DNA from: a bacterium | GTDB lineage: Bacteria > Patescibacteriota > Minisyncoccia > Phycocordibacterales > Zambryskibacteraceae | DNA: 64,000 bases | NCBI GenBank assembly: GCA_030649135.1 | Contig: JAUSGI010000008.1 | Location: forward strand, 81,935-145,934 | Reading direction: 5' to 3' | Shown here: in pieces, positions 1-64,000 of the stretch | How the letters are laid out: each line of letters starts with the position of its first letter | Position numbering within the stretch: the stretch's first letter is position 1 | The notes under the pieces: generated by a model | What the model was told of the DNA's origin: nothing | The model's database searches: none | Seen by the model: only the letters and a program-made list of their open reading frames with translations | Made by a program: the position numbers and the translations under genes

Positions 1-98
1 TGTTTTTCCCCAAACTTTTTGGCCGCTATAAGCAGCACAACCGCCAGACCGGAGACGGCAAAAGAGATTATAAATATCAAATCTAGAGCTGGCATGCG

Positions 99-551
99 CT
101 AATTAACGGAAAACCGCACAAAATGTCCTATTTCAGCACGCTCGCCGAATTTCTGTACGGTATTGTTTATAAGGTCGCTGATTTTTTGTCCGGGGTCTTT
201 GATAAATGGTTGCTCGAGCAGTTCGGCAGTATCGGTTGGATTCATGGCAGCTATGTGCATGCAAATATCGCGGGCGATAGATTTGAATTCGGGATTTTTG
301 GCGACAAAGTCCGTCTCGCAAAGGAACTCAATCATCACCCCGACCGTCTCACCGGTATGAATGTAAGAGACTACTGTGCCGGCTCCGAGAGTGCGGCCGC
401 CTTTCTTAGCGGCGATTTCGGCCCCTTTTTCCTTGAGAAGGATTATGGCCTTGTCTTTATCCCCCTCCGCCGCTTCCAAAGCCTTCTGACATTCCATGAT
501 GGAGAGGCCGGTTTCTTCGCGCAGAGCTTTGATTTCAGCTGTGGTAATCAT
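99..551 (-). CDS. tsf: Elongation factor Ts (short form)
   Basis: 150-aa ORF. N-terminal UBA-like 'ITAEIKALREETGLSIMECQKAL' and a 'TDFVAKN' core are typical of EF-Ts. It lies immediately downstream of rpsB, as in the conserved rpsB-tsf pair. Confidence 0.85.
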   Translation of the reverse strand: MITTAEIKALREETGLSIMECQKALEAAEGDKDKAIILLKEKGAEIAAKKGGRTLGAGTVVSYIHTGETVGVMIEFLCETDFVAKNPEFKSIARDICMHIAAMNPTDTAELLEQPFIKDPGQKISDLINNTVQKFGERAEIGHFVRFSVN

Positions 552-553
552 CT

Positions 554-1279
554 TTAAACCTTTGGTTCTGCTGGTTCCGCTGGTACTGTTTCCCTGCCTT
601 TCTTATATGCAGTCACCAACGTTTCTAGGATAAAGGCAATGCTTTGTCTCGAGGAGTCGTTACCGGGGACGGCATAGTCAATTTCGTAGAGGTTAGAATC
701 AGAGCCAGCCAGGGCTACCACCGGAATGTGCATTTTGCGTGCCTCAGCGACGGCTATGGATTCTTTTTTAGGGTCAATGACTACCAAAAACTTCGGTAAA
801 GATTTAAGTTGAGCCAGTCCTCCGAAATAAATAGTAAGTCTCTCAATCTCACGGTCGAAAAGCAGGCGTTCTTTTTTGGTGTATTTGCCTAGCTCACCTT
901 TTTCTCTTTGTTCGACAAGCTCTGCCAGCCTGGCAATACGTTTCTTGATTTCAGAAAAATTGGAGAGAGTGCCCCCAATCCACCGACCGGCGACATAAGG
1001 CATATCAAGTTCCCTACCGGCTTTCTTGATAGCTTCTCTTGCTTCACTTTTGCCTCCGACCCAAAGGGCCACGGCCTTTTCCTTGCCTTTCTCTTCCACA
1101 AAAGCTTGTGCCTTCTCCAGTTCCTTACTGGTTTTCTCCAGGTTGAATATTTCGAGATTATTTTTGGAGCCGAAAATAAAGGGTTTGGCAGACGGGTGTC
1201 TGCGAGATTTTACGAAACCGAAGTGAGCTCCAACAGCAAAAAGAGCATTCACCGCCGAAGCTTTGTTGATTTTCTCCAT
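554..1279 (-). CDS. rpsB: 30S ribosomal protein S2
   Basis: The ORF finder opens this frame at 1330, but the S2-like N-terminus 'MEKINKASAVNALFAVGAHFG' begins at an internal ATG at 1279. The rest shows S2 family similarity throughout. The stop abuts the tsf start. Confidence 0.9.
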   Translation of the reverse strand: MEKINKASAVNALFAVGAHFGFVKSRRHPSAKPFIFGSKNNLEIFNLEKTSKELEKAQAFVEEKGKEKAVALWVGGKSEAREAIKKAGRELDMPYVAGRWIGGTLSNFSEIKKRIARLAELVEQREKGELGKYTKKERLLFDREIERLTIYFGGLAQLKSLPKFLVVIDPKKESIAVAEARKMHIPVVALAGSDSNLYEIDYAVPGNDSSRQSIAFILETLVTAYKKGRETVPAEPAEPKV

Positions 1280-1322
1280 GGTCGATAAGTTTAGCAGAAA
1301 AGCCCGTCTCTTACAAGGATAG

Positions 1323-1355
1323 AAAAACACCCTCGACTGTTGCCAGCCGAGGGTG
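1323..1355 (-). terminator. Rho-independent terminator (minus strand) between the GC-rich two-gene operon and rpsB
   Basis: An 8-bp stem (caccctcg / cgagggtg) encloses a 12-nt loop and is followed by a T-run on the minus strand, seen as an A-run at 1323-1327 on the plus strand. Confidence 0.5.
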
Positions 1356-1388
1356 TGGTGACTGTTGGGTCTGCGGGAGCGCGGACGC

Positions 1389-1646
1389 TTAGCTGGGCGT
1401 TTCCTGTTTTCTTACCTTCCTTTTCTTGCGAAAAGGAGAGTCACGGTGTAAGACGGTACACCACGCCTTACCGTCGCTTCCAGCCTCGGCGCTACCAGAT
1501 ATATAGCCCCGGTAGTCTACGAGGATGTCCTCAGAGCCGGACATGCCAGGCGTGTGGTTTTCGCACCACTTGATCTCCAGCATTTCCTTCGTGGAGTCGG
1601 CATCTCCTTCACACCCTGGGCAGTAGGGGCGCGCCGTCTCGCTCAT
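1389..1646 (-). CDS. Hypothetical small Cys-rich protein (CPGC...WC...WC), possible zinc ribbon
   Basis: Strong SD 'AGGGAGGG' lies 4 nt upstream of the ATG at 1646. That ATG overlaps the stop of the upstream ORF as ATGA, a translational-coupling arrangement. The region is distinctly higher in GC than its flanks. I recognise no family for the protein. Confidence 0.5.
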   Translation of the reverse strand: MSETARPYCPGCEGDADSTKEMLEIKWCENHTPGMSGSEDILVDYRGYISGSAEAGSDGKAWCTVLHRDSPFRKKRKVRKQETPS

Positions 1647-1900
1647 AGCGCCCTCCCTGCAGTCCACAGACCAAGGTCGTAGAGACGGCGTTTGTCGAGG
1701 TTCGCGTCGTACCTACAACGACTGCACTGTACCCTGATAGACTCGCCTTTCACGAGCCCCATGATGACCATCTCGGCCTTGCAGACGAAGTGTATGGCCT
1801 GGTTGTTCTCGATGGTGATGGTTCTCGGGTTCTTCGTCTGGTCAATCCGTAGGATAGGGGGTAGGTCATCCTTATCACTCAAAAATGCTAGGAGATTCAA
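1643..1900 (-). CDS. Hypothetical protein, first gene of the GC-rich two-gene operon; start codon uncertain
   Basis: ORF whose TGA stop overlaps the ATG of the downstream gene. The first in-frame start is a TTG without an obvious SD; internal ATGs fall at residues 44 and 47. The C-terminus carries 'VQCSRCRYD'. Confidence 0.35.
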   Translation of the reverse strand: MNLLAFLSDKDDLPPILRIDQTKNPRTITIENNQAIHFVCKAEMVIMGLVKGESIRVQCSRCRYDANLDKRRLYDLGLWTAGRAL

Positions 1901-1960
1901 ATAGTTCGGAGCGGCCTAACCCCACCTTACCTAGAAATATAGAAAAATCAACCGGGGTGT

Positions 1961-2746
1961 ATGATTAGTTTTATGTTGAATAAAGAGACCCCAAAAGGCA
2001 GGGATTATAGCCAAGATATCCGTTGGCTACTCGAAGAAAAGTATCATGGTCAAATGAGTGAGGCGGCCCAGACGGACATAGAAAGAATTAAACAGGGTGA
2101 GCCCGTAGCCTATGTTATTGGCTTTGTGGATTTTCTGGGGTGTAAAATTGACCTCTCGCAAAAGACTTTGATTCCTCGAGCAGAGACGGAATTTTGGGTG
2201 GAACAAGCAATCAGAAGCATCAAGAAGGATGTTCCTACAGGGGTAAGGTGTCTTGATATGTTTGCCGGGTCTGGATGTATTGGGGTTGCCGTGCTTAAGA
2301 ACATCCCTTTTTCGACAGTAGATTTTGTGGATTGTGACGCTACAGCGATTACACAAATTGCCATCAACTGTAAACTAAATGGTATCGAAGCGTCTCGTTG
2401 GAAGGTCATAAAATCGGATGGGTTTCAACGTGTAGACGACTCGTATGATTATATTTTTGCCAATCCGCCATATATTGCCAAAAACAGAAGGAGTGATGTG
2501 GCAGAATCTGTCTTAACCCATGAACCGCGCGGAGCACTTTGGGGTGGTACCGACGGCCTCCTCTACATTAAAACTTTTCTCGACCAAGTAAAAGAATATT
2601 TGAATGAAGGGGGCACGGTCTATATGGAATTCGATACTCACCAGAAAGACGAGATAGAAAAGATTTTAATGACTAAAAGTTTTAATAAAATTGATTTTTG
2701 CCAAGATCAATTTGGTAAATGGCGATATCTCGTTTTAATTGCCTAA
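1961..2746 (+). CDS. prmC: Release-factor glutamine N5-methyltransferase PrmC/HemK
   Basis: SAM-binding '[11 protein letters not shown]' and the catalytic 'NPPY' motif are present. The gene converges on prfA. Confidence 0.85.
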
Positions 2747-3628
2747 ATTGGCCGCTGTGGCTTCGAGAATCGGTCCCATCTCCCCTTTCATGATTCTTTC
2801 TATGTTATGCCACGACTCCTTGAGACGGTGGTCGGTAATGCGGTCCTGGAGAATATTATAGGTACGAATCTTCTCCGAGCGGTCCGCGGTACCAATTTGA
2901 GATTTCCTGTCTGCGGAATACTTGGCCTCTTCCTCCTCCTCTTTCTTAGCTTCAAGCTTGGCAATGAGAATGCTCATAGCTTTCTCACGATTCTTTAATT
3001 GGCTTCTCTCGGCAGTAGAGCGCACATCAATGCCGGTTGGTTTATGGATAATCCTGACCGCAGTTTCGATCTTATTAACATTTTGACCCCCGGCACCTCC
3101 CGACCTGGAAGTTTCTATCTCTAAGTCGGAAGGTTTGATTTCAATGGTAGTTTTTTTGCGTAACGGCAGAATAGCCACAGAAGCAGTCGAGGTGTGGACC
3201 CTGCCCATCTTTTCCGTCGCGGGTACTCGTTGGATGCGATGTACCCCAGTCTCGAAGCGTAGTTTCTTATAAACATCCCGTCCGCGTATTTCAAACGCCG
3301 CTTCCTTATAGCCCCCCAGCGATGTATCAGAACTGTAGAGCGGGGAGACCCCCCAGCCTTGGAGAGCGGCGTAGAGGGTATACATTTCGGAGAGTTCTCT
3401 GGCAAAGAGAGCCGCCTCCTCCCCTCCGGCACCGGCACGCACTTCCAGGATAATTTCATTTGGGAACTCATCGTCTTCTCCTGTAATTTTTTCTGCCGAA
3501 AGAATTCTGTCCATCTCCTCAAGCATCATTTGTTTCGACTCCTCGTCTTCGGGAGGCAGGCGTAAAAGAGCCTTGGCTAAATAGGCAGTCTTGGGATTAT
3601 TTTTATATTTTTCTATATCAAAACTCAC
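2735..3628 (-). CDS. prfA: Peptide chain release factor 1
   Basis: Carries the GGQ motif ('[11 protein letters not shown]') and a PAT tripeptide ('RVPATE'), which is specific to RF1. Confidence 0.85.
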
Positions 3629-3930
3629 TTCTTCTTGCTACGACTTGTCCCGAGCTTCGTCGAGGGAACCTTTCTAGGAGTAGCTTGCGCCTGTCTTTGT
3701 TTGAAGCGTTCGACTCGACCTGCGATATCGAGCGTGCGCACCTCTCCGGTATAGAAAGGGTGGGTAGCGGAAGATATTTCTACCCGAAAAACAGGATACT
3801 CTTTCTTGTCTACTTTGGCTTTGGCGGTTTCCTTGGTCACAACCGTGGAAGGAATGATAAATTCTGTGCCATCAGAGTTATCGATAAAAAGTACCGGTCG
3901 ATAATTGGCGGGGTGAATTTCTTTTCTCAT
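3625..3930 (-). CDS. rpmE: 50S ribosomal protein L31 (type B, no Cys motif)
   Basis: Starts 'MRKEIHP' and contains 'HPFYTG', both typical of L31. Confidence 0.8.
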
Positions 3931-3953
3931 TGGAACTCTATTATATCAGCAAA

Positions 3954-5390
3954 TTAGAGGTTCTGCAACGGGTTAATCATGGTCAGCTGGATGTTCGAGG
4001 CCCTGTTCATCACCTGATTTCCATAGCTTAGACCGACATTTGCTCTACCTCTGGTGTAGCAAGTTTTACCGGAGTAATATCGACAAGCGGCACTACGCTC
4101 ATCGGTAAAGTCTTGGGAGCCGGCACCAAGATTTCCAAGTAGAATAGCCGAAGCCATAATGGCATCGGCCGGGTTCCAGGGGTCAGGATTCGTCTTGCCA
4201 ACCGCCGAGGCAATCTGACTTTCGATAAGGTTCCAGGTCGAAGGAATAAACTGGGCCGGCCCCATAGCGCCACCGTATCCCGGGACACCCGCAATAGGAC
4301 ACGAAACTCTAGTCCCCAAAGCGTCTCGTCCCAGATTTTTTAAAATAGTTTGCAAGAGCGGCAGGTCACGTGTCGGGTGAATACCGTTTAAAAACATTCT
4401 GCCTGTGTTGACCCCCTTGGTCTCACCGGTGGCAAGGTTCGTGATTACACAAGAACCGACATTTGCCCCGAGGTTTGACTCTTGTTGGAGGATTGCCAAA
4501 ATAAATGCCGGTCGCACTCCCGTTTTGACGCTTGCCGTTTCGGCATATTGGAGGGCCGTACCGAAGGGAATCGCTCCGGCATCTCTTAGTGGAAAGAGTA
4601 CGGCTTTAATCTGTGCTGCCTTAGCTTGTCTGTCTGCCAAGACTTGTTCGTAAGTTTTTTCTTTGGTCTGGTTAATAGCCAGGAGGGTCTTTTTCTCGGT
4701 CTGGTCTATTTCCACTTCTTTCTTGGATGCTTCCATGGCGGCGCGGGCAGCCGCCTCGGCTTCCCTTTTTTTATTCAGAATTGCTTTCTCCGTTTCGGTC
4801 AGGGTTCTGGTGGTTCTTAATTCGGTAAATAGGTCAGCCAGCGCCTGCTCGGTGGAAGCATAGGTATCTATGTCTATAAAAAATTCAGAAAGATTCTTGT
4901 CGCTTAACATGGCCTCGACTAATGAATAAGAATTGATATCGTTTGTCTTACGCAAAATATCAGCAATGGCGTTTTTACCCTTCGTGATGCGGGTATCAAG
5001 TACTACAATTTCTTTTTGCTTGACCGCGATATCTTTTGTCAGGTTAGCTATAGCAATATTTTTCCCCTTGATATTAGCTTGGGCGGCCTTTATTTTGGCA
5101 GTAAGAGCTGCAATGTCTCTAGTAAATGAGGCGCTGTCCTGTTTAGTTTTATTGAGCGTTACCGTCCATTCAGCAATCTCTTTATTACAGGCTTCAAGCT
5201 CTTGTTCAAGTTGGGCCCGACTCTTATTGGCGATTTGGTCGGTACAGGCATCTTGAGCGAGAGCGGAGTGATAATTGGGAACAATCAAAAAGCCGATAAC
5301 GAGTATCGAGACGGAAATTATTTGGAGTGGATTAAACTGGAGGTGTTTCTTTTTTGACTTCACTTTCATTGGTTTCAATAGTTTCCTCAC
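3954..5390 (-). CDS. Membrane-anchored coiled-coil protein with a C-terminal lysozyme-like / lytic transglycosylase domain
   Basis: An N-terminal TM segment is followed by a long Ala/Lys-rich coiled coil. The C-terminal domain carries 'AILQQESNLG' and 'GPAQFIPSTW', resembling the SLT catalytic region. The start may be the internal ATG near 5369. Confidence 0.55.
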   Translation of the reverse strand: MRKLLKPMKVKSKKKHLQFNPLQIISVSILVIGFLIVPNYHSALAQDACTDQIANKSRAQLEQELEACNKEIAEWTVTLNKTKQDSASFTRDIAALTAKIKAAQANIKGKNIAIANLTKDIAVKQKEIVVLDTRITKGKNAIADILRKTNDINSYSLVEAMLSDKNLSEFFIDIDTYASTEQALADLFTELRTTRTLTETEKAILNKKREAEAAARAAMEASKKEVEIDQTEKKTLLAINQTKEKTYEQVLADRQAKAAQIKAVLFPLRDAGAIPFGTALQYAETASVKTGVRPAFILAILQQESNLGANVGSCVITNLATGETKGVNTGRMFLNGIHPTRDLPLLQTILKNLGRDALGTRVSCPIAGVPGYGGAMGPAQFIPSTWNLIESQIASAVGKTNPDPWNPADAIMASAILLGNLGAGSQDFTDERSAACRYYSGKTCYTRGRANVGLSYGNQVMNRASNIQLTMINPLQNL

Positions 5391-6003
5391 CTTCTTTGCC
5401 CTTCTTTTCCACTTCTATTTCCGAAAGGTCAACCGGTAGAACCTCTTCCTCCTTCTCTTCTCGTGGAGCCGATACCAAAGCCACCACTTCCTCCGGATTT
5501 TCTTTAAGCTCAACACCCGATGAAAGTATAATGTCTTTAGCTAGAATCTGGTCACCGAAATTGGCTAGAGGGCTTATGTCTATATTGATGCTATGGGGTA
5601 AATCTTTTGGCATCGCTTCTATTTTGAGTTTGTAGAGCACTTTTACGAGCATTCCGCCCAAATCTTTGACTGCCGGTGAAACCCCGATAAATTCGAGAGG
5701 TAATTCCACTTCTACTTTGTGGCCTTTTTCAAAGACATAGAAATCCGCATGACGAGGCACGCCGGTAATGGGGTCGAGGTCCACATCTTGGATTAGGCTT
5801 TCCTTAATACCTTCTGGTGTCTCTAGGGTCACTACGCTTGATTCCCCTGCTTCCTTCCAAACCTTTATAAAGTCAATCTTGGGAACAGAAATCGAGGTAG
5901 ATGCTTCCTTTTTACCATAAAAGACTGCGGGAACCTTTCCCGCTTTTCTGATTTGATCCAATTTATCGGCCTTATTCCGTGCCTCTGCCTTCAAGGTAAG
6001 CAT
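5332..6003 (-). CDS. rplY: 50S ribosomal protein L25 / general stress protein Ctc
   Basis: The L25 N-terminus 'MLTLKAEARNK...GKVPAVFYG' is followed by an acidic C-terminal tail. Confidence 0.8.
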   Translation of the reverse strand: MLTLKAEARNKADKLDQIRKAGKVPAVFYGKKEASTSISVPKIDFIKVWKEAGESSVVTLETPEGIKESLIQDVDLDPITGVPRHADFYVFEKGHKVEVELPLEFIGVSPAVKDLGGMLVKVLYKLKIEAMPKDLPHSINIDISPLANFGDQILAKDIILSSGVELKENPEEVVALVSAPREEKEEEVLPVDLSEIEVEKKGKEGEETIETNESEVKKETPPV

Positions 6004-6012
6004 ATCTCCATC

Positions 6013-7656
6013 TTACTCGATTGCGATGTGAGATTCAAGATACTCCAAAGTGCCGTTCACCTTCTTGCCGGGGTTGAAGATATTTTGTGGGTCGAAAATT
6101 TCTTTGGTTTGTTTGAAGAGTCCCAGTACCTTCGGCGAATACATTTTATTTAAATACGGAGTGCGGACGATGCCGTCATTATGTTCAGCAGTAGTCGTTC
6201 CCTTATACTCCGCTACTAAGTCATAAAACTTATCAGCAACAATTGGAATCTTTTTTCGCTCACTTTCTTTTCTCAAATCCATAAGCGGAATGATGTGGAA
6301 ATTGCCGTTACCCGCGTGTCCGGCGATATTAGCCTCTATACCCGCCTCTTCAAGAATTTTGAGCGCCCGCGGCAGAAATTCCGGAACTTTCTCAGCCGAG
6401 ATACAGAAATCATCCACGAAGGGGGCCGTTCTTTTACCCTTGACATGTTTTCTCAATAGATTAAACGACTCTCTGCGCATGACCCAGAATTTTTCTTCTT
6501 CAGAATCCTTTTCTATCACTCTTGACCAGACATTAAACGACTTGAGAGCTTCCATAACTTTTTTAACCTTTTCTTTTACTTCTCCTTCTGCTTGTTCAGC
6601 TATCTCTACCAAAATGATGAGTTTGGGTAAACCAAGCATTCTTAATCCAATAAGAATTTCTGGAATAAATTGCGCGGCAAATGATACGAGTCCGGTTCCG
6701 GCTTTTCTGGCAATTTCTGGCATGAAGCGGATACCTAGCTTGAGCGTATCTTCATCAAAGGTCTCGAGACTCTCTGGGTCATGGGGCAAGATAGCATTGA
6801 CCACTTGCGGAAGCTCATCCCATGATTTTAAGAAAAGTGCGACCATGTCGTGATACTTTTTTTCAGGCACTAACTTTAGTTTCATTTCCGTGACGATGCC
6901 AAGTGTCCCCTGCGAACCCACCAAAAGCTTATTTATGTCAAACACCTGGTGTTCGACATCCCAGACATTCCAAAGGTAATATCCGGCAGAGTTTTTTGAT
7001 ACTTTAGGTTTTGCTTGTGCCAGAGCTTCTTTATTATCTTCCACCAGACTGAATATCTTTTGGTAAATACTGCCCTCGAAATCTCCTTGTGCCATCTTGA
7101 CATCAAGTTCGGTTCTGGAGAGAGGCTTGACTACATACTCATTGCCATCAGCGAAAATCACTTTTGATTCCAGAATAAAGTTTTCCATTTTGCCGTAGCG
7201 TAAACTTCTCTCCCCCGCACAATTATTGCCAAACATACCACCGAGAGCGCACAAATTTTTTGAAGCCGTAAAGCAAGGCAAGATGAGTCCTTTTTCTTGC
7301 GTCCTTTGCTCAAAATCACGATAGAACATTCCCGGCTCTACCAACACAGAGGTTAAACCTTTGTGCTCGGAGATCTCAGCCATTTTATTAAGATATCTTG
7401 TCACGTCGGCGACTACCGACTCGCCGAGTGGTCCACCGGTCATATCCGAACCGGCTGCTCTGACGGTGACAGAATTACCAGGATTCTCCCCTACCCATTT
7501 GACAAGATTCTTCAAGTCTTCGGTATCTTTCGGGAATACCACAAGCTTAGGCTTCACTTCAAACAATGAGGCATCGTGCGAATATGTCTTGAGGGTCGCT
7601 TCGTCATCCGAAATATCGCCTTTAAAAAATTTCCTGACTTCTTCCGCTAAGGTCAT
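6013..7656 (-). CDS. FAD-linked oxidase (GlcD / D-lactate dehydrogenase family)
   Basis: 547 aa. An FAD-binding PCMH-type N-terminal domain ('VTVRAAGSDMTGG') is followed by a C-terminal FAD-oxidase domain. Confidence 0.65.
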   Translation of the reverse strand: MTLAEEVRKFFKGDISDDEATLKTYSHDASLFEVKPKLVVFPKDTEDLKNLVKWVGENPGNSVTVRAAGSDMTGGPLGESVVADVTRYLNKMAEISEHKGLTSVLVEPGMFYRDFEQRTQEKGLILPCFTASKNLCALGGMFGNNCAGERSLRYGKMENFILESKVIFADGNEYVVKPLSRTELDVKMAQGDFEGSIYQKIFSLVEDNKEALAQAKPKVSKNSAGYYLWNVWDVEHQVFDINKLLVGSQGTLGIVTEMKLKLVPEKKYHDMVALFLKSWDELPQVVNAILPHDPESLETFDEDTLKLGIRFMPEIARKAGTGLVSFAAQFIPEILIGLRMLGLPKLIILVEIAEQAEGEVKEKVKKVMEALKSFNVWSRVIEKDSEEEKFWVMRRESFNLLRKHVKGKRTAPFVDDFCISAEKVPEFLPRALKILEEAGIEANIAGHAGNGNFHIIPLMDLRKESERKKIPIVADKFYDLVAEYKGTTTAEHNDGIVRTPYLNKMYSPKVLGLFKQTKEIFDPQNIFNPGKKVNGTLEYLESHIAIE

Positions 7657-8501
7657 AGCATATTAAATATTTTCAGCCGGCCGAGAACCACTTTTTTCAT
7701 TTCCTCCACTCCTTCGGCCAAGAATTTATAAGGTGCTATTTCACCCGACTTAAGACCTTCCTCGATTCCCTCTTTGTAAGCAACCCTTAATTCGGTATTG
7801 ATATGAATAATTCTGATACCGGCCTTGATTGCCTCCCGAAATTCCTCTTCTTGATTTCCGGAGCCGCCGTGCAGCACCAACGGTATGCCGACAGTTTCCG
7901 CAATAGCCTGAATGCGTTCGATATTAAGCTTGGGCTCACCTGTTTTCACTATGCCGTGAACGTTACCGACGGATGGCGCAAGCATGGCCACACCGGTAGC
8001 TCTCACAAACTCAAGTGCCTCTTCAGGCTTGGTTTGTGTTTCAAGCGAAACACCTTCAGGCAGGGCATCAAGCAGTTTGGATGATTTGCCTATAAAACCA
8101 AGTTCCCCCTCTACTATTATTTCCGTATTTTTAGAACGAGCATATTCCACGACCTCTCTGGTCATTTTAACGTTTTCCTCAAGTGTTTTATCTGCAGCAT
8201 CGATGATAACGCTATCGACTCCTGCATCAATGGCCAACTTTGCCTTTTCCACGGAATAAGTATGGTCGGCGTTAATAAAAACCGGTAGACCGTTTGCCCT
8301 TGCGGTTTTTACCAAAGAAATCACCTCCTCAAGTCCGATGAAGTCCCGCTCCCCTTCGGAAACCCCGATGATGACCGGGACACCCAGCTCCTTAGCTGTC
8401 TCAACTACCGCCTTGAACCCTTCCGAGTCTGAAATATTGAAATGGCCTATAGCCACTTGTTTCTCTTTCGCCCAAGCTAGGTATTCCCTTAAAGTTTTCA
8501 T
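7653..8501 (-). CDS. fba: Class II fructose/tagatose-bisphosphate aldolase
   Basis: The ORF is open back to 8765, but the conserved N-terminus 'MKTLREYLAWAKEKQVAIGHFN' starts at the ATG at 8501. The 'HGGSG' and 'DHT' metal-binding region matches class II aldolases. Confidence 0.8.
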   Translation of the reverse strand: MKTLREYLAWAKEKQVAIGHFNISDSEGFKAVVETAKELGVPVIIGVSEGERDFIGLEEVISLVKTARANGLPVFINADHTYSVEKAKLAIDAGVDSVIIDAADKTLEENVKMTREVVEYARSKNTEIIVEGELGFIGKSSKLLDALPEGVSLETQTKPEEALEFVRATGVAMLAPSVGNVHGIVKTGEPKLNIERIQAIAETVGIPLVLHGGSGNQEEEFREAIKAGIRIIHINTELRVAYKEGIEEGLKSGEIAPYKFLAEGVEEMKKVVLGRLKIFNML

Positions 8502-8532
8502 TCTTACAATTCTATCATGATATACTTTCTGT

Positions 8533-9519
8533 ATGCATGACTTCGTAGCCATAGGCGAGACTACTATTGACGCGTTTATAAAGCTTGAGAATGCGAGTGT
8601 CAATTGCGATGTAGATAAGGAGAATTGCAAAATCTGTCTGCCTTTTGCGGCCAAAGTGCCGTATGAGTTCGTGGTCGAGGTACCGGCGGTCGGTAATGCG
8701 GGCAATGCCTCCGTGTCTGCTAGTCGCTTGGGCTTGAAGTCCGCCCTCGTTGCCAATATCGGCAAAGATAGCGATGGAGAAAAGTGTTTGCGCGCACTGG
8801 AGGCAGACGGAGTCTCGACCGAATATATCGGTATCCAGGAGGGTGAGAAAACTAATTACCACTACGTGCTCTGGTACGAAAGTGATAGAACTATTCTCCA
8901 GAAACATAGTAAATTTATATACAAACTACCGGATATTGGAGAGCCAAGCTGGGTATATCTGACTTCTCTTGGGAAAGATTCGGATAAATATCATACCGAG
9001 ATTGTCGAGTATCTTAAAGGCCATCCCAACATCAAACTTGCCTTCCAACCTGGCATATTTCAAATTGGTCTCGGTAAAGATAAGCTCAAAGATATCTATG
9101 GGAGAACAGATATATTTTTTTGTAACGTTGGAGAAGCAGAAAAAATTCTGGGCATCGATACTTTGGGCATAAACGAGCTTTTAAAACGTATGCAGGCTCT
9201 CGGACCCAAAATTGTGGTTATCACAGATGGACCGAATGGAGCATATGTCTTTGACGGTAAGGATATCTTGTTCCAGCCACCCTACCCCGATCCCAAGCCC
9301 CCTTACGAACGCACCGGAGCGGGCGATGCCTTTGCTTCGACGACGGTGGCCGCTCTGGCGCTTGGTAATGACCTCCCTACCGCTCTCTCATGGGGTGCAG
9401 TCAATTCAATGTCCGTGGTTCAACAAGTCGGCGCCCAAAAAGGTTTGCTCACCCGCCCTCAAATCGAAGAATATTTGAAAACTGCCCCTCCCGATTTCAA
9501 AGCCAAGCAAGTAAAATAA
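8533..9519 (+). CDS. PfkB-family carbohydrate/nucleoside kinase (ribokinase-like)
   Basis: Carries the anion-hole motif 'TGAGDAF' and the ribokinase-like fold signature 'AVGNAGN'. Confidence 0.7.
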   Translation: MHDFVAIGETTIDAFIKLENASVNCDVDKENCKICLPFAAKVPYEFVVEVPAVGNAGNASVSASRLGLKSALVANIGKDSDGEKCLRALEADGVSTEYIGIQEGEKTNYHYVLWYESDRTILQKHSKFIYKLPDIGEPSWVYLTSLGKDSDKYHTEIVEYLKGHPNIKLAFQPGIFQIGLGKDKLKDIYGRTDIFFCNVGEAEKILGIDTLGINELLKRMQALGPKIVVITDGPNGAYVFDGKDILFQPPYPDPKPPYERTGAGDAFASTTVAALALGNDLPTALSWGAVNSMSVVQQVGAQKGLLTRPQIEEYLKTAPPDFKAKQVK

Positions 9520-9521
9520 TA

Positions 9522-10508
9522 TTACCGCTTTATAATTTTGTTGACTGCTCCGATAATACTTTTGGTGCCCATACCGTAGTGTTCTATGAGTTCATCTGGA
9601 GTTCCGGATTGGCCAAATTGGTCGTCTACGCCCAGAAACTCCATGGGCACCGGGAAATTTTTAGCTAAACATTCCGCCACGGCAGAACCCATACCACCAC
9701 GAATTTGATGTTCTTCCAGAGTTATTATCCTGCCAACTTTCTTGGCAAATTTTACAATACTTTCTTCGTCTAAAGGTTTAATGGTCGCAAGGTTCACTAC
9801 TTCTACTTCAATCCCCTGCTCCTCAAGCTCTTTAGCTGCTAGGAGTGCTCTGTGAAGAAGCGCCCCGGTAGCAATGATACCCGCTTGGGGCTTTTCGCTA
9901 GTCCAGTAAGTTTCTGCTTTACCAATCTTGAAGGGTGTTTGTTCTGTTGTTATAATAGGCGTCTTTTCACGGGCGAGGCGTATATAAACCGGCGTGCCTG
10001 TATCCACGCTTGCCAAAGTGGCTTTCTTGGCTTCTATGGCGTCGCAAGGAGAAAGTACCATCATGCGAGGAATAACGCGAGTGATAGCGATGTCTTCTAT
10101 GGCCTGATGCGTCCCGCCATCAGGACCGACAGAGATGCCGGCATGGGAGCCGATAATCTTAACTGGCCTATCGTTATAACAAATATTGGTGCGAATCTGC
10201 TCCCAATTCCTACCGGGAGAAAACATGGCGTAAGAGCTGATGAAAGGAATCTTGCCCATCGCCGCTAAACCGCTGGCTACTCCGGCAAGGTTTTGTTCGG
10301 CCACTCCAACTTGAATAAATCGGTTCGGAAATTTCTCGGCAAACAGATTCATCTTGGTAGACTCTGTCAAATCAGCGCAGAGCCCCACTACCTGCATGTT
10401 TTTCTCCCCTGCCGCCAAAAGTCCTTCGCCGAATCCTTGCCGAATCGGTATTTGTTCTACATCCTTATCAAATATCTTCGTATTCAGTTTTAAGTCAGGG
10501 TTTAGCAT
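9522..10508 (-). CDS. Transketolase, C-terminal (pyrimidine-binding) subunit
   Basis: Transketolase Pyr and C-terminal domains, with 'GSHAGISVGPDGGTHQ'. Confidence 0.85.
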   Translation of the reverse strand: MLNPDLKLNTKIFDKDVEQIPIRQGFGEGLLAAGEKNMQVVGLCADLTESTKMNLFAEKFPNRFIQVGVAEQNLAGVASGLAAMGKIPFISSYAMFSPGRNWEQIRTNICYNDRPVKIIGSHAGISVGPDGGTHQAIEDIAITRVIPRMMVLSPCDAIEAKKATLASVDTGTPVYIRLAREKTPIITTEQTPFKIGKAETYWTSEKPQAGIIATGALLHRALLAAKELEEQGIEVEVVNLATIKPLDEESIVKFAKKVGRIITLEEHQIRGGMGSAVAECLAKNFPVPMEFLGVDDQFGQSGTPDELIEHYGMGTKSIIGAVNKIIKR

Positions 10509-10531
10509 TATTTATAGTGAGTTTATCGAAC

Positions 10532-11143
10532 CTACCTATTTTTATTAGTCCATAAATTATCCCACCAACTTGACGGGTCCTCGCTTAAAGCTATTTTAGC
10601 CAGGGCCTTGCCACTTTTTGTCTTGAATCTTTCCAAGTATTTGTCCTTCTCGCCCCCTTCACCCGGTTTTCCTTCTAACCAAATCAAAGCTTCTTTATTG
10701 CCTTGCCAAACGTACTCTCGTAAGAGAAAAAGTTGGTCAATCAGGTCAGCCTCTTTGGCTATTATAGCCTCCACGCTTTCCCGCTTGTCATACTCGTCGG
10801 CGATTTCCTTCAAATCTCCGAAGGGCAAAGTGCCGAGTTGTTCAGCTTTAATCTCCTCGTCGAAGATTTTGACATATTTTTTGTGAATCCAGTTGTGGTC
10901 CCCCGTTCTGACTTCGCCCATATCATGAGTAAGGCACATCATCACAACCTTATAAGGATCCGCTTTCTCCATTTTGGCCAAAAACCAGCCTATTAATGTT
11001 GCCCGATAGGAGTGAGTGGCAATATTGTCTGACATGTCATCCGTCAGAAGAGTTTGGCGGTGCATGCGCGGTAATTTGCGCATGGTACCCATTTCAAAAA
11101 GGAACCTGACTATCTTTTGTTCGTTTGAATCACTCATGTTCAC
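10532..11143 (-). CDS. HD-domain phosphohydrolase (YfbR-like 5'-nucleotidase family)
   Basis: HD motif ('HSYRATLI...LTHDMGE'). The gene sits between the two transketolase subunit genes. Confidence 0.6.
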   Translation of the reverse strand: MNMSDSNEQKIVRFLFEMGTMRKLPRMHRQTLLTDDMSDNIATHSYRATLIGWFLAKMEKADPYKVVMMCLTHDMGEVRTGDHNWIHKKYVKIFDEEIKAEQLGTLPFGDLKEIADEYDKRESVEAIIAKEADLIDQLFLLREYVWQGNKEALIWLEGKPGEGGEKDKYLERFKTKSGKALAKIALSEDPSSWWDNLWTNKNR

Positions 11144-12023
11144 TTCTTATTTTACCGCCCAGAGTCCGTAATTCGGACAAAGCCACATCACCCTGTTTAT
11201 CAGCCGGCACTTTATCGGTCGGACCTTTGCCGGGAGGACTGCCGTGCCAGCGGTAATCACGTTCAAATTCCGGAACTCCCTTACCTGCGATAGTATGAGC
11301 AATAATTACGGTTGGTTTGCCGAATATCCCCTTAGCCGCCTCGAAGGCATCAGCAATTTCTTCGATATTGTGCCCATCTATTTCAATCACGTGCCAATTC
11401 CAAGCGCACCATTTATCGGAAAGTGATTCAAGTGGCATAATATTTTCGGTATACCCCTCTATCTGGATATTATTTCTGTCTATTACGGCAGTCAGGTTGT
11501 GTAGCTTCTCTTTGCCCGCAAGCATGGCTGCCTCCCAAGTCTGCCCGCAATCCTGCTCCCCGTCGGAGAGGAGCGCGTAGATGCGTCGCTCACTTGTCAG
11601 ACCGTAGTCAATCTTATCGGCAAGCGCCATACCAACTGCTTGGGAAAGCCCGGAGCCAAGTGGTCCGGAACTGGACTCTAACATTGGCAAAAAATCTCGG
11701 TGCGGATGTCCCTGCAGGCGTGAGCCGAACTTTCGGAGAGTCTTGAGCTCTTCGACCGGAAAATAACCGGCATGAGCCATGGTCGAGTAGAGCACCGGAC
11801 AAATATGGCCATTCGAGAGTACCAACCTGTCCCGTTCCGGCCAGTCTGGTTTCTGGGGATTATGCTTCAGGGTATGAAAGTATAGTACGGTAAAGATATC
11901 GGCCATATCTAAAGGTCCCGCGGTATGCCCGGAGCCGGCGGTAATAAGCGCTTCAATAAGCGAGATGCGAATGTTATTCGCCTTCTCTTTAAGTTCGGTT
12001 AATTTTTCGTCAGTGATTTCCAT
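11130..12023 (-). CDS. Transketolase, N-terminal (TPP-binding) subunit
   Basis: 'GSGHTAGPLDMADIF' and 'LSDGEQDCGQTWEA' match the TPP-binding motif. Confidence 0.85.
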   Translation of the reverse strand: MEITDEKLTELKEKANNIRISLIEALITAGSGHTAGPLDMADIFTVLYFHTLKHNPQKPDWPERDRLVLSNGHICPVLYSTMAHAGYFPVEELKTLRKFGSRLQGHPHRDFLPMLESSSGPLGSGLSQAVGMALADKIDYGLTSERRIYALLSDGEQDCGQTWEAAMLAGKEKLHNLTAVIDRNNIQIEGYTENIMPLESLSDKWCAWNWHVIEIDGHNIEEIADAFEAAKGIFGKPTVIIAHTIAGKGVPEFERDYRWHGSPPGKGPTDKVPADKQGDVALSELRTLGGKIRSEHE

Positions 12024-12559
12024 AATTCTTGAAAGCCCGACCCGACCACCAACCTATCTGCGCCGGCATTTTGGAGCGCCTGATAGTTGGTAATATTGAT
12101 TCCCCCATCAATGCTCATCGGCACTTGGGGAAACTTTTCTTTAACCTTTTTTATTCTATCAAAAATCTGTTCATCTAGCGGATGTCCTTGCGCGCCAATC
12201 TGGGCGATAGACATGAGATGGATAAAATCTATTTGAGGTACAAGCGGGGAAACTTCTTCTAACGGTGTTTCGAGTTCTACTGCCAAGCCAATCTCCACTT
12301 TGCCTTTAAACTTACTAATCTTTTCTTCGAGAGTATGAACGATAATTCTCTTGGCTCCCCTCTTCACCCAGCGCTCTACAATTTCTCCTGGTTGCTTTAC
12401 CATCAAGTGCACTTCAAAGTTGATGCCCAGAGGCTCTATCCAGATATCTGCCTCGAGCGTATCAAGGTGCACCAATCTTACCTCCTTTGGTATCTGGGAG
12501 AGCTTAAAATCTAAATCGGCAATGTTGGTAGGTAAAATAGCCGGGATAATTTCACTCAT
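11999..12559 (-). CDS. rpe: Ribulose-phosphate 3-epimerase
   Basis: 'HLMV', 'IHLMSI', 'SIDGGIN' and 'GADRLVVGSGF' align with the Rpe catalytic motifs. Confidence 0.7.
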   Translation of the reverse strand: MSEIIPAILPTNIADLDFKLSQIPKEVRLVHLDTLEADIWIEPLGINFEVHLMVKQPGEIVERWVKRGAKRIIVHTLEEKISKFKGKVEIGLAVELETPLEEVSPLVPQIDFIHLMSIAQIGAQGHPLDEQIFDRIKKVKEKFPQVPMSIDGGINITNYQALQNAGADRLVVGSGFQELWKSLTKN

Positions 12560-13028
12560 GAATACGATTCATTTTAGTAATACGCCTCGCATATTTTTCC
12601 GTATTCTTAAATGGAGTATCGAGCCATTCTTTGACCACCTCTTTCATCTCTTCTTCGGTGATAAATCTCGCTCCTAAAGAAAGTACGTTGGCATCGTTGT
12701 CAGCTCGGGAGATCTTGATGATTGACTCGTGCTCTTCTTGCACTACGCATTGTCCCTGTCCATAATAAACCGTAGCCCGGACGTTATTAAATTTGTTGGC
12801 CGCCATGCCTTCTCCCTGGCCGGAACCGCCCAGGACAATCCCTCTCACTTCATTGGGGTGCATTGAGACTTCGCGGGCTACTGGAATGATGAAATCGGGA
12901 TAGTCGTCTTCCTCGTTGTATTCAAAGGCACCCTTATCCCCCACTTCGTAACCAAGCCCCTGGAGAAAAGGAACTAGTTTTTCCTTAAGTCCGAATCCGG
13001 CATGGTCAGAACCTACGAAAATTTTCAT
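12552..13028 (-). CDS. rpiB: Ribose-5-phosphate isomerase B
   Basis: Starts 'MKIFVGSDHAGF' and contains 'GIVLGGSGQGEGMAANK', consistent with the RpiB/LacAB fold. Confidence 0.85.
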   Translation of the reverse strand: MKIFVGSDHAGFGLKEKLVPFLQGLGYEVGDKGAFEYNEEDDYPDFIIPVAREVSMHPNEVRGIVLGGSGQGEGMAANKFNNVRATVYYGQGQCVVQEEHESIIKISRADNDANVLSLGARFITEEEMKEVVKEWLDTPFKNTEKYARRITKMNRIHE

Positions 13029-13029
13029 A

Positions 13030-14019
13030 TCATTTGATGTGCGAGCCTAACTTAATAACATGCTCTAAGAGCGTGTAGCAGTACCCCATTTCGTTGTCAT
13101 ACCAAGCGAGCACTTTCACCAAGTTACCGCCGACCACGCGAGTGAAGTTAAGGTCGGCAATCGAGCCGTAGGGACTACTTAAAATATCCGAGGAGACCAG
13201 TTCTTCTTCAGTAACAGTGAAGATTCTTTTCCACCTCTCCTCGCCCGATGCTTTCTTCAAAATGTTGTTTACCTCCTCGACGGTAGTTGCCCTTTTGGAT
13301 ACAAAGGTGATGTCTACAATAGAACCAGCCACAACCGGTACCCGCATAGCGATGCCATCGAACAATCCGTTAAGCTTGGTAAATGCTTTAGTCACAGCAA
13401 TAGCGGCACCTGTGGAGGATGGCACTATATTTTGCGCTGCAGCGCGTCCCTCCCGGAAGCCTCTCTGGGAAGGACCATCCACTAAAGACTGTGAAGCTGT
13501 ATAGCCGTGGGTAGTGTTCAAAACCGCTTTCTCTATACCGATGGCTTCATCGAGAATAGCAATTAAAGGACTGCCGGCATTGGTGGTACAGGAAGCATTG
13601 GAAGTAATAAGGCAAGTAGAAAGTTTTTCTTCATTTACCCCCATGAGTACTGTGGCTCCCTCAATACCCCCAATCGGTTCATCTTTCATCGGAGCAGTTA
13701 CCACTACCCTCTTAGCTCCGGCATCAAGATGCGCCTTCGAGCCGGCGTAGCTTGCAAAAAATCCCGTGGATTCAATAACTACATCTATATTGAGTTCTTT
13801 CCATGGCAGGTTACTTGGGTCTTTCTCCTGGAAAAATTTAACATCAAATTTGCCGTTCCAGTTGCCGTAAACGGTGTCATGCTTTAATAGATACTCAATG
13901 TTCTCCCGGTCACCCAAGTCGTTAACAGCCACCACCTCGACCTCCGGTCGCTCGACAGCCAATTTATAAAAAGCCCTGCCGATTCTACCCGCCCCATTGA
14001 TTGCCACTCGTATTGCCAT
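13030..14019 (-). CDS. gap: Glyceraldehyde-3-phosphate dehydrogenase
   Basis: 'INGAGRIGR' and the catalytic 'ASCTTNA'. Confidence 0.9.
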   Translation of the reverse strand: MAIRVAINGAGRIGRAFYKLAVERPEVEVVAVNDLGDRENIEYLLKHDTVYGNWNGKFDVKFFQEKDPSNLPWKELNIDVVIESTGFFASYAGSKAHLDAGAKRVVVTAPMKDEPIGGIEGATVLMGVNEEKLSTCLITSNASCTTNAGSPLIAILDEAIGIEKAVLNTTHGYTASQSLVDGPSQRGFREGRAAAQNIVPSSTGAAIAVTKAFTKLNGLFDGIAMRVPVVAGSIVDITFVSKRATTVEEVNNILKKASGEERWKRIFTVTEEELVSSDILSSPYGSIADLNFTRVVGGNLVKVLAWYDNEMGYCYTLLEHVIKLGSHIK

Positions 14020-14020
14020 C

Positions 14021-14464
14021 CTAGAATTGTACCATAGCGCCTATATCAATAAAGTGTCGAGCGCTAAATCCAGCCGGAAGTTCCAAGACGTATTGGACTA
14101 CTTGATTGGGATAGAAAATTTGTGGAAAAGTATCCGGCGATACTTCCTTGTTTATATCAACAACACGAAAATTATTATCAATCCAGACGATATCAATGGC
14201 AAAACGCATATCTTTCATCCAAAAGCCGTCTTGAACCGGATTACCAAATATAAAAAGCATACCCGTTCCTGCCGGAAGCGTTTTCCTACCCGACAAACCC
14301 TTGGCGCGCGTTTGCGGGGTATCAACTACCTCAACTTGTATGCTGGTATCGTTTATTTTTATAATTTTTGTCTGGCTTTCGGGAACTACTGGGCGGCTGA
14401 AGAACAGAAAAACTGACCCGAGTATAATGAGGAGTCCCAAGACAAGAAAGAAGAAATTCTTCAT
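14021..14464 (-). CDS. DUF192-domain protein (COG1430)
   Basis: An N-terminal TM segment is followed by DUF192-like 'AKGLSGR...GMLFIF...MKDMRFAIDIVW'. Confidence 0.6.
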   Translation of the reverse strand: MKNFFFLVLGLLIILGSVFLFFSRPVVPESQTKIIKINDTSIQVEVVDTPQTRAKGLSGRKTLPAGTGMLFIFGNPVQDGFWMKDMRFAIDIVWIDNNFRVVDINKEVSPDTFPQIFYPNQVVQYVLELPAGFSARHFIDIGAMVQF

Positions 14465-14477
14465 CTTTTTATTATAA

Positions 14478-14503
14478 CAAACCCCGCCAGAGGCGGGGTT
14501 TGT
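14478..14503 (-). terminator. Rho-independent terminator built on a CCCCGCC-AGA-GGCGGGG palindrome (REP-like family member)
   Basis: 'aaaccccgccagaggcggggttt' is a perfect 7-bp GC stem flanked by A and T runs, so it can terminate in either orientation. It lies 23 nt downstream of the RRM gene stop. Confidence 0.65.
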
Positions 14504-14526
14504 TCACTAACTGCTTTCGCAGTTAA

Positions 14527-14808
14527 TTACATAGGTCGACGATCGCGAGGAGCGCGAGGCTCTAGCGGGCGAGCAACATTGACAGTCAACTTTCTACCTT
14601 CGTAGTCTTGACCATTGTACATGTTAATCGCTGCTTGAGCTTCATCATCATTTGACATCTCGACGAATCCGAAACCTTTGCTTCTGCCGGTCATGCGATC
14701 AATAATAATTGATGCAGAGGAGACAGCTCCAGCCTTTGCGAACAAGTCGCTAAGGGCTGCTTCTGTCGTGGAATAAGGAATCCCACCGACGTATAGCTTT
14801 GTTGCCAT
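14527..14808 (-). CDS. RRM-domain RNA-binding protein
   Basis: RNP-2 'KLYVGGI' and RNP-1 'KGFGFVEM' motifs. The start is placed at the internal ATG 'MATKLYVGG'. Confidence 0.8.
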   Translation of the reverse strand: MATKLYVGGIPYSTTEAALSDLFAKAGAVSSASIIIDRMTGRSKGFGFVEMSNDDEAQAAINMYNGQDYEGRKLTVNVARPLEPRAPRDRRPM

Positions 14809-14956
14809 TTTATTTGTGCCGACATTTAAGTTAAGCATGTAAGTGTCGGACCGATCTCATCTCGCGCTCTCTCTCGGATAAACCTCAAGTAACCTCTCAA
14901 CGAGAACCTTACATTGCTTGATTATAGCATATAGTCCTAATTTGTGCAAACTTGCT

Positions 14957-15163
14957 TTAACCATCCTTTCTTTTAAACCAACCCTTTAATTTATCCCATA
15001 GTAAGACTCTAAGTCCCAATAACTCTAAACCTACGAGCAAAAGAAAGCCTACCGGTGTAAAAGGGGTGATTACGGACAGCAAGCCGATAATGACCAACAC
15101 CACACCGGTAACTTTTCTGACCTTGGGATTATCAGTCCAAATTTTTTTAAAATATTCTTTCAC
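14957..15163 (-). CDS. Small membrane protein (hypothetical)
   Basis: 68 aa with one or two predicted TM helices and a basic C-terminus. Confidence 0.4.
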   Translation of the reverse strand: MKEYFKKIWTDNPKVRKVTGVVLVIIGLLSVITPFTPVGFLLLVGLELLGLRVLLWDKLKGWFKRKDG

Positions 15164-15424
15164 TTAAAGTGGACAAACCGTATCCCCCCTCTGACATTTA
15201 TCGTAATACTCCTGTGTCACGCAATTTAGAGGGACCCCATAATTTACACAACCCGCCGGACATTTTCCATTGGCATCCGGGTCAACATTACATTGACTAT
15301 TATCTACAGCGGGCGGCGTCAGATAAACTGCGTTTTGTTTGGTGTAAACAAAATAAGAACCTGCTCCGATAACCACAATGGCAGCTATGATAAGGGCTAT
15401 ATTTATAAATCCTTTTTGGTGCAT
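15164..15424 (-). CDS. Small secreted/membrane Cys-rich protein (hypothetical)
   Basis: An N-terminal TM/signal anchor is followed by 6 Cys in the C-terminal 50 aa. Confidence 0.4.
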   Translation of the reverse strand: MHQKGFINIALIIAAIVVIGAGSYFVYTKQNAVYLTPPAVDNSQCNVDPDANGKCPAGCVNYGVPLNCVTQEYYDKCQRGDTVCPL

Positions 15425-15456
15425 ATTGTTCTCTCAATTATACCACGATTCCCAAC

Positions 15457-15544
15457 TGGCGGAGGCGGAGAGAGTCGAACTCTCGAGGGCTTGCGCCCTA
15501 CACGCTTTCCAAGCGTGCGCACTAGACCACTATGCGACGCCTCC
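15457..15544 (-). tRNA. tRNA-Ser (anticodon GGA)
   Basis: Folded by hand. Acceptor is GGAGGCG/CGCCTCC. The D-stem is 3 bp. The anticodon loop is TTGGAAA. A long variable arm (GGGC-GCAA-GCCC) is present. The T-loop is TTCGACT. CCA is encoded. Confidence 0.8.
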
Positions 15545-15603
15545 GTGATTGAAGCATACTAACCCAATTTCCGCCTTTTTAAAATCTCCACCCATATTTT
15601 TTC

Positions 15604-16434
15604 TTACCACCGACCACTCGCTCCCCCGCCACCGGACATTCCCCCGCCGAAACCACCGAAGCCACCGGAGTGGCCACCTCCCCTGCCTCCGCCAATCCAC
15701 CATGGCGGTACTCCGCCCCGCGTGACCGCATTTTTGTAAGCTCGAGAAACCAGAAAGTCGAAAACCAATCCGACCAAAATGCTTAAGCCAATGAACAAAA
15801 CGCCGGATAAAAATATAAATCCCAGAACGCCTCCTATGATACCACCCGCCCACCACGACTTTGACCTACCTAAAATTGAGGCAAAGTAAATTAAGATAAA
15901 GATAGCGTAAGGAAAAAAGTTTGACCAATTCTCACCGCCGGATTCTACCCCAGAAGGTAATTCCTCACCTCCTATAAGTCCGATAATGATGTTAATAGCA
16001 TCATTGATACCGCCATCATAATTGCCCGCCCGAAATGCCGGTACAATAATCTCTCTGATGATTCTTCCGCTGTCGATGTCCGTAACTACCGACTCCAATC
16101 CGTAACCGACTTCTATACGCACCTCTTTATCCTCGAGAGATACCAGAAGAAGCAGGCCGTTATCTTCCTTTTCCTTACCGATTTTCCATTCTTGAAACAG
16201 TTTTTCCGCGTAAGTCTCGATAGTCTCGTCTTCGAGCTTAGGGATAGTGACTACCGTAATTTCATTACTGGTATCTTCTGCAAACTGCGTCAATCTCTGA
16301 TTGAGACTCGAAATAGTTTCCGGTTTGAGAACTTTCGCAAAATCATTGACAAATCCCATCGGCTGGCCGGGAGAAATATAGCCCAGGACAATAGCCGGAA
16401 ATATCAAAGAGAAAACGAGAGCAGACCACCTCAT
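15604..16434 (-). CDS. TPM-domain protein (TLP18.3/Psb32/MOLO-1 family) with a C-terminal TM helix and Gly-rich tail
   Basis: TPM-like 'GFVNDFAKVL...LLLLVSLEDKEVRIEVGYGLE'. The C-terminal 'GGGRGGGHSGGFGGFGGGMSGGGG' is Gly-rich. This protein is classically paired with LemA. Confidence 0.7.
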   Translation of the reverse strand: MRWSALVFSLIFPAIVLGYISPGQPMGFVNDFAKVLKPETISSLNQRLTQFAEDTSNEITVVTIPKLEDETIETYAEKLFQEWKIGKEKEDNGLLLLVSLEDKEVRIEVGYGLESVVTDIDSGRIIREIIVPAFRAGNYDGGINDAINIIIGLIGGEELPSGVESGGENWSNFFPYAIFILIYFASILGRSKSWWAGGIIGGVLGFIFLSGVLFIGLSILVGLVFDFLVSRAYKNAVTRGGVPPWWIGGGRGGGHSGGFGGFGGGMSGGGGASGRW

Positions 16435-16437
16435 CGC

Positions 16438-16995
16438 TTATTCGAGATTTACTGTAGGAGATGTCTCGGCCCCACTAGCTGATTCGAAGTATGAACGTTC
16501 ACCAAAACCAAGCAATCCCGCCAGAATATTCTTAGGAAATCTTTTTACGGAGATATTATAGTCACGAATCATGTCGTTGAAGCGGATGCGTTCCACCGAG
16601 ATACGGTTCTCCGTACCTTCAAGCTGGGTCATCAGGTCTCGCACATTGGAGGAAGACTGTAATTGCGGATAGTTCTCCATCACTACGAGGAGTCTCGCGA
16701 AAGCATTTTCGACTTGGCTCGCAGCGAGGGCCTTATCATTGGCGGAAGTAGCGCCGGCGTAGCGAGTGCGGGCTTCGGCAATATCACCGAAAATCTTTTG
16801 CTCTTGAGTTAAGATGCCTTTAACCGAATTTACCAAGTTAGGGATAAGGTCAAATCGTCTCTGATACTGTGTTTCCACTTTGGCCCACTGGGCGTCGGCC
16901 GCTTCGTTCAATGAAATCAGGCCGTTATAACCAGAAAATCCCCAAATGACGAGAAGAACGAGCACTCCTATAATTGCCAAAACGCTTTTGTTCAT
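16438..16995 (-). CDS. LemA-family protein
   Basis: TM helix followed by a LemA-like domain ('AQWAKVETQYQRRFDLIPNLV'). The start is placed at the internal ATG at 16995. It is paired with the TPM gene. Confidence 0.7.
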   Translation of the reverse strand: MNKSVLAIIGVLVLLVIWGFSGYNGLISLNEAADAQWAKVETQYQRRFDLIPNLVNSVKGILTQEQKIFGDIAEARTRYAGATSANDKALAASQVENAFARLLVVMENYPQLQSSSNVRDLMTQLEGTENRISVERIRFNDMIRDYNISVKRFPKNILAGLLGFGERSYFESASGAETSPTVNLE

Positions 16996-17029
16996 ATCTT
17001 TTTGGTTAGTTACCAAATTGTAAACTAAT

Positions 17030-18694
<1,665 letters not shown>

Positions 18695-19075
18695 TTATTT
18701 AATGACTGCTAAAATATTGTCTTCTTTCAAGAGATAAAGTTCCTCGCCGCCCTGTTCAACTTCGTCATATCCGTATTTGGAAAAGATGACAACGTCGCCA
18801 ACCTTAAGACGCACCGGTACCAATTTTCCCTCGATCCATTTCCCCTCCCCGACGGCTAAAACTTTACCTTGAGCCGATTTCTCTTTGGTCACGGATTCAG
18901 GGAGAATAAAATTGAGTGGAGACTTTTTACCTTGAGCTTGCCCCGCCACGGCGGGGCGCAGTCGAATCTCTTCTTCGGTAAAAGGACGAACCAGAACTCT
19001 GTCCCCAAAAGGCTTGATCTGGGCTTTTGCTTGCCCGGAGTTTTTGCGAGGGGTTTTTGTATTTTTCTTTTTCAT
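18695..19075 (-). CDS. groS: Co-chaperonin GroES with a Lys-rich N-terminal extension and an internal in-frame insertion
   Basis: 'IKPFGDRVLVRP' and 'GKVLAVGEG' are GroES motifs. The protein is 126 aa against about 95 aa typical. The extra 'EIRLRPAVAGQAQ' segment is encoded by the palindrome at 18940-18957. Confidence 0.85.
   Translation of the reverse strand: MKKKNTKTPRKNSGQAKAQIKPFGDRVLVRPFTEEEIRLRPAVAGQAQGKKSPLNFILPESVTKEKSAQGKVLAVGEGKWIEGKLVPVRLKVGDVVIFSKYGYDEVEQGGEELYLLKEDNILAVIK
18940..18957. repeat. REP-like palindrome CCCCGCC-ACG-GCGGGG, in-frame inside groES
   Basis: 'gccccgccacggcggggc' with flank 'ggcggggcaagctc' on the coding strand. It is identical in core to the copy at 28582-28597 and shares the flank with 61547-61560. 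Confidence 0.7.
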
Positions 19076-19124
19076 ATTGCCCGCACATTATATTCAAAAA
19101 AATCATAAAGTCAAATTAAATGGT

Positions 19125-19154
19125 TTGCGTGGCTGGTTTAAATTGTGCTAGTAT
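19125..19154 (+). promoter_or_regulatory. Putative sigma70-type promoter for secG
   Basis: TTGCGT, an 18-nt spacer, then TAGTAT with a TG dinucleotide 2 nt upstream of the -10, about 40 nt upstream of the secG ATG. Assigned by eye only. Confidence 0.3.
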
Positions 19155-19193
19155 AACCCGGTACAGGCCCCTCGACCTTACTCGGGGTAAACA

Positions 19194-19421
19194 ATGGCCC
19201 AGATTCTTCCCTACATTCAGATTCTTTTGAGCATCCTTCTTATAGGAGGAGTGCTCCTCCAGCGCTCGGAAGCCAGCCTCGGTTCCGCCTTTGGAGGGGA
19301 CAGTGCGATAGGAGGTCGTTTCATGCGACGTGGATTTGAAAAAATTCTTTTCAACGCTACGGTAGTAGTGGCTATCCTTTTCGCCCTTTCCGCTTTTGCC
19401 AGTCTTTTCCTCGACCGGTAA
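19194..19421 (+). CDS. secG: Preprotein translocase subunit SecG
   Basis: 75 aa with two TM helices and 'ILLIGGVLLQRSEASLGSAFGG', the SecG signature. Confidence 0.75.
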   Translation: MAQILPYIQILLSILLIGGVLLQRSEASLGSAFGGDSAIGGRFMRRGFEKILFNATVVVAILFALSAFASLFLDR

Positions 19422-19427
19422 GTAACA

Positions 19428-21185
19428 ATGAATTATAAAGAATTGCAAGTGCTTCTCTTGAAGCGCTTCAGTATGCCCAAGGAACGTTTAGTACGCGGAA
19501 TTCTGCGTTCTTTCTCCATAGCGGAAAAGGCGGTGTTCTTTTTCTTAGTCTCGGTCTTTGTATTTTCCGGCACCACTCTCCTATGGAAAGTGAGCAGTAC
19601 CTATCTCGTCGAAGTACCTACCGAAGGCGGCACCCTGACGGAAGGCGTAGTCGGTAATCCGCGCTTTATTAACCCGGTGCTGGCTATATCGGAAGCTGAC
19701 AAGAATTTGGTAGCTCTGCTTTACTCCGGCTTGGTACGCGTCACCCCGGAAGGCCAGACGGAAAATGATTTGGCGGAAAAAGTGGAAATTTCAAATAATC
19801 GCCTAGTTTATACGGTTCAAATTCACCAAGATGCCCATTTCCATGACGGTACGCCAGTGACGGCTGACGATGTAATTTTTACTATCCAGAAAATTATTGA
19901 CCCGAGTATTAAAAGTCCCAGAAGGGGCAATTGGGATGGGGTTGAGGTCGAGAAAATCGACGACAGAACCGTCTCGTTTACTCTAAGACAGGCATACACT
20001 CCCTTCATCTACAACTTGGCGGTAGGCATCTTGCCCAAACATATTTGGAAAAATGTTTCCCCCGACGAGTTTTCCTTTAGTCAGTTTAATACTCTTCCCG
20101 TCGGTTCCGGACCGTATCAGGTTGAAAGTGTCGAGAGAAATTCCGGTGGCATACCCAATTTATACAAATTAATCCCCTTTGAGAACACGCCCGGTAAAAC
20201 ACCCTTTATCAAAAATCTAGTGTTCAGATTTTATCCTAGCGAAGCCGAATTGATTATGGCCCATAACACAAATGCGGTAGAAAGCCTTAGCGGTATCTCG
20301 CCAGAGAGAGTACAGGAGCTCGAAATAAACGATTCCCGCATTGTTTCCTCCGCTCTACCTCGCGTTTTTGCCGTCTTTTTCAACCAAAGTAAATCCAAGG
20401 CGCTTTTAAATAGAGAGGTGCGCCAAGCGCTTGACCTTGCCAGTCCCAAGGAAGAAATAGTCGAAAAAATTTTCGACGGCTACGCTACCGTTATCGACGG
20501 CCCAATGCCCGCCGGCATATACTCTTGGACCAATACCGACAAGAACAGACCTCCACTTGACCAGAGATTAGAGACAGCGCAAGCATTACTTGCCAAAGCA
20601 GGTTGGAAAATGAACACGGAGACGGAAGTGCTTGAAAAGAAATCCGCTTCTGGTACAATGACCTTGTCGTTTGCAATCTCTACCGGTGATGCCCCCGAAC
20701 TTCAACAGGTAGCGAATGAGCTCGTTGCTCAATGGGGAAAACTCGGCGCCAAGGTCAATGTTCTCGTCTTCGAGACTGGTGACCTTAACCAAAACGTCAT
20801 ACGCCCGAGAAACTTCGACGCCCTTCTCTTCGGTGAGGTAGTAAGCAGAGATGCCGACCTGTATCCATTCTGGCATTCTTCTCAGAGAGCCGACCCCGGG
20901 CTCAATATCGCTCTCTATGCCAATAGTCGGGCCGACAAGGAACTCGACAATGCCCGAAGTGCAAGTAACCCGCAAGCGGCGGAAGAAAGTTACAAGGCCT
21001 TCACGAAAGAGTTGGAGGCCGATATGCCGGCAGTCTTCCTCTATACGCCAAGTTTCCTTTATGTCGTACCGGAAAAAATAGCGGCCTTGAGTCTAAACTC
21101 TCTGACGGTTGCTCAAGATAGATTCCTGGGTATTAGAGAATGGTATATCGAAACAGATAAAGTTTGGAAAATATTCGTTAACTAA
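19428..21185 (+). CDS. ABC transporter substrate-binding protein, family 5 (peptide/nickel, OppA/DppA-like), membrane-anchored
   Basis: 585 aa with an N-terminal TM anchor and SBP_bac_5-like architecture. Confidence 0.65.
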   Translation: MNYKELQVLLLKRFSMPKERLVRGILRSFSIAEKAVFFFLVSVFVFSGTTLLWKVSSTYLVEVPTEGGTLTEGVVGNPRFINPVLAISEADKNLVALLYSGLVRVTPEGQTENDLAEKVEISNNRLVYTVQIHQDAHFHDGTPVTADDVIFTIQKIIDPSIKSPRRGNWDGVEVEKIDDRTVSFTLRQAYTPFIYNLAVGILPKHIWKNVSPDEFSFSQFNTLPVGSGPYQVESVERNSGGIPNLYKLIPFENTPGKTPFIKNLVFRFYPSEAELIMAHNTNAVESLSGISPERVQELEINDSRIVSSALPRVFAVFFNQSKSKALLNREVRQALDLASPKEEIVEKIFDGYATVIDGPMPAGIYSWTNTDKNRPPLDQRLETAQALLAKAGWKMNTETEVLEKKSASGTMTLSFAISTGDAPELQQVANELVAQWGKLGAKVNVLVFETGDLNQNVIRPRNFDALLFGEVVSRDADLYPFWHSSQRADPGLNIALYANSRADKELDNARSASNPQAAEESYKAFTKELEADMPAVFLYTPSFLYVVPEKIAALSLNSLTVAQDRFLGIREWYIETDKVWKIFVN

Positions 21186-21198
21186 AATTTAAGGAAAC

Positions 21199-22971
21199 AT
21201 GCTTAATACATTTACGAGTGGTCTGCGCCACAAAAATATTCATAGGAGATCTAACGCACCCATGGTGGCGAAAAAGCCTCATGACATCATTCCGACATTG
21301 GGAGAGAGCATTAGAATCATCCCGCTCGGCGGGGTGGAAGAAATCGGCAGAAACATGACCGTCATAGAATACGGCGAAGATATCATAGTCATTGATGCTG
21401 GCATTAAGTTTACCGACTATGAGACGCCAGGGGTCGACTATATCCTGCCTAATATTAAATATCTCGAGGAACGCAAGGACCACATCCGCGCCTTGGTGAT
21501 TACTCACGGGCACCTCGACCACATCGGCTCCATCCCCTACGTCATTGACCGCCTTGGTAATCCGCCAATCTATACCCGTGAGTTTGGGGCCCTATTGATT
21601 CAGAAGAGGCAGGTGGAATTTCCCCACCTGGCGCCGCTTGATATCAGGATTGTCGAAGCCAACGACACTTCCATCCCGTTAACCGCCAATCTCAAGGTGC
21701 GCTTTTTCGGTGTTACCCACTCTATTCCGGATTCCACCGGTGTCATCATCGAGACCCCTTACGGCGACATCGTCAATACCGGAGACGTGCGTATAGAGAA
21801 CGAAAATGGCGTACCGGACCAGAGGGAAATAGAGCATTACAAAATGTTCAAGGACCGCAATATTCTGCTCTTTTGTATGGACTCGACAAACATCGAACAA
21901 CCGGGCTTCTCGCTATCGGAAACTTTTATTTTGAAAAACATAGACGGGATTGTGGCCGCCGCGCCCGGCCGGATTATCTTAGCCACCTTTGCTACCCAAG
22001 TGGAGAGGGTGATTGAGTTTATCAAGATGGCCCAGCACTATTCGAGAAAAGTGATTATTGAAGGCCGCAGTATGAAAACAAATGTCGAGATTATCAAACA
22101 TCTTAATCTCGTCGAAACCAGCCATATCATTCCGATTGAAGATACTACGAAGTATCCTCCCAACAAGATTATGATTATCACCACCGGCGCCCAAGGCGAA
22201 GAATTCTCCGCTCTGATGCGCATGTCCAACAAGACCCACAAATTTGTCCGTCTGGAACGTTCCGACACCATTGTGCTCTCTTCTTCCGCTATTCCCGGTA
22301 ATGAACGCGCTATTTCCAAGCTGAAAGATAATCTCTATCGTCATGATTCAAAAATTATCACTTATCTTGATTCGGACGTGCACACCTCGGGCCACGGTAG
22401 GCGCGGTGAATTGGAGTGGTTACACAAGCAAATGCCGTACAAATATTTTATGCCGGTGCATGGCAACCACTACAGACTAAAGATGCACGCCGAACTAGCC
22501 GCGAGACTCGGCTGTCCGCGCGAAAACATTATCGTGCCGGACAACGGCAGTATTCTCGAAATTCAAGACAAAGGCGCTAAGTTTGTTAAATTACGGGAGA
22601 AAGCGCCCTCGGAAGATATGGTGGTTGAGGGTCTTTCTATCGGAGATATTTCTGACGTAGTAATCCGAGACAGAAAAATGTTGGCGGAAGACGGTATTTT
22701 CGTAGTTATAGCCCTGGTGAACACGCGCACGGGCTATCTCAAAAAATCACCGGACATTATCGCCAGAGGTTTCGTCTACCTGCGGGAATCGCAGGAATTG
22801 CTTTCCGAAGCGCGGGGCATCATTAAGCGCTCCATCGAAGGCACCACCGTGGGTATGAATCCGATTAATTTTGATTACGCCAAGAACGCAGTCACCGAGG
22901 ATGTCTCCCGGTTTCTCTTCCAACGCACAGCCAAAAAACCGATAGTTATTCCGGTCATCTTAGGAGTATGA
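21199..22971 (+). CDS. rnj: Ribonuclease J
   Basis: Metallo-beta-lactamase 'HGHLDHIG' plus beta-CASP and RNase J C-terminal domains. The start could be the second ATG ('MVAKKPHD'). Confidence 0.85.
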   Translation: MLNTFTSGLRHKNIHRRSNAPMVAKKPHDIIPTLGESIRIIPLGGVEEIGRNMTVIEYGEDIIVIDAGIKFTDYETPGVDYILPNIKYLEERKDHIRALVITHGHLDHIGSIPYVIDRLGNPPIYTREFGALLIQKRQVEFPHLAPLDIRIVEANDTSIPLTANLKVRFFGVTHSIPDSTGVIIETPYGDIVNTGDVRIENENGVPDQREIEHYKMFKDRNILLFCMDSTNIEQPGFSLSETFILKNIDGIVAAAPGRIILATFATQVERVIEFIKMAQHYSRKVIIEGRSMKTNVEIIKHLNLVETSHIIPIEDTTKYPPNKIMIITTGAQGEEFSALMRMSNKTHKFVRLERSDTIVLSSSAIPGNERAISKLKDNLYRHDSKIITYLDSDVHTSGHGRRGELEWLHKQMPYKYFMPVHGNHYRLKMHAELAARLGCPRENIIVPDNGSILEIQDKGAKFVKLREKAPSEDMVVEGLSIGDISDVVIRDRKMLAEDGIFVVIALVNTRTGYLKKSPDIIARGFVYLRESQELLSEARGIIKRSIEGTTVGMNPINFDYAKNAVTEDVSRFLFQRTAKKPIVIPVILGV

Positions 22972-24119
22972 TGCGATTCATACCGGTTTTCGCGGCCAGC
23001 CTCTTTCTCTCCGTACACTTTGGCAGTACCCTTTACTTCCATTCTTCTTTCTTAAACGATTACTTCAAACCTAATGTCGTCAGTTTTCTCTTTCTCCTTG
23101 GAGCCCTCGGTAATATTTTTCTTTTTTTATTTGCTCCTAAGTTGATTCAACGATTCGGCAAGCGTCCTCTGCTCTTTTTTTCCCTCGTCCTAACCGCCGC
23201 CAGTACGTTTATTTTCGCTTTAACTATCACCCGACCAGTGATTATTTTTGCTTTTATCGTCTACAGTAGTTTCCTGCCCATGGTTTATTACTGCCTTGAT
23301 GTTTTCCTGGAAGAACTATCGACAAATGCCAAGACGGGGGAAATCCGGGGTATTTATCTTACTGTATTTAATGCCGGCATAGTCGTGGGACCGCTTATTC
23401 TGGCGATCTTGGCGCAAGAGGGCCCGCCTACTAAATTTCTGTATTTAGTGGCGGGTCTGTTGTTAATACCGCCGGCGATACTAGCGCTTTTTTCTTTCAA
23501 ATCTCAACAGCCTAAAGCGCACAGCCCCTACCACCATTCCCTGCGATTGCCATTCGGCGATTGGTGGCATTCCAAAAACATTCAACGCGTTACTTTAGCC
23601 AGACTAACACTCGAATTGTTCTTCGCCTTTATGGTTATCTATGTTCCAATTTATCTCCATACTGGGCTTGGTTTCGCGTGGTCAGAACTTGGTATTATTT
23701 TCACCGTTATGCTTCTGCCTTTTGTGCTGTTCGAGTGGCCAGCAGGCGAACTTGCCGACCGTCTCCTGGGGGAAAAAGAGATTATGAGTGCCGGTTTTTT
23801 CATTACTGGCATATCTCTGCTCATCATGCCTTTTATAGGGAAAGTATTTTGGGCATGGATGGCTATCCTTTTTATCTCAAGAGTTGGAGCGAGTCTAATC
23901 GAGGCGATGACCGAAAGTTATTTCTTTAAACATATCAACGCGCGTGATACCGGTCTGATAAGCATTTTTCGCTTAACCCGTGCGTCCGGTTTCGTTTTGG
24001 GCGCCATAGTCGCCACTCTGACTTTAAATTTTTTCTCGTTCGATAAAATTTTTTTTGCTCTGGCGGTGATAGTCTTCTTCGGTCTCAAACAAAGTTTGTC
24101 TCTCAGAGATACGCGGTAG
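22968..24119 (+). CDS. MFS transporter
   Basis: 383 aa with about 11-12 predicted TM helices, typical of the MFS fold. Confidence 0.65.
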   Translation: MMRFIPVFAASLFLSVHFGSTLYFHSSFLNDYFKPNVVSFLFLLGALGNIFLFLFAPKLIQRFGKRPLLFFSLVLTAASTFIFALTITRPVIIFAFIVYSSFLPMVYYCLDVFLEELSTNAKTGEIRGIYLTVFNAGIVVGPLILAILAQEGPPTKFLYLVAGLLLIPPAILALFSFKSQQPKAHSPYHHSLRLPFGDWWHSKNIQRVTLARLTLELFFAFMVIYVPIYLHTGLGFAWSELGIIFTVMLLPFVLFEWPAGELADRLLGEKEIMSAGFFITGISLLIMPFIGKVFWAWMAILFISRVGASLIEAMTESYFFKHINARDTGLISIFRLTRASGFVLGAIVATLTLNFFSFDKIFFALAVIVFFGLKQSLSLRDTR

Positions 24120-24130
24120 AAAAATTTATA

Positions 24131-24162
24131 AAAAAATAGGACCCGCCAAGTAGGCCGGGTCC
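24131..24162 (-). terminator. Hairpin terminator for island gene a (GGACCCGCC...GGCCGGGTCC followed by a T-run on the minus strand)
   Basis: An A-run at 24131-24137 on the plus strand precedes a GC hairpin at 24139-24162. Confidence 0.5.
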
Positions 24163-24199
24163 TGTGGCAGTTTGGGGAGGTCTGCCAACCTTTACTTCT

Positions 24200-24388
24200 C
24201 TACTCGGCGGGTCGGAACTTACGACGAGGCCGACTTTGTTTCAGGTCTTCGTCACACCCTACCATCTCCCTTTCTATCACATCCTGGTCAGAGAGGTCTT
24301 CATCCTCCGACCCATGCATCAGTCCAAAACCCTTAAGGAGTCGAATTTCCTTACTCGAAGGATCTACGCCTGTCTTTCTCTTTTTCAT
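24200..24388 (-). CDS. Island gene a: small acidic hypothetical protein
   Basis: 62 aa. SD 'AAGGAG' lies 6 nt upstream of the ATG. The gene sits in the ~60% GC segment and is followed by a hairpin terminator. Confidence 0.5.
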   Translation of the reverse strand: MKKRKTGVDPSSKEIRLLKGFGLMHGSEDEDLSDQDVIEREMVGCDEDLKQSRPRRKFRPAE

Positions 24389-24514
24389 CTGGGCTCCTTA
24401 TGTCCTGCTTCCCTTTCGATTATGTTCAGGGTGAAGGCTTACAGACACTAACGCTCTGTCCTTTAGAGTGGCATGAACAAGCTAGTTTGTCAATTAGTTG
24501 TAATCGTTGTATAG

Positions 24515-24544
24515 AAAAAGGACCCTCCATGCTGGCAGGGTCCC
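24515..24544 (-). terminator. Hairpin terminator for island gene b (AAAAA-GGACCCTCC-N-AGGGTCC)
   Basis: 'aaaaaggaccctccatgctggcagggtccc'. It is near-identical in design to the hairpin at 25517-25545. Confidence 0.5.
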
Positions 24545-24621
24545 GTTGTGAGTTGAGGCCGTGTCCTCAACTCGTTTGTACTTAGGCGTGACATCGGCAC
24601 GCATTGGGATCTGAAACTCTG

Positions 24622-24852
24622 CTAGTCCCCGATCGCCCCACTTCGTGAGAACGGGCGAGAGACGCCCGGTAACACCCGGGACGGATCCATCCCGAGGCGC
24701 TGCCTCAGCCACGCGACCCACTCCGGATAGCTCGGAGTGAGAAGCACGACGACCTCGTCGTAGGTCGGCGTGTCCCCAAGCACGTCGCACACGGCTGGCA
24801 AAAGAAGCCGGCGTGTTTCCTTGTCGAGTCTCCGACCCGATGCGTCATTCAT
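24622..24852 (-). CDS. Island gene b: hypothetical protein
   Basis: 76 aa with a strong SD 'GAGGAGAAGG' upstream of the ATG. The gene is GC-rich. Confidence 0.5.
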   Translation of the reverse strand: MNDASGRRLDKETRRLLLPAVCDVLGDTPTYDEVVVLLTPSYPEWVAWLRQRLGMDPSRVLPGVSRPFSRSGAIGD

Positions 24853-25085
24853 TGCCTTCTCCTCATCGCGCTTTGCGCGACTTTAAACATTTAGCAGTGC
24901 GTCCTCTTGCGAGGCCTATACGCACTGCGGTTCAGCCCCCTCTGTGCGGGGAATCGATACTTGATTATATTTTCTTTCTCAAAGAACTAACTGTTTCGCC
25001 CTTTCGGACTCATCAGCGCAGATACACATCTGCGAACAGCGGGAAGTTTTGCTGAGATACTTCCCGAAACTCTGGGTTTGCACGG

Positions 25086-25406
25086 TTACCCCTTCTTCTT
25101 CTTGCTACCGGCACCCATGCCAGCGGCCATCCGGCGCTGCTCCTCCGCGCGCTCGCTCCGGTGGGCGAGGTAGCGCTTGTGCGCCGCCTCACGGATGGAG
25201 GCCGAGAACTCGGTCTCCTTCCGACGCCGCTCGGACAGCATGCGCCTGGCGCACGCCAGGCGTGGCCGCCAGAAATCGGAGGTCGCGAGTTGCTTGTCGA
25301 GCTCGACCGCGGCGATATCCGCCGCAACGGTCGAAGTGGCGACCTGCACCGGCAGGGTGCAGGCCAGAAACTCTATCACTCGGCCAATGGAGCGTGTCGC
25401 ATTCAT
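25086..25406 (-). CDS. Island gene c: hypothetical Ala/Arg-rich protein with a KKKKG tail
   Basis: 106 aa with SD 'AAGGAGAA'. Upstream on the minus strand lies TTGACAA-N17-TATCAT. Two hairpins follow downstream. Confidence 0.5.
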   Translation of the reverse strand: MNATRSIGRVIEFLACTLPVQVATSTVAADIAAVELDKQLATSDFWRPRLACARRMLSERRRKETEFSASIREAAHKRYLAHRSERAEEQRRMAAGMGAGSKKKKG

Positions 25407-25516
25407 GGCGTTCTCCTTATCGTGCCTCCCCTTCGTCTATACTTAGGGTGAGGACTTTCTAGCTACAATGATAGCATAATACAACTTATTTGTCAATGGC
25501 TTTAAATAGTTAAAAG

Positions 25517-25545
25517 TAAAAGGGCCCTCCGTGTAGGCAGGGCCC
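25517..25545 (-). terminator. Hairpin terminator for island gene d (AAAA-GGGCCCTCC-N-AGGGCCC)
   Basis: 'aaaagggccctccgtgtaggcagggccc'. Confidence 0.5.
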
Positions 25546-25564
25546 AGTCGAAACGCCACCTAGT

Positions 25565-25960
25565 CTAGTAACTGGTGGGGAAAGCAGATGTCAGCGCCTC
25601 CCCCTGGTCGCTTGCCGGGTTGGGGTTGAACCAAACCCGAGAGATGGACCCATGGCCGATGTGATACACGCCGGCCAGAGTACATGAGCCATCCCGCTGT
25701 GCGGGGTGATGTACGAACACCCCGAAACGCAGACGGGCCAGCGCGGCCGCGATGCAGAACGGCACATCCGCGACGGCATAGACGAAGCCATCGCCATGCT
25801 CGCGGACGTAGTCCGCGAGCCCATCCGTGGTGACGAACACCGTGGGGTCCTTCACGATCTCCACGTAAACACCGTGGAGAGTTCGCATCGCCCGCCGCTG
25901 TGTGGGCGACATGTCGTAACGCGATAACCAATAAATCCTCCCGATGTAAATTCTGTTCAT
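25565..25960 (-). CDS. Island gene d: hypothetical protein
   Basis: 131 aa starting at the ATG at 25960 ('MNRIYIGRIYW...'), with SD 'GGGGGAA'. Upstream on the minus strand lies TTGACAA-N17-TATTAG. No family recognised. Confidence 0.5.
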   Translation of the reverse strand: MNRIYIGRIYWLSRYDMSPTQRRAMRTLHGVYVEIVKDPTVFVTTDGLADYVREHGDGFVYAVADVPFCIAAALARLRFGVFVHHPAQRDGSCTLAGVYHIGHGSISRVWFNPNPASDQGEALTSAFPTSY

Positions 25961-26068
25961 GGTTCCCCCACTCTGCCTCCCATTTCTCGGAGGGCTATAG
26001 GTAATACAACCTTGGTCTGCTCTCACTAATAGCACAGCACAATTCTCTTGTCAACAGCGTCCATAAAT

Positions 26069-26503
26069 CTAATACACATTTAGGAGTTTGAAAATTGGAG
26101 CAAGGAACGGGTCGAAATGAGTACCGTAGACGGTGGCGCCGAAGAGTCCGCCGGCAACCACAATAAAAAATAGTCCGATAATAGCCAAGGGAATTATGAT
26201 GACTGGCAAGAGCATTTTAGACCATCTAACGTAAGCCAGAGAAATAATGCCGAAGATAGTGGCAGTGATAAGAATAAAAATTTTATACATGGTTACCAGA
26301 GGACTATCCCCCGCCAAATTAGCGCTCATGTAAGCGGTGACAACCGTAGCAATAGCGCCCAGCTCACCGACTACGAGCAAAGTTCCTTTGATAGGGAGCC
26401 AGTGCGGAGAGTCCAATAATTTTTTGAAACGCATTAGTTCAAAAACAGTATAAGTTGTCAAAAATGCTATGGGGTAGTGTATCACCAGTGGATGAATGTC
26501 CAT
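26069..26503 (-). CDS. DUF2231-like membrane protein
   Basis: 'MDIHPLVIHYPIAFL' matches the DUF2231 N-terminal signature and is followed by 4 TM helices. Confidence 0.55.
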   Translation of the reverse strand: MDIHPLVIHYPIAFLTTYTVFELMRFKKLLDSPHWLPIKGTLLVVGELGAIATVVTAYMSANLAGDSPLVTMYKIFILITATIFGIISLAYVRWSKMLLPVIIIPLAIIGLFFIVVAGGLFGATVYGTHFDPFLAPIFKLLNVY

Positions 26504-26504
26504 T

Positions 26505-28154
26505 TTATTTCTTATTTTTTATTATAGCTTTTATAAAAGCCGTGAAAAGAGGGTGGGGGGAAAGAGGTCGCGCTTTGAACTCCGGATGAAATTGCGTTGA
26601 GAGATAAAATGGGTGAGCATTTTTAGACAATTCAGCTATTTCGCAAAGTCTCCCGTCTGGAGACATGCCGGAGAAAATCATGCCTGCCTTATTAAGTCTT
26701 TCAATATAAGCAGGATTAACTTCAAAACGATGCCTGTGTCTCTCGGAAATTTTATTTGTCGCGTAGGCCTTGTGGGCAAGAGTCTTTGGTTTAAGAACCG
26801 CCGGCCAAGCACCCAGGCGCATGGTGCCGCCAAGTTTACCGTCTTTAATTTTATCTTTCTGCTCTTCCATGACATCTATCACCGGGTATTTGGTTTCTTT
26901 ATCTACTTCCGTAGTGTGTGCACCCTTGAGACCGGCCACATGCCGTGCGTACTCCACTACCGCCAGTTGCATACCGTAACAAAGCCCGAGATACGGAATC
27001 TTCTTTTCCCTCACAAACTTAATTGCGCTGATAATGCCCTCCACGCCGTTGGAACCAAAACCACCCGGCACTATCACTCCATCGTAATTTTTAAGTTCAC
27101 TTACTTTGCGTTTACCCGTCTCGTATTCTTTGGCATTTATCCAGACTAGTTTAGGCTTCACGCTTTGCCAATAGGCAGAGAATTTGACAGCTTCTATAAC
27201 CGACACGTAGGCATCGGAGAGCACAAAGTCTCCGGTGTCGAAATATTTACCTACTACCGCAACCCTCACTTCCCTCTTGGCGGACTTGGTTTTAGAAACA
27301 AATTTTTTCCAGGCGACTAAATCCTTTTTGCGTGGTTTGAGACCGAAGTGGCCGAGAATCCTTTGACTTAACCCGTCCCGTTCAAAATTTATCGGCACAT
27401 CATAAATACTTTCGATATCCGGCGCTGCAATGATATCCTCACTCGACACGCCCGTGGCCAGAGCGATTTTCTCCTTCCGCTTCTGGTCAATCGACACCTC
27501 GCTTCTTGCGATAATCATGTCCGGTTGGATACCGTAGGAATTGAGTTGGCGGATAGCATTTTGGGTAAGTTTGGTTTTCATCTCGCCGAGCTTGCCCGGC
27601 ACAGGAAGATAAGAGACCATCACGAACATAACGTTTCTTGGTTCTCGAATTTTCATTAGGCGGGCTGCTTCGAGAAAAATGGCATTCTGATATTCGCCGA
27701 CCGTACCGCCGATTTCGAGTACGGTAATATCCGCATTAGTTTTAGAAACTGAATGATGAATACGATTGAATATCTCTTCCGTTACGTGATAGACCGGTTC
27801 CACACACTTGCCGTTGTATCCAAGAGCGCGCTCTTTATCTATAACATGTTTAAGAATCATGCCATTGGTCAGATAATTTTCCGAAGGCATATCGGCATTG
27901 AGGAAACGTTCGTAATTGCCCATATCCTGGTCAGTCTCAAGACCGGAATCCAGCACAAAGACTTCTCCATGTTCGACCGGATTCATGGTGCCGGCATCGA
28001 CATTTAAATAAGGGTCAGCCTTGATCAGACTGACCGAGAAACCTTTTGACTGGAGAATGGCGCCAATAGAGGAGGTGGCGATACCTTTGCCGACTCCCGA
28101 CATTACTCCGCCCACGACAAAGATATATTTATACCGACCTTCCTTTTTTCTCAT
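26505..28154 (-). CDS. pyrG: CTP synthase
   Basis: A synthetase domain ('GGVMSGVGKGI') is followed by a GATase domain ('GLCYGMQ'). Confidence 0.95.
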   Translation of the reverse strand: MRKKEGRYKYIFVVGGVMSGVGKGIATSSIGAILQSKGFSVSLIKADPYLNVDAGTMNPVEHGEVFVLDSGLETDQDMGNYERFLNADMPSENYLTNGMILKHVIDKERALGYNGKCVEPVYHVTEEIFNRIHHSVSKTNADITVLEIGGTVGEYQNAIFLEAARLMKIREPRNVMFVMVSYLPVPGKLGEMKTKLTQNAIRQLNSYGIQPDMIIARSEVSIDQKRKEKIALATGVSSEDIIAAPDIESIYDVPINFERDGLSQRILGHFGLKPRKKDLVAWKKFVSKTKSAKREVRVAVVGKYFDTGDFVLSDAYVSVIEAVKFSAYWQSVKPKLVWINAKEYETGKRKVSELKNYDGVIVPGGFGSNGVEGIISAIKFVREKKIPYLGLCYGMQLAVVEYARHVAGLKGAHTTEVDKETKYPVIDVMEEQKDKIKDGKLGGTMRLGAWPAVLKPKTLAHKAYATNKISERHRHRFEVNPAYIERLNKAGMIFSGMSPDGRLCEIAELSKNAHPFYLSTQFHPEFKARPLSPHPLFTAFIKAIIKNKK

Positions 28155-28180
28155 TCAGATGATTCTATCACACTCAATAT

Positions 28181-28387
28181 CTAAGACATTTTGGGGATAA
28201 TAAAGATGGCCAAAATGTATGCGACAAGTCCCGGTACCACCCCGCTGAATATAACTACGAGGAGCCAAACTAGGCGTAATGGCACTGGGTCAATGCCGAA
28301 GTACTCCCCCAGTCCTCCACAGATACCGGCAAAAACCTTGTTGGTATTACTGCGATATAATTTCTTGGTTTCCATATTGGTTTCCAT
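28181..28387 (-). CDS. PspC-domain membrane protein
   Basis: 'KKLYRSNTNKVFAGICGGLGEYFGIDPVPLRL' matches the PspC domain. The start lies in a tandem 12-nt duplication (METN-METK), and the ORF is open back to 28459. Confidence 0.65.
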   Translation of the reverse strand: METNMETKKLYRSNTNKVFAGICGGLGEYFGIDPVPLRLVWLLVVIFSGVVPGLVAYILAIFIIPKMS

Positions 28388-28426
28388 ATTGGAATTATAA
28401 CAGATTTCAGGTATCGTATGAACTAT

Positions 28427-28663
28427 TGCGGGATCGTCTAATGGTAGCCTGCCCGCCATCGCTGGGAGTTGAGCTGGGAGATCGTCTAATGGTAGGACAC
28501 CTCCCTCTGAAGGAGGTTATCTTGGTTCGAGTCCAAGTCTCCCAGCTCAGGCCCTAGCAGGCGGGGACATCGCCATCCCTGCCCCGCCGTGGCGGGGTGA
28601 AAAGGCGAGCATCTTGCTTGTCCCGGCCAGCCGGGCGGGAGTCGAGTCCAAGTCCCGCAGCCA
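28427..28663 (+). pseudogene. Fragmented tRNA-Gln(UUG)-like gene interrupted by GC-rich palindromic insertions and by an intact tRNA-Gln(CUG)
   Basis: Segments match the intact tRNA-Gln(TTG) at 39279-39352 in collinear order. 28427-28447 matches nt 1-21 (21/21). 'GACATCGCC' at 28567-28575 matches nt 22-30 (9/9). 'GGCGAGCATCTTG' at 28604-28616 matches nt 39-51 (12/13). 28647-28663 matches 'TCCAAGTCCCGCAGCCA' (17/17). They are separated by inserts that include ccccgccgtggcgggg. Confidence 0.55.
28475..28545 (+). tRNA. tRNA-Gln (anticodon CTG)
   Basis: Hand fold. Acceptor is TGGGAGA/TCTCCCA with a U1-A72 pair, as in bacterial tRNA-Gln. D-stem is GTC/GAC. Anticodon stem CCTCC/GGAGG encloses loop CTCTGAA. 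The T-arm is CTTGG-TTCGAGT-CCAAG. No CCA is encoded. Confidence 0.75.
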
Positions 28664-28711
28664 GGTTTGCTATAACTAAGCGCATGAACAAATGTGCTAC
28701 AATAAGAACAT

Positions 28712-29602
28712 ATGAACAAAATAATCATTGCGCTGGCTGTAATCATGATTGCTGGTTTGGGTGTTTACTTTATAAACAAGAGTCCTACAAAGGTAGTAAA
28801 TCCTCCCGAAAGCCAGAATACTACTGCTACCACTACGCCCATAGCGAAAGAAGAAAATCCAAGCGAATCGATTATCGGTAAATCGGTCGAGAATCGCGAC
28901 ATCATCGCCTACCACTACGGCACCGGTGAGACGGAACTATTGTTTATTGGCGGGATACATGGCGGATATTCGTGGAATACGGCACTGGTCGCATTTGAGT
29001 TGATGGACTATCTCAAGGCAAGCCCCAATATCATTCCCAAGAATATAAAAGTGACGGTCATTCCGGTACTGAACCCGGACGGTTTGAATAAAGTTGTCGG
29101 CACTGCTGGTCGCTTTACCCCATCGGATGTGCCGTCGCCAATATCCGCCACGGTGGCTGGTCGCTTTAACGCCAATACCGTTGACCTTAATCGTAACTTC
29201 GACTGTGACTGGAAAGCTTCAGGCACATGGCAAAGCAAAACCGTCAGCGGCGGAAGCAGGGCTTTCTCCGAACCCGAAACCCGGGCAATCAAAAGCTACG
29301 TAGAATTAAACAAACCAGACGCAGTCGTGACCTGGTATAGTGCCGCAGGGGGTGTCTATGCCTCCGAGTGCGGTAAGGGCATTTCCGCCGAAACCCGGGC
29401 TATCACAAAAGAATTTGCCGATACCTCCGGCTATCCTGCTTTTGATGATTTCGACTTCTATGAGGTAACGGGCGACATGGTCAATTGGTTTGCCAAGAAT
29501 AATATCCCAGCCATCAGCGTGCTTCTCACGAACCACACAGACACCGAATGGACAAAAAATCAGAAAGGCATCCAGGCTCTCCTCAAGTATTACGTCAAAT
29601 AA
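28712..29602 (+). CDS. Secreted M14 / AstE-AspA-superfamily zinc-peptidase-like protein (paralog 1)
   Basis: TM anchor, then 'GGIHGGYSWN' and 'VDLNRNFDCDW' (M14-like DxNRNF motif). The canonical HxxE appears altered. Confidence 0.5.
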   Translation: MNKIIIALAVIMIAGLGVYFINKSPTKVVNPPESQNTTATTTPIAKEENPSESIIGKSVENRDIIAYHYGTGETELLFIGGIHGGYSWNTALVAFELMDYLKASPNIIPKNIKVTVIPVLNPDGLNKVVGTAGRFTPSDVPSPISATVAGRFNANTVDLNRNFDCDWKASGTWQSKTVSGGSRAFSEPETRAIKSYVELNKPDAVVTWYSAAGGVYASECGKGISAETRAITKEFADTSGYPAFDDFDFYEVTGDMVNWFAKNNIPAISVLLTNHTDTEWTKNQKGIQALLKYYVK

Positions 29603-30471
29603 TGCCCAGGAAGGTTATTGTTCCGGTTGTCATTGTCATCTTGGGTATTGGTGCGTTTGTGCTGTTTAATTTTTACGGAAAATCTAGAGAAGCGCCATCG
29701 ATAGTAGACTTAGAGCCCAAGTGGCCCCAATTCGAAGTCATCGGCCAATCCGTCGAGGGGCGCAAAATTGAAAGTTATACATATGGAGACGGAGATAAAT
29801 ATGTGCTGTTCGTGGGTGGCATCCACGGGGGTTACGAGTGGAACAGTGTACTCCTCGCTTATCAATTCATCGACTACTTGGCGGCCAATCCTACTACCGT
29901 ACCCCCCAATTTAACTATCGCAGTAATACCTTCGGCTAATCCTGACGGAGTCTATAGAGTGGTAAGCAAAGAAGGTCGTTTTACCAGCACCGATGTTTCT
30001 ACCGACAAAGAAACCCTGGCCTCGGGACGTTTTAATGCGCACAAGGTAGACCTTAATCGCAACTTTGACTGCAATTGGAAACCGACAAGCCTGTGGCGAG
30101 AGAAGACCGTGAGTGCCGGCTCCGAGCCATTCTCCGAGCCGGAAGCAATGGCACTGCGAACATTTGTTTTAGAAAACAAACCGGATGCCGTTATCTTTTG
30201 GCATAGTCAATCCAACGCTGTGTACGCATCAGAGTGCCAGTCAGGTATTCTTCCGGAAACACTTGATATCATGAACGCCTACTCGCGTGCGTCAGGATAC
30301 CAGGCGGTCAAGTCATTTGACAGTTACGATGTCACAGGCGACTCTGAAGGGTGGCTCGCTTCTATCGGTATCCCGTCCATTACGGTCGAGCTTAAAGACC
30401 ACGAGAACATAGAGTGGGAGAAGAACCTAGCCGGTATCAAAGCTATACTCGGATACTATTTGACAAAATAA
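29602..30471 (+). CDS. Secreted M14 / AstE-AspA-superfamily zinc-peptidase-like protein (paralog 2)
   Basis: Same architecture ('GGIHGGYEWN', 'VDLNRNFDCNW'). The start is the ATG overlapping the upstream stop (TAATG). The ORF is open back to 29548. Confidence 0.5.
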   Translation: MPRKVIVPVVIVILGIGAFVLFNFYGKSREAPSIVDLEPKWPQFEVIGQSVEGRKIESYTYGDGDKYVLFVGGIHGGYEWNSVLLAYQFIDYLAANPTTVPPNLTIAVIPSANPDGVYRVVSKEGRFTSTDVSTDKETLASGRFNAHKVDLNRNFDCNWKPTSLWREKTVSAGSEPFSEPEAMALRTFVLENKPDAVIFWHSQSNAVYASECQSGILPETLDIMNAYSRASGYQAVKSFDSYDVTGDSEGWLASIGIPSITVELKDHENIEWEKNLAGIKAILGYYLTK

Positions 30472-30519
30472 GCGAGGTGCGATATACTAGAGCGGTAAAT
30501 CAGTACTCACAGGTTTCGT

Positions 30520-31752
30520 TTGGAGATTATCTCTATTACGCAGACGCAAGTCTATAAACCTCACGAGCGAGGTTTATCTTATATGCAAAATGGAAATCGC
30601 GGCTTTAGGCCGCAAAATAGAGGACGTATAGGCAAGTGGCCCCAGAAGGCCTTTTCTGACGTGTCGAAGTTTATAAATAAGGATATTATCAACCTTGAGA
30701 CGGAGCACTTCGCGCCGGAACATTCTTTCGCCGATTTCAAATTCCAAGAAATATTGAATCAAAATATCAAAGCGAAGGGCTACATCACTCTTACGCCTAT
30801 TCAGGATAAGGCCATCCCCTATGTTATGGCCGGCAAAGATATTGTCGGTATCGCCAATACCGGTACCGGTAAGACGGCCGCTTTCCTTATCCCACTTATC
30901 AATAAAATTATTCTCGACTCCCGAGAGAAGGTCCTGATTGTGGTACCCACCCGTGAGCTGGCGCACCAGATAGACGAGGAGCTACGAGTTTTTGCCAAAA
31001 ACTCAAACCTTTTTTCCGTGCTCTGTATTGGCGGTGTCGGTATGGGTAAACAGATTAGAGAACTCTATCAGAGACACCATTTTGTCATCGGCACACCCGG
31101 GCGTTTGAAAGACCTCATGGAACAGAAAGTACTTGACCTCTCCGGATTCAAGACTATCGTCCTTGATGAGGCTGACAGAATGCTCGATATGGGCTTTATT
31201 CGTGATATGCGTTTTATGATGTCAAAAATGCCCAAAGAGAGGCACACGCTCTTCTTCTCCGCCACTTTATCGCCGGAGATTGAGAAACTTATTCATGAAT
31301 TCCTACGCGAACCGGTGCGTATCTCGGTGAAAACTCAAGATACTCCCAAGAATGTACACCAAGATGTGGTGAGAATTCCGAAAGATAAAACCAAACTGGA
31401 TATCCTTCACAATCTTCTTACGCAAGTGGAGTTTAGTAAGGTGCTCATCTTCGGCCGTACTAAACACGGAGTAGAGAAGCTTGCCCATGAGTTAGGAAAG
31501 CGAGGTTTCAAAGCCGAATCTATCCACGGCAACAAGAGTCAACCACAAAGACAGCGAGCGCTGGAGCTCTTCAAGCACGACCACGCCCAAGTGCTTACCG
31601 CGACCGATGTGGCCGCACGTGGTCTCGACATTTCCGATGTGACACATGTCATCAACTTTGATTTGCCGGCTACCTATGACGACTACGTCCATCGTATCGG
31701 CCGTACCGGCCGCGGTAGTAAGTCAGGCAAGGCCCTCACATTTATCGAGTAA
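30520..31752 (+). CDS. DEAD-box ATP-dependent RNA helicase
   Basis: Q-motif, 'ANTGTGKT', 'VLDEADRMLDMGF', 'SAT' and 'HRIGRTGR'. The exact start is uncertain. Confidence 0.85.
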   Translation: MEIISITQTQVYKPHERGLSYMQNGNRGFRPQNRGRIGKWPQKAFSDVSKFINKDIINLETEHFAPEHSFADFKFQEILNQNIKAKGYITLTPIQDKAIPYVMAGKDIVGIANTGTGKTAAFLIPLINKIILDSREKVLIVVPTRELAHQIDEELRVFAKNSNLFSVLCIGGVGMGKQIRELYQRHHFVIGTPGRLKDLMEQKVLDLSGFKTIVLDEADRMLDMGFIRDMRFMMSKMPKERHTLFFSATLSPEIEKLIHEFLREPVRISVKTQDTPKNVHQDVVRIPKDKTKLDILHNLLTQVEFSKVLIFGRTKHGVEKLAHELGKRGFKAESIHGNKSQPQRQRALELFKHDHAQVLTATDVAARGLDISDVTHVINFDLPATYDDYVHRIGRTGRGSKSGKALTFIE

Positions 31753-31753
31753 A

Positions 31754-32170
31754 CTAACGTACAGTCAGAGTACCAACCATACCCATAGCGCGATGATTGC
31801 CGATTGAGCAGTAGTATTGGAAAGAGCCAGTCTTATCGGCGACAAAGGTAATCGTTTGTTCTTCTCCGACTTTAAGGGTACGGGTGGCGACACCAAATTC
31901 GTCTATCTTTAAGTCGTGAGTGCCGTTCACGTTCTTAACGGTAATTTTAACAGTATCTCCTTTATTGACCACCAAGGTCGTAGGAGTAAATGAGAAAGGA
32001 ACCGCCTCGATATTAAATTCCTTAACTCCGATTAAGTTAGTTTGTACCTCCTCTTCCAGCACTTTTTCTTCCACTACTGCCGTTGGCGCAATACTTTTAC
32101 TTTTGAAAAGTAGGAAACCGCCAACAATCAGGACAACAACAATGACAACTGAAATTATTTTATTATTCAT
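31754..32170 (-). CDS. Membrane-anchored plastocyanin-like (type-1 blue copper, cupredoxin) protein
   Basis: The C-terminus 'GSFQYYCSIGNHRAMGMVGTLTV' parallels plastocyanin 'YSFYCSPHQGAGMVGKVTV' (Cys/His/Met ligands), with an upstream His in 'VNGTHDLKIDEFGV'. There is an N-terminal TM helix. The gene is the last of the ftsE-ftsX operon. Confidence 0.7.
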   Translation of the reverse strand: MNNKIISVVIVVVLIVGGFLLFKSKSIAPTAVVEEKVLEEEVQTNLIGVKEFNIEAVPFSFTPTTLVVNKGDTVKITVKNVNGTHDLKIDEFGVATRTLKVGEEQTITFVADKTGSFQYYCSIGNHRAMGMVGTLTVR

Positions 32171-32181
32171 GATACTTTAAA

Positions 32182-33123
32182 TTATACCTTCAAGTACTTT
32201 CTAATGGCAAGAGCGCTCGAGAGCGCGCCGATAGACACTCCGGAAACCATAATGATGGAAGCAATCTCCAGGAAGTGGCGAAAATAATAAGAGAAGATAT
32301 TGAAGCCTACAAAGAAACTTTCGGTAGTACTGCCAAGCCAGTAAGTAAGGGGTAAAAGGATTAGCAGAGTCAAGAGGCCTGCCACCACTCCGTAAATAAT
32401 GCCAACCACCACGAACGGTCCCCTGATGTAGGTGGTCGAGGCACCCACCAAGCGCATGACACTTATCTCATCCCGAGCGAGGTAGATGGTCAGACGAATG
32501 GTATTGAAGGCAATCAGCACGGAAATAATGGCCAGAAAGAGCGTCAAGGCGAAACCGAGCCGGTCAGCGGAGGAAATAATTTGTGTCAGTTTGTCTATGG
32601 CCACTTTGTTCTGAAAGTAATTAACTCGGTCAATAATAGGCACACCGCCGGAGGCAAGCGCGCTCCCACTCTCCAGAAACTCGGCTACGGAAGCGTACTG
32701 GGCTGGGTCCCTGGCTCTGACATTAAGAACCGCCCCCAGCGGATTTTCACCCAGCTCATTAAGAGCGGAAAGAATGGGCTGGTCACTTGCGTGTCTCTCT
32801 TTGAAGGCAGTGAGCGCCTCCTCGCGCGAAACATAAGTGACCAAAAAGACTTCGGAGAGAGATTCAATGGTATGTTTAATATTTAAAATATCCTCTTCTT
32901 TGGCCGAAGTGACAAAAGTGACGTTAATATCAATCTTATTTTTCAATTCGGCCAGAGTAGTATCGAGAATGGCGCTGGAGAAAGAAATGAGACCAATAAC
33001 CAAAAGTGTAACCATCATCACCAAAACGGAGGCGAGAGTAACCGTGCCGTCTCTCCAGAAGTTGAAAAATCCGGTGCGTAGGATTCTCTTTAATTTTGTC
33101 CAAAACATTTGCTTTTTCGTCAT
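32182..33123 (-). CDS. ftsX: Cell-division ABC transporter permease FtsX
   Basis: 313 aa with 4 TM helices and a periplasmic loop. It overlaps the ftsE stop. Confidence 0.8.
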   Translation of the reverse strand: MTKKQMFWTKLKRILRTGFFNFWRDGTVTLASVLVMMVTLLVIGLISFSSAILDTTLAELKNKIDINVTFVTSAKEEDILNIKHTIESLSEVFLVTYVSREEALTAFKERHASDQPILSALNELGENPLGAVLNVRARDPAQYASVAEFLESGSALASGGVPIIDRVNYFQNKVAIDKLTQIISSADRLGFALTLFLAIISVLIAFNTIRLTIYLARDEISVMRLVGASTTYIRGPFVVVGIIYGVVAGLLTLLILLPLTYWLGSTTESFFVGFNIFSYYFRHFLEIASIIMVSGVSIGALSSALAIRKYLKV

Positions 33124-33800
33124 ACGAAATATTTGCCGGCTTTTTCATCGCGGACAATCTTGCCTCGATTCATGGCCACGACGCGCTTCTTCAACAAATC
33201 AATTATACCTTTATTGTGCGTGGCGAGTATGACGGTGGTGCCAAGATCGTTAATCTTTTTTAATATCTGCACTATGTCGTAGGTATTGGCTGGGTCAAGA
33301 TTGCCTGTCGGCTCATCGGCAATAATGATATCCGGTTCGTTGACCAAGGCGCGGGCAATAGCTACTCGCTGCTTCTCACCGCCCGAGAGTTCGCGCGGAA
33401 AATTCCAAATCTTCGGCATCAAGTCTACCAATTCAAGAACATGGGGAACATCCGACTCTATCTCACTATCCGTTCGACCAGCTGCTTCCATGGTGAAGGC
33501 GATATTCTCGTAGACGGTCTTATTGGGCAGAAGCCGAAAATCTTGGAAAACCATGCCCACTTTTCTGCGAAAGGCATCAATTTCTTTCTTGTTGAGAGTG
33601 TGGATATTGGTAGATTCGTAATACACGGAACCTTCGGTCGGCTTTTCTTCCGCGAGAAAAAGTTTCAAGAGTGTGGTTTTGCCGGCACCGGATGGTCCGA
33701 CGATAGAGATAAATTCCTCCGGCTCGATTGAGAGCGTTACCTCCTCCAGAGCTATGGAATTATCGGGATAAATTTTAGACACACGGTCAAAAACAATCAT
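33120..33800 (-). CDS. ftsE: Cell-division ATP-binding protein FtsE
   Basis: Walker A 'GPSGAGKTT', the ABC signature 'LSGGEKQR' and Walker B 'IIIADE'. Confidence 0.85.
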
Positions 33801-33862
33801 GTCTCTCTATTCTATCATGCGACTATCCGCCCAACAAGATAAAATATGCTATATTATCAACA

Positions 33863-34450
33863 ATGAAGGGACGAATTATCGTTATAATTGCTGTTTGCGC
33901 CGCTGGGATAATATTTTTTATTAGCACTTACCCATCGAAAACCGTGCGGTCTTTCCCGAACCCTGATTTACCCCTTGTCTCCCCTGTGCTCTCTGCTCCG
34001 CCCATAGACATACTATCCGGTAATGACCCGCTATTGGCTACCCGAGCATGGATGACCTTCCAGAACTATCTGGAATTTGCCCGCACTCATAATCTACCAG
34101 GGATAAAAAGTTTGTCTCATCAAATTTCCGACACATGTAATGACCCTGTAAAAGAGCAGAGGTGTTTCGCTCTGATGGACAGCGTGTACATTATGGCTAG
34201 TAAACTAAAGATGGACGAATTCAAACATATCCAAGCAGACCGACGCCAGATTATGATGTTTACAGATGGACCGATAGTGGCAATTCTTTATTTCACCAGA
34301 GATGAAAGCCTTACTCCCAAGATGCTCGGCCTTAGGTTTTGTTTCGAAGAGACAACGACACCGGGAAGATGTGTCGAGGCTGATCCCAAACTGCGCGACC
34401 AGGATGGCAACGGCTGGTGGGACAACGTTGAATCACTTTTCTACCGTTAG
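33863..34450 (+). CDS. Hypothetical membrane-anchored/secreted protein
   Basis: 195 aa with an N-terminal TM helix and several Cys. No family recognised. Confidence 0.4.
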   Translation: MKGRIIVIIAVCAAGIIFFISTYPSKTVRSFPNPDLPLVSPVLSAPPIDILSGNDPLLATRAWMTFQNYLEFARTHNLPGIKSLSHQISDTCNDPVKEQRCFALMDSVYIMASKLKMDEFKHIQADRRQIMMFTDGPIVAILYFTRDESLTPKMLGLRFCFEETTTPGRCVEADPKLRDQDGNGWWDNVESLFYR

Positions 34451-34464
34451 TTCAAATACGCTTC

Positions 34465-34890
34465 CTAGGACCTGTCGGTACTTTTCAATGCCAAGAGAGC
34501 CAACACCAGAATATAAACAATGTGTTCGTCAAGCAGAGGATGGTTGGCAGGCGGGAAAGCGGCCAAATACATTAACAAGAACATAAGACTGCCGGCAAGT
34601 GCTCCCCAGACAACCTTCCTATTAAGTAATAGGGTAAGTCCCACGGAGAGAAGTCCCAGCATAAAGAGCCAATCAACCACGGGCATCCCGGAGAGACCCT
34701 TGAAAAATTCCGCCAAAGGCCCACGGGTGGCATTCATTAAGAATCCAGAAGTGGGCGAACCGCCGTTAATCCAAGCTTTTTCGCTTGTGGTGGCAAAGCC
34801 GAGTCCGAACAACTTATCGACAAACGCCCAAAGGAAAATTAGACCCATTGATAAACGTAGCGCGAGCCAAACAATTTTTTTCTTCTTCAT
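34465..34890 (-). CDS. DoxX-family membrane protein
   Basis: 141 aa with 4 TM helices and a DoxX-like sequence. Confidence 0.55.
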   Translation of the reverse strand: MKKKKIVWLALRLSMGLIFLWAFVDKLFGLGFATTSEKAWINGGSPTSGFLMNATRGPLAEFFKGLSGMPVVDWLFMLGLLSVGLTLLLNRKVVWGALAGSLMFLLMYLAAFPPANHPLLDEHIVYILVLALLALKSTDRS

Positions 34891-34931
34891 ATGCGCTTAT
34901 TATAACATGTGATAAAATGTAATATCATATT

Positions 34932-35348
34932 ATGTGGATAGGTTACGCTTTATTGTCAGCTATCTTTGCGGCCGCGGTCGCTATTCTTGCTAAAATCGGC
35001 CTGAAAAATGTTGACTCGACTCTGGCAACCACTATCAGAGCTGTGGTTATGGCGCTTTTTCTCCTCGGTGCCGCTCTTGTATTGCAGAAATTCTCGCTCA
35101 TCAAAACTGTCGGCAATCAAACTCTGACTTTTATTGTCTTTTCCGGCGTGGCCGGAGCTCTCTCCTGGCTCTTTTACTTCCTCGCTCTTAAATACGGTCC
35201 GGCTACCGGTGTAGCCGCTTTAGATAGACTAAGTGTCGTCTTTGTCGTCATTCTCGCCGCCATATTTCTCGGTGAAGCTCTAACCTTTAAATCCGTCACC
35301 GGTCTAGTATTACTTGTCCTCGGAGCCCTTCTCCTCGTCTGGAAGTGA
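34932..35348 (+). CDS. EamA-like (DMT superfamily) small transporter
   Basis: 138 aa with 4 TM helices and an EamA/DUF6-like sequence. Confidence 0.5.
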   Translation: MWIGYALLSAIFAAAVAILAKIGLKNVDSTLATTIRAVVMALFLLGAALVLQKFSLIKTVGNQTLTFIVFSGVAGALSWLFYFLALKYGPATGVAALDRLSVVFVVILAAIFLGEALTFKSVTGLVLLVLGALLLVWK

Positions 35349-35355
35349 AAAAGTC

Positions 35356-35640
35356 CTACTTATCCAACTTTTTATAAAGAGTACCGGTAAAAATAAGGAT
35401 TACAAGACCAATTAAAAATAAATACCACGGGTTATTCTCGAATATCAATACGCTTCTGATAATCCCTTTCACCCCTTCAGAGACTGCAACAGCGCCGAAA
35501 AGTGCAAGCAGAGCAAAGGTGAGCGGATACCTTTTAAAAACAGATTGACCCTTCTTCCCCGCCATATTATTTACCTCCTCAGTCAGTTTCTCTAAATCTT
35601 TCAGTAAGTCAAGCTGACTACGCGGTTCTGATTCGTTCAT
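35356..35640 (-). CDS. Hypothetical small membrane protein
   Basis: 94 aa with an acidic N-terminus and 2 TM helices. Confidence 0.4.
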   Translation of the reverse strand: MNESEPRSQLDLLKDLEKLTEEVNNMAGKKGQSVFKRYPLTFALLALFGAVAVSEGVKGIIRSVLIFENNPWYLFLIGLVILIFTGTLYKKLDK

Positions 35641-35674
35641 GGGTATATTCTAACAGAGTTTAGATTTCATACAC

Positions 35675-36244
35675 TCATTGCATCTCCAACACGGCTTCTA
35701 GAGCTGATGGTAGACTGCTTACTCCGTCACTGCCGCTAAAATGCCCCTTGTTGTGTTCTACGATTATCTTGGCCCCGGCCTTTTCTTTCCAGGATTCCTG
35801 ATTTTCCGCTAAAACAAAAGGGTCATTATCTGAAAAGATAGCAACCGCTTTGTTTACCACTCTTTTTACTTTCTCATCGTTGCGTGGCGTATTGACCCAT
35901 GGTCCGGCAATTCTTTCTTCCTCTTCAGTCTCCAGATTACGAAGATTGTAAAACCCAGCTACGAATACAGCCCCGCCAATTTTAACTCCTTCCGGCAAAG
36001 TTTCGAGATACCTGATAATGGCCTGGCAGCCGATACTATGTCCAATAAAAAATGTATTGATATCGGCTGTTCCCACTAAGTTACTCAAAAATGGAATCCA
36101 TGTTTCTATCTTTGGTTCTGACGGGTCTGGCATTGCTGGCACAAAAACTTCGAAACCTCTGGCTTCTAGTTCTTTCTTCAACCACGGAAACCAGCATTCT
36201 TCGGGATGACCATCCCAACCGTGAATTATGTAGACTCTTTTCAT
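35675..36244 (-). CDS. Alpha/beta-hydrolase-fold serine hydrolase (YdeN/RBBP9-like)
   Basis: 'IIHGW' and the GxSxG motif 'GHSIGC'. The start is placed at the ATG 'MKRVYIIHGW'; the ORF is open back to 36277. Confidence 0.6.
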   Translation of the reverse strand: MKRVYIIHGWDGHPEECWFPWLKKELEARGFEVFVPAMPDPSEPKIETWIPFLSNLVGTADINTFFIGHSIGCQAIIRYLETLPEGVKIGGAVFVAGFYNLRNLETEEEERIAGPWVNTPRNDEKVKRVVNKAVAIFSDNDPFVLAENQESWKEKAGAKIIVEHNKGHFSGSDGVSSLPSALEAVLEMQ

Positions 36245-36249
36245 ATAAA

Positions 36250-36810
36250 TTACTTTTGGGCGCTCATAATAAAACACGGCGGAATATTACGAAGTTCAAA
36301 TTGAGTATTAACGGCATCTTTATTAAAGTATTTATTCAGTAGGCCAAGCATTAGCGGAGAATACTGGTGAAAGACGATAAATTTACCGGTACTCTTGAGC
36401 ATTGCGAATGTATCACCCACTATTTTTTCCCGCTCAAGAGACTTCAAGATGGAAAAGGGGATGCTGGAAACTACTAAATCGATAGTGGCCTCGTTCCTGC
36501 GGCTTAATTCTCGGGAGGCTTCTTGGGCTGTTCCTTTGATAATTTTCAGTCGGGAATCTTCTATATTTTTTAAAACTTTCAAAAACTTTGGATTCGTTTC
36601 CACCACGATAAGCTCTCCATCTTCCGGCATTCTTTTCAGTATCTCCATTGTCAGCACCCCGTCCCCGGGGCCATATTCTACTACCCGGCGCAGTGCCCTA
36701 CCGTCAAACTGGCGCACCACAGCGTTCACCACATATTTAGAACTACGCGTTAGCGCGCCGATTTGACTGTCCAGGAAAGCGACCTTGAAAAAATTTAATT
36801 GTTCCAGCAT
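36250..36810 (-). CDS. Class I SAM-dependent methyltransferase
   Basis: SAM motif 'VVEYGPGDGVLT'. Confidence 0.6.
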   Translation of the reverse strand: MLEQLNFFKVAFLDSQIGALTRSSKYVVNAVVRQFDGRALRRVVEYGPGDGVLTMEILKRMPEDGELIVVETNPKFLKVLKNIEDSRLKIIKGTAQEASRELSRRNEATIDLVVSSIPFSILKSLEREKIVGDTFAMLKSTGKFIVFHQYSPLMLGLLNKYFNKDAVNTQFELRNIPPCFIMSAQK

Positions 36811-36814
36811 GTTG

Positions 36815-37390
36815 TCAGACTACGCGGAGGAGGAAAAGTAGTATTTCTTTCCCCAGAAAGATATAGACCGCGCAAGTTATCCCTTCTCCAATAAATACCC
36901 CCAGCAGAAACTTTTTTTTATCTATCTTCAGCGAACCGCAAACATAGCATATGACATCGGTGGGCGTGAATGGAAGCATACTCCAAAGGATAACGATTGG
37001 CAATTCATTTTTCTCGATTACCGACTTTAATTTGGCTATCTGTGTGGGATATTTGCGTTCGAAAAATTCGCTTAAGTGGAGAAATTCAGAGAAGTAATAG
37101 ACAACGATGGAAGATACCATAATGCCAACTAGGGTTAGGATAAAAAGCGGCTTTAAGGGCAGGAATAAAAGTCCCAGTATTATTAAATAGGTTACCGGAA
37201 TCAGAGTAAAACCGCGTAGGCATCCTAATACTAAATAAACCCAGTAACGTACATAAAGGGGTGCATCCACTACTCTGGTTATCTGCTCCACGATGAATCC
37301 TCTCTGGAAAAAATACAAATAAAACGCCGCAATAATTACGAGAAGCCATATATCTCTAGCGACGAGCTTTGTTTGGGAGTGAGTTTCCAA
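36815..37390 (-). CDS. TVP38/TMEM64 (DedA-like, VTT-domain) membrane protein
   Basis: 191 aa, multi-pass, with a VTT-like core 'LRGFTLIPVTYLIILGLLF'. Confidence 0.55.
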   Translation of the reverse strand: METHSQTKLVARDIWLLVIIAAFYLYFFQRGFIVEQITRVVDAPLYVRYWVYLVLGCLRGFTLIPVTYLIILGLLFLPLKPLFILTLVGIMVSSIVVYYFSEFLHLSEFFERKYPTQIAKLKSVIEKNELPIVILWSMLPFTPTDVICYVCGSLKIDKKKFLLGVFIGEGITCAVYIFLGKEILLFLLRVV

Positions 37391-37437
37391 GAGTTTTGCT
37401 AGTAGTAATTCCTAAATCTTCATTTTTTATCTTACCA

Positions 37438-37674
37438 TCAGGTGCGAACTTGTTCTTGAATCCTTTTTAGGTTTTGCGAAGCCTCATTGTATCGTTCCTC
37501 AACAGTATCGTGTAACCAAGCTGATGAAATCTCTTGATTATTACCACCCGATTCTTTAACTAGACCCGCAACTTCTGCCAAGTGAAAAATGTATGGTGTT
37601 TTTGCTTCGTCATTGCGCACATGGTCCTTGTGTGCGTGCGATGCGAATTCTTTTGCTTTTGTAATTATGTCCAT
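37438..37674 (-). CDS. Truncated HD-domain protein (SpoT/Rel-like hydrolase N-terminal fragment)
   Basis: 78 aa. 'EFASHAHKDHVRNDEAKTPYIFHLAEVAGLV...AWLHDTVEE' parallels 'AFTFALRAHQGHERLSGEPYLKHLSETALIL...GLLHDTIED' of the rel gene at 51423. The fragment ends shortly after the HD motif. Confidence 0.5.
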   Translation of the reverse strand: MDIITKAKEFASHAHKDHVRNDEAKTPYIFHLAEVAGLVKESGGNNQEISSAWLHDTVEERYNEASQNLKRIQEQVRT

Positions 37675-37712
37675 ATTTTTGATGTTTCTTAGAGTCCGAA
37701 CCTGTCTCTACA

Positions 37713-38348
37713 CTAGAGATCTACTCGGTGTAATCCTTTTTTCTTTATTAGACTGCCTAGAAAGATGCAATTGCGGCCATGCTTCCCGTTGACGAATATT
37801 TCATCGCACTCACATTCACCAAGAACACCTTTAAAGTACTCGTAGTCCATCTCTTTGGGCGCAAAGATTACAATATCATTCGTTATAAACTCTTTGATAT
37901 CAGAAATCAATTTAGCTAAGTCAGGATTTACTAGAGACCTTTTTTCTGCCGAATAGTTTGGATATTTCTCAGGGTACCAGTAAGGAATATCGTAAATAAC
38001 AATATCCGCAGCAATACTTTTGAGTAAATCGGTATCAGTCACATCTCCCAAAACTAATTTAACTTTTTCAAGCAGACCTGCTTTTTCTAAATTTTCTCGA
38101 CATGCTTCCAATACTTTTTTATCTATATCGACACCAATAGCTCCCTTGAACACTGGTGCTAAACGTTCAAGTGTAACACCAACCGCACAGCAGAGTTCGA
38201 GTAAAATCTTATTCGTATTGCCAATGCGTTCTCCAAGCCATTTTGCAGCCGTAGGATTGTTGGATAGGTAGAGAGATAATGCATCACCAGCGATATCTTC
38301 CCGGTATCCTCTTTTTTGTATGAGTAAACTACGAACGTTATCGTACAT
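37713..38348 (-). CDS. Class I SAM-dependent methyltransferase (RNA/small-molecule MTase-like)
   Basis: Motif I 'LELCCAVGVTLERLA' and 'GVDIDKKVLEACRENL' indicate a Rossmann-type MTase. The start is the internal ATG 'MYDNVRS'. Confidence 0.55.
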   Translation of the reverse strand: MYDNVRSLLIQKRGYREDIAGDALSLYLSNNPTAAKWLGERIGNTNKILLELCCAVGVTLERLAPVFKGAIGVDIDKKVLEACRENLEKAGLLEKVKLVLGDVTDTDLLKSIAADIVIYDIPYWYPEKYPNYSAEKRSLVNPDLAKLISDIKEFITNDIVIFAPKEMDYEYFKGVLGECECDEIFVNGKHGRNCIFLGSLIKKKGLHRVDL

Positions 38349-38415
38349 AATCTCTATTTTAACAGATTTAGGCTTCAACAATAGACACCTGCGATTTTTG
38401 ACAATTTCAAATTTT

Positions 38416-39276
38416 TTAAGAGATTTTCCCGAAGAAGTCCTCAAGTCCCTGATGATTCATTGTATCGTCATAACCCTGCTGGATCGTCTGAGACAAACAG
38501 TTAAACCTGGTGTCTATTCTGAAAATTGGTAAGTTCTTCTTTGGCTGAATTACAGCAATGTTTTTCTTCTGGCGTATTTTCTCAATAAGATTGGGTATTT
38601 GCTCGTAGTGAGCGGGCATGCTCCAAATCGCTTCCTGTAGTGCAGTTGTTTCATCGCGTATGAGAAGCCAGCGTAAAATTTTACGGAAGAAAAACATTTT
38701 AGGCAACGGCATAGGCGGTCTTGTAAGAACTATCAGGATATTATCTTCATCAAAAACTCTTTCTAGCCCAGAAACACTACCAATAGTGCCGTCATAGTAA
38801 CACCGGCCCCCAAAACAAACCTTTCCTTCAGAAAAATAAGGAACGGCACAGCTTGATCTTAATAGTTCATAAAAATTTATTGGATCATCTTTCGAGAAAA
38901 AAACAGAAGTTCCAGTTTCAGCATCGGTAACGCCAATTTCTAATTTAGTTGGGTTACTCTTAAATGCGGGAAGATTTAATGGATATCGCTTTTGAAGCAT
39001 TTCATCGATAAGAAAATTAATGTTCATGACACGTTTACCGATGGGGAATTTCCAGGGAGTAACAAATTTACCAGATCTTACTAAGTCCTCCCAAATCGGT
39101 TGGATGAGATTCTCCTGGCCGCTGACAAGATACGAATATACTGCTGCTGCACCTGAGCTTGCTACAATACGATGGAGTTTTTTAAAGCCGTATCTCTTCC
39201 CAAGTGCGGACACGACTCCAGCATGATAGGCAGTAATCATTCCGCCGCCCTGCCCAATGATACAAAATTGATTCAT
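38416..39276 (-). CDS. Patatin-like phospholipase
   Basis: Oxyanion 'GQGGGM', the serine lipase motif 'ASSGA' (GxSxG) and the C-terminal 'DG' dyad. Confidence 0.7.
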   Translation of the reverse strand: MNQFCIIGQGGGMITAYHAGVVSALGKRYGFKKLHRIVASSGAAAVYSYLVSGQENLIQPIWEDLVRSGKFVTPWKFPIGKRVMNINFLIDEMLQKRYPLNLPAFKSNPTKLEIGVTDAETGTSVFFSKDDPINFYELLRSSCAVPYFSEGKVCFGGRCYYDGTIGSVSGLERVFDEDNILIVLTRPPMPLPKMFFFRKILRWLLIRDETTALQEAIWSMPAHYEQIPNLIEKIRQKKNIAVIQPKKNLPIFRIDTRFNCLSQTIQQGYDDTMNHQGLEDFFGKIS

Positions 39277-39278
39277 TT

Positions 39279-39352
39279 TGGCTGCGGGACTTGGATTCGA
39301 ACCAAGATACTCGCCTTCAAAGGGCGATGTCCTACCATTAGACGATCCCGCA
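39279..39352 (-). tRNA. tRNA-Gln (anticodon TTG)
   Basis: Hand fold. Acceptor TGCGGGA/TCCCGCA, anticodon loop CTTTGAA, T-arm CTTGG-TTCGAAT-CCAAG, CCA encoded. Confidence 0.8.
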
Positions 39353-39401
39353 ATAGGTCCAATTTATCAAAATTCTATCCCTTTCGCCACCTCCATAAAA
39401 T

Positions 39402-39671
39402 CTATTCTAGTGTTCTCAAGAACTTAAGAATAGATTTGCCATCATCAGTTAAAGCATGGCGCACACTATTATTATCATTCCTTTTCATCACAATACCAGA
39501 AAGCGCTAACCGCCGGATATGATCTGCCCCTGTTTTGTAATTTATTATCAACATGTCAGATATCTCCGTGACTGACAACTCGGGAGATTTGGCTAATAAC
39601 TCCATTATTTCTATCCTTCTATGGTTTGAAAACCCTCTAACTAATTTTTGCAGTTGTTTAGGTTTTCTCAT
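39402..39671 (-). CDS. ArsR/SmtB-family winged-helix transcriptional regulator
   Basis: 'HRRIEIMELLAKSPELSVTEISDMLIINYKTGADHIRRL' matches the ArsR HTH. Confidence 0.65.
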   Translation of the reverse strand: MRKPKQLQKLVRGFSNHRRIEIMELLAKSPELSVTEISDMLIINYKTGADHIRRLALSGIVMKRNDNNSVRHALTDDGKSILKFLRTLE

Positions 39672-39703
39672 TCTATACTGGTGTTCTTGAGAACATAAGA
39701 ATG

Positions 39704-40747
39704 CTATTTGACAGTGTCGGCGAGAGCAAGCTCGAGAGCCAGTTCTGGGATACTGGTGCGGCCGGAGTCTTCGTAAGCAGTAATGAAGCGCAGGAGAACG
39801 TCGGCAGTTAGGTCAGTCCCAGCTTTGTCTCTAAGGGTTTGCAAAAACTTAAAGTCATCTTCACTAACTTCTCCGGCAATATATTCGTCCATACCTGCTT
39901 TGAGCCGCAGGAGAAAGAGGAAACGCAGGCGCTCGAGAATAAGTTTGGCGAAAAGTTTCATCTCGGCATTGGCTCCGGCGGCGCTCTGGATTGCTTTCAT
40001 CCCCTTTTCTAAATCTTTTTCGACAATCGATTCGAGAATCTGGCGCACCAGCTCCGCTTTCGGCGCACCAGTTACTTGTTCTATCTCCTCTCTGGTTATC
40101 TTCTTACTTTTGGTAGAAGAAAGCACTTTTTCCAAAATCCCATGCGCATCGCGGAAAGAGCCGTCACCCAGTAGCGCCACCAGTTCCGCCGCGGCCGGCT
40201 CAAGCGCTGCGCCCTCCTTTTTCGCCACCGAGAGTGCGAAATCTTTGAGCGTCGCTTGATTGGGTTGTTTGAACGAAAAAGTTTGGCAACGAGAAATCAC
40301 CGTCTCCGGCACTTTCTCAAGTTCGGTGGTAGCTAAGATGAAGACCACATGCGCCGGTGGTTCCTCAAGAGTCTTTAGAAACGCGTTCCAGGCATCTTTG
40401 GTAAGCATGTGCACTTCGTCGATAATGTAGACCTTATATTTGGACTCGAATGGCAAAGTATTGACCGATTCCCGAATCTCCCGCACGTCGTCGATACCAC
40501 GGTTGGAAGCGGCGTCCATCTCGACGAGGTCATTGGCCGAGGTGCCAATTTCTCGCGACAAAATTCTCGCCATGGAAGTCTTGCCGGTACCTCGTGAGCC
40601 AGAGAAAAGGTAGGCATGGGAAATATTGCCGAGTTTGATTGCCCCTTCCAAAACTTTGACAATATGACCCTGCCCGATAATATCTCCAAAGGTTTGGGGA
40701 CGATATTTGCGGTAAAGCACTCCCCCGCTCTTCTCTCCTTTTTTCAT
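39704..40747 (-). CDS. dnaX: DNA polymerase III subunit gamma/tau (short)
   Basis: 'YRPQTFGDIIGQ', Walker A 'GSRGTGKTS', 'DEVHML' and sensor motifs. Confidence 0.85.
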   Translation of the reverse strand: MKKGEKSGGVLYRKYRPQTFGDIIGQGHIVKVLEGAIKLGNISHAYLFSGSRGTGKTSMARILSREIGTSANDLVEMDAASNRGIDDVREIRESVNTLPFESKYKVYIIDEVHMLTKDAWNAFLKTLEEPPAHVVFILATTELEKVPETVISRCQTFSFKQPNQATLKDFALSVAKKEGAALEPAAAELVALLGDGSFRDAHGILEKVLSSTKSKKITREEIEQVTGAPKAELVRQILESIVEKDLEKGMKAIQSAAGANAEMKLFAKLILERLRFLFLLRLKAGMDEYIAGEVSEDDFKFLQTLRDKAGTDLTADVLLRFITAYEDSGRTSIPELALELALADTVK

Positions 40748-41727
40748 GAACGTAGTATATCAGATACTATTTTGTTAACCTCGTTTGCGTTGTTCGTTTC
40801 CATAAGTTTGGCGCGTAAATCCCCTGCTTTATCAAAGCCCGTAACGTAGGCCTTAAAATGTTTCTTCATCACAGAAAAGTTTTTGTACCCACCGAGCAGT
40901 TCTTCAAATAACTTTGTGTGCTCAACCAGCACCCGCAGTTTTTCTTCGGTTGCCGGAACATATCCTTCCACAAATAGCCACGGGTTTCCGAAAATGGCCC
41001 GGCCGAGCATGACACCATCACAGCCCGTCTCTTCGACTCTCATCCTTGCTTCTTTCAAATCTTTAACATCCCCATTACCCAAAATTAAAGTGTCTTTACC
41101 ACTTGCATCACGAATCTCGACTGCCAGTTTGACAAACTCCCAACGAGCGGGCACCTTCGACATTTCTTTCCTGGTACGAGCATGAATGGTAACCATCGCC
41201 ACTCCCTCTTTAAGCATTTCTGACAGCCAGCTCTCCAGGTCAGGACGACTGTACCCTATACGAGTTTTGACCGAGACAGGTAGTGTGCTAGCCCCTTCTT
41301 TAGCCGCCCTTACAAGCTCCCGAGCCAGCACCACGTTCTTCATAAGTGATGCGCCGGCACCTTGTTTCTCGATACTTTTGTCCGGACAACCCATATTTAT
41401 ATCGACACCATCAAAGCCAAGCTCCTTTGCGAGCTCGGCGGCTTTTTTCATATGTTCCGGAGAGGAGGTAAAGAATTGCGCCACGATTGGCCGCTCCGCT
41501 TCGCTATATTCCAGATTCTTCAAAAGTTTCTTTTTCCCCTCTTCCGGCGCAAGTGCCAAGCCGTCGGCAGAAGTAAATTCTGTCCACATCACGGCGGGTT
41601 TACCCCGCCCACCTAGGCGGGGCGAGCCGTACTTAGCGATTATTCTGCGAAAAGCGGCATCCGTAACATCCGCCATGGGAGCGAGGACGAAAACAGGTTT
41701 TTCTATTTTCTGCCAGAAATTATCCAT
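40744..41727 (-). CDS. dus: tRNA-dihydrouridine synthase, carrying an in-frame 10-aa palindromic insertion
   Basis: 'FVLAPMADVTDAAFRRII', 'MWTEF' and the TIM-barrel Dus family. The inserted 'SPRLGGRGKP' lies between the conserved 'AKYG' and 'AVMWTEF' and is encoded by the palindrome at 41603-41622. Confidence 0.8.
   Translation of the reverse strand: MDNFWQKIEKPVFVLAPMADVTDAAFRRIIAKYGSPRLGGRGKPAVMWTEFTSADGLALAPEEGKKKLLKNLEYSEAERPIVAQFFTSSPEHMKKAAELAKELGFDGVDINMGCPDKSIEKQGAGASLMKNVVLARELVRAAKEGASTLPVSVKTRIGYSRPDLESWLSEMLKEGVAMVTIHARTRKEMSKVPARWEFVKLAVEIRDASGKDTLILGNGDVKDLKEARMRVEETGCDGVMLGRAIFGNPWLFVEGYVPATEEKLRVLVEHTKLFEELLGGYKNFSVMKKHFKAYVTGFDKAGDLRAKLMETNNANEVNKIVSDILRS
41603..41622. repeat. 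REP-like palindrome CCCCGCC-CACCTA-GGCGGGG, in-frame inside dus
   Basis: 'ccccgcccacctaggcgggg', with an adjacent ggcggg-ttta-ccccgcc half overlapping at 41594-41609. Confidence 0.7.
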
Positions 41728-44068
41728 TCACGTCCTTTTCCGTCAATTCTATTTCCGAGCCTGAAGTAATTTCACCGGATATCATCTTCTTGGCAATAAC
41801 CTGTTCAACAGTCTCCTGTATGGCGCGATTAAGCGGCCGGGCACCGAACTTCGGGTCCATACCTTTTTTGGTTAGAAATGATATCAAAGAGTCGCTGATT
41901 TTAAGAGTGATGCCTTGTTTCTTCAGACGTAAGGTGAGGTGGGACAATAAGCGTTTAGACACCTCACGTAAAGATGCTTCGTCGAGGGGATGGAATAGTA
42001 TCACGCCGTCAAAGCGATTCAATAACTCCGGTTTGAAAATTCCCTTGGCGATTATCTCATTAATAATCGTTTCGCGCGCCAGGGAAAGGTCCTTACCGGA
42101 CTTGACGTATTCAAAGATGAGGTCACTCCCAGCGTTGGAGGTGGCGACAATGATGACATTTCTGGCACTCACCTTTTCGCCCCGCATGTCCGAAAAGATT
42201 CCCTCATCTATAATCTGGAGAAATAAGTCCAGTACTTTCGAATCTGTTTTTTCAAATTCATCAAGCAAAAGAACGCCATACGGGTTCTCACGAAGCAAAG
42301 TAGTAAGCGTCCCCGGCGTCTTGGACTCAAATGAGCCTATCAATCTGTTTAACGAGTCCGGAGCATTATATTCGGACATGTCGAGACGAAGTAATTTGGA
42401 TGCTTGGCCGAAAAAGACTTCCCCCAAAGCTTTAGCCGTTTCCGTTTTACCAACTCCGGTAGGGCCGATAAACAGAAAAGAGCCGGCGGGTCTTAACGGA
42501 TTGCCTATGCCGGAGCGGGCGCGTCTGACAGCGTCGCTCACCGCCTTAATCGCATCATCTTGACCCACAATCCTCTCCTTGAGAATAATCTCAAGATTCA
42601 AGAGCTTGTCTTTCTCTTCCGGTTTGACAAAACCGGTTGGTATGCCGGTTTTAGACTTGACCGCGGAGAGAATGTCTTCCTTATTCACTATCCCCCTTCC
42701 ATCTTGGCTCACTTTCGCTGACGATGTCGCTATAAGATCCATGGCGCTGTCAGCAAGCGGTCTGTCCACAAAATATTGTTTGGATGCGGCCACAGCTTCA
42801 GAGAGCGCCGGGTAGGAAATCAAAATATTCATTTGTTTCTCCAAATGGTTGACCTCCGATTCAAGCATTTGCACCAACGCGTCTTCATCGACCGGCAAGA
42901 CATTTACTTTTTCAAAATGTTGTTTAATCTCGCCCAAGGGTTCGAGCAGACGCTGGTATTCCTCGGTATTGGAGACGCCCACAATCTGCATCTGCGACGA
43001 AGAGAGAAAGGGACTTAACAGGGCCAGCACAGAAACTCCGTAACTATTGCCCGCCGACAAAAAAGCGGCCATATTCGGTATGACGAATATGACATTACCG
43101 GCCCTTTCGGACTCTTGCAGCACCTTTATCAGTTCGCGTTCCAATATCTGACCATTACTTGCCGCCGCGGAAAGAGTGGAGATTTCAAAAACCCATATTT
43201 GTTTGTTGCTTAATGCGGCAGACACTTCGTCTTTCTCTATAAGTTTGTGGAGTTCCTCAAGCACTTCCATCTTCCCTACCCCGTCGTCACCGACAAGCAA
43301 AGCATTGGCTTCATGCGACCGGGACAGAGCAATTTCCAGAAGCTTGGCTTCTTCGATATGGTACCCTTCCTCACCCATTGAGTCGGAGATTATAAGTGGA
43401 CGGGCATACTTCATCAGAGAAAATGATTTTCCATACGACCAATCCCGGCCTATGGGGTCTATTTTGAAAAGATTGTCTTTGCCCCACCATCTTTTTGATT
43501 TCAAGATATTAAATCTGACTGACGCGGTCCATGTCGCCGCTCCCAGAAATTCTTCCTCCGTAACGTGATGAGTGAGAATAAAGTTCTTGAATTCGATATC
43601 GGAAGTAAGCAATCCTCCTAGATATCCACGAAGGATGGAATGGCCTCTAGTTAACTTGAAAGAGGCCGATGTTACCTTAGACTTTCTGTTCGATAAAAAG
43701 TTCTTCTGGGATTCCTGGTCTATGCCACAACGCCAAAGTATTTCCCTTCCCAACTTGGCCGACATGAAGCCGTAAGTTAAATCGCCTTCCGGAGAACCGA
43801 AAACTATCAAGGCGAGCTCACAGGCAAATCTACCGGTATCTTTGGAACGCTTAAAATAAAGAGAGTAAAAGAAACAATCAAACAAAGAGAGTATGAGCCA
43901 TAACGAGAAAAAGGCGAGACCAAGACCTATGGACCATATTGAAGTAATAGCGAATAATAAAATAAGGACGGTCTTCACAATACCGCGCGCACGTCGCGGT
44001 AAGGTTTGCTCAAGCAGATAAACCGGCTTCCAGGGGGTAAGTGTTTTCTTTAATGTTTCATAATGCAT
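41720..44068 (-). CDS. Membrane-anchored Clp/Hsp100-family AAA+ ATPase (ClpC/ClpA-like) with a degenerate D1 module
   Basis: Two N-terminal TM helices. D1 Walker A is degenerate ('LLVGDDGVGKMEV'). D2 is intact: Walker A '[14 protein letters not shown]', Walker B 'LLLDEFEK', sensor 'IIVATSN', R-finger 'GARPL'. Confidence 0.7.
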   Translation of the reverse strand: MHYETLKKTLTPWKPVYLLEQTLPRRARGIVKTVLILLFAITSIWSIGLGLAFFSLWLILSLFDCFFYSLYFKRSKDTGRFACELALIVFGSPEGDLTYGFMSAKLGREILWRCGIDQESQKNFLSNRKSKVTSASFKLTRGHSILRGYLGGLLTSDIEFKNFILTHHVTEEEFLGAATWTASVRFNILKSKRWWGKDNLFKIDPIGRDWSYGKSFSLMKYARPLIISDSMGEEGYHIEEAKLLEIALSRSHEANALLVGDDGVGKMEVLEELHKLIEKDEVSAALSNKQIWVFEISTLSAAASNGQILERELIKVLQESERAGNVIFVIPNMAAFLSAGNSYGVSVLALLSPFLSSSQMQIVGVSNTEEYQRLLEPLGEIKQHFEKVNVLPVDEDALVQMLESEVNHLEKQMNILISYPALSEAVAASKQYFVDRPLADSAMDLIATSSAKVSQDGRGIVNKEDILSAVKSKTGIPTGFVKPEEKDKLLNLEIILKERIVGQDDAIKAVSDAVRRARSGIGNPLRPAGSFLFIGPTGVGKTETAKALGEVFFGQASKLLRLDMSEYNAPDSLNRLIGSFESKTPGTLTTLLRENPYGVLLLDEFEKTDSKVLDLFLQIIDEGIFSDMRGEKVSARNVIIVATSNAGSDLIFEYVKSGKDLSLARETIINEIIAKGIFKPELLNRFDGVILFHPLDEASLREVSKRLLSHLTLRLKKQGITLKISDSLISFLTKKGMDPKFGARPLNRAIQETVEQVIAKKMISGEITSGSEIELTEKDVNG

Positions 44069-44074
44069 AAATCC

Positions 44075-44464
44075 TTAGATAAAGAGATTAATTGCGCCGA
44101 GAGAAAAAAGAAACAAAATGATAAGCGGCACGAGCGCCCATAAAACAAACGCTACAGGACCGGCGATAACCAGCAGAAGCAAAACGAGCAACCCGGCCGT
44201 CATCACAAACGTTTTTAAGACAAATCCCACCATGCGCATCAGAGTATTAACCACCAAAGTTTCGAAAAAAACTTCGGGGTTAAGCCCTTTTTGATACTCT
44301 TCATCAAGCCGTCCAAATGGGGCAAACCAAGTTCTAAAGAGAAGTCCCAAGGAGAAAAAGTGACGGACGAACAAAATAAGATTTTTCCAATTGTGAAGTA
44401 AATCTTTTAAGCCATCGGTATAATGCCACCTGGTGTAGAAAGGTAAGAGATAGAAGAAACCCAT
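44075..44464 (-). CDS. Hypothetical multi-pass membrane protein
   Basis: 129 aa with Trp/Phe-rich TM helices. Confidence 0.4.
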   Translation of the reverse strand: MGFFYLLPFYTRWHYTDGLKDLLHNWKNLILFVRHFFSLGLLFRTWFAPFGRLDEEYQKGLNPEVFFETLVVNTLMRMVGFVLKTFVMTAGLLVLLLLVIAGPVAFVLWALVPLIILFLFSLGAINLFI

Positions 44465-44482
44465 GACTTCTTAATTATACTA

Positions 44483-45298
44483 TTAATCTTTGAATTTGTA
44501 GAATACTTTATTTTCGGTACGCAAATCGAGGTAGCGTATCCTGTCGAAGAAATCACTTTGGGCTTTGATGGCGGGGTCGGAGAGAAACGCCTCCAAGTTC
44601 GAGCGGATAAGGACGAGATCGTCCTCCCTTCGCCATATAATCTGACCTCCCTCGGACAGCCCGAGCTTGTAGTCCTCGCTTCCGACTTCCATGGTCAAAG
44701 GTTGAATCTTGAGTGCCGCCAAATTTTCTATAAACTTTGAAAGTAATCGAAAATCTTGAATAGGAGTGAATCTTTTACCCACGGGACTCTCGGCCTGGTT
44801 AGGAGCAAGGTAGGCAAAGTAGACTCCATCCGAAAAGGAGGGCGCGGGAGCAAAAATGAATCCCTCTTCGTCCAGGAAAAAACATTCGGGAGTGCAGTAA
44901 AGGGCAAAAGGCATACGCTCGAGAACTGCTACGAGCAACTCCTGTTGTTCCCCTAAATCCAAATTAACAGACTTGAACCTAGGAAATTCTCCAAGCAGAT
45001 TTTCTCTGATGGCACGCCGCGGATAGATGAGAACATTGGCCCGGGGAATAAGCCAAAGATAGTAACCTGCAAGCCCGCGTCTGACCGTTTGGATAATTTC
45101 TTCTTTATCAACCACATTCTCTCCCAAAATCGTGACATCGGTTATTTGAAAGCGTTCCAGACGAGAAAGATAGATTAGCCAAGAAAGAATGGACAGGAAT
45201 CCAATAGAAAGCAGGGTAAGCCGGATAAGTCTCCTCCTTTTCTTCTTCTCATAGAATTCTCGCGAGTTAAGGACCCTGCCACTCGAAACAATTTTCAT
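44483..45298 (-). CDS. ftsQ: Cell-division protein FtsQ/DivIB (POTRA domain)
   Basis: A basic N-terminus and a TM helix are followed by POTRA-like 'FQITDVTILGENVVDKEEI'. The gene is in a dcw-cluster-like position beside the mur-ligase fragment. Confidence 0.65.
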   Translation of the reverse strand: MKIVSSGRVLNSREFYEKKKRRRLIRLTLLSIGFLSILSWLIYLSRLERFQITDVTILGENVVDKEEIIQTVRRGLAGYYLWLIPRANVLIYPRRAIRENLLGEFPRFKSVNLDLGEQQELLVAVLERMPFALYCTPECFFLDEEGFIFAPAPSFSDGVYFAYLAPNQAESPVGKRFTPIQDFRLLSKFIENLAALKIQPLTMEVGSEDYKLGLSEGGQIIWRREDDLVLIRSNLEAFLSDPAIKAQSDFFDRIRYLDLRTENKVFYKFKD

Positions 45299-45328
45299 AA
45301 GAGAAGTATAACAAATCCTTTAACAATT

Positions 45329-45910
45329 TTAGAAAAAAGAAATGTGATGAGGCCGATACATCGAGTACTCAAGACAGAGAACCTCGTGTGATGGGTCCAT
45401 GTAGTTGACTATCCAAGACGATAGATTGAGTGGGGTCAGACGCTTCGAATAAATGCGTCCGCACTCAAACCGTTTGGATAGAATGCTCTGGATCATGGCG
45501 GCGGTTGTCGTCTTACCGACACTTCCAGTAACTCCCACTACTAGTGGGTTGAGAATCGAAAGAACGTACTCCCGCAGTTGATTGATTGCGAGAAACACGT
45601 CGTGAACACGGATATATTTCAGGCCGTACATGTCGCCGTCGGAGACTCTGCCATCGACCACGAAGACGATATTGCTTCTTTGTCGAAGTTTGGGGATATT
45701 TTTGGTACGATCAAACGCGTTGATGTACCAACCCTCTTCTTTCGGATTGTCTTTATAGACTACGAAGTAGAGTTCGTTTCCCTCTCTAACACCGCCTGTC
45801 TCAAACTCCCTGATGTAGGCGACGTTGAGTCTCATGAAAGATGTTCCGTCACTGACGTTGTGAACCTCTGCTTCCCAGATGGCTCTGATCGTCTCGATAC
45901 TTATTTGCAC
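45329..45910 (-). CDS. Mur-ligase (MurF-like) N-terminal fragment, truncated
   Basis: 'LVVGVTGSVGKTTTAAMI' is the Mur-ligase P-loop, preceded by a MurF-like N-terminal domain. The ORF stops after about 193 aa against about 450 aa expected, and no remainder of the gene is visible nearby. Confidence 0.55.
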   Translation of the reverse strand: MQISIETIRAIWEAEVHNVSDGTSFMRLNVAYIREFETGGVREGNELYFVVYKDNPKEEGWYINAFDRTKNIPKLRQRSNIVFVVDGRVSDGDMYGLKYIRVHDVFLAINQLREYVLSILNPLVVGVTGSVGKTTTAAMIQSILSKRFECGRIYSKRLTPLNLSSWIVNYMDPSHEVLCLEYSMYRPHHISFF

Positions 45911-45920
45911 TTTGTTCTCC

Positions 45921-46628
45921 CTAGGTCAGGTTGACGATGACTGAAACAAGCTCATCAGTGTGAGTGTTGGCGATATCGTGTCCGCCGCCCTCGATGACGT
46001 GGAGTTTGTGGTGGCTCTTGCGCGAAGCAAGAAAATCCTTTACCGACTCAAGCGGAGTAGCAGAATCCTTCTCTCCGTAGATCAGGACGAGTTCGTCCGA
46101 CACTTTCAGCAGGTCCTCTCTGAGATCGAGACCGACGATGTTGCGGTAGGTTTCTCTCATCACGGGACTGGCCTTAGTGTAGTAGGGATTTCTCACCACG
46201 CTCGTAAGATAGAAGTCTCTGGCAAGTACAATGAGTCTTTCCGGCAGGATGGCTTTGAGCCAACCGATCGAGACACTCTTTTTCTCGTACCGGCGAAGAA
46301 TGGCTGGGGAGACGAGAAAGGTCTTGACTGTCTTGTTGCCCGAGACTGCCTTCCAGTGAAGCAAAATCGCTCCGCCGAAAGAGTATCCGAGCACGATGTC
46401 CGGTTTCTCCCTCTGTATAACCCGATCTAAATACCGGCTAAAATCAGAAAGAACCCATGGGTGTTCTGGTTCTTTCTCCCCGCAGAATCCGGGAAGATTG
46501 AAGCGAACAACCTCAAAGTATGTCGAGAGTTCTTCCACGAAGCGTGAGCGATTGCTCCACGCATCCGTGCATCCAGACGATGTATAGTTATCGTGATTCC
46601 AACCGTGGACAAGGAGAATCTTTTTCAT
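45921..46628 (-). CDS. Alpha/beta-fold hydrolase
   Basis: 'LLVHGW' and the GxSxG motif 'GYSFGG', plus a C-terminal 'GGGHD'. Confidence 0.6.
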   Translation of the reverse strand: MKKILLVHGWNHDNYTSSGCTDAWSNRSRFVEELSTYFEVVRFNLPGFCGEKEPEHPWVLSDFSRYLDRVIQREKPDIVLGYSFGGAILLHWKAVSGNKTVKTFLVSPAILRRYEKKSVSIGWLKAILPERLIVLARDFYLTSVVRNPYYTKASPVMRETYRNIVGLDLREDLLKVSDELVLIYGEKDSATPLESVKDFLASRKSHHKLHVIEGGGHDIANTHTDELVSVIVNLT

Positions 46629-46720
46629 GTTTTCACCTTTCGTGGGTTTGTTGTTAAGGATCTGATGTCTGCAGTGGACACTACATTAAATAAATACATT
46701 CGTCAAGATAGTGTTCTTTT

Positions 46721-47986
46721 TTATTTCCTTATTTCAGAGAGTCCGTTCATATAGGGCACCAGTACCTCGGGAATCCTGATGGAACCATCAGCCTGTTGAA
46801 AATTCTCAATCAGAGAAACCAGAATGCGCGGAGTGGGCGCAGCAGTGGCGTTGAGTGAGTGGGCGTATTTAATTTTGCCGTCATCATCTTTATATCGAGT
46901 GTTGAATCTTCTGGTTTGGAAGTCATGATAGTACGATGCGCTGGCAATCTCTCTGTACCTGCCTTCTTTGGGCACCCAGAGTTCGGTATCATAAGATTTG
47001 ACGTGAGCACCCTTGAGGTCGCCGGTACATATCGCTAGCTGTTGATACGGAATACCGAGTGACTCGATAAACTCTTCCATATTTCTGTTTAGTTCTTCAT
47101 GGAACTTCACGGACTCTTCGTGGCTTGCCTCACACAAAATAAGTTGTTCCAGTTTGAAAAACTCATTGACCCGAATCAAACCTTTTACATCTTTTGAATA
47201 GCTGCCGGCTTCGCGGCGATAACACGGCGAAAACGCCAGATACCTCTTTGGCAACTCTGCCTTGTCGAGAATCTCTTCCGCATGATAGGCCATCATCGGC
47301 ACTTCGGCCGTGCCGGCCAGATAATCACCGTCTTGAGTTTGATAAATGTCTTCGGCTCCTCCCGGCAAGTGACCGGTACCGTAGAAGAAATTTTTATGAA
47401 CAATCGCTGGGGCAATGAATGGCGTAAAGTTTTTTCGCAGGAAGAAGTGTTGCGCATAATTCCAGATTGCCCAAGAGAGCATGGCTCCAGCATTTTTCAA
47501 AAAGTAGCCCCGAAAGCCGTGCACCTTGACTCCCCTTTCAAAATCAACCATATCGAGTCCAATCATGAGCTCGGTATGATCTTTAGGCTCAAAGTCGAAC
47601 TTAGGCTTGTCACCCCAAGTTTTGATTACAACATTTTCTTCTTCGCTTGCGCCTTCGGGAACAGAAGCATCCGGCACGTTAGGGACAGAGAGCATCAGTC
47701 CCTGCCATTCATGCATCACTTCCTTTAATGCCTCTTCCTCTCGCCCAAGCTCTACCTTCAGCACTTTCATCTTTTCCAAAATATTGTCGCGTTCTTCGGA
47801 ATTTGCCTTAACTATTGCGTTGTTAGCCACCTTCTGTTCAGCTCGCTTCTCTTCCACTTTGCCTAAGAGCTTTTTACGCTTGTCATCGACTGCGATAAGT
47901 CTATCGATATCGCATTCGATATGTTTCTTTTTAGCCGCGAGTTCGACTAGTTCTCTATTTTCCCTAATAAACTTAATATCAAGCAT
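46721..47986 (-). CDS. serS: Seryl-tRNA synthetase
   Basis: N-terminal coiled-coil arm plus class II core motifs 'FRGYFL' and 'YRREAGS'. The start is the internal ATG 'MLDIKFIREN'. An antisense ORF at 47607 was judged spurious. Confidence 0.9.
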   Translation of the reverse strand: MLDIKFIRENRELVELAAKKKHIECDIDRLIAVDDKRKKLLGKVEEKRAEQKVANNAIVKANSEERDNILEKMKVLKVELGREEEALKEVMHEWQGLMLSVPNVPDASVPEGASEEENVVIKTWGDKPKFDFEPKDHTELMIGLDMVDFERGVKVHGFRGYFLKNAGAMLSWAIWNYAQHFFLRKNFTPFIAPAIVHKNFFYGTGHLPGGAEDIYQTQDGDYLAGTAEVPMMAYHAEEILDKAELPKRYLAFSPCYRREAGSYSKDVKGLIRVNEFFKLEQLILCEASHEESVKFHEELNRNMEEFIESLGIPYQQLAICTGDLKGAHVKSYDTELWVPKEGRYREIASASYYHDFQTRRFNTRYKDDDGKIKYAHSLNATAAPTPRILVSLIENFQQADGSIRIPEVLVPYMNGLSEIRK

Positions 47987-48008
47987 AATACGATACAATA
48001 TTATCATA

Positions 48009-48866
48009 ATGATTCGTGAACTTCTCCCACCTGATTTCCCCGCACTTCTCAAAGAAATTCCTGACGCCCCGCAACGGCTTCGTTACGAAGGCATGTTACC
48101 GAAAGATGGCAATAAGCTTTTGGCTGTCGTCGGTTCAAGAAAGTACTCGAGCTATGGCAGAGAATCATGCGAGTCTATTATCTCCGGACTGTCCGGTTCT
48201 CCCATCACAATCGTCTCCGGCTTGGCACTCGGTATCGATTCTATAGCCCACCGCGCCGCTCTGCGCGCTGGCCTCCAGACTATCGCCATCCCGGGCTCCG
48301 GTCTTGATAGGAAAGTCTTACACCCCCACTCACATGTTAATCTCGCGGAAGAAATTATCGAAAATGGTGGCGGACTCATTTCGGAATACGACGATACGAT
48401 GCCAAGTGGCGCGTGGGCCTTCCCAAGAAGAAACAGAATCATGGCTGGGATGTGCCACGCCACTATCGTCATCGAAGCGGAGAAGCGTTCTGGGACTCTC
48501 ATAACTTCACGGCTCGCCACAGAATATAACCGTGAAGTTGGTTGCGTTCCCGGCCCAATTGATTCTCCCACTTCCGATGGGCCGCATATGCTTATCCGCC
48601 TCGGCGCCGCACTCATCCGAGATGCCAATGATGTACTGGAACTTCTAGGACTCCAGAGAAAGGACGAGAACCTAACACTCGTAGATATAGAAGAGCTAAG
48701 TGATGAAGAGAAAATTTTTATAAAAATCTTAGAGGAACCATGTTCACGCGATGAACTTATCCGTAAATCACAACTCGATATCGGCAACGCTAGCGCTACT
48801 TTGTCACTTCTGGAGATTAAGGGTTTAATTAGCGAAGAACTGGGTGAAGTACGAAAGACGTTTTAA
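48009..48866 (+). CDS. dprA: DNA-processing protein DprA (Smf)
   Basis: 'AVVGSRKYSSYG', 'IVSGLALGIDSIAHRAAL' and a C-terminal winged helix. The start is placed at 'MIRELLPP'. Confidence 0.8.
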   Translation: MIRELLPPDFPALLKEIPDAPQRLRYEGMLPKDGNKLLAVVGSRKYSSYGRESCESIISGLSGSPITIVSGLALGIDSIAHRAALRAGLQTIAIPGSGLDRKVLHPHSHVNLAEEIIENGGGLISEYDDTMPSGAWAFPRRNRIMAGMCHATIVIEAEKRSGTLITSRLATEYNREVGCVPGPIDSPTSDGPHMLIRLGAALIRDANDVLELLGLQRKDENLTLVDIEELSDEEKIFIKILEEPCSRDELIRKSQLDIGNASATLSLLEIKGLISEELGEVRKTF

Positions 48867-48936
48867 ATATTTCAATTCGCATATTTTCCTTGACATTATT
48901 GACACGATATGTTATGCTTCTCGCAGGAGGTGTGTT

Positions 48937-49164
48937 ATGGAGTCAATCATCACGGCCATCATGATTCTCCTTGTTGTGCTATGCACGATCCTCACATTCG
49001 ACAGATGGCTGACTGCTATCCTGTCGGTCGGAGGACTCGCGCTCTACGTGGCCTCGTGGCCTGCCGAGAGCGTGTGGGGTAGCTGGCCAGCGATGCTGGT
49101 CTGGGCCGTCGGTATTCTAATGTGGTTCACAGCGGTCCGCATGTGCATGTCATCAACGGACTGA
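48937..49164 (+). CDS. Small GC-rich membrane protein (hypothetical)
   Basis: 75 aa from the ATG, with a strong SD 'AGGAGGTG', 2 TM helices and about 56% GC. A terminator follows. The ORF is open back to 48844. Confidence 0.5.
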   Translation: MESIITAIMILLVVLCTILTFDRWLTAILSVGGLALYVASWPAESVWGSWPAMLVWAVGILMWFTAVRMCMSSTD

Positions 49165-49169
49165 GCAGA

Positions 49170-49215
49170 TTCCACTGCTCCCCGCCTCGTCGCAAGATTT
49201 GGCGGGTTTTCGTTT
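49170..49215 (+). terminator. Rho-independent terminator after the small membrane-protein gene
   Basis: 'ctccccgcctcgtcgcaagatttggcggg' followed by 'ttttcgtttt'. Confidence 0.45.
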
Positions 49216-49254
49216 TATAATTTGCAAATAAAAAGTTTCTGTAGTATTTGTTAG

Positions 49255-51462
49255 GTGATGCGTTTACTTATAGTAGAGTCGCCGTCGAAAGCCAAGACTA
49301 TCGAGAAATATCTTGGTAAAGATTTTCGCGTGGTCGCGTCCGTCGGGCATATTCGCGACCTTCCCAAATCAAATAAGGCGGCTATTGATGTACCGGGTGG
49401 CTTCATACCGCACTACGAAGTGGTGAAGGGAAAAGAAAGAGTGATTTCGGAAATTAAGTCATTGTCCAAAAAAGCCGACGAAGTCTTGCTCGCGACCGAC
49501 CCAGACCGCGAAGGTGAGGCTATTGCTTGGCATGTCGAGCAGGCGGTTGGATTGAAGTCTCCGAAACGTATTGTCTTCTATGAGATAACCAAAGAAGCCG
49601 TAGAAGAAGCGCTCGAACATCCCCGAGAAATTGACACCAACCTTCGGGAAGCACAGGAAGCAAGGAGGGTTTTGGACCGTTTGGTCGGCTATGACCTTTC
49701 CGGACTAATCTGGAAAAAGGTGCGTTACGGTCTGTCCGCCGGCAGAGTGCAATCCCCCGCTCTGCGCATCGTAATGGAGCGCGAGCGCGAAATACGCGCC
49801 TTTCTACCGGTCACTTTCTGGACTATTACTGCCAATCTCGAAGATAAATCTAAAAATAATCTGGTTTTCGTCTGTTCCCAAGAACCAAATAAAAAAGAGG
49901 ATGTAGAAAATATCATTAATTCTGCCAAGGTCTCCCCTTGGCAAGTTACGGACATCAAGGAAACCAAAGTGGCGCGCGCTCCGCGCGCGCCCTTCATCAC
50001 CTCGACCTTGCAACAGACAGCAAGTTCTCGCCTTGGCATGGCACCCTCTCGCTCTATGTACTTTGCCCAGAGACTTTACGAAGCCGGACACATTACTTAT
50101 ATGCGTACCGACTCCACCAATCTTGGTGGTGCGGCGCGCAAAGAAATAGAGGAGGTGGTGAAGAAAAAATACGGAGCGAATTATTTTGAATCGCACGTCT
50201 TTGCGAAAAAATCTAAAAACGCACAAGAAGCTCACGAAGCCATTCGGCCAACGCACATGAATGTAGAAACGGCTGGGGCGACAGATGGGGAGAAAAAACT
50301 TTACCAACTAATCTGGCAGAGAACCATCTCAAGCCAAATGAAACCGGCGGAAGTCATGCGGACCAAAGTCGTGGCCAACACAGAGGTTAAACCTCTGGGA
50401 TTGGAGTCCGGAGGTTTAACCTCTGGGGAAATGCCGGACTTCTGGCTCAATGGCTCGCGCATTATCTTTGACGGCTGGCTTAAGGCCGACCCACGCTCGG
50501 CTAGTGAGGATATTATCTTGCCGAAAATCTTGACAGGCGACCCGCTCAAGCTCTTGAATATAAGCTCGGAAGAAAAGCTAACCGAACCGCCCGCTCGATA
50601 TTCCGAAGCAGGATTAATTAAAGAACTTGAAAAACGCGGCATCGGCCGACCGTCGACCTATGCTTCCATTATCAAGACACTTGACGACCGTGGCTATGTG
50701 GAAAAAAGGGCTAAAGCCCTTTTCCCCACCGACACAGGTGAAGTGGTCAGCTCATTTCTCGAAGAGCATTTCCCTACCTATATCAGTGATTCCTTCACTG
50801 CGGAAATGGAGGACGAGCTGGACGACATCGCCAACGGTACGCGCACATATAAGAAAACTCTGGCTGATTTTTATACGCCATTTTCAAAAGAAGTAAAAGA
50901 GCGAGATAAAGTCGCCAAAATCACTAACCTAGGCAAAGCGCCAGCGGACTTGAAGTGCCCCGTCTGCGGAGCTAACATGATTATCAAGCTCGGCAAGAGC
51001 GGTAAGTTCTTGTCCTGCGAGAAGTACCCGGAATGCCAAGGGGCACGCACCATGGAAGGCAAGGAGCTTGAAGGGCCTAAAGATACCGGAGAAATATGCC
51101 CTAAGTGCGGCAAGGGTAATCTGGTCACTCGGGAAGGCAAGTTCGGCATGTTCACGGCTTGTTCGCGTTTCCCCAAGTGCAAGTTTGTCAAAAAAGATGA
51201 GGAGCAAGAGAAAGCAAACTCCACCGGTGTAAAATGTCCCGTATGTAAAACTGGTTTTCTGTCGGAACGGCGCGGCCGCTTCGGAATATTCTACAGCTGC
51301 TCAAACTATCCCGACTGTAAGTATGCCATCAATGCTAAGCCTACCGGTGAGACCTGCAAACTCTGTGGTAGTTTGATGATGGAAGGTACGAAAACTATTC
51401 CGGAGAGATGTTCAGATAAAAAATGTCCCAATCACAACCCACACAAAATCAATCAGACCTAG
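49255..51462 (+). CDS. topA: DNA topoisomerase I with C-terminal zinc ribbons
   Basis: Toprim 'LIVESPSKAKTI', the active-site region 'GHITYMRTDS' and four C4 zinc ribbons. Confidence 0.9.
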   Translation: MMRLLIVESPSKAKTIEKYLGKDFRVVASVGHIRDLPKSNKAAIDVPGGFIPHYEVVKGKERVISEIKSLSKKADEVLLATDPDREGEAIAWHVEQAVGLKSPKRIVFYEITKEAVEEALEHPREIDTNLREAQEARRVLDRLVGYDLSGLIWKKVRYGLSAGRVQSPALRIVMEREREIRAFLPVTFWTITANLEDKSKNNLVFVCSQEPNKKEDVENIINSAKVSPWQVTDIKETKVARAPRAPFITSTLQQTASSRLGMAPSRSMYFAQRLYEAGHITYMRTDSTNLGGAARKEIEEVVKKKYGANYFESHVFAKKSKNAQEAHEAIRPTHMNVETAGATDGEKKLYQLIWQRTISSQMKPAEVMRTKVVANTEVKPLGLESGGLTSGEMPDFWLNGSRIIFDGWLKADPRSASEDIILPKILTGDPLKLLNISSEEKLTEPPARYSEAGLIKELEKRGIGRPSTYASIIKTLDDRGYVEKRAKALFPTDTGEVVSSFLEEHFPTYISDSFTAEMEDELDDIANGTRTYKKTLADFYTPFSKEVKERDKVAKITNLGKAPADLKCPVCGANMIIKLGKSGKFLSCEKYPECQGARTMEGKELEGPKDTGEICPKCGKGNLVTREGKFGMFTACSRFPKCKFVKKDEEQEKANSTGVKCPVCKTGFLSERRGRFGIFYSCSNYPDCKYAINAKPTGETCKLCGSLMMEGTKTIPERCSDKKCPNHNPHKINQT

Positions 51463-52967
51463 ACCCACTCGCCAACATTATAAGGAGCATGGTCAACCCT
51501 TTGCCGGAAGACGTTGTCACCGTCAAGAAGGCCTTTACCTTCGCTCTCCGCGCTCACCAAGGGCACGAGAGACTATCCGGGGAACCTTATTTAAAACATC
51601 TGTCCGAAACGGCACTGATACTGGCAGAGCTGGGCGCGGGAGGGCCAACGATTGCAGCTGGATTACTTCACGATACGATAGAAGATGTTGGGGTTAAAAG
51701 AGAGGAAATTGTATCTGAATTTGGAGAAGAAGTCGCTTTCTTGGTTGACGGTGTTACCAAGCTCGGACATCTTAAATATAAAGGTGTTAACCGACACAAC
51801 GAGAGCTTGCGTAAATTATTCGTAGCCATGTCGGAAGATATCAGAGTGCTTCTCATCAAGCTCGCGGACCGCCTACATAATATGAGAACGCTCTCTCATG
51901 TGCCGAAAGAAAAACAAAAAAGGATAGCGGCGGAGACACTCGAAATCTACGCCCCCATCGCCTACCGACTGGGTATCAGAAAGATTAATCGCGAGCTTGA
52001 AGACTTATCCTTCCCTTACGTATATCCCAAGGAATACGAAGAGATGCGAAAAATGCTCAAAGAACGACACTCGGATAGAGTAGAGAGTTTAGAAAAATTT
52101 TCACACTCTGTTCAGAAGGCGCTGGCCAAAGAAGGTTTAACCAAAGCCAAGACAGAGTATCGGGTAAAGGGACTCTATAGTCTATACAAAAAATATCTTA
52201 GATATGATAAAGACCTGGAAAAGATCTATGACGTGAGCGCCATGCGTATCCTAGTGGACTCTATAGCAGATTGTTATCGAGTGCTGGGAGTGATACATGG
52301 ACGCTGGAGACCTTTACCGCGTCGTATCAAAGATTACATCGCTTTCCCCAAACCGAATGGCTATCAGGCCCTACATACAACTATCTTCATTGGAGACGGC
52401 AATATTGTGGAAGTCCAGATTAAAACTCACGAGATGTATCGGTATTCCGAATACGGTATCGCTTCCCACCTTTACTATAAAGAAAACGGTCGCAATAAAA
52501 ATGTCTTGGCCTGGGTCTATGCCCTTTTGCCAAAATCTAAAAAAGCAAACGGCACAGGTACTGTTAAAAGTAAGGATGTGCCCAAATGGATATCGGAGTT
52601 GGCCACATATGAAGAGCCCTCCCAAAATCAACGGCTCTTCCGAGAAAGGCTCACAAGCGACTTTTTCAGCCAAAGAATATTTGTTTTCTCCCCGAAGGGC
52701 GACGTGGTGGACTTGCCTATTGACTCAACCCCCATCGACTTTGCCTATTCGATACATTCCGACATCGGAGACCGCATGACGGGCAGCAAAGTGAATGGCA
52801 AGTTGGTCTCACTTGACACCAAGCTTCACAATGGAGATATAGTTTTCATCATGACTAGCGAATCGGCTAAACCTAATCGCAAATGGCTTGAGATGACCAA
52901 AACCTCAATGGCTCGCCGCCATATCCGACATCAACTTGGGAAACTTAGGAAACCTGACCGCGCTTAG
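51423..52967 (+). CDS. rel: RelA/SpoT-family (p)ppGpp synthetase/hydrolase (HD + synthetase + TGS, no ACT domain)
   Basis: HD 'HDTIEDV', synthetase 'ILVDSIADCYRVLGVIHGRWRP...DYIAFPKPNGYQALHTT' and TGS 'IFVFSPKGDVVDLP'. The start may be the second ATG at 51489. Confidence 0.85.
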   Translation: MSQSQPTQNQSDLDPLANIIRSMVNPLPEDVVTVKKAFTFALRAHQGHERLSGEPYLKHLSETALILAELGAGGPTIAAGLLHDTIEDVGVKREEIVSEFGEEVAFLVDGVTKLGHLKYKGVNRHNESLRKLFVAMSEDIRVLLIKLADRLHNMRTLSHVPKEKQKRIAAETLEIYAPIAYRLGIRKINRELEDLSFPYVYPKEYEEMRKMLKERHSDRVESLEKFSHSVQKALAKEGLTKAKTEYRVKGLYSLYKKYLRYDKDLEKIYDVSAMRILVDSIADCYRVLGVIHGRWRPLPRRIKDYIAFPKPNGYQALHTTIFIGDGNIVEVQIKTHEMYRYSEYGIASHLYYKENGRNKNVLAWVYALLPKSKKANGTGTVKSKDVPKWISELATYEEPSQNQRLFRERLTSDFFSQRIFVFSPKGDVVDLPIDSTPIDFAYSIHSDIGDRMTGSKVNGKLVSLDTKLHNGDIVFIMTSESAKPNRKWLEMTKTSMARRHIRHQLGKLRKPDRA

Positions 52968-53926
52968 ATACTGAAATTGGCGACAGAATAGAGAGACTCG
53001 TCGTCTTCGGATTTTACTGGCTCGTCCTCTGCGAGAATTTTGTCCTCCTCTGTCAGAGCTGGAACGTCTGCTATAGACATGTTTACTTCATGTGAGTTTT
53101 TAAATTCTTTATCCACAATAATTCTTTCAAGTAGAGCTCGTAGGTCATCTTTATTGAAAAAGTCTATCGTCACTCGCCCGCCTTCTTCCTTCTTTTCTAT
53201 TCTCACTCGAGTACCCAATTTCTCTTTAAACAAGCCCTCGATATCTATAAGTTCTTGGTCGATCAACTTGCGGGCACGCTCGACCGCAATGTGACGTGCG
53301 ATACCTTCCGCCTCCCTGACGTTGAGTTTTTTGAAAATAATTTCTTTGAAAAGCGTTTCTTGCTCCTGTGGCCTGTCGGTAAGCATCATGAGTGGCCGGG
53401 TATGGCCCTCGCTAATCTTATTTTCCGATAGAGCGTTAATAATATATTCCGGCAAAGAAAGAATGCGCAGAGAGTTTGAGACAAACTCACGACTCTTCCC
53501 TACTTTCTTGCCGATCTCGTGATGCTTGAACTTAAATTCTTTCGACAGGCGGTCGAAAGCGCGGGCACGGTCAACGGGACTAAGGTCCTCGCGCTGAATG
53601 TTTTCGATGATAGCGAGCTCAAGTTTCATTAGGTCAGTTTCCTCACCATCGCGAATGAGTACTGGTACTTGCGCGAGGCCAGCTAGGCGAGCGGCGCGGA
53701 GGCGCCGCTCGCCGGCCACCAATTCATATTCCACACCAATCCCCCCCTCCTCCTTTTCCACTTCTTTACGCGTCACCACAAGAGCCTGAAGCACGCCATA
53801 TTGGCGGATGGAATCCGCCAAACTCTTGAGCTGAACTTCATCGAAGTCACGGCGGGGCTGGTATGGGTTCGGCTTAATTTTATCCACCTCTATCCAGAAA
53901 ATAGAGTCGTTATAGAATCGGGACAT
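52964..53926 (-). CDS. parB: ParB/Spo0J-family partition protein
   Basis: ParB box 'GVLQALVV...ELVAGERRLRAARLAG', an HTH and an acidic C-terminus. Confidence 0.8.
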   Translation of the reverse strand: MSRFYNDSIFWIEVDKIKPNPYQPRRDFDEVQLKSLADSIRQYGVLQALVVTRKEVEKEEGGIGVEYELVAGERRLRAARLAGLAQVPVLIRDGEETDLMKLELAIIENIQREDLSPVDRARAFDRLSKEFKFKHHEIGKKVGKSREFVSNSLRILSLPEYIINALSENKISEGHTRPLMMLTDRPQEQETLFKEIIFKKLNVREAEGIARHIAVERARKLIDQELIDIEGLFKEKLGTRVRIEKKEEGGRVTIDFFNKDDLRALLERIIVDKEFKNSHEVNMSIADVPALTEEDKILAEDEPVKSEDDESLYSVANFSI

Positions 53927-53969
53927 GCAAATATTATATCAAATGTTTTTATGCTATTCTATGGTAGAC

Positions 53970-54052
53970 GCTGGAGTGATGGAATGGCAGACATGCAGCA
54001 CTCAAAATGCTGTGGGCGCAAGCCCGTGTGGGTTCAAGTCCCACCTCCAGCA
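53970..54052 (+). tRNA. tRNA-Leu (anticodon CAA)
   Basis: Hand fold. Acceptor GCTGGAG/CTCCAGC, 3-bp D-stem, anticodon stem CAGCA/TGCTG with loop CTCAAAA, a 15-nt variable arm (GGGC-GCAA-GCCC), T-arm GTGGG-TTCAAGT-CCCAC. No CCA is encoded. Confidence 0.8.
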
Positions 54053-54053
54053 C

Positions 54054-54632
54054 ATGCTAAATCTTACCGATAAAACTTTGGTGGCATATGTTATTGGTAT
54101 CGCTCTTGGCGATGGAAATCTTTCTAATCCGAATGGACGTGCAGTTAGATTAAGAATAACCTGTGACTCTAAATATCCCTTTTTGATTTCTAAGATTGAA
54201 CAGTCATTAAAGAAATTGGCCCCTAAAAATAAAGTCTCTCGAATCAATAGAGGAGATAATGCCATAGATGTCAGCTGCTATTCAAATCAATGGGAGCAAT
54301 TACTCGGTTGGAAGGCCTACGGTGGCTCAAAAATAAGACAATCGGTTCGCATACCTAGTTGGATATTTAGAAATAAAAAACTTTGTCAGGCTTGTTTGTG
54401 CGGACTATGGGAGACCGATGGTTCGGTTTACAAAGACAGAAAATATATAACAGCAAATTTTGTGACTCAGATTCCAAGCCTCGCACAAGGTGTGGCGAAG
54501 ATGATTCTTAAAACCCGCTACAAGGCTTCTATACAAAAATTGGTCTTATCTGATAACAGAGAAAAATTTACTTTCAGAATTCATAGAAATGCTTCTCAGT
54601 TTATTAAAGAAATGTCTATAGAGAAAAGGTGA
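54054..54632 (+). mobile_element. Free-standing double-motif LAGLIDADG homing endonuclease gene
   Basis: Motif 1 'VIGIALGDGNLS' and motif 2 'LCGLWETDGSV'. The ATG sits 2 nt after the tRNA-Leu 3' end. The frame is open back through the tRNA to 53925. Confidence 0.7.
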
Positions 54633-54770
54633 TACAGCAAGCGTCCATCATAGAATGTGGATTCTCTCTCCCGGCACCCATAATTGACTTCCTATCAGTG
54701 TGATATAAAATTCGTGTTAAACAGTACAAACGCGACTTATCAGATAGAACCAAGGGAGGAGGTGAAGGAC

Positions 54771-55160
54771 ATGACACCAGGCGATAAACTGCAGTTATGC
54801 CAGCAGGTTGGGGAGTGCCTCCGAAACTCTCCGGTAAAAGATTCTCTCACGAAGCGCTGGGAGAATCAGCTCTTCGCGAGGCATCTAGAGTATCCGGAGC
54901 GAAGTCCCCAAATCTGCACGACGGTGCAGTTGGAAATCGGACCTACAACCGGCTGGTTTACACTTGAGCAGACGGGTGGTGGTTTCTTGGCGCACATCTG
55001 GGCGCCAGGCGCCCGAGAGTCCAAGGAGGTCGAGAAGGAGGCACGCGATCTCGGTGACCATCTGTTGTCGGTCCTTCCTGCCTCATGCGTTCGAGTCCGT
55101 TTTGCCAAACCGCACGAGTTCCTCTCTCGTAAAGGGTGGTCAATCCACAACGGCAACTAG
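54771..55160 (+). CDS. Hypothetical protein in GC-rich islet
   Basis: 129 aa with a very strong SD 'GGGAGGAGGTG', about 58% GC and a perfect terminator downstream. The ORF is open back to 54684. Confidence 0.5.
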   Translation: MTPGDKLQLCQQVGECLRNSPVKDSLTKRWENQLFARHLEYPERSPQICTTVQLEIGPTTGWFTLEQTGGGFLAHIWAPGARESKEVEKEARDLGDHLLSVLPASCVRVRFAKPHEFLSRKGWSIHNGN

Positions 55161-55181
55161 GTATAGACGGGCAATCATCCC

Positions 55182-55224
55182 GGGCCTCTCCGACACCGCT
55201 GTCGGAGAGGCCCTCTTCTTTTTT
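55182..55224 (+). terminator. Strong rho-independent terminator
   Basis: A 14-bp stem (gggcctctccgaca / tgtcggagaggccc) is followed by a T-rich run ending in TTTTTT. Confidence 0.7.
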
Positions 55225-55339
55225 AAATTTATTTTCATAAATGGTTAGTTTTTACTGCATGTGCTTGACTTTTAGCATATATCTATTGTATAATCTAAGC
55301 AGAAAATAAAACGATCTTAGCCCAGGGCCCAAGGAGGGC

Positions 55340-55795
55340 ATGATGCACAAGTCACTAGTTTTCGCATGGATATGTGTGATCTGTTGGTCATTCCTTCCGA
55401 ATATTTTGGAACGGAAGCTGGATGGTTTCCACCCTGCGTCGATCCTCGTCCTCGTCTACTCCGTGATGCTCTCGCTCGCCTTTGTACGACTGGGACACGT
55501 AAAGTACATGGGAGAGCCGGTGCACTTCCCGACGGGCATCTTCCTTACCATCGCTGTCGGTACTGCCTTCCTCTGGTTTGTGGGTGACTACTCGTATACC
55601 AGCGCATTCTTGAGCCAGGGTAGCCTGGTCGCGATCATGACTATTTTGGCTTTATCACCCATCGGTGCAACCCTCGTGAAGATGGTTTGGGCAGGGGAGC
55701 TCCCGAACCGTTATCACATCGTGGCGTATGTGGCAGTCCTCATAGCAATCTACTTCACGGCGAAAGGTAATACCATCGCCAACTCAGTCCCCTGA
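55340..55795 (+). CDS. Hypothetical 4-TM membrane protein in GC-rich islet
   Basis: 151 aa with SD 'AAGGAGGG' and GC-rich codon usage unlike the core genes. Confidence 0.5.
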   Translation: MMHKSLVFAWICVICWSFLPNILERKLDGFHPASILVLVYSVMLSLAFVRLGHVKYMGEPVHFPTGIFLTIAVGTAFLWFVGDYSYTSAFLSQGSLVAIMTILALSPIGATLVKMVWAGELPNRYHIVAYVAVLIAIYFTAKGNTIANSVP

Positions 55796-55907
55796 AATAG
55801 ACATTGCGAGTTCAAGCCTCGCATGGGAAAGCTCAACACAGCTTACCGTGCGGGGCTTTCTTATTTTCATAACATACTCTGTATATTTGCAATGTATAAT
55901 AAGATGA

Positions 55908-58619
55908 ATGGAAACCAAGTGGCATACACTAGAGCTTTCGGAAATATTTGAGATATTGAAGTCTAGTGAGCACGGACTCTCAAGCGTAGAGGCGGATCGG
56001 CGGCTTGACGAGAACGGACCGAATAAATTACCGGATTCGAAAGCAGATAGCATCGCGTTTATTTTCCTGCGCCAATTTCGAAGTCCCTTGATTTATATCC
56101 TCCTCGCGGCCGCCCTGACGGTTTTTGTCATGGGGGAAACAGTCAACAGTATCGTTATTATGGCGGTGCTTATTGTTAATGCAGTTATCGGCTCCATCCA
56201 GGAGGGACGGGCCCGCAGTACCATACTTGCCCTGAAGCAATTCGTGGAGACAAAAGCGGTTATTCTGCGAGACGGCAAAGAAGTGATTGCCCCCGATACG
56301 CAAGTAGTAGTCGGGGATATCATCTTACTCCAAGAGGGCGACAGAATAGCCGCCGATGCAAGGTTGATAGTCGCCCGGAATCTAAAAATCGACGAATCCT
56401 CTTTGACCGGAGAGTCCGAGGCGGTGCACAAGACAAGTGACACTCTGGTCAAGCCAGACTTGGCGATGATAGGGGAAAGCAATATGGTCTTCAAAGGCAC
56501 CCACATTGTCCTGGGCAATGGCAAAGCAGTTGTGGTAAAAACCGGAGTGGAAACAGTCATCGGTAAAATTGCCAAAGAGGTTCTAACTATCGAGACAGAA
56601 ATTCCACTTCAGACCAATATCCGTTATCTCTCCAGAATAATTATCGCAATTGCTATTGGCGTCAGCACCGCCATCTTTATCCTTGGCAGCTTTTCCGGTC
56701 AATCTACACGAGAAATGTTTTCTCTTGTCGTTTCCATGCTCGTCTCCGTCATACCGGAAGACTTGCCTATTGCCATCACTATAATTTTAGCCGCCGGCGT
56801 CTGGAGAATGAGTAAGAGAAATGCTCTGGTCAAGCGCCTGCAGGCGGTCGAGGCGCTTGGAGAAGCCCGAGTCATCGCGGTAGATAAGACCGGCACTATT
56901 ACCAAAAACGAGATGATGGTCCAGACTATCTATGTGGATGGTAAAACTTTCGAGGTCGGAGGCATCGGGTATGAACCTAAGGGAGATATCAAACTGGAAA
57001 ATCGGATTATAGACCCGCCCAATCATCCGGAACTTTTGCTAGTCGGCAAAATGGCCGCTTTTTGCGCCAATGCTCGGGTCATGTTTCTGGAAAAGACCAA
57101 GGAGTGGAAAATCTCCGGCGATCCGACGGAAGCGGCCATGTTGGTAGTGGCAGAAAAACTTGGATTTAATAAAGATGATTTGGAACGTGAGTCCCCGCTC
57201 ATATCGGAAATTCCTTTCGACTATAAATTGAAATATCACGTGACCGTTCACAAAGACAATAACCAAAACTTTACAACAATCGTGGGGGCGCCGGAAACTA
57301 TCTTGGGAATCTCGAGCAAAGTCTGGCGTAACGGGCAGGCAGAGCAACTCTTACCGGAGGAGAAAGATGAATTGGTATCCATTTTTTCCGGTATTTCGAA
57401 GAGGGGGCTTAGAGTTATCGCGCTTGCCTTAAGCCCACAGGTGTCAGAAAATGTTAATCAAACAGATATTAAACATCTCACTTTTGTCGGGTTCTTGGGC
57501 CTAAAGGATGCCTTACGTCTGGAAGTTAAGGAAGCCACCAAACGCGCGATCTCGGCCGGCATCAGGGTGGTGATGATTACCGGTGACCACCAAAATACTG
57601 CGGAAACCATAGCGAAAGAAGCCGGTATCTACAGGACCGGTGATATCAGTTTGACGGGCGCAGAAATTGATAATCTGTCGGATACCATGCTTAAAGAGCG
57701 CCTGACCAAAACTTCTGTCTTTGCCAGAGTAACGCCGGAGCACAAGCTCCGCATTATCAATGCCTACAAATCGAGAGGAGAGATTGTCGCGATGACGGGT
57801 GACGGAGTAAACGACGCGCCGTCTCTAGTGGCGGCAGACCTCGGAGTGGCGATGGGCAGAGTCGGCACCGAGGTGGCCAAAGAAGCTTCCGATATCATAC
57901 TCTTGGACGATAACTTCGGCAGTATCATTTCCGCCATTGAGGAGGGCAGGAGTATTTATAAAACTATTAAAAAAGTTGTTCTATATCTATTATCCACCAG
58001 TCTCGGAGAGATTTTTGTTATTGCCGGAGCCATCATCGTTGGGCTCCCCCTACCGCTTTTGCCAACACAAATTATCTGGCTGAACTTCGTCACTGACGGA
58101 TTTTTCACCTTGGCGCTCGCCATGGAACCGAGGGAGGAGGGACTATTGCGCGGCAATTTTGAGAAGCCGAAAAAATATTTGGTTGATGCCCTCATGGGAC
58201 GGCGGATGATTGTCATGGCGCTCCCGATGACGATAGCGACGCTCGTGCTGTTTCAAAATTACTTCAATACTGACTTGGCAAAAGCCTGGACAATTTCCCT
58301 CACCCTCCTGGCAGTATTCCAATGGTTCAATGCTTGGAATTGCCGCTCCGAGAGCGAGTCTATCTTCCAGACTAACCCCTTTGAAAATAAGTTCATGGTA
58401 TTTGCCACCTTGGCGGCCTTTTCCTTCCAGTTGCTGGCTGTTTATAATCCCCTGTTCCAAAAATTCTTACATACTGCGCCGCTTGCGCTTTCCGACTGGT
58501 TGGTTATCATTGCCCTTGCTACTTCTATTGTCTTGGTGGAAGAAGTTAGAAAATTTTTATGGCGCAACAAAAAGTCCTCGTTATCCTTGGCCCTACCGCT
58601 TCAGGCAAGTCAGATTTAG
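55908..58619 (+). CDS. P-type cation-transporting ATPase (type IIA, Ca2+-ATPase-like)
   Basis: Phosphorylation site 'DKTGTIT', 'MITGDHQNTA', 'GDGVNDAPSL', and 10 TM helices. Confidence 0.85.
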   Translation: METKWHTLELSEIFEILKSSEHGLSSVEADRRLDENGPNKLPDSKADSIAFIFLRQFRSPLIYILLAAALTVFVMGETVNSIVIMAVLIVNAVIGSIQEGRARSTILALKQFVETKAVILRDGKEVIAPDTQVVVGDIILLQEGDRIAADARLIVARNLKIDESSLTGESEAVHKTSDTLVKPDLAMIGESNMVFKGTHIVLGNGKAVVVKTGVETVIGKIAKEVLTIETEIPLQTNIRYLSRIIIAIAIGVSTAIFILGSFSGQSTREMFSLVVSMLVSVIPEDLPIAITIILAAGVWRMSKRNALVKRLQAVEALGEARVIAVDKTGTITKNEMMVQTIYVDGKTFEVGGIGYEPKGDIKLENRIIDPPNHPELLLVGKMAAFCANARVMFLEKTKEWKISGDPTEAAMLVVAEKLGFNKDDLERESPLISEIPFDYKLKYHVTVHKDNNQNFTTIVGAPETILGISSKVWRNGQAEQLLPEEKDELVSIFSGISKRGLRVIALALSPQVSENVNQTDIKHLTFVGFLGLKDALRLEVKEATKRAISAGIRVVMITGDHQNTAETIAKEAGIYRTGDISLTGAEIDNLSDTMLKERLTKTSVFARVTPEHKLRIINAYKSRGEIVAMTGDGVNDAPSLVAADLGVAMGRVGTEVAKEASDIILLDDNFGSIISAIEEGRSIYKTIKKVVLYLLSTSLGEIFVIAGAIIVGLPLPLLPTQIIWLNFVTDGFFTLALAMEPREEGLLRGNFEKPKKYLVDALMGRRMIVMALPMTIATLVLFQNYFNTDLAKAWTISLTLLAVFQWFNAWNCRSESESIFQTNPFENKFMVFATLAAFSFQLLAVYNPLFQKFLHTAPLALSDWLVIIALATSIVLVEEVRKFLWRNKKSSLSLALPLQASQI

Positions 58620-59449
58620 CCGTTCGATTAGCCAAGAGATTCGGGGGAGAAATAATCTCTGCCGATTCGCGACAAGTATATAAGGGTCTTGATATCGGCA
58701 CCGGCAAGATTACCAAGCAGGAAATGCGGGGAGTCCCCCATCATCTGCTGGATGTGGTAAATCCTCGAAAACAATTCTCGGCATCGAAATACAAAAAACT
58801 AGCTGATGAAAAAGTACGATATATCGCACAAAAGCATAAGTTACCCATTGTGGTAGGAGGGACGGGGTTTTATATTGATGCCTTGACAGGCAGAGCTAAT
58901 TTTCCGGAGGTGGGACCCAATCTTCTATTACGCAAGAAGCTGGAGAAAAAAACTGCGTCTGAACTTTTCCGAATGTTAAATAAAAAGGACCCCCGGAGAG
59001 CTGGAGCAATTGATTTGAGAAATAAAGTACGTGTGATACGGGCATTGGAAATTGTCGAGGCTCTGGGCAAGGTGCCCCAAGCTAGCCCCAAGCCCCTAGA
59101 ACCTAGCCCCTTTATCTACATCGGCCTCAAACCGGATAATCTTGACGGGAGAATTCATAAGAGACTAATAGAGAGGCTTGATGGGATGATTCGCGAGGGC
59201 AAAAAACTCCACACTCAAGGACTCACCTACAAGCGCATGCACCAGCTCGGGCTGGAATATAGATATGTTGGTATGTACCTACAAGGCAAGCTCTCACGGG
59301 AAGAAATGGTTGATAAGTTATATATTGAAATAAAACGTTACGCCAAGCGCCAAATGACTTGGTTCAAACGCAATAAAAAGATTAGGTGGTTTAAACCGGA
59401 GGAATACAAAAAGATAGAAAGATTAGTAAATGTTCAGCTAAACACCTAA
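58559..59449 (+). CDS. miaA: tRNA dimethylallyltransferase
   Basis: P-loop 'GPTASGKS', 'ISADSRQVYKGLDIGT' and 'VGGTGFY'. Its start overlaps the ATPase 3' end by 61 nt in another frame. Confidence 0.85.
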   Translation: MAQQKVLVILGPTASGKSDLAVRLAKRFGGEIISADSRQVYKGLDIGTGKITKQEMRGVPHHLLDVVNPRKQFSASKYKKLADEKVRYIAQKHKLPIVVGGTGFYIDALTGRANFPEVGPNLLLRKKLEKKTASELFRMLNKKDPRRAGAIDLRNKVRVIRALEIVEALGKVPQASPKPLEPSPFIYIGLKPDNLDGRIHKRLIERLDGMIREGKKLHTQGLTYKRMHQLGLEYRYVGMYLQGKLSREEMVDKLYIEIKRYAKRQMTWFKRNKKIRWFKPEEYKKIERLVNVQLNT

Positions 59450-59842
59450 AAACTTTCGAATTTCAGCTATGGCTAGCATGTCATGGTCAATCATCTGGAG
59501 ATTTCCTAAATCATCAAACTTCCGCCAACTCTTGCCTTGACCCTCATGCTGTATAAGCGGCTGTGAAGAATCGTATTCCTCAACAAAAACGTACTTGATA
59601 TTTTCATCTTCCTTCCAATTAAATTTCTGAACTAACACCCGAACTGGCTTAGATACTTTATATTCTAGTTCTTCAAAAATTTCTCGCTCTAAAGCCGCCT
59701 CTGGAGTTTCCCCTTTCTCTATCCCTCCCCCAAAGAAACCCCAGTAGTTAGGAAGTCTTTTCGCATCCTCGTCTCTATGTTGAAGAAGGATTTCCTTATC
59801 CTTATTGTATAAGGCCAATACTGAAATATTTCTTACTGCCAT
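59438..59842 (-). CDS. NUDIX hydrolase
   Basis: Nudix box 'GGGIEKGETPEAALEREIFEELE'. Confidence 0.8.
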   Translation of the reverse strand: MAVRNISVLALYNKDKEILLQHRDEDAKRLPNYWGFFGGGIEKGETPEAALEREIFEELEYKVSKPVRVLVQKFNWKEDENIKYVFVEEYDSSQPLIQHEGQGKSWRKFDDLGNLQMIDHDMLAIAEIRKFLGV

Positions 59843-59845
59843 ATG

Positions 59846-59916
59846 CGGGCGATCGAGGAATCGAACCTCGGATAGCAGATTTGGAGGCCGCAGTTATACC
59901 ACTTAACTAATCGCCC
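59846..59916 (-). tRNA. tRNA-Trp (anticodon CCA)
   Basis: Hand fold. Acceptor GGGCGAT/ATCGCCC, D-stem GTTA/TAAC, anticodon loop CTCCAAA, T-arm CGAGG-TTCGATT-CCTCG. There is one mismatch at the 31:39 pair. No CCA is encoded. Confidence 0.7.
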
Positions 59917-59939
59917 TTCGAGGGCTATATTAGCACAGA

Positions 59940-60113
59940 CTAAGCTTTCTTCTCCTTATAAACCGTGTGTTTGCGGACGATGGGGTTATATTTTTTAAAC
60001 TCGAGTTTACGCTCTACGGATTTGCGATTTTTGCGAGAATAATAGGTGTGGCCTTTGCCGGCACCCTTTTCGTCCCCTACCGAGACTAGCTTGATGAGAT
60101 GATTCTGCGACAT
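59940..60113 (-). CDS. rpmG: 50S ribosomal protein L33
   Basis: Not in the supplied ORF track because it is under 60 aa. Translation is 'MSQNHLIKLVSVGDEKGAGKGHTYYSRKNRKSVERKLEFKKYNPIVRKHTVYKEKKA'. The pattern 'Y.T.KNKR...ERLELKKY.P..RKH..YKE' matches L33. Confidence 0.75.
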   Translation of the reverse strand: MSQNHLIKLVSVGDEKGAGKGHTYYSRKNRKSVERKLEFKKYNPIVRKHTVYKEKKA

Positions 60114-60226
60114 ACTAGACGGCTATTCGGCAATATAAACCTCTGACCCTTCTTTGGCTGGTTGACAGCCACAGAAAGCTTGTCGTACCAGTGCATCACC
60201 TTGCCAATCGGATTGTCTTTTGACAT
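60086..60226 (-). CDS. Possible small ORF (46 aa) overlapping the rpmG start; function unknown
   Basis: Translation is 'MSKDNPIGKVMHWYDKLSVAVNQPKKGQRFILPNSRLV...'. No SD checked and no family recognised. It may be spurious. Confidence 0.2.
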   Translation of the reverse strand: MSKDNPIGKVMHWYDKLSVAVNQPKKGQRFILPNSRLVCRRIISSS

Positions 60227-60296
60227 GACAATATATGTTACACCATTTATTAGATTTTGCAACTGTCTATAGTGACGATTATGGTATACTTGTAGA

Positions 60297-60581
60297 ATGC
60301 TTACTCCTCAATATTTTGTTCGTGGTTTGACACTGGGTATCGGACTAATCTATCTGATCATTGGGATAGCGAGTTTGCCGTTTACTCTTATGGCAGTAGA
60401 TCCCTCGCCGGATGGTTGGCCGGCTTTTCGTCCGTCAGTTCATCCAATAATACTAGTGCTATTCACATTGTCATTTATTTCAGCTTCAATAATCTTAATC
60501 AGACCGAGTTCCCCATCTAGACTTCGTCGGATATCTTTCTATCTCCCGTTAATAATTACTATCCTGATGTTATGGAAATAA
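60297..60581 (+). CDS. Hypothetical small membrane protein
   Basis: 94 aa with 2-3 TM helices. Confidence 0.4.
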   Translation: MLTPQYFVRGLTLGIGLIYLIIGIASLPFTLMAVDPSPDGWPAFRPSVHPIILVLFTLSFISASIILIRPSSPSRLRRISFYLPLIITILMLWK

Positions 60582-60750
60582 CTTTGGACCAGCTAGCTTG
60601 CCTTAGGCAGATTTTTTAATTAACTTAAAAACAAAAGACGCCCACCCCGCCTCCAGCACGATGCTGAGGGGAAATGAACGAAATCAATATAAAAGTAATT
60701 AGTGTGCCTGGCCGGGGTCTCTCGCGACTCTTCCAGATTCGTCCCTTTAA

Positions 60751-61170
60751 CTATGCCTCCGGAGTCTTGATTGGTACTGGTAAGCCAAACTTTCTGTGAT
60801 AGTCGAGGTCTTCAGCTTCGTAATCGAAAGTTAACTCTTCTCCTTCCGGAATATCATGGGCGGCAATATCAGAATAAATTCCATTTTCTAGAGAACCATT
60901 TGTAATGTTTGGTTCTTTCGAGTGATTGACAAATCGAGCATCATCAAAACATAGAATGTAAATGTCTGGCTTTTCTTTATCAATATAAGAATAGTTTAGA
61001 ATTTGCTCGCGACTATATTCAGAGAGGGCAACTAGATCTTCTTTCTTCAACTCTAAATCAAGGCCTGGAGTAAACTTCCAAGTAGGCGTGCCCTTTTTGA
61101 CGAACTCCGCAGCAAATAATCCAATACCGTTAATTTTACTTGGACCAATTCTTGTTTTAACGAGTAGCAT
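60751..61170 (-). CDS. SET-domain protein (putative protein-lysine methyltransferase)
   Basis: 'GIGLFA', 'FVNHSKEPN' (the NHSxxPN motif) and 'ELTFDY' (the ELxFDY motif). The start is the internal ATG 'MLLVKTR'. The supplied ORF's extended N-terminus is rejected because it overlaps tRNA-Tyr. Confidence 0.7.
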   Translation of the reverse strand: MLLVKTRIGPSKINGIGLFAAEFVKKGTPTWKFTPGLDLELKKEDLVALSEYSREQILNYSYIDKEKPDIYILCFDDARFVNHSKEPNITNGSLENGIYSDIAAHDIPEGEELTFDYEAEDLDYHRKFGLPVPIKTPEA

Positions 61171-61186
61171 ATAACATATTTTATAC

Positions 61187-61273
61187 TGGTGCGCCGGGCA
61201 GGATTCGAACCTGCGTAGACCAAAGGTCGAGGGATTTACAGTCCCTTGCGATTGACCGCTCCGCCACCGACGC
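61187..61273 (-). tRNA. tRNA-Tyr (anticodon GTA)
   Basis: Hand fold. Acceptor GCGTCGG/CCGGCGC with one G-U pair, anticodon loop CTGTAAA, long variable arm, T-arm CAGGTTCGAATCCTG, CCA encoded. Confidence 0.75.
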
Positions 61274-61281
61274 AATAACCA

Positions 61282-61521
61282 TCAATTTATCAGTTTTTTC
61301 AAACCATTGCCACCTTTGTAAGATTTGATCTTCTTTTCTCTCTCAAAAGCTTCTTGTTGTCCCTCGAACAATTCCAAATGGACTATTTCCCACGGACAGC
61401 CAAGTTTTGTAGATAAATTTTGACCTTTATTATGTTCCTTCAGCCTCCTTTTATAATTATTTGAGCACCCTATATAATATTTTCTATTCTTTTTGCTCTG
61501 AAGAATATATACATGCCACAT
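61282..61521 (-). CDS. GIY-YIG nuclease-superfamily small protein (YhbQ/UPF0213-like)
   Basis: 'WHVYILQS...KYYIGCSNN...RRLKEHN' matches the GIY-YIG core. Confidence 0.7.
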   Translation of the reverse strand: MWHVYILQSKKNRKYYIGCSNNYKRRLKEHNKGQNLSTKLGCPWEIVHLELFEGQQEAFEREKKIKSYKGGNGLKKLIN

Positions 61522-61538
61522 GTCCGTGCGATTGATTC

Positions 61539-61588
61539 CGCCCCGCCTCGGCGGGGCAAGCTCCGCCTTTACCCCGCTGTGGCGGGGA
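61539..61588. repeat. Two tandem REP-like palindromes (CCGCCCCGCC-TC-GGCGGGGC and ACCCCGC-TGT-GGCGGGGA) between the GIY-YIG gene and clpB
   Basis: The first copy carries the 'ggcggggcaagct' flank, identical to the groES-internal copy. On the minus strand the pair would act as a terminator for clpB. Confidence 0.65.
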
Positions 61589-61641
61589 CCGACACGATGG
61601 GGCTATTCTAATCGAAATCTGACGGACTTGCAAAAATACTT

Positions 61642-64000
61642 CTATTTCAGCGCAGGTTCTCTGCTTGATACAACTGTACTCACATGACCCGAGCGTTTGC
61701 TCCTCTTAATATCGAAAGTAAATTGGCCATCTTTCACATCAACCGAAACCGTACCACCGGAAAGCACTTTATTGGATATCATCATGGAAGCCACCGGGTT
61801 CAGAATTTTTTCCTGAATCAGACGCTTCAGGGGTCTTGCTCCGTACTGTGGATTATAACCTTCTGCGGCCAAGAGTTCCGACACCGACTCCATGACCGAA
61901 AGGTTGATTTCCTTTTCTGCGAGACGCTTCTTAATGATATCGATTTGGATATTAACAATTTCTTTGATTGCCTCCTTGGAGAGTATGTCGAAGATAATAA
62001 TATCGTCAAGACGGTTGAGAAATTCCGGTCGGAAATGCTCTTTGAGGGTCGAGAGCACTTTCTCTTTAACACCCTCGTAAGTTTCCTTCTCGCCACTGTT
62101 GAAGCCGATGGATTGCATCTTGTCTATGTATTGGGCACCAATGTTTGAGGTCATGATGATGACCGTGTTTTTGAAATTAATAACCCTACCCTTGGCATCG
62201 GTCAGACGACCATTATCGAGGATTTGCAATAAAATGTTAAACACCTCCGGATGCGCCTTCTCAATCTCATCGAAAAGGATGACCGAATATGGCCTGTGTC
62301 GCACAGACTCGGCAAAACTGGAACCTTCTTCGAAGCCGACGTATCCCGGTGGCGCGCCAATCAGTTTGGAGACGGAATGCTTTTCCATAAACTCCGACAT
62401 ATCTACGCGGATGAGTGCCCGTTCATCGTCAAACATAAATTCCGCCAAGGCCTTAGTCAGCTCGGTCTTACCCACCCCAGTCGGACCAAGAAAGATGAAA
62501 GAACCGATAGGACGATTGGGGTCGGAGATACCGGCGCGCGAACGCTTGACGGTGTCAGCAATCTTTTTGACTGCCTCGCCTTGACCGACAATACGCTTCT
62601 TGAGGAATTCTTCCATTCGGGAAAGTTTGGCCGCTTCTTCTTCAAGCATTCTGGAAACCGGGATACCGGTCCACCGACTGACTACCAGCGCGATATCGGG
62701 TGCGGTAATTTCTTCTTTCAGAATGCTCCTGGAACTTTGAAGTTTTTTCAGACGCTTGGCTTTGGCTTCTAATTCTTTCTCCAGACCCGGTATCTGGCCG
62801 TATCGAAGTTCCGCCGCGCGGGAAAGGTCGGCGCGTGCCTCCGCCGCTTCGGCCTCAAGTCGCAGAGTTCCCAGAGTTTTTTTAATCTCCTTGATTTCCC
62901 CTACCGTTTCTTTCTCATTTTTCCACTTCAACTCTATCTCCGAAGTCTTCTCGCGCAAATCGGCAATATCTTTGTCAATAACTTTCAGTCGTGCTTTCAC
63001 TTTAGGGTTCCCGGACTCTTTCTTAAGTGCTTCCTTCTCGATATCTAACTTCATAATCTTGGAGTGGGCATCCTGAAGCACCGGCGGCATATTCTCGAGA
63101 GAAATTTTGAGAAACGAAGATGCCTCGTCTATAAGGTCTACCGCTTTATCCGGCAAAAACCTGTCAGTGATATAACGCGAAGAGAGATTAACGGCTGCTT
63201 GGATAGAATCATCGGTAATACGCACCCCATGATAGAGTTCGTACCTTTCTTTCAATCCACGCAAGATGGTCACGGCATCATCGATAGAAGGTTCCTGAAC
63301 ATAAACGGGCTGGAAACGGCGGGTCAAAGCCGGGTCTTTCTCGATATGTTTCTGATATTCACGCAGAGTTGTGGCACCAATAGCCCGTAGTTCCCCTCGA
63401 GCGAGTGAAGGTTTGAGCATATTGGAGGCATCCATAGCCCCTTCCGCGGCACCGGCGCCGACGATGGTATGAATTTCATCTATAAACAGAACAATTTTGC
63501 CTTCCGATTTTTCGATTTCTTTAATGATATTTTTGAGCCGCTCTTCAAATTCGCCGCGGTACTTGGTGCCGGCAATCAAGAGTCCGATATCGAGAGACAC
63601 CAATTCCTTATCCCGCAGAGATTCCGGGACGTTGCCGCTTGCCATGCGTAGTGCCAGTCCTTCGGCAATGGCAGTCTTACCGACGCCCGCTTCACCGATG
63701 AGAATCGGATTATTTTTGGTACGGCGGGAAAGAATTTGGATAATGCGCGAGATTTCATCATCGCGACCAATAACCGGGTCGAGTTTATTTGCCTTGGCAA
63801 GCATGGTTAGGGAACGGGTGTATTTGGAAAGAGATTTATATTTCTTCGATTCTTTCGGCTCGGTGGGGCTGGTCTTTTTCAGTTCCTCAAGCACCTTTAG
63901 AATTGTTTGTCTGTCGATTTTAAATTTTAAAAGAAGTTCACGCGCTTCTCCCGGAACATCGAGTACCGCGATAAATAGATGCTCGGTGGAAACAAATTCA
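61642..64000 (-). CDS. clpB: Chaperone ClpB (5' end beyond the window edge)
   Basis: D1 Walker A '[10 protein letters not shown]', Walker B '[12 protein letters not shown]', a long middle coiled coil and D2 '[14 protein letters not shown]'. The frame stays open upstream of the annotated GTG to the window end, with N-domain-like '...[10 protein letters not shown]...'. Confidence 0.9.

Follow-up and report, generated by a model that had tools for sequence, protein, structure and literature searches.

Organization of the locus

We observed a compact set of features on the minus strand of the 64-kb window, as we term the whole stretch of DNA that was analyzed:

61605-61634, minus strand: promoter-like element TTTGCA-N18-TAGAAT, found by a consensus scan and ending 9 nt before relic position 1
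61522-61595, minus strand: relic tRNA-Tyr 5' half with two GC-hairpin insertions, its 3' limit being the GIY-YIG ATG
61572-61587, minus strand: hairpin 1 (CCCCGC-CACA-GCGGGG), separating the relic's acceptor strand from its D stem
61541-61556, minus strand: hairpin 2 (CCCCGC-CGAG-GCGGGG), within the relic's D loop, flanked by GAGC and GGAATC
61282-61521, minus strand: GIY-YIG ORF, 79 aa, single domain (Pfam GIY-YIG)
61187-61273, minus strand: intact tRNA-Tyr(GTA) with an encoded CCA (ARAGORN; Rfam tRNA, 58.8 bits)
60751-61170, minus strand: SET ORF, 139 aa (Pfam SET)
60634-60654, minus strand: terminator-like hairpin with a trailing T run, past the SET stop codon

The order is thus promoter-like element, relic with its two hairpins, GIY-YIG gene, a gap of 8 nt, tRNA-Tyr, a gap of 16 nt, SET gene and terminator-like hairpin. 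A sequence-only reading of this DNA had pointed to the SET gene, the tRNA-Tyr, the GIY-YIG gene and the palindromes, and each of the four lies, to the base, where it had been placed. That reading described the palindromes as tandem REP-like elements following the GIY-YIG gene. Tandem palindromes are indeed present (CCCCGCCTCGGCGGGG at 61541-61556 and CCCCGCTGTGGCGGGG at 61572-61587), but on the transcribed minus strand they lie upstream of the gene, between the clpB stop at 61642 and the GIY-YIG ATG; moreover, they are not free-standing REPs but insertions within the relic tRNA-Tyr 5' half that flanks the nuclease gene. An apparent N-terminal truncation of clpB merely reflects where the window stops, since the clpB alignment extends to base 63999. 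A 94-aa membrane ORF returned no match in PADLOC or PHROGs.

We predict that the locus forms one minus-strand transcription unit, the promoter and the terminator being consensus matches. The element at 61605-61634, whose TTTGCA...TAGAAT sequence is also kept in the relative L082, is probably the original tRNA-Tyr promoter, now driving the whole unit, and the terminator-like hairpin at 60634-60654 is the likely end of the latter.

A single-domain GIY-YIG nuclease next to a relic tRNA half

The 79-aa ORF is predicted to encode a single-domain GIY-YIG nuclease. It matches Pfam PF01541 over residues 1-69 (E=3.8e-16; 59.6 bits against a cut-off of 22.6 bits), with Y5, Y16, G18, R26 and H30 invariant in the alignment of its homologues and E62 of REK kept wherever the sequences extend. 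Among solved structures it comes closest to 1zg2 and 1ywl, both UPF0213 proteins (E=1e-3), and then to SLX1, and its PADLOC and PHROGs matches to homing endonucleases span only residues 1-34 or 1-68. Nothing was detected beyond the catalytic domain, and the protein is without a site-specific DNA-binding module. A literature search combining GIY-YIG, tRNA and candidate phyla recovered no related report.

The segment upstream of this gene retains the acceptor 5' strand, the D arm and the anticodon-stem 5' strand, i.e. nucleotides 1-30 of tRNA-Tyr; with the hairpins taken out, it is identical to tRNA-Tyr positions 3-30 at 27 of 28 sites. The GIY-YIG ATG occupies the anticodon-loop position of the relic, and the stop of the same gene falls 8 nt before the intact tRNA-Tyr. 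An alignment of relics and tRNAs covering seven genomes (that of the window and six relatives) reveals that each relic tracks the tRNA of its own genome (GGCGGAGC/TCAATCGC versus GGTAGAGC/TCAATTAC) and that the D-stem pairs of the relic co-vary, from CG to UA in three of the seven and from GC to AU in two. Judged by this alignment, the relic is conserved far above the expectation for junk. In L171, the relic covers tRNA positions 1-39, the complete anticodon loop (CTGTAAA) included, with AACA-ATG coming next, and in L085-L087 remnants of a GIY-YIG 3' end precede the relic.

The two insertions into the relic are GC-rich, about 20 nt each and without a T run. The pattern CCCCGC-N4-GCGGGG occurs four times in the window, the further copies lying at 18941 and 28582, against 0.10 expected, and four copies were reached in 0 of 100 shuffles. 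Hairpin 1 is present in the relics of L082, L085, L087 and L091 and missing from those of L088 and L089. Hairpin 2 lies at the same position in every relative, its stem being maintained via G-U pairs and one U-A change, and the same D-loop insertion is also seen in relic tRNA-Ser halves. Hairpins further occur in relic tRNA-Gln copies without an adjoining GIY-YIG gene, and an in-frame copy of a short GC-rich palindrome lies inside the protein-coding gene groES. At the GIY-YIG gene itself the hairpins are confined to the 5' side, the 3' flank being free of them. Elsewhere in the window, at 14482, a related GC palindrome resembles a true bidirectional terminator.

Conservation and recurrence of the unit

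The succession of a relic half with a hairpin, a 78-80-aa GIY-YIG gene and an intact tRNA is kept in all relatives within the clade, with tRNA-Tyr beginning 3-9 nt after the GIY-YIG gene in L082-L091. Across the clade, the GIY-YIG protein is 67-91% identical, ClpB 74-93% and MiaA 43-69%, and in L082-L084 and L091 the unit occurs without a clpB neighbor and with its hairpins retained. These comparisons suggest vertical inheritance of the unit in the clade, and hence recent mobility is unsupported. The slot after tRNA-Tyr varies: it holds the SET gene in the window, an SDR gene in L082-L084, a second GIY-YIG gene in L085, an HTH gene in L086 and other genes elsewhere. The same layout with 78-80-aa GIY-YIG ORFs recurs in metagenome contigs at tRNA-Tyr and at tRNA-Ser(gct/cga), with the proviso that the scan was seeded with the hairpin and the hairpin/GIY-YIG association among these contigs is biased by it. 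In L174 and L180, the relic is followed by the tRNA 63 nt on, without a GIY-YIG gene, an arrangement that looks like loss of the gene rather than an empty site.

The SET protein and its genomic context

The real start of the SET ORF is the ATG at 61170; a longer 174-aa ORF opening with TTG overlaps the tRNA. The product matches Pfam PF00856 (E=1e-11; 45.6 bits against a cut-off of 22.4 bits) over profile positions 1-104 of 105 and protein residues 15-117. Its motifs had been regarded as intact on inspection, and this is borne out by both alignment and structure prediction. The motifs G15-I-G17, RFVNHSKEPN (R79-F-V-N82-H83-S) and GEELTFDY (E111-E112-L-T-F-D-Y117, ending in the catalytic Tyr) align with those of KMT2D and SETD2; G17, R79, N82, H83, E112 and Y117 are invariant in 99 SET homologues, the invariant motifs of the family being GxG, RFxNHS and EELTxxY. 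An AlphaFold2 model (mean pLDDT 92.5, pTM 0.83) matches the SET domains of MLL1, vSET, NSD1 and SETD2 with a Foldseek probability of 1.00 and a TM score of 0.80 normalised to vSET (3kma). The advised check for a secretion signal found no signal peptide; there are likewise no added targeting domains, the 139 aa being filled by the SET domain, and no match was obtained in PADLOC, PHROGs or NCBIfam. The protein is predicted to be a catalytically competent, cytoplasmic protein lysine methyltransferase.

The protein belongs to a large family of stand-alone SET proteins of about 130 aa found in Patescibacteria, Methanosarcina, Hyphomicrobium, Myxococcota, cyanobacteria and viruses. Homologues with about 50% identity occur in free-living Hyphomicrobium, Myxococcota and cyanobacteria, and in Methanosarcina, whose 131-aa SET proteins align over their full length with 51% identity. 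With sequences clustered at 50% identity, a profile search recovered 240 clusters under a limit of E<=1e-30 and 2360 under one of E<=1e-10, which contradicts the earlier view that bacterial SET proteins are uncommon. In being stand-alone SET domains of about 120-140 aa without pre-SET or post-SET cysteine clusters, the Methanosarcina mini-SET (Go1-SET) and the chlorovirus vSET resemble the window protein, which differs from them in its 10-aa C-terminal tail and in sitting in a tRNA transcription unit. The likeliest target would be an abundant basic nucleic-acid-binding protein of its own cell. We propose this purely by analogy, because the M. mazei homologue Go1-SET (AAM32541), whose orthology with the Methanosarcina proteins aligned here is assumed, methylates MC1-alpha in vitro (PMC3980110). 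As MC1 is archaeal and the bacterial host is without MC1 or histones, the substrate must differ from those of the Methanosarcina enzyme and vSET.

The SET gene begins 16 nt past the 3' end of the tRNA, with no Shine-Dalgarno-like sequence, and none of the close relatives carries it in this slot. Its nearest homologues lie in unrelated operons, namely nrdB, atp-operon and toxin-antitoxin contexts, and the gene is therefore best regarded as an accessory hitchhiker. Hence, the accessory flavor that had been ascribed to the locus applies to the SET gene and not to the GIY-YIG/tRNA-Tyr pair, which is a conserved unit of the clade. A candidate tRNA-Tyr integration-site repeat downstream of SET was rejected, as its best local score of 18-19 did not rise above shuffles (mean 18, maximum 27); thus, the SET gene is not bounded by tRNA-derived repeats. 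The same repeat search at five other SET-after-tRNA loci returned only paralogous tRNAs. A same-strand tRNA lies at most 61 nt upstream of SET in five of 80 genome loci as well as in the window, the tRNA being different each time; set against a rough expectation of 0.24 for 33 tRNAs placed uniformly, or of about 1-2 if intergenic spacers only are considered, this adjacency is a weak enrichment. A general link between SET and GIY-YIG genes was also discarded, with the GIY-YIG profile finding a neighbor only in L045, where the order is tRNA-Gly, GIY-YIG and a frameshifted SET, and, 3 kb off, in L027.

Origin of the unit and competing explanations

Taking the evidence together, we consider it rather probable that the locus is best explained as a single unit, in which a nuclease gene resides in tRNA-Tyr, the tRNA has been rebuilt and the SET gene is cargo. 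The nuclease gene would have entered the anticodon loop of tRNA-Tyr by break-and-repair, in a homing-like manner, or by a microhomology duplication. The entry event would have duplicated tRNA positions 1 to ~37, such that an intact copy of the essential tRNA was rebuilt downstream and the old 5' half was left behind with the promoter. The GC hairpins could be small mobile palindromes that colonised the dead tRNA copy and, by analogy with the Ssn nucleases, may be the recognition motif of the nuclease. RNase P and 3' processing would release the tRNA from the transcript, leaving a GIY-YIG mRNA on one side and a SET mRNA with a short leader on the other, the SET gene having been acquired, we posit, as single-gene cargo. 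Two caveats attach to this entry model: the intact tRNA still bears the presumed target sequence, and the same layout would result if a plain tandem duplication were followed by a deletion.

The phage T4 SegB protein is a free-standing GIY-YIG homing endonuclease encoded in a tRNA gene cluster (PMC2330249). As with SegB-type enzymes, the GIY-YIG gene of the window lies among or inside tRNA genes, and its layout fits break-and-repair copying with co-conversion of the flanks. However, SegB-type enzymes are about 200 aa long and have DNA-binding domains, whereas the window protein is a bare 79-aa catalytic domain, which renders classical site-specific homing doubtful; further, no presence/absence polymorphism of the kind that would fit recent homing was observed among the genomes of the clade compared here. 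Integrative elements that target tRNA genes carry a replacement part of the tRNA, so that after insertion the tRNA is intact and a partial copy has been displaced to the far end of the inserted DNA. In contrast, it is the 5' half and not the 3' end that is duplicated here, and the insert is a single 240-nt gene without an integrase. Short GC-rich dispersed palindromes are typical of the Rickettsia palindromic elements and of REP/REPIN sequences; the palindromic unit of the window differs from these in being much shorter (about 20 nt) and markedly associated with relic tRNA copies, and no RAYT-type transposase was found in the window.

A tentative alternative, clearly less probable than the single-unit explanation, is that the GIY-YIG protein and the GC hairpins (GAGCTTGCCCCGCCNNGGCGGGGTGAAGTC) constitute an Ssn-type pair, wherein the nuclease binds the hairpin in single-stranded DNA and cuts beside it, this activity spreads or maintains the hairpins, and the tRNA relic is a mere residence. 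The Ssn proteins, the closest described system, are single-domain GIY-YIG ssDNA nucleases of about 94 aa; hairpin repeats of 20-50 nt (NTS/SRM), also dispersed genome-wide, flank the majority of their genes (PMC11893778). By the published description, the likeness encompasses the single domain, the similar size (79 versus about 94 aa), the catalytic spacing (Y5/Y16/E62 here, Y6/Y17/E64 in SsnA), the two hairpins flanking the gene, the dispersed copies at 18941 and 28582, and the occurrence of the same hairpin with GIY-YIG homologues at tRNA-Tyr and tRNA-Ser loci, the last being subject to the bias of the hairpin-seeded scan. Nevertheless, the published degenerate SRM pattern (PMC11893778), applied as a regular expression, misses all the hairpins and matches the window once, at an unrelated site (35135), against 0.34 expected. 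Moreover, the hairpins are one-sided, the closest solved structures are UPF0213 proteins whereas the Ssn nucleases belong to CDD class cd10448, and the gene lies between a relic tRNA half and an intact tRNA, a tRNA link that goes unmentioned in the Ssn paper (PMC11893778). We regard as improbable, more so than the Ssn-type pair, that the palindromes are ordinary clpB terminators or REP-like elements, the relic a decaying by-product of tandem duplication and the GIY-YIG protein a housekeeping nuclease sharing the tRNA-Tyr transcript. The hairpins do come after the clpB stop, the related palindrome at 14482 has the appearance of a genuine terminator, and the unit looks vertically inherited with a divergence similar to that of MiaA; yet the promoter-like element precedes the hairpins, which fall within the tRNA homology, lack a T run, persist where clpB is not the neighbor and share an identical D-loop insertion point with the tRNA-Ser relics, and the relic, which tracks its tRNA, is too well conserved for junk.

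Group I introns of bacterial tRNA genes sit in the anticodon loop, with GIY-YIG genes as common passengers, and the insertion point in the window is likewise in that loop. A self-splicing intron of tRNA-Tyr housing the GIY-YIG ORF, with the relic as its 5' exon, is nevertheless effectively refuted: there is no space for a ribozyme, the ORF being flanked by 0 nt on its 5' side and 8 nt on its 3' side; a search of 59000-64000 at E<=1 detected no Rfam intron family; the tRNA that comes next is complete, its own 5' half included; and the relic bears two disruptive insertions. Many Patescibacteria are episymbionts, and the link to host interaction drawn in the sequence-only reading would make the SET protein a host-directed effector methylating host histones or nucleoid proteins. 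Secreted bacterial SET effectors are indeed known, such as NUE, RomA/LegAS4 and BaSET (PMC3980110). However, we deem this role very unlikely for the window protein, with its lack of a signal peptide, of additional targeting domains and of any PADLOC or PHROGs match, and with a family common to free-living bacteria, Methanosarcina and viruses that includes homologues of about 50% identity in the first two. Its invariant N-terminus, MLLVKT, is strand 1 of the SET fold (pLDDT 97; strands from residue 6). The SET gene is thus neither rare nor demonstrably that of a host effector; it is an ordinary member of its family.

Conclusions

With the SET gene, a known family gains a further member, and the case shows that this family travels as a lone gene, without a promoter, into the housekeeping operons of tiny genomes. 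Of greater importance is the nuclease/tRNA unit, which indicates that invasion of an essential single-copy tRNA gene need not abolish its function. Through this unit, the Ssn-type idea of a "tiny nuclease plus hairpin" acquires a concrete genomic niche in the candidate phyla, and the unit accounts for GC palindromes and tRNA fragments otherwise annotated as terminators, N-terminal extensions or noise; indeed, the GIY-YIG proteins of several relatives are annotated at 89-93 aa through such extensions.

As a speculative generalization, the single-domain GIY-YIG genes of Patescibacteria might be a minimal selfish element on class II tRNA genes (Tyr, Ser), which splits its target at the anticodon loop, regenerates it by duplication of the 5' half and keeps its own Ssn-like recognition hairpin within the dead half's D loop, with the hairpin spreading to other relics and, in frame, into groES. 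If this selfish-element reading is true, the unit would represent a hitherto undescribed lifestyle, in which a nuclease gene inhabits an essential single-copy tRNA gene and exploits its promoter.

Organization of the locus

Three genes on the minus strand occupy 60751-61521, downstream of an intact clpB whose reading frame is cut by the window edge; beyond SET follow a 94-aa membrane ORF on the opposite strand, rpmG, tRNA-Trp, a NUDIX gene and miaA.

Features of the locus
Stop at 61642, minus strand: clpB, upstream neighbour of the GIY-YIG unit
61522-61595, minus strand: partial 5' copy of tRNA-Tyr (the relic)
61572-61587: palindrome, hairpin 1
61541-61556: palindrome, hairpin 2
61282-61521, minus strand: GIY-YIG ORF, 79 aa (Pfam GIY-YIG, E=3.8e-16)
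61187-61273, minus strand: tRNA-Tyr(GTA)
60751-61170, minus strand: SET ORF, 139 aa (Pfam SET, E=1e-11)
60297-60581, plus strand: ORF of 94 aa, two or three hydrophobic helices predicted, convergent with SET
60164-60226, minus strand: remnant of an 84-aa gene upstream of rpmG, first 21 codons only (MSKDNPIGKVMHWYDKLSVAV), the remainder deleted

The GIY-YIG stop codon lies 8 nt from tRNA-Tyr, whose CCA end lies 16 nt from the SET ATG. ORF calls, Pfam matches and palindrome coordinates agree with the sequence-only reading that SET, tRNA-Tyr, GIY-YIG and two palindromes are all present. Four matches to CCCCGC-N4-GCGGGG lie in the window, where 0.10 would be expected. The 94-aa ORF found no match in Pfam, NCBIfam, PADLOC or PHROGs; a short sequencing-run contig, L001, carries both this ORF and SET (L numbers denote loci in other genomes, metagenomes or sequencing-run contigs).

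A relic half of tRNA-Tyr upstream of the GIY-YIG gene

From the clpB stop onward, the minus strand presents a promoter-like TTTGCA-N18-TAGAAT, CGTGTCGGT, hairpin 1, TAAA-GGCGGAGC, TTG-hairpin 2-CGGAA, TCAATCGCACGGAC and the ATG, and the intact tRNA-Tyr begins with GCGTCGGTGGCGGAGCGGTCAATCGCAAGGGAC-TGTAAAT. Once the two ~20-nt hairpin insertions are deleted, the upstream region is identical to tRNA-Tyr positions 3-30 at 27 of 28 nucleotides, which at the level of sequence identifies it as a second copy of the tRNA-Tyr acceptor 5' strand, D arm and anticodon-stem 5' strand. In this relic hairpin 1 separates the acceptor strand from the D stem, hairpin 2 lies in its D loop, and the GIY-YIG start codon falls where its anticodon loop would be. 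Hence, the palindromes earlier described as REP-like are real, but their identity has to be revised to that of insertions in a relic tRNA half.

The same layout was observed in every one of the relatives L082-L092, which were found through the GIY-YIG protein alone (67-91% identical), with tRNA-Tyr starting 3-9 nt past the GIY-YIG stop. The relic tracks the tRNA of its own genome, one subclade having GGCGGAGC...TCAATCGC and the other GGTAGAGC...TCAATTAC, so that its D-stem pairs co-vary; this implies that the copies undergo gene conversion or that the relic is under selection. Hairpin 2 holds an identical position in all relatives, its stem being maintained through G-U and one U-A change, and hairpin 1 is absent from L088 and L089. 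In L085-L087 the last ~36 nt of a GIY-YIG ORF (...GNGLKKLIN*) precede the relic, and an older gene copy therefore once stood there; L091 has an extra hairpin-laden partial tRNA-Tyr copy past the intact tRNA-Tyr, and L088 a 3' fragment past the tRNA. In the L086 relic (3960-4030) the D-stem/hairpin 2 segment is present twice in tandem, GGCGGAGCTTGCCCCGCCATGGCGGAGCTTGCCCCGCCATGGCGGGG, which marks the hairpin region as prone to slippage. Divergence proceeds in parallel across GIY-YIG (91, 85, 77 and 68% identity), MiaA (69, 67, 61 and 43%) and ClpB (92, 93, 83 and 74%), and GIY-YIG residues Y5, Y16, G18, R26, H30 and the REK glutamate are retained, which together argue for purifying selection and vertical inheritance of this gene within the clade. 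The GIY-YIG/tRNA-Tyr pair, initially taken for accessory, is instead a conserved composite with palindromes inserted in its relic tRNA half.

Recurrence at other tRNAs and other hairpin sites

A metagenome scan seeded with the hairpin GAGCTTGCCCCGCCNNGGCGGGG, which shows that the layout recurs and not how often relics occur without hairpins, recovered 43 loci. With the hairpin taken out, flanks correspond to positions 1 to 28-44 of a downstream tRNA. This is tRNA-Tyr in nine loci (including L174 and L180) and clearly tRNA-Ser (gct or cga) in six (L148, L150, L156, L179, L181 and L188), with weaker Ser-associated cases besides. Where resolved, the ORF between relic and tRNA codes for a 78-80-aa GIY-YIG protein, 41-77% identical to that of the window, and stops 3-12 nt before the tRNA. 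The L171 relic spans the complete anticodon loop (tRNA positions 1-39) followed by AACA-ATG, which puts the breakpoint near position 37-39. The relic is kept in L174 and L180, which have probably lost the nuclease gene; the L180 rpmG is 96% identical to that of the window.

About 20 of the metagenome loci have the hairpin in other settings. Within the window, groES (18695-19075, minus strand) contains an in-frame copy at 18941-18956, which encodes RLRPAVAGQA in the mobile-loop region and adds about 10-13 residues to a Cpn10 of 126 aa, against a 93-position profile; its flanks, GAGCTTG...CG.AGTC, are the same as in the relic D loop. Another copy, 28582-28597, lies after tRNA-Gln(CTG) (28475-28546) in a 120-nt GC-rich stretch (28547-28668) that closes with a repeat (28641-28660) of the 3' end of tRNA-Gln, 18/20 identical, a score reached by none of 500 shuffles; this stretch resembles a second, relic tRNA-Gln broken up by insertions. 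The same is seen in L149, where a second tRNA-Gln copy contains three hairpins. From their placement in redundant tRNA copies, the hairpins would thus seem to behave as small mobile palindromes that accumulate there.

Other palindromic repeats were also observed. In L151, L152, L155, L158, L165, L167, L177, L183 and L189 the GC hairpin is nested in larger inverted repeats, TGTCATYCY-GAGC[hairpin]...GARGRATC, the outer arms of which are similar in shape to Neisseria-type NTS/SRM repeats (GTCAT...GGGAATC). A related palindrome, CCCCGCCAGAGGCGGGG, at 14482-14498, with A and T runs on its flanks and situated between a DUF192 gene and an RRM-domain gene (convergent or adjacent), looks like an ordinary bidirectional terminator. 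The motif ACTTCGACTCGC...GCTCG(T/C)TCAGTGTAAACAC follows tRNA genes in contigs of unrelated Patescibacteria (L076 3940-4000, L085 4364-4470 with an inverted copy nearby, and L045 3594-3640), and may be another small repeat family tied to tRNA 3' flanks.

The SET protein and its genomic settings

A database search recovered 682 relatives of the SET protein, nearly all single-domain and of 126-145 aa; of 1.84 billion cluster representatives searched with its profile, 2360 matched at E<=1e-10 and 240 at E<=1e-30. Positions M1, S11, G17, F19, D76, R79, N82, H83, I107, E112 and Y117 never vary across 99 aligned sequences, and the GxG, RFxNHS and EELTxxY motifs are therefore intact, as had been claimed. 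The confident AlphaFold2 model (pLDDT 92.5, pTM 0.83) matches the solved SET domains of MLL1, vSET (3kma, TM 0.80 on target), NSD1 and SETD2; like vSET, the protein lacks pre-SET and post-SET cysteine clusters. The conserved N-terminus, MLLVKT, forms the first strand of the fold, and there is therefore no signal peptide, consistent with the earlier impression that none was obvious; nothing was found in support of the host-directed role then suggested.

The family extends beyond Patescibacteria, with genome loci at 45-55% identity in Methanosarcina, Methanoperedens, Woesearchaeota, Hyphomicrobium, Myxococcota and cyanobacteria; 53 viral contigs in IMG/VR, many of them 200-435 kb long, encode relatives too. 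Identity to the window protein is 51% for the 131-aa proteins of Methanosarcina. According to the account in PMC3980110 of Manzur and Zhou 2005, the M. mazei SET protein methylates the chromatin protein MC1-alpha in vitro; we infer that the assayed protein is an orthologue of the aligned Methanosarcina proteins. The window gene is genuine and intact, an ordinary representative of this known family.

Its accessory character, proposed at the outset, is borne out by comparison of neighbourhoods. Relatives with ClpB 74-93% identical keep a backbone of clpB, GIY-YIG, tRNA-Tyr, a variable slot, a small gene, rpmG, tRNA-Trp and miaA, and the slot content differs each time.

Content of the slot after tRNA-Tyr
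L082-L084: short-chain dehydrogenase
L085: second GIY-YIG and a DUF4145 gene
L086: HTH gene
L087, L088, L089, L091: unknown genes

On CAZSOL010000001.1 (L011 and L089) a SET gene only 53% identical to that of the window lies 95 kb from the clpB-GIY-YIG-tRNA-Tyr locus. The three closest SET homologues with context are all in unrelated places.

Settings of the closest SET homologues
L190: 72% identical, 10 nt after the ribonucleotide reductase small-subunit (Ribonuc_red_sm) gene
L191, 2612-3405: 58% identical, 2 nt after atpH in an F-type ATP synthase operon and overlapping the next gene
L192: between ParE and HicAB modules

Given these unrelated contexts and the variable slot, the SET gene acts like a single-gene hitchhiker that brings no promoter; L191 exemplifies its insertion into a core operon. 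Its arrival in the window coincides with damage to the 84-aa gene that precedes rpmG in the relatives L083 and L087; as most of that gene is deleted, the rearrangement here took place no earlier than the arrival of SET and the 94-aa membrane ORF.

Among 80 genome loci, the mini-SET is adjoined in 23 by another SET gene, longer and bearing a CxCxxxxC post-SET motif, and has a membrane histidine kinase nearby in 15 and a 190-aa membrane protein in 10. This suggests a two-SET module; all three neighbours are absent from the window. The pairing, seen in both Patescibacteria and Hyphomicrobium-like genomes, includes L002, L016, L021, L027, L030, L033, L036, L038, L041-L044, L047 and others (mini-SET placed at about 4001). 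The closest SET locus among species-representative genomes, L045 of Sungiibacteriota (59% identical), has on one strand (3520-4406) tRNA-Gly, a GIY-YIG gene (37% identical to that of the window) and then SET, whose frame is broken into ORFs 3992-4192 and 4140-4406.

Proposed origin and expression of the composite

The nearest described system is the Ssn family of 94-aa single-domain GIY-YIG proteins, which cleave single-stranded DNA beside hairpin repeats found both on the flanks of their genes and scattered through the genome (PMC11893778). The window protein resembles these in size, catalytic spacing and hairpin association, but the published degenerate motif does not fit the window hairpins, and tRNA genes are not mentioned in that paper. 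Among solved structures, the UPF0213 proteins 1zg2 and 1ywl come closest to the window protein, followed by SLX1. Literature searches combining GIY-YIG with tRNA and the candidate phyla brought up no relevant work.

Classical homing into tRNA-Tyr might be considered; among GIY-YIG homing enzymes, T4 SegB is encoded within a tRNA cluster (PMC2330249). SegB, however, is multi-domain, whereas the window protein is the catalytic domain only; moreover, the presumed target is still present in the intact tRNA-Tyr, and no empty sites were seen among the loci examined. A group I intron in tRNA-Tyr is excluded, there being no space for a ribozyme, no Rfam match and a complete tRNA downstream. We posit that the nuclease gene was copied into the tRNA-Tyr anticodon loop together with a fresh 5' half, which would fit the observed anatomy. 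The event might have been a homing-like break repair or, alternatively, a microhomology duplication, TGT being common to the loop and the ATG-TGG start; either would have regenerated an intact tRNA-Tyr and stranded the old half with the promoter. The whole unit would then be transcribed from the tRNA promoter, and processing of the tRNA would free the GIY-YIG message with its structured leader, the tRNA itself, and the message of whichever gene occupies the downstream slot, here SET.
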